Shown: positions 1 through 19,840 of the stretch, in pieces
How positions within the stretch are numbered: the first letter of the stretch is position 1
Layout: each line of letters starts with the position of its first letter
Assembly: GCA_046597055.1 (NCBI GenBank)
Contig: JBKJLC010000124.1
Span: 1 to 19,840 of the forward strand
Length of the DNA: 19,840 nt
Direction: 5' to 3'
From: Kofleriaceae bacterium
GTDB lineage: Bacteria > Myxococcota_A > Polyangia > Haliangiales > Haliangiaceae
Notes under the pieces: model-generated
What the model was told of the DNA's origin: nothing
The model's database searches: none
The model's input: the letters and a program-made list of their open reading frames with translations, nothing else
Program-made: the position numbers and the translations under genes

Positions 1-157
1 CATCGACCACCGCAAGTACCCGATTGGCAAGCGCGTGTCGAAGCTCGAGATGAAGGCGCTCAAAATCGAGCCCGACGCCTTCCACGGCGACTGGAACTAC
101 GTCATCCGGCCGCGATCGGCACCGCCATAGTCGTCGACTTATTCACTCGGGGGCCCT
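1..157 (+). mobile_element. Right end of an ISAzo13-family IS; probable terminal inverted repeat at about 138-157, probable 3-bp target duplication TAG at 158-160
   Basis: The transposase stop is followed by CTTATTCACTCGGGGGCCCT|TAG, resembling ISAzo13-type ends as I recall them. The partner IR is outside the window, so the boundary is uncertain by 1-3 bp. Confidence 0.75.
2..130 (+). CDS. C-terminal fragment of an ISAzo13-family (Rhodopirellula-type DDE) transposase, truncated by the window start
   Basis: Frame 2 reads IDHRKYPIGKRVSKLEMKALKIEPDAFHGDWNYVIRPRSAPP*. The YPxGxKV...FHGDWNYxIxP ending is what I recall as characteristic of ISAzo13-family transposases. Not in the ORF track. Confidence 0.88.
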   Translation: MDHRKYPIGKRVSKLEMKALKIEPDAFHGDWNYVIRPRSAPP

Positions 158-209
158 TAGTGCGCGAGAGCGCGAGCCGGCGGGGGCTGGGAGGAATCGA
201 GTGCTTCAT
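158..209 (-). pseudogene. 5' part of a second RiPP-precursor-like gene (MKHSIPPSPRRLALSRT...), interrupted by the IS
   Basis: Minus strand reads GGAGacccagATG AAG CAC TCG ATT CCT CCC AGC CCC CGC CGG CTC GCG CTC TCG CGC ACT A, then IS sequence. SD-like GGAG present; RRLALSRT resembles KRIALSLKRTT of the neighbouring precursor; upstream elements are shared with that gene. Confidence 0.65.
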
Positions 210-282
210 CTGGGTCTCCGGTGTCGTGGGCCGTGACTGCACCAGAGCGGTTGGCAGTCATGGGTAGAGTGGAGACGCTTGG

Positions 283-298
283 TGCAGCTATCACGCCG
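283..298 (-). promoter_or_regulatory. Putative sigma54 -24/-12 promoter for the interrupted precursor gene
   Basis: Minus strand CGGCGTGATAGCTGCA has GG-N10-GC spacing and resembles TGGCACG-N4-TTGCW; it ends about 74 nt upstream of the ATG at 209. Confidence 0.55.
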
Positions 299-387
299 TC
301 GGGGCGACCCGTGCAGCCGCCTACACATCCGACGGGTTCCCCCGCTCAACGTACGACCGCGTCGGGCGCTGACGCCCCGATCAGCGG

Positions 388-402
388 TCGGATTGCGCAA
401 TC
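388..402. promoter_or_regulatory. Palindromic operator or enhancer-like site
   Basis: TCGGATTGCGCAATC contains the perfect 12-bp palindrome GATTGCGCAATC (391-402); 14/15 identical to 863-877. Confidence 0.55.
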
Positions 403-494
403 GGGCCGGTCGGACTGTGCACCACGATGCGCGAGTCGAACGTGGCTGCACCCGCTTGGATCCGCCGCTGCACGGCTGGAACCCGGCCGCCCGG

Positions 495-713
495 TCAGCG
501 GGGCGCGCCTCCGCCACCACAGTTCGAGGTCACGTGCGCCGGGACGTAGTCAGGCGGCCCGCCTTGGGCGCATACCGCCGCCACCTTGGTCTGCCTGATG
601 GGGAGGGCGGTCGGCGAGTGGACTGGTCCGCAGCCGCCGGCGACGTGGAGAATCTGGGCGTTGCTCAGATCGCGCAGCGTGGTGCGCTTGAGGGATAGGG
701 CGATGCGCTTCAT
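495..713 (-). CDS. Putative RiPP precursor peptide, 72 aa, with double-glycine leader
   Basis: AAGGAtccccATG start. Leader MKRIALSLKRTTLRDLSNAQILHVAGG (27 aa, basic LxLxRxTLRxL motif, VAGG cleavage site). Core CGPVHSPTALPIRQTKVAAVCAQGGPPDYVPAHVTSNCGGGGAPR (45 aa, 3 Cys, 5 Ser/Thr). The ORF track starts 19 codons earlier, at 770. Confidence 0.75.
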   Translation of the reverse strand: MKRIALSLKRTTLRDLSNAQILHVAGGCGPVHSPTALPIRQTKVAAVCAQGGPPDYVPAHVTSNCGGGGAPR

Positions 714-756
714 GGGGATCCTTGAGCGGCGTTCGGGGTGGCCGTGAGTGAAGGAG

Positions 757-774
757 GCAGCTCGTATCACGCCC
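757..774 (-). promoter_or_regulatory. Putative promoter element (possibly sigma54) for the intact precursor gene
   Basis: Minus strand GGGCGTGATACGAGCTGC shares GGCGTGATA and GCTGC with 283-298. GG-N10-GC spacing is possible, but the -12 match (GAGC) is weak. Confidence 0.4.
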
Positions 775-862
775 CAGGGCCGGCTGCGGCGCTGAAGCGA
801 CGCAAGCGCTCACAGGTAGAGAACCGAAGTGCGCAAGACGTCACCAGCCAGTCGCCGCTGAC

Positions 863-877
863 TCGGATTCCGCAATC
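863..877. promoter_or_regulatory. Near-palindromic operator or enhancer-like site
   Basis: TCGGATTCCGCAATC, one mismatch to 388-402 and at nearly the same distance (98 vs 99 bp) from the TATCACGCC element. Confidence 0.5.
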
Positions 878-911
878 TCTGCGGGATGTTGCGTGGTGGC
901 GTGGAGTCCGG

Positions 912-6101
<5,190 letters not shown>

Positions 6102-6187
6102 TTCTCGCCGGCTCCGGTCGCGCGCGCGGCAACCGTGCGGTGGCAACTTTGCGACCGATGGCCCGGCGACGGCCAGCTCCTCCGCGG

Positions 6188-7432
6188 TCAGCGCCCGCCG
6201 CGGCCGTGCGTCCCGCCGGCGCCACCCGGCCGCGCCACCGGCAACCCGGCCGCGGTCACCAGGCTCTCGTCCTTCGTCCGGTCGCCGACCTCGACCGCAT
6301 CGAGATCATCGGGCGGCGCGGCGGTCATCAGGACCCGGAACGAGGTCCCCTGGCCCGGCGACGAGCTGACCAGGATGTTACCGCCGAGCTGCTTCACGAT
6401 CCCGTACACCACCGACAGCCCGAGCCCGGTGCCCTTGCCGATGGGCTTGGTCGTGAAGAACGGGTCGAAGATGCGGGCCATGACCGCGTCGTCCATGCCC
6501 GTCCCGGTGTCGCTCGCGACCAGCTCGACATAGTGGCCGCTGGCGGGCAGGTCCAGCGCGAACGCCTCGGTCCGTGACAGCATGAGCTCGCGGGCCCGGA
6601 TCGACAGCCGACCGCCGTCCGCCGTCGCGTCGCGGGCGTTGAGGATCAGGTTGAGCAGCACCTGGTGCAGATCGCCGGCCGAGCCGATCACGGCGAGGTC
6701 GCCAGCGATCTCGACCTCGAGCGTGATGCCGGGAAACGTACGCCGCGCCATCGCCGTGGTCTCTTCGATGATCGCGCTCACGTCGAGGCGGGTCGCGTCG
6801 GGCGCCGGATCGGTCCGCCCGAAGTGCATCAGGCGCTCGACGATCGCGCCGCCTTGCGCGATCGCGGTGCGCATGTCGGCCACCGCGGCTGGGTCAGGCG
6901 CACCCTCGGCCTCGGCCAGGAAGTCGACGTTCATCTGCAGCACGGTGAACAGGTTCTTGAAATCGTGAGCGAGCGAGCCCGCCAGCGAGCTGAGCGCCTG
7001 CAGCTTCTGGATCTGCTGGACCCGCTCGGCCAGCTCGTCCTGCTGCACGTACGAGAACAGGCTGCCGCCGATCTGCACGTGGTCATCCGGCTGGAGCCGA
7101 TGGTGCGTGATCCGCTCGACGTTCACGAACGTGCCGTTGGTGCTCCCCAGATCCTCGATGGCGAGGCCGTCGCCATCCGCGACCACCCGGGCATGGCGAC
7201 GCGAGACGTCGGTCCCTTCGAGGAAGATCTGCAGATCGGGGTCGCGACCGATCTCGGCAGGGAGCCGGTCGAGGCGGTAGACCCGACCGACCTCGGGGCC
7301 CGCGACGCAGACCAGTCGTCCCTCCACAGGTCGCCGGACCAACGCCTGGTCGCGGCGGGTTGGCATCTTGCCGACCGAGGTCGCCTCCGGCTCCGGAGCG
7401 TCCACCTCGGAACGTTTCACGCGTTCCGCCAT
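6188..7432 (-). CDS. FHA-domain histidine kinase (FHA-HisKA-HATPase_c)
   Basis: FHA motifs IGR, VSRRHA, DLGSTNGTFVN. H-box LAHDFKN; N-box QVLLNLILNARDA; G1 DTGTGM; F/G2 FDPFFTTKPIGKGTGLGL. Confidence 0.93.
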   Translation of the reverse strand: MAERVKRSEVDAPEPEATSVGKMPTRRDQALVRRPVEGRLVCVAGPEVGRVYRLDRLPAEIGRDPDLQIFLEGTDVSRRHARVVADGDGLAIEDLGSTNGTFVNVERITHHRLQPDDHVQIGGSLFSYVQQDELAERVQQIQKLQALSSLAGSLAHDFKNLFTVLQMNVDFLAEAEGAPDPAAVADMRTAIAQGGAIVERLMHFGRTDPAPDATRLDVSAIIEETTAMARRTFPGITLEVEIAGDLAVIGSAGDLHQVLLNLILNARDATADGGRLSIRARELMLSRTEAFALDLPASGHYVELVASDTGTGMDDAVMARIFDPFFTTKPIGKGTGLGLSVVYGIVKQLGGNILVSSSPGQGTSFRVLMTAAPPDDLDAVEVGDRTKDESLVTAAGLPVARPGGAGGTHGRGGR

Positions 7433-7651
7433 TCAGAGCCCCGTGAAGTGCAACCGTCATGCCTCCCGACCTTCATGCGTGATGATGGTAACCCGCCGGA
7501 CTACTTGTGAACGAGGCGTCCGGGGATCGGACAACCGCCGGCCGTGGGCGAGCGTCTGCGCATGGCGAGGCGCAGGAGCGCCACGGCGGGCCCACGATCC
7601 CAGGCGCCGGGATGCCGGGTCTGGCGGCCAGGGTTATGGTCGCCGGACGCC

Positions 7652-8494
7652 ATGCAGCCCGACCCATCCGTCAACGTCACCACGGCGCGCCTACCTCTCC
7701 ACACCGGCGGCGCCATCCCGATCGTCGGTCTCGGCGTGTGGCAGACGCCGCGTGGCGAGACCACACGGGCCGCGGTCGAGGCCGCGCTGCGCGCCGGCTA
7801 TCGCCACGTCGACACCGCGCGCATCTATCAGAACGAGGTCGACGTCGGCGAGGCGATCCGCAGGAGCGACGTGCCGCGCAGCGAGGTGTTCGTCACCACC
7901 AAGCTGTGGAACGACGACCACGGGTACGACGCGGCCCGGCGCGGGTTCGACGCCAGCCTGGCGCGGCTCGGCCTCGACTACGTCGACCTGTACCTGATCC
8001 ACTGGCCGGTGCCCGGGCGCCGGCTCGAGTCGTGGCGCGCCCTGGAGGACCTGGCCACCGAGGGTCGCGCGCGGGCGATCGGCGTGAGCAACTACCTGCC
8101 CCGCCACCTCGACGAGCTGGCCGGGTCGGCCCGGGTGTTGCCCGCGGTCGATCAGGTCGAGATCCATCCCTTCCTCCAGCAGCGCGAGACCCGCGCCTGG
8201 TGCGCCGCGCACGGCGTGGTGGTCGAGGCTTACAGCCCGCTCACCAGCGGCGAGCGCCTGGATCATCCGGCGATCGGGGCGATCGCCCGCCGGGTCGGCC
8301 GTAGCCCGGCGCAGGTGATGCTGCGCTGGGCCGTGCAGCACGGCCTGGTGGTCCTGCCCAAGTCGGTGCGCGCGGAGCGCATCCGCGAGAACGCCGCGCT
8401 GTTCGACTTCGCGCTCGACCCGGCCGCGATGACCGCCCTCGACGGCCTCGAGGAGGGGTTGGCGACCGGCTGGGATCCGCGAACGCAGCCGTGA
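7652..8494 (+). CDS. Aldo/keto reductase (2,5-diketo-D-gluconate reductase-like)
   Basis: GLGVWQ, GYRHVDTARIY, VFVTTKLWN, DLYLIHWP, AIGVSNY, AYSPL, VLPKS motifs. Start set at ATG 7652 because the upstream extension does not look family-like. Confidence 0.93.
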   Translation: MQPDPSVNVTTARLPLHTGGAIPIVGLGVWQTPRGETTRAAVEAALRAGYRHVDTARIYQNEVDVGEAIRRSDVPRSEVFVTTKLWNDDHGYDAARRGFDASLARLGLDYVDLYLIHWPVPGRRLESWRALEDLATEGRARAIGVSNYLPRHLDELAGSARVLPAVDQVEIHPFLQQRETRAWCAAHGVVVEAYSPLTSGERLDHPAIGAIARRVGRSPAQVMLRWAVQHGLVVLPKSVRAERIRENAALFDFALDPAAMTALDGLEEGLATGWDPRTQP

Positions 8495-8560
8495 GCCGGC
8501 CGCGGCCGCCCGATCGAAAGGGAGGTGGGAAGCGACGGCTTCACAGCCCCGAACCTGGCG

Positions 8561-10588
8561 TCAGCAGCGCTCGAGCCGCAGCCACTGGAAGCGGGTGGCC
8601 GCGTCCAGCTCGACGTAGAAGTCCCACTTGAGGTCGCGGCCGGGCCGGCAGGTGCCGAGGGGTCGACCGGACAGCACGTCGACCAGCCGGTAGCCGAGAT
8701 CGTCGCGCAGGCCGATCGTGTCGGCGAGGCCGGTCGGTACGTAGTAGCTCTGGGCGACGTGGCGCGGCCACAGGTTGTGGAACGTGAACATCACGTTGCC
8801 GTCGTCGCTCCACCGCACCTGCGCGAAGATGCGGCCGTCGACACCGGGCCACCGGCGGGTCGGCAGCACCGCGTGGTGACCGCTGCGCAGCGCGCGGTTG
8901 GCGTCGGCGCGGCGGGCCCGGTGGATCGCGCCGTAGTAGTCGACCAGCGCGTCGGCGTCGGCGCGATGGCCGAGGTCGCCGACGAAGCGGCTGCGCAGGT
9001 AGTCGGAGCGGCGGAAGCCGAGCTGCCAGGTCTCGCCGAACTCCTGGCCCATCAGCGTCATCGGGACCCCGCCGGTGGCGGCCCCGATCGCCCAGAAGCC
9101 AGCGCCGGTCCAGGCGTCGAAGCCGGTGCCGTCGAGCAGCCGGCGCTCGTCGTGGGTCTCGAGCGCGGTCATGACCAGCGTGTCGCCAAAGCGATAGGCG
9201 TTGTCGACCACACCGTTGACGCGCCAGGCGTCCTTGGTCTGGCCGTTGCGCGCGGTCAGGTCGCCGACGTAGCCCTCGGTCATGAGATCGACCTCGGGGG
9301 CCATGCCGCCTTGATCGTGGAACTCCTCGGCGAGGAACACCGGGCGAGGCCGGCCCCGGCGCGCGTTGTAGTAGGCGACCTTGCCGATGACGTAGCGCCA
9401 GGTCTCGGGGGTCAGGCCGCTGAACTCGTCGGTGGTGTGGTCGAGGCGAAACCCGTCGACGCCGCGCGCGGCCCAGTAGTTCACCACGCGAAACACGTAC
9501 TCGCGGTTGCGGATCATCTCGTGGCGATGCGCGGCGTTGTCGGTGCGGTGATAGAGGAACTTCACGTCGCGCCAGCTGTTGTGGCCATCGCCGGCGAAGT
9601 TGTCGCCGGCGCGCCGCGACGGCTGCCAGCGGTCGTTGCTCAGGTAGAAGCCGGGGGCGGCGTGCTCGAGCGAGGGCGCCTGGCAGTCCATGGCGGCGCG
9701 CTCCCAGTCGAGCGCATCGCGCCACATCCCGTGGAACCGCACCAGCGCGTCGCCGGACAGCGCGGGGCAGCGCTGGCGGAGCTCGGCCCGCGCCTCGGCC
9801 GGGATCTCGTCGGGCCGATCGATCACCTCGGGTGTCACCAGCGCCGGATCGAAGCTCGCGTCGTGATCCCACAGGACCCCGAGCTCCTCGCCGTCGGCGA
9901 TCCGGTCGCGGACCGGCCGGTGACCGCCGGTGTCGTAGAACAGGTAGTTGTGGCCGAAGTGGTTGAAGGCGACGTCGAGCATCACCTTCAAGCCGCGCCG
10001 GTGCGCGTCCGCGATCACGGTGTCGAGCGCGGCATCGCCCCAGCACGGGGTCGGTGAGGCCTCGTCGCGGCCGGCGGCGATGCAGGCCCGCGACAGCGAG
10101 GCGGCGACGTGGAGGTAGTCGCGGACCGCGTACGGCGAGCCGATGTTGTCGCAGGCGTCCGGCAGGCTCCAGGTGTCGTTGTTGGGGAACGGCGGCATCA
10201 GCCACACCGCGTTGGCGCCGACCCGCTCCTGCACGTAGCGCAGCGTGATGCCGGCCCGGAAGTCGGCGGTGTTCTCGAGCAGGTCGTCGAGCGTGCCGAG
10301 CCGGATCCGCTCGAGGTCGGCCGCGATCGGACAGCGGGTGCCCTCGGCGTGGTAGCGGACCTGCGGCGCCGGTCGCGCCAGACAGGCGGCGCGCTGCCAG
10401 GGCGCGCCGGCGTCGGGATGACACGCGTTCGCGGTGCGGGCCTGGATCTCGTAGAGCGACCAGTCGCGGGCGTCGGTGTCATGGCGGATCGTCTGTTCGA
10501 CGAGCGACTGATCGAGCGGCTCGACGAAGCAGCCAGCGATCAGCACGGGGAAGAAGCGGGGGAGACAGCGAGGGAGGCTCGGGGACAC
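8561..10588 (-). CDS. Alpha-amylase family (GH13) glycoside hydrolase, probable lipoprotein
   Basis: GH13 conserved regions DVAFNH, GVDGFRLDH, FLAEEF, ETHDE; also VWLMPPFP and SPYAVRDY. Candidate lipobox LIAGC about 20 aa after GTG 10588. Start inferred. Confidence 0.85.
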   Translation of the reverse strand: MSPSLPRCLPRFFPVLIAGCFVEPLDQSLVEQTIRHDTDARDWSLYEIQARTANACHPDAGAPWQRAACLARPAPQVRYHAEGTRCPIAADLERIRLGTLDDLLENTADFRAGITLRYVQERVGANAVWLMPPFPNNDTWSLPDACDNIGSPYAVRDYLHVAASLSRACIAAGRDEASPTPCWGDAALDTVIADAHRRGLKVMLDVAFNHFGHNYLFYDTGGHRPVRDRIADGEELGVLWDHDASFDPALVTPEVIDRPDEIPAEARAELRQRCPALSGDALVRFHGMWRDALDWERAAMDCQAPSLEHAAPGFYLSNDRWQPSRRAGDNFAGDGHNSWRDVKFLYHRTDNAAHRHEMIRNREYVFRVVNYWAARGVDGFRLDHTTDEFSGLTPETWRYVIGKVAYYNARRGRPRPVFLAEEFHDQGGMAPEVDLMTEGYVGDLTARNGQTKDAWRVNGVVDNAYRFGDTLVMTALETHDERRLLDGTGFDAWTGAGFWAIGAATGGVPMTLMGQEFGETWQLGFRRSDYLRSRFVGDLGHRADADALVDYYGAIHRARRADANRALRSGHHAVLPTRRWPGVDGRIFAQVRWSDDGNVMFTFHNLWPRHVAQSYYVPTGLADTIGLRDDLGYRLVDVLSGRPLGTCRPGRDLKWDFYVELDAATRFQWLRLERC

Positions 10589-10601
10589 GCGCTCGGCGCG
10601 G

Positions 10602-10617
10602 TGCAGTGACCATGCCG
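10602..10617 (-). promoter_or_regulatory. Putative sigma54 promoter for the GH13 gene
   Basis: Minus strand CGGCATGGTCACTGCA (GG-N10-GC). The palindrome GTTGCG-AGA-CGCAAC lies upstream at 10669-10683. Confidence 0.45.
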
Positions 10618-10758
10618 CGCGAGCGCACACGCGCGCCACGCCCGGTCGCGGTGTTGCGCACCGCGAGGGTTGCGAGACGCAACGGGGTGGCGACCCGGGC
10701 TTCGTCACGCGCCGCCCCCGGTTGCCGCGATCCCTGAACCAAGCTCCGAACGGTGGGC

Positions 10759-11466
10759 TCAGGACGGACCGGGGAGCGCCGCCGCGGGCGCGCCGAGCAC
10801 CGGCGCGAGGAACTGTTCGAGCTCGGTCAGGATGGTCGGCAGGGTCGCGTGCAGATCGTGGCCGTCGTCGAGCTCGACCAGCCGCACGTGCCGGCGCCCG
10901 GCGGCGAAGCGGCGCGACAGCTCGACCGGCACCACCTCGTCGCCGACGCCGTGCAGGATCAGGGTCGGCACCCGCAGGTCGGGCCAGCCACCATCGTCGC
11001 CACGGGCGGCGTCGATCACCGCCGCCTCGCGCGCGAAGTCGGCGTGGATGCGCGCGCCGCCGCCGGTCGCGTGATCGGCGACCTCGATCCAGCCGTGGTC
11101 CATCCAGCGCTGCCAGGCGTCGTCGCCCAGCCGCGCGCGCCAGCGCTCGACGAAGTGGAACGCCGGCGCCAGCAGGACCAGCGCGCACACCCGCGGCTCG
11201 TCCTCGGCGAGCCGGGCCGCGGTCAGCCCGCCCAGGCTGGAGCCGATCACCACCGCGCGATCGCGAGGCCCGCCGATCGCGGCGCGGGCGACCGCGAGCA
11301 TCGCGCCGACGCTGAGCCGCTCGATCGACGGCACCCGCAGGTCGAGACGCTCGACGGTGGCGCCGTGGGTGGCCAGCGCGGTGGCGACCGCGACGCCCTT
11401 GCGCGAGTCGGGCCCCGAGGCGAAGCCGTGGAGATAGAGGATCCGGGGTGCGCCCGGGCTGGCCAT
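10759..11466 (-). CDS. YqiA/YcfP-family alpha/beta hydrolase (esterase)
   Basis: ILYLHGFASGPDSRKG, nucleophile elbow GSSLGG, LHGVGDEVVP, DDGH. Alternative GTG start at 11472 overlaps the upstream stop. Confidence 0.9.
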   Translation of the reverse strand: MASPGAPRILYLHGFASGPDSRKGVAVATALATHGATVERLDLRVPSIERLSVGAMLAVARAAIGGPRDRAVVIGSSLGGLTAARLAEDEPRVCALVLLAPAFHFVERWRARLGDDAWQRWMDHGWIEVADHATGGGARIHADFAREAAVIDAARGDDGGWPDLRVPTLILHGVGDEVVPVELSRRFAAGRRHVRLVELDDGHDLHATLPTILTELEQFLAPVLGAPAAALPGPS

Positions 11467-11468
11467 CG

Positions 11469-11717
11469 TCACGTGTCGCCTCGCGCCTGCCGGGCGCGGT
11501 CGCGCAGCATGAACAGGTACAGGCCCTCGACCTTCTCGCGCGCCCACGGCGTCTTGCGCAGGAACTTGAGGCTCGAGCTGATGCTCGGGTCGATCGAGAA
11601 GCACTTGATGCGGATCCGCTCGCCCAGATCGGGCCACCCGAAGTGCGCCACCAGCTCGGTGAGCATCAGCTCGAGCGTGATGCCGTGCAGCGGGTTGTGG
11701 TGCTGGGGCGGGGTCAT
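11469..11717 (-). CDS. VF530-family (DUF2132) small putative DNA-binding protein
   Basis: [21 protein letters not shown]...[27 protein letters not shown] signature; GAGG upstream of the ATG. Confidence 0.92.
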
Positions 11718-11760
11718 GGCCCATCCTCGCATCTGGCGGCCGCGACCGCGCGCGGGGCGG

Positions 11761-12219
11761 TCACGGCCGGCGCCGCCGCTGCTGGCGATCAGTGAGGTAG
11801 CGCTCCACGCTGTAGCGGCCGGTCTGGTGGGTGATGAGGTGCACGCAGACGCCGAGGAGGCACAGGTTCTTCACGAAGTTGCTGCGCTGGTACATCTGCC
11901 ACAGGTCGCGCGCCTCGGGCGCCACGCTCGCCGGGTGACCGACCAGCCCCGGCCCGTGGACCAGCGCGGTCACCGTCACCAGGAAGCCCGCGAGCACCGC
12001 GGCGCCCAGGTGCACCTTGAAGCCGAGCAAGATCGAGCAGCCGCCGGTGAGGAGGACCACGCCGGCCGCCACCGACACCAGCCGCTTGGCGCCGATCCAG
12101 TCGGGGATCAGGCCCTGCAGCAGCTGGTCGGACAGCAGGTGCTCGAGCCCGAGTCCCACGAAGATCGTGCTGAACAGCCCGCGGAAGATCAGATCGGACA
12201 GGTCGTCGTCGATGCGCAT
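11761..12219 (-). CDS. DoxX-family membrane protein
   Basis: Several hydrophobic helices, early [17 protein letters not shown] and FVKNLCLLG pattern. Confidence 0.82.
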
Positions 12220-12248
12220 GGCGATACCGGCACGGCCGCCGCACCCGC

Positions 12249-12704
12249 TCAGGCCGGCGGGTCGCGCACGACCAGCGGCTGGCCCTCGTCGACGAAGCTG
12301 AGCGACGCCGAGTTGAGGCAGTAGCGCAGGCCCGACGGTCGCGGCCCGTCGTCGAACACGTGGCCGAGGTGGCCGTCGCAGCGCGCGCACCGGATCTCGG
12401 TCCGCCGCATGCCGTGGCTCTCGTCGACGATCGAGCGCACGTGGGCCGGATCGAACGGCGCGAAGAAGCTGGGCCAGCCGGTGCCCGACTCGAACTTGGC
12501 GTCGGAGCGAAACAGCGGCAGCCCGCACAGGCGGCAGCCGTAGGTGCCCGCCTTCTTGTTGTCGAGGAACACGCCGCAACCCGGCCGCTCGGTGCCGTGT
12601 TGCAAGATCACGCGCCGCTCCTCGGGCGCGAGGTCGGTGGCGAGCGCGTCGATCTGGGCCTCGCCGAGGCGAGTGAGGTCGTAGCCGGACGCCGAGCGGA
12701 TCAT
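12249..12704 (-). CDS. msrB: Peptide-methionine (R)-S-oxide reductase
   Basis: GTERP, CRLC and CARC zinc pairs, [22 protein letters not shown], catalytic RYCLNS. Confidence 0.96.
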
Positions 12705-13486
12705 GGTGATGGGGAGCCTAGCGCGGCTCGGCCGATGCGCAGCAGGTCGGCCTCCAGCGGCTGGCCTTCGACCCGCGGCGCGACCGCGCTGCGCGGATGC
12801 GGCGCGTGGCGTGGCGACCAGCGCGCCTCGGGCACCACCAGCGACAGCGCCCAGGTCCGGCGCGGGGTGGCGGTCAGGTTGCGCGGCGACCGGTGCCACA
12901 GGTACGTGTGGTGCGCGATCGCGCCGCCGGCCGCGGTCGGCGCCGCCACCCCGGGCTGGTCGGGCCCGACCTCGATCGGCGGCAGCGCCGCGCGCGGATC
13001 GTCGTCGCCGGCCAGGCCCCAGCTGGCGCGCCGCTCGCCCAGGTGATGGGTGCCGAGCAGGTAGTAGAGGCACCCGTTGTCGAGGGTGACGTCGTCGAGC
13101 GCGATCCACAGCGTCAGACCGTCGGGTCGATCGAGCGGCAGGTACGAGAAGTCCTGGTGCCAGTCCAGGTCGTCGCCGCCGCCGTGCTTGACGAGCAGGT
13201 GGTCATGGAAGAGGACGAGCGCCGGGATCCCGAGCGCCGCGCACGCGACCTCGGCGACCGCGGGCACCAGCGCCGCCAGCACCGGCGACTGGCGCCAGGG
13301 GTCGTGCACGATGCCCGCGTAGGGGCCGGTCACGCACTGGCCGAGCAGATCATCGAACGCGGCGCGGGCCGCCGCCAGCTGCCCACGATCGAGCACCGGC
13401 CCCAGCGCCGCCGCGCCATCGGCGGCGAACACCGCGGCCGGATCGGCAGCGGCCTCACCGGGACTCGGCCACGTCGCGCACGGCAT
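12701..13486 (-). CDS. Phytanoyl-CoA dioxygenase (PhyH)-family Fe(II)/2-oxoglutarate dioxygenase
   Basis: WHQD (HxD), [17 protein letters not shown]...GTH, distal WHRSPRN...RR. Its TGA overlaps the msrB ATG (ATGA). Confidence 0.9.
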
Positions 13487-13523
13487 GCTGCATGCTAGCG
13501 CGAACCGCGCCGCGGCCCGGGCC

Positions 13524-13925
13524 TTACAGCCCCACGAGCGGCGTCGCGCTCACGGTCCAGTTGTAGTTGCACTGCTCCGGCGGCCCGTCGGTCACCAGCG
13601 CAAAGCTGGCGGTCGCCGTGCCGTAGAGGTCGGGGCCGGTCTGGCGCAGCCGGTAGGCGATCGCGGGCGCCGCGGCGGGTCCGGTCGCGGTCGCGGGCCA
13701 GGACTCGGGCATCACGAACGACAGCTGGGGGATCGACACCGCGGTCCCCGGCTCCTCGGCCTCTTCGTACACGACGTCGGTGCCCACGGCAGCGGCCCTG
13801 AAGACGCGGTAGCCGGCGTCGGGATCGCCGCGGCAACCAGGTCGTCGTGATTCCGCTCCCCTGGCGACCACGCCGGCAGCCTTTGCCGCGCAACCGCGAC
13901 ATCGGCGCCAGAGGCCAGCGTCCAT
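13524..13925 (-). CDS. Hypothetical protein or 3' gene remnant
   Basis: The last ~100 codons are protein-like (YRVFRAAAVGTDVVYEE...QCNYNWTVSATP) with mostly G/C-ending codons; the first ~30 codons are not, and no convincing RBS was seen. Confidence 0.45.
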   Translation of the reverse strand: MDAGLWRRCRGCAAKAAGVVARGAESRRPGCRGDPDAGYRVFRAAAVGTDVVYEEAEEPGTAVSIPQLSFVMPESWPATATGPAAAPAIAYRLRQTGPDLYGTATASFALVTDGPPEQCNYNWTVSATPLVGL

Positions 13926-13948
13926 CGCCCGCGTGCGATGATGCGGCG

Positions 13949-15967
13949 ATGCGGGTGGTGGTGGGCCAGTTCGAGGGCATCGACGCGACCCCGGTGCTGC
14001 CGCTTGCCGCCGGCTGCCTGGTCGCGTCGGCGCGCATGGATCCCGAGCTGGCCCGACGCGCGCACTTCGACATCGAGCTCGCGCGCCGGCCGATCGCCGA
14101 CGCGGTCGCCAGCTACCATCGCCCCGACCTGCTCGGCTTCTCGCTGTATCCGTGGAACGCCGCCTACTCGCTGGCGGTGGCCGCCGCCGCCCGCGCCGCC
14201 CATCCTGATTGCCTGATCGTCGCCGGCGGCCCGTCGGTGCCGCGCCGGCCCGAGCTGGCCCGCCGCTTCCTCGACGAGCACCCCGCGCTCGACGTCCTGG
14301 CGTTCGCGGAGGGCGAGCTGACCTTCCGCGCGCTGGCCCGCGCCCACCTGGACGGCACCGCGCTCGACGCGATCCCCGGAATCGCCGTGCGCGGCCCCGG
14401 CGGCGCGCACCGCCTCACCAGCCCGCCCGGGCGCGTCCACGACTTCACCGCGACCGCGTCGCCGTACCTCGACGGCACCTTCGACGAGCTGTTCGCGCGC
14501 CACCGCGCACGCTTCAGCATGGCGCTGTGCGAGACCAACCGCGGCTGCCCGTTCTCGTGCACGTTCTGCGACTGGTCGCTGACCAAGAAGGTCGTCGAGT
14601 TCCCGCTCGAGCGGGTCCACGCCGAGCTCGACTGGGTGGTCGCGCACGGCTTCCACCACGTCATGCTGGCCGACGCCAACTTCGGCATCCGGCCGCGCGA
14701 CCCGGCGATCGCCCGGCGGCTGGTCGAGCTGCGCCGGCGCACCGGCGCGCCGCGCACGTTCTACTTCTACCTCACCAAGAACAACCACCAGCGCAACCTC
14801 GAGACCATCGAGATCCTGCAGGCCGGCGACATCGGCTGCTGGGTCGGCCTCGCGGTCCAGGACTTCGACGACGGCGTGCTCGAGGCGGTCAAGCGCGACA
14901 ACATCCAGACCGGTGAGTCGATGCAGCTGCGCAGCCTCTGCGGCGAGCGCGGCATCCCCACCTTCAACGAGCTGATCCTCGGGCTGCCCGGCCAGACCTT
15001 CGCGTCGTTCACCGCGACCATCGCGACCGCGATGCCGGCCCTGCCCCGCCACGACTTCGTGCTGTTCATGTGCCGGCTGATCGACAACACCGAGCTCGGC
15101 GATCCGGCTTCGCGCGCGCGGTTCGGGCTCGAGACCCGCCGCTGCCAGTGGAAGACCTCGACCGCCGACTGGGATCCGATCGTCGACGAGTACCAGGAGG
15201 TCGTGGTCGCGACCCACGACCTGCCGCTGGCCGACTGGCGGCGCGCCTACCGGTTCGCCTTCCTGGCCGCCGCGTTCTACAACCTGCGCCTGCTCCGGGT
15301 CGTACTCCATCACGTCATCGACGCGACCGGGCTCGACCTGCGCGACTACCTCACGCACCTCGCCGATCGACTCACCAGCGCCGCGCCCGGCTCGGTCTAC
15401 GCCGAGCTCGACGCGATCGTCGAGCGCTACCTCGCATCGCTGCTCGGGTGCGGCCCGTTCGTCCTCCCGCTCGACCTCGGCGCCGACCCGACCGCGCCGT
15501 CGGGCCCCGCCGTGCCGGTGCCGGTCGACGAAGCGATCACGATCGCCGCGTTGCGCCGCTATCCCGACTTCCTGGCCGAGACCGAGGCCCACACCCGGCG
15601 CTTCCTCGCCGCCGCCAACCAGGCCGCGGTCCCGACCCTGGCCGAGGCGTTCCGCTACCAGGCGCTGACCACCCCGCGCTGGCAGGTGACCGAGCCGGTG
15701 GTCGCGCGCCTCGATCACGACTGGCCGAGCTACGTCGCCGCCGGTGGCAGCGGCGCCGCCCTGGTCGCGCGCCCGACCTCGGTGCGCTTCGTGCCGCCGA
15801 CCTACGCGGCGGTCCCGTCGTTCGCCACCTTCGCCATCACCCACCAGGCCTGCATCCGGGCCCGCCTCGACGTCGGGGTGGTCGAGCCGGTCGATCGCGC
15901 CGCCCTGCCCGGGCAACCCGGCCGGCCCCGGGCTCGCAGCCTGGTCGTCCTGCCCACCAGCGGCTGA
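13949..15967 (+). CDS. Cobalamin-binding radical SAM protein (class B methyltransferase-like)
   Basis: N-terminal B12-binding pattern (LPLAAGCL, PDLLGFSLYPWN, IVAGGP, EGE), SPYL, then ETNRGCPFSCTFCDW (CxxxCxxC), DANFG, ELILGLPGQT, and a long C-terminal extension. Start at ATG 13949 inferred. Confidence 0.92.
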   Translation: MRVVVGQFEGIDATPVLPLAAGCLVASARMDPELARRAHFDIELARRPIADAVASYHRPDLLGFSLYPWNAAYSLAVAAAARAAHPDCLIVAGGPSVPRRPELARRFLDEHPALDVLAFAEGELTFRALARAHLDGTALDAIPGIAVRGPGGAHRLTSPPGRVHDFTATASPYLDGTFDELFARHRARFSMALCETNRGCPFSCTFCDWSLTKKVVEFPLERVHAELDWVVAHGFHHVMLADANFGIRPRDPAIARRLVELRRRTGAPRTFYFYLTKNNHQRNLETIEILQAGDIGCWVGLAVQDFDDGVLEAVKRDNIQTGESMQLRSLCGERGIPTFNELILGLPGQTFASFTATIATAMPALPRHDFVLFMCRLIDNTELGDPASRARFGLETRRCQWKTSTADWDPIVDEYQEVVVATHDLPLADWRRAYRFAFLAAAFYNLRLLRVVLHHVIDATGLDLRDYLTHLADRLTSAAPGSVYAELDAIVERYLASLLGCGPFVLPLDLGADPTAPSGPAVPVPVDEAITIAALRRYPDFLAETEAHTRRFLAAANQAAVPTLAEAFRYQALTTPRWQVTEPVVARLDHDWPSYVAAGGSGAALVARPTSVRFVPPTYAAVPSFATFAITHQACIRARLDVGVVEPVDRAALPGQPGRPRARSLVVLPTSG

Positions 15968-16018
15968 CGTGGGACGGCTCCCTACCCAAGCCGCCGGTAT
16001 CTTTGCGGCATTTGCTAC

Positions 16019-16050
16019 TTGCCAAGATTCGAATCATTGAATATATAAAT
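16019..16050 (+). promoter_or_regulatory. Sigma70-like promoter with overlapping palindromes (candidate SahR operator)
   Basis: Strongly AT-rich patch: TTGCCA (16019-24), then TATATA/TATAAA (16042-49). GATTCGAATC palindrome (16026-35) and ATTCGA-N4-TTGAAT (16027-42) sit between them. Confidence 0.65.
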
Positions 16051-16060
16051 CCTTGTCGCC

Positions 16061-17014
16061 ATGGTCGCCCCCGCCACTCCCCGCGCTGATCTCTTCCGCC
16101 TGCTCGGCGACGAAGATCGGCTGCGCCTGCTGGCGCTGTGCGCGGAGGAGGAGCTGACCGTGGGTGAGCTCGCCTCGCTGCTCGACGAGAGCCAGCCGCA
16201 GATCACCAAGAAGTCACAGCCCCTGCGCGAGGCCGGCCTCCTCACCGCCCGCCGCGACGGCACCCGCACCCTGCTCAAGTCCCACCTCGGCGTCGACCCG
16301 ATCGTCGGGGCCGGCTTCGACGAGGGCCGCGCGCTGTGCATGCGCGACGGCAGCCTGGCCCGCATCGCGGCGACCATCGCCCAGCGCGACGAGCACTCGC
16401 GCCGCTACTTCGACGAGCGCGCCGCGGCCAGCGATGGCGAACCGGCCACCCTCGCCAGCGAGCTCACCGCCTGGCTCCCGATCTTCGCGCCGCTCCTGCC
16501 CGGCCGCGCGCTCGCGGTCGACGTGGGCACCGGCGAGGGCACCCTGCTGCCGCTCCTGTCACCGCTCTACGAGCGGGTGGTCGCGGTCGATCGCAGCCCG
16601 GCCCGGCTCGCCCGCTGCGCCGCCCGCCTGGCCGCGCTCGGCCTGCCCAACGTCCGCCTGCGCGAGGGCGACGTCGAGGACGCCGGCCTCACCGAGGACA
16701 TCCGCGATCGCGGCGGCGCCGACATCGTGCTGATGGCGCGCGTGCTCCACCACTCGGCGCGCCCGCAGGATGCGGTCGCGGCGGCGGCCCGGCTGCTCCG
16801 GGCCGGCGGTCACCTGGTGGTGGTCGACTACCTTCCCCACACCGACGAGACCATGCGCGAGCAAGGCGACGTCTGGCTCGGCTTCGAGCCGACCAAGCTG
16901 CGCGCGTACGTCGAGGGCGCCGCCCTCGAGCTGATCACCCAGGCGCCGCTGCCCACCAGCGAGCCCCTGCCCCTGCAACTCGCCATCGGCCGGCGCGCGC
17001 GCCTGCCGTCCTGA
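16061..17014 (+). CDS. sahR: ArsR-family HTH plus class I SAM-binding domain regulator (SahR-like)
   Basis: FRLLGDEDRLRLLAL...ELTVGELASLLDESQPQIT...LREAGLL HTH; VDVGTGEG SAM-binding motif; VLHH; WLGF. Lies directly upstream of ahcY, the typical SahR context. Confidence 0.85.
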   Translation: MVAPATPRADLFRLLGDEDRLRLLALCAEEELTVGELASLLDESQPQITKKSQPLREAGLLTARRDGTRTLLKSHLGVDPIVGAGFDEGRALCMRDGSLARIAATIAQRDEHSRRYFDERAAASDGEPATLASELTAWLPIFAPLLPGRALAVDVGTGEGTLLPLLSPLYERVVAVDRSPARLARCAARLAALGLPNVRLREGDVEDAGLTEDIRDRGGADIVLMARVLHHSARPQDAVAAAARLLRAGGHLVVVDYLPHTDETMREQGDVWLGFEPTKLRAYVEGAALELITQAPLPTSEPLPLQLAIGRRARLPS

Positions 17015-17064
17015 TTTTTCAACCGCCTCCGCGACCGCGCTGACACACAACCATGGAGACTTCG

Positions 17065-18522
17065 ATGGACATCCGCAACGAGTTCCCAGCGTTCAAGATC
17101 AAGGACATCACCCTGGCCGAGCTCGGTCGCAAGAAGATCCGCATGGCCGAGAAGGAGATGCCCGGCCTGATGTCGCTGCGCGAGGAGTTCAAGGGCCAGG
17201 CCCCGCTCAAGGGCGCCCGGGTCGCCGGCTGCCTGCACATGACGATCGAGACCGCGGTGCTGATGGAGACCCTGGTCGCGCTCGGCGCCGAGGTCACCTG
17301 GACCTCGTGCAACATCTACTCGACCCAGGACGAGGCGGCGGCCGCGATGGCCAAGGCCGGCATTCCGGTGTTCGCGTGGAAGGGCGAGACCCTCGAGGAG
17401 TACTGGCAGAACATCGAGCTCCAGCTCAACGCCTTCAAGGGCGGCGCCGGTCCCAACCTGATCCTCGACGACGGTGGCGATCTGACCCTCTTGGTCCACA
17501 AGGGCGCCGAGTACGAGCAGGCCGGCGCCGTGCCGAACCCGGCCAACGCCGGCAACGACGAGCTGCGCGTCATCCTGTCGGTGCTCACCGAGAGCCTGAA
17601 GAAGGACAGCAAGCGCTTCCAGACCCACGCCGCCGCGATCAAGGGCGTGTCGGAAGAGACCACCACCGGCGTGCACCGGCTGTACGAGATGGCCAAGCAG
17701 GGCCAGCTGCTGTTCCCGTGCATCAACGTCAACGACTCGGTCACCAAGTCGAAGTTCGACAACCTCTACGGCTGCCGCGAGTCGCTGTTCGATGGCATCA
17801 AGCGCGCGACCGACATCATGGTCGCCGGCAAGGTCCTGGTCGTCGCCGGCTACGGTGACGTCGGCAAGGGCTGCGCCCACGCCGGCCGCGGCCTCGGCGC
17901 CCGCGTGCTGATCACCGAGATCGATCCCATCTGCGCGCTGCAGGCCGCGATGGAGGGCTACGAGGTCGTGACGATGGAGGACGCGGCCCCGATCGGCGAC
18001 ATCTTCGTCACCGCCACCGGCTGCATGGACGTCATCAAGGGCGAGCACATGGCCGCCATGAAGGACGAGGCCATCCTCTCCAACATTGGGCACTTCGACA
18101 GCGAGATCCAGGTCTCGTGGCTCGAGAACAACAAGGAGATCACCGAGGAGAACATCAAGCCGCAGGTCGACCAGTTCATCTTCCCCAACGGCAAGCGCAT
18201 CACGCTGCTCGCCCGCGGTCGCCTGGTCAACCTCGGCTGTGGCACCGGCCACCCGTCGTTCGTGATGTCGAACTCGTTCACCAACCAGGTCATGGCGCAG
18301 ATGGCGCTGTGGGCCAACGCGACCCACGGCCAGGACGAGATCACCGGCATGAGCTTCGCCAGCGGCAAGGTCTACGTCCTGCCCAAGAAGCTCGACGAGA
18401 AGGTGGCCCGCCTCCACCTCGCCAAGGTCGGCGTCAAGCTGACCACGCTCAGCAAGGAGCAGGCGGAGTACCTGGGCGTGCCGGTCGACGGGCCGTTCAA
18501 GCCCGACCACTACCGCTACTGA
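17065..18522 (+). CDS. ahcY: Adenosylhomocysteinase (SAH hydrolase)
   Basis: [79 protein letters not shown] 6 nt before ATG 17065 favours it over 17053. Confidence 0.98.
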
Positions 18523-18596
18523 TCGGGTGGCGAGTCGGCCCGCGGTCTTCGTGACCGCGGCCGACCGCGCAGCCTCTGGCATTGTGCGGTGGCGAT

Positions 18597-18611
18597 CGGC
18601 ACCTACGTTGC
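18597..18611 (+). promoter_or_regulatory. Putative sigma54 promoter for the downstream lipoprotein
   Basis: CGGCAC-CTACG-TTGC differs from TGGCAC-N5-TTGC by one base; it ends about 60 nt before ATG 18671. Confidence 0.6.
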
Positions 18612-18670
18612 GCAGCTCGCGCGGCGCGCGGTACCGGACTGGTGGCCCTCGTTCACCGGAGAACCGCGCA

Positions 18671-19525
18671 ATGAGATCTCTTCTGCTCGTCTCGCTCGCG
18701 TTCGCGACCACCGCCGCCTGCCTCGATGTCGACGATGACGTCGCCGAGGTGCCCGGCACCACCGCCGCCGCGGCGCTCACCAGCTGCGTCGGCGACGTCG
18801 CCGTCAGCGGCGGCGTGCCTGCCTACCAGACCTGGTTCGGCTTCTTGCCGCGCGACGTCTCACCCGACCAGGTCTGGGTGTCGTTCCCGCTCGACGCCAG
18901 CCGCTCGCAGTACGCGGCGTTCCAGGTCGACTGGCGCTCGGGCCGGGTGACCTGGGCGACCAAGGTGGCGGCCTGGCAGCGCCCGGTCCTGCTGGGCATC
19001 ATGGCCGGCGCGACCGGTCGTGTGAGCGCGGTGCAGACCCCACCGCCGCCGCCGCCGGCCGGTACCAGCTGGGCCAAGTTCCTGGTCGCGTACGCCAAGG
19101 GCGTTCATCTCGCATACGACAACGCGGGGACCGCCGCGTCCTGCACCGGCGCGTTCACGCCGACCGGCACCGTGCCGGCGTACAGCCTCTGGCTCGGGAC
19201 CCTGCCGCCCCGGGTCTCCGATCACCAGATGTACGTGTACCGGCCGCTCGACGACACCGGTCGCGAGTTCGCGGCCTTCCAGATCGACCTGGTGCGCTCG
19301 CAGGTCACGTGGGCGACCAAGGTCTCGGCCCTGCAGGTGCCGTTCCTGGTCGGTCAGATGGCCGCCGATGGGATCAGCCGGGTCACCGGCATCCGCAAGC
19401 CGCCGCCGCCGCCCCCGCCGATCGGCACCGACTGGCTGATCGGCTTCGGTCGCCTCGGGCACTTCTCGTTCGAGGACGGCCTGAACATCGGCGGCCTCCC
19501 GACCCGCGGCTTCGAGCGGATGTAG
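18671..19525 (+). CDS. Uncharacterised lipoprotein with two tandem ~119-aa domains, each containing a poly-proline run
   Basis: GGAG RBS; signal MRSLLLVSLAFATTAAC with lipobox-like Cys; clear internal duplication. Confidence 0.82.
   Translation: MRSLLLVSLAFATTAACLDVDDDVAEVPGTTAAAALTSCVGDVAVSGGVPAYQTWFGFLPRDVSPDQVWVSFPLDASRSQYAAFQVDWRSGRVTWATKVAAWQRPVLLGIMAGATGRVSAVQTPPPPPPAGTSWAKFLVAYAKGVHLAYDNAGTAASCTGAFTPTGTVPAYSLWLGTLPPRVSDHQMYVYRPLDDTGREFAAFQIDLVRSQVTWATKVSALQVPFLVGQMAADGISRVTGIRKPPPPPPPIGTDWLIGFGRLGHFSFEDGLNIGGLPTRGFERM
18782..19435 (+). repeat. Intragenic tandem duplication with 357-nt offset (units start at about 18782 and 19139)
   Basis: Both units follow SC-x9-VPAY..W.G.LP..VS..Q..V..PLD......AAFQ.D......VTWATKV...PPPPPP.GT.W. 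Confidence 0.9.
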
Positions 19526-19569
19526 CCGCGCCGGCGCGGGTTATCCGGGCCGGTCACACCGGTGCCAGG

Positions 19570-19840
19570 CTACTCCGAAGGACACTCGCAGGCGCCGGCC
19601 GGGCTCGGGGCGCTGGCGTCGTCAGCGGTTCTCCGAGCGAACCGGCCGATGTGCTCGATCAAGGCCTCCAGCCGGTACGGCTTGGCCAGGTAGTCGACGG
19701 CGCCCATCGCCGCCGTCCGTCGCCGCAGATCGGCCCCCGCCGAGGTCACCACGATCGGGATCGTCACGCCGCGCGCGCGCAGCTCGCGGCTGAACGTCTC
19801 GCCGTCCATCACCGGCATGAGCAGGTCGAGGATGATGACG
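19570..19840 (-). CDS. Response regulator receiver domain (CheY-like), 5' end outside the window
   Basis: VIILDLLMPVMDG (phospho-Asp), IPIVVTS, GAVDYLAKPY. Confidence 0.9.
   Translation of the reverse strand, partial: VIILDLLMPVMDGETFSRELRARGVTIPIVVTSAGADLRRRTAAMGAVDYLAKPYRLEALIEHIGRFARRTADDASAPSPAGACECPSE

Follow-up and report, generated by a model that had tools for sequence, protein, structure and literature searches.

An ISAzo13-family insertion sequence within the leader of a double-glycine peptide precursor gene in a kinase-rich cassette of a Kofleriaceae bacterium

P2, a real double-glycine precursor gene of the class I lanthipeptide type, has been inactivated by a multi-copy ISAzo13 element inserted at a TAA inside its leader. 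The window in which its 5' half was found is the whole of one contig (C299 in our numbering; 19,840 nucleotides, forward strand of JBKJLC010000124.1, assembly GCA_046597055.1 of a Kofleriaceae bacterium). A first-pass annotation of this DNA had proposed a second precursor gene cut inside its leader by such an element, and the proposal stood: the element matches the transposase profile PF07592 at 31.4 bits, and the reconstructed empty site continues in frame. The best overall explanation that we can offer, comprising the split gene, its cassette, maturation in trans, export and kinase-sigma54 control, appears reasonably likely as a whole. The assembly (G000; 8.4 Mb, 72% G+C) consists of 303 contigs and is 94% complete and 7.6% contaminated, and therefore "a single LanB and LanC" and "the same cell" are assumptions wherever they are used below.

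The right end of the element occupies positions 1 to 156 on the plus strand and is truncated by the contig start. It comprises the last 42 codons of the transposase (2..130, plus strand, transcribed against the peptide cassette), with the match to PF07592 (DDE_Tnp_ISAZ013 transposase) at positions 2-127 lying above the cut-off of 26.9 bits, and a 23-bp right terminal inverted repeat (134..156) that stops at 156 (..GGGCCC). The same 23 terminal bases, with 1 mismatch, are found at two left-end stubs, C190:1-114 and the end of contig C31, each followed by TAA, and these are the only such stubs among the 606 contig ends. An intact relative of 1,333 bp (L118:631-1963), whose full-length transposase (L118:708-1934) scores 448 bits, is 86% identical to the window over 157 bases (3-159) and, at its left end, 85% identical to C190:1-117; it has TTA on either side. 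From the stubs and from L118, the element ends at 156 and the duplicated triplet is 157-159, read as TAA on the minus and TTA on the plus strand, with its second copy at C190:115-117. By sequence comparison, L118 thus confirms the predicted ends and a 3-bp duplication, and the CTA/TAG duplication first suggested was one base off.

The middle of the element, about 1.06 kb, is absent from the assembly, and its left 114 bases form the start of C190. From a read contig of 1,295 bases whose end lies at window position 117, the full element at the P2 site is calculated at ~1,334 bases, against 1,333 for L118. In three DNA runs from one study, two of which are possibly the source of the assembly, the element is covered ~8 to 12 times as deeply as its flank, so that further copies must exist that are missing from the assembly; other insertion sites in these reads show the same element end followed by TAA or TTA. 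Members of the ISAzo13 family are about 1.33 kb long, have inverted repeats starting with GG and generate a 3-bp A+T-rich duplication. The element at P2 has such repeats and such a duplication as well as the PF07592 transposase match, its calculated length would agree, and no difference from the family was found for it, whereas short derivatives of 158 bp in the same genome mostly lack a perfect duplication. These short elements with ISAzo13-type ends are located at C95:1942-2099, C121:32531-32688, C168:1480-1637 and C182:33010-33167, with further copies at C269:22364-22521 and C269:23986-24144. Most have TNA on both flanks, a perfect 3-bp duplication is present in 1 of the 6, and the middle base often differs; the mismatched flanks might stem from decay, from recombination between copies or from an unusual cut. 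Among all related ISAzo13-type ends of the genome, 16 of 23 are followed by TNA. A second, distinct ISAzo13 remnant (C139:51764-52216; L001, L005) consists of a C-terminal transposase part and a right end; TAA follows this end, and no left end lies close by.

The 5' half of P2 (157..209, minus strand) consists of 17 codons starting at an ATG (209-207), six bases downstream of a GGAG ribosome-binding site (216..219, minus strand). Both this start and the stop of the chimeric frame at 102-104, inside the element, had been read correctly in the first-pass annotation. Removal of the element and of one TAA joins the 5' half to C190:116-262 (L003) and gives an ORF of 65 amino acids in all, with a 33-residue leader and a 32-residue core. 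The leader reads LxLxRT-N-LRxL...GG, the junction being followed by Asn-Leu-Arg-Leu and the Gly-Gly ending at residue 33. Because the duplication is TAA, the motif is RT-N-LR instead of RT-T-LR, and the second Thr that had been foreseen is an Asn; a TNA target in the frame of P2 makes a Thr codon impossible at this position. The prediction of an RTTL(R)xL...GG sequence followed by a short core was thus borne out for the in-frame LRxL and the Gly-Gly, and not for the Thr or for the core, which at 32 residues is not short. This core contains 1 Ser, 3 Thr and 2 Cys, with a Thr before each Cys and the two Cys five residues apart, and its length is typical of the family (median of 31 residues over 58 cores).

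The junction was examined by joining the 5' half to each of the two stubs, the overlap being varied from 0 to 5 bases. On a leader model built from 5 intact paralogues, P2 being left out, the C190 junction with a 3-base overlap scored 14.3 bits and 12 alternatives scored at most 5.6. Duplications of 0, 1, 2, 4 and 5 bases were ruled out, as they give no leader motif. As a null set, the 5' half was also joined to all 5,302 TAA sites of the genome, and C190:115 ranked first with both leader models, at 21.8 bits (next 13.2) and 14.3 bits (next 13.4); the two models were built without P2 and we regard them as independent. The joined P2 was scored against these leader models of our own only.

These results strongly support the view that C299 and C190 are neighbours separated in the assembly at a collapsed element, a join that no single read bridges. 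It is also supported by the gene content of C190, which carries two further precursors with the same leader and an exporter, and whose first gene, K2, has the K1 gene of the window as its closest relative (63%, the next being 46%, among 8,000 scored database candidates; K1 and K2 are 62% identical over 751 residues). Instead, the far flank might belong to C31 or to a copy missing from the assembly, or recombination between copies of the element might have united the two flanks, and several observations would agree with this: the lack of a bridging read, the multi-copy nature of the element, the TAA at the C31 stub and the unmatched flanking triplets of 5 of the 6 short related elements. Against it stand the first rank of C190 among the 5,302 TAA sites, the tandem paralogy of K1 and K2 with a same-strand gene order, and the C31 junction itself, which gives a frame of only 34 residues with no leader motif and 4.6-6.3 bits, and beyond which the C31 flank, read by eye, leads into an apparent histidine-kinase fragment. 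We consider such a false join highly improbable and the split gene with the proposed join almost certain.

The first-pass annotation had pointed to empty-site reads or related genomes as a further source of evidence, and neither yielded any. No bridging contig or read, no empty-site allele and no loose end entering at 157-160 was detected in the three DNA runs; as read contigs drop rare variants, the missing empty site is no proof that the insertion is fixed. Among the runs listed as holding the sequence, none was an RNA run. No orthologous locus was found in 40 relatives, nor in viral contigs searched with the WD40 region of K2.

The question of whether P2 was functional when the element arrived bears on what the insertion removed. 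The gene may already have been decaying, the insertion then removing nothing functional. In line with this, P2 has an Asn at a position where all 59 high-scoring relatives, a set biased by having been picked by score, have Thr, Ser or Ala; it has the lowest family score among the ATG-started members of the genome (21.8 bits versus 30 to 43.5 for the others, which are, however, seeds of the model); the promoter-like site before it is weak; and no orthologue was found in 137 family genomes, in which its core gave chance-level matches only. However, the frame is open from the ribosome-binding site and ATG to the stop with no other lesion, its third-position G+C (0.82-0.83) is like that of P1 (0.85), and the residues at -4, -7 and -12, the Gly-Gly and the Cys/Thr core of 32 residues are all retained. 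As the family cores are hypervariable, missing orthologues are usual. Prior decay is thus rather improbable, and we favour the loss of an intact gene: after the insertion P2 would yield only a dead-end chimera of 35 residues and its core would be left without a start, whereas the other precursors remain.

On the joined contigs, the order of the intact cassette, all on one strand, is K1, P1, the split P2, K2, a third kinase gene, an FHA-sigma54 activator gene, a C39-peptidase ABC exporter gene, an HlyD gene, P3 and P4. The neighbouring precursor noted in the first-pass annotation, with the motif quoted there, is P1 (495..713, minus strand; 72 residues), which has a 27-residue leader ending at a Gly-Gly site and a 45-residue core with 3 Cys, and which is one of the seeds of the family leader model and reaches 39 bits on it. 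K1 (912..6146, minus strand; start codon uncertain) encodes a Ser/Thr kinase followed by an nSTAND1 NTPase, a hydrophobic stretch and WD40 propellers, and has K2 as its closest relative among the scored candidates. K2, with a kinase, a hydrophobic stretch and a WD40 region, starts 74 bases after the stop of P2; hydrophobic stretches were located with a simple 19-residue hydropathy window. Upstream of K1, a gene for an FHA-domain histidine kinase (6188..7432, minus strand), recognised by domain search, is a candidate member of the cassette. The tandem precursor array expected beyond the element was found in part: P3 and P4 (C190:11332 and C190:11528) have the same leader, but they lie 11 kb further on, behind the exporter, and do not form a continuous array with P2.

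In an alignment of K1, K2 and 10 relatives (A4), the WD40 regions share at their end a conserved tail, Cys...Pro-x-x-Cys, a feature that would suit a periplasmic disulfide. Elsewhere in the window, positions 12701-15967 contain genes for a divergent PhyH-family dioxygenase and a B12-dependent radical SAM protein, and positions 18527-19525 an ORF of 332 residues with a lipoprotein-like start, two internal repeats ending in proline runs and no Pfam match. The B12 radical SAM gene (13847-15967) and the PhyH gene were considered as maturases and not adopted: they lie 13 kb away, and the best match is to a KedN5-type methyltransferase at 225 bits against a cut-off of 700. Such genes were not seen beside the precursors of relatives in annotated loci, a reference set that lacks them and thus is no real test.

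The cassette exporter contains a C39 peptidase domain (PF03412, 115 bits) with visible Cys, His and Asp motifs, together with PF00664 and PF00005, and the membrane fusion protein of the locus matches HlyD_3. According to the available text of PMC10885120, exporters of this type (PCATs) read hydrophobic residues at -4, -7 and -12 before the cleavage site; by this rule, the corresponding residues are Ala, Leu and Leu in P2 and Val, Ile and Leu in P1. The same text allows a comparison with PCAT/AMS exporters such as LahT, with which the cassette shares the C39 domain, the ABC transporter, several precursors with conserved leaders and diverse cores, and the hydrophobic -4, -7 and -12 positions; it differs in its Gram-negative layout with HlyD and in that cleavage is here predicted, and the LahT-type clusters are class II related. 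The exporter would cut after the Gly-Gly and secrete the cores, and export by this local transporter is very probable.

A leader model of 14 sequences matched over 500 places in 67 of the 138 family genomes. In the genome itself, eight intact family precursors reach 21 bits or more, seven of them being seeds of the model; among the 10 neighbours scanned of the five that lie outside the cassette, no modifying enzyme was found. A weak, Cys-free member without an ATG (C219:7635-7766, L019; 21.9 bits) adjoins an IS21-like gene pair, as judged by eye, and is perhaps a second precursor damaged by insertion. At C145:25702-27032, a Gly-Gly precursor of 49 residues with a core end rich in Ser, Cys, Gly and Asp lies directly behind a gene for a product of 377 residues, probably as a separate RiPP system.

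Leaders of the form LxLxKx5L...Gly-Gly, with C39 exporters, have been described for class I precursors of Bacteroidetes in the available text of Walker et al. 2020 (PMC7268733). With these pinensin-related precursors (NF038153, PF28317), the present family shares the basic N-terminus, the LxLx[KR]xT[LIV]xxL motif, the Gly-Gly end, the C39 exporter in the cluster, cores of Ser, Thr and Cys, and LanB/LanC in related loci. In contrast to the Bacteroidetes clusters, the host is a kinase-rich soil bacterium with an 8.4-Mb genome of 72% G+C, the locus lacks LanB and LanC, and the precursors are dispersed beside receptor-like kinases and FHA-sigma54 activators, an arrangement not mentioned in the available text of PMC7268733 (WD40: 0 occurrences in the main text). 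The class I lanthipeptide model NF038153 matched P1 at 13.4 bits, below its cut-off of 22, and gave no match with the P2 halves, P3 or P4, whereas 10 of the 14 seed members of the family matched at E <= 0.5, the best at 1e-6. Leads from the Atlas, at 0.84-0.85, point to PF28317 clusters. A Ser or Thr precedes a Cys in 53 of 58 family cores.

The maturases expected further along the locus were not found: C190 carries none, and no LanB, LanC, LanM or YcaO gene was detected in the joined locus. We therefore do not class the locus, which lacks LanB and LanC, among the class I clusters; it would work like one only if its peptides were modified in trans. The genome has one LanB (C42) and one LanC (C279), and no match to LanM or YcaO, the LanM result being a weak blank since the LanM control matched nowhere. 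At C42:1-5449 (L053), the LanB gene is followed by a GAF-HlyD gene and a cut C39 transporter gene, and at C279:149-6725 (L052) the LanC gene is flanked by a kinase-propeller gene on one side and by an FHA-sigma54 activator gene on the other; no precursor was found adjoining either. In our proposal, this single LanB and LanC would dehydrate and ring-close the cores in trans, which we regard as somewhat favoured by the comparisons that follow.

Genomes and loci related to this one bear on the alternative that the cassette peptides are not lanthipeptides and are exported unmodified or disulfide-bonded, the leader being kept only as an export tag. Of the 67 genomes that carry the leader family, 58 also have a LanB match, versus 16 of the 71 that lack it, a comparison made by hand in which kinship overstates independence; the unpublished genomes G073 and G074 enter the LanB and leader tallies only as counts. 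Where a genome has 20 to 36 leader matches, its LanB matches number only 1 to 5, so that processing in trans would be the rule if the leaders are substrates. These figures, together with the kinase-propeller and FHA-sigma54 activator genes that flank the C279 LanC, speak against the alternative. In its favour, the locus has no maturase, 5 of the 58 cores are Cys-free, the two Cys of P2 could form a disulfide, and 9 of the 67 leader-bearing genomes have no LanB match, although 5 of these 9 have weak leader matches only (E > 0.01). The best-match loci, one from each of 30 genomes and extending 1.5 kb on each side, can be read both ways: LanB or LanC is present in 9 of 30 (7 of 26 without the own genome and the three seed genomes) and neither in the remaining 21. 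We consider peptides that are not lanthipeptides unlikely, and modification by LanB and LanC in trans is retained as the preferred reading. Two of the related loci resemble the cassette with the enzymes included: G007:C574 adds LanB and LanC to the gene set of the cassette, and the order in G001:C1197 is kinase-WD40, precursor, LanC, LanB.

FHA-sigma54 activators answer to Ser/Thr kinases in myxobacteria. The regions before the precursor genes were inspected for sigma54-type sites, scored against the sigma54 consensus. A site with at least 9 of 11 consensus positions was found within 150 bases before 15 of 55 precursors of relatives. The 55 reverse strands had none, and the rate was 1.8% in 1,100 shuffles and 3.8% in 1,388 genes of the own genome. 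The best sites of 12 of the 55 end 13-16 bases before the ATG (by eye, ties being given to the nearest site), and the same holds for P3, C65 and C88. In the window, P1 and P2 are preceded by weak sites, matching the consensus at 6 and 7 of 11 positions; that of P2 is a GG-N10-GC sequence at 284..298 on the minus strand, 74 bases before the gene, and is not significant alone. A scan of positions 100-950 for sigma70 promoters and terminators found nothing. An external cue would be perceived by the membrane kinases via their WD40 domains and relayed by Thr phosphorylation to the FHA-sigma54 activator, which, once switched on, would drive the sigma54 promoters before the precursor genes. Such control is likely for the precursor family, on the evidence of promoter sequences, and for P2 itself it is conceivable, at somewhat less than even chances.

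The precursors and the kinase-WD40 genes appear to be associated beyond this locus. A WD40 gene was found within 1.5 kb in 9 of the 30 best-match loci, always directly upstream and on the same strand. Without the own and the three seed genomes the count was 7 of 26, compared with 0 of 200 random windows of the own genome, a control that understates the rate for relatives richer in WD40 genes (30 genes per 10 Mb would, by arithmetic, give ~2%). All seven of the neighbours followed up encode a kinase, a hydrophobic stretch and a WD40 region, three of them (L092, L093, L095) looking like kin, and in 5 of the 7 loci a sigma54 activator lies directly beside the kinase or the precursor. Thirteen further loci were inspected, 2 of them chosen after WD40 matches nearby had already been seen; the 11 picked blind had 1 kinase-WD40 neighbour, 4 another kinase and 2 LanB. 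In two loci, L056 (G004:C122) and L057 (G001:C1525), the kinase-WD40 gene and the precursor are followed by erythromycin-esterase-family genes (PF05139) with lipoprotein-like starts, which may be partners acting in tailoring, immunity or degradation.

Peptide, exporter, membrane sensor and regulator are thus encoded together here, and the arrangement recurs in relatives. Three-component peptide circuits are known from NisA/NisK/NisR and ComC/ComD/ComE. With these and with the Myxococcus FHA-sigma54 activators, the cassette shares an exported Gly-Gly or lanthionine peptide, an exporter, a membrane sensor and an activator in one cassette. In place of a histidine kinase and a response regulator, however, the adjoining sensors are Hanks-type Ser/Thr kinases with an outer WD40 region and the output is an FHA-sigma54 activator, and the binding of peptide to sensor is hypothetical. 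We tentatively propose that the outer WD40 region of the neighbouring kinase has the secreted double-glycine (lanthi)peptide as its ligand; the kinase would signal via the FHA-sigma54 activator to the peptide's own sigma54 promoter, a module that may be likened to the peptide and receptor-like kinase pairs of plants. Its chief support is the WD40 gene directly upstream in the best-match loci, kinase-type in all seven cases, against none in the random windows; against it, only 2 of the 10 kinase-WD40 genes of the own genome have a precursor neighbour, and most precursors have no kinase-WD40 neighbour. The co-location is explained as well by a kinase that induces a weapon in answer to another cue. 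A predicted complex of the K1 WD40 region and the P1 core scored 0.00, which is no answer and speaks neither for nor against binding. If the peptides are indeed the ligands, K1 and K2 would represent a pair of receptors that arose by recent duplication, P1 and P2 would be their ligands in the course of divergence, and the insertion would amount to the natural knock-out of a ligand.

Kinase-TM-WD40 proteins with predicted periplasmic WD40 regions have been described, with no ligands named in the available text of PMC11032199. In the literature covered, in which subscription journals are largely absent, we found no description of the pairing of kinase-WD40 genes with precursors or of such a class I family in myxobacteria, although the supplementary family tables of Walker et al. 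may already hold myxobacterial members.

As a knock-out by insertion, the event itself is ordinary, since insertion sequences disrupt small genes all the time; the recurring and putatively functional pairing of precursors with receptor-like kinases is the interesting part. The reconstruction orders two contigs into a cassette of ~20 kb and recovers a precursor that is invisible to gene callers. The cassette points to a large and mostly unannotated precursor family that seems to share one or a few LanB/LanC pairs per genome and would be a source of new lanthipeptides. With its peptide genes beside membrane sensor kinases, an arrangement that is common among uncultured soil bacteria of myxobacterial type, it may represent an undescribed peptide signalling circuit. 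If the peptides are the ligands of the kinase-WD40 proteins, an expanded class of bacterial receptor-like kinases would gain its first ligands, and ready peptide-receptor pairs would be at hand.
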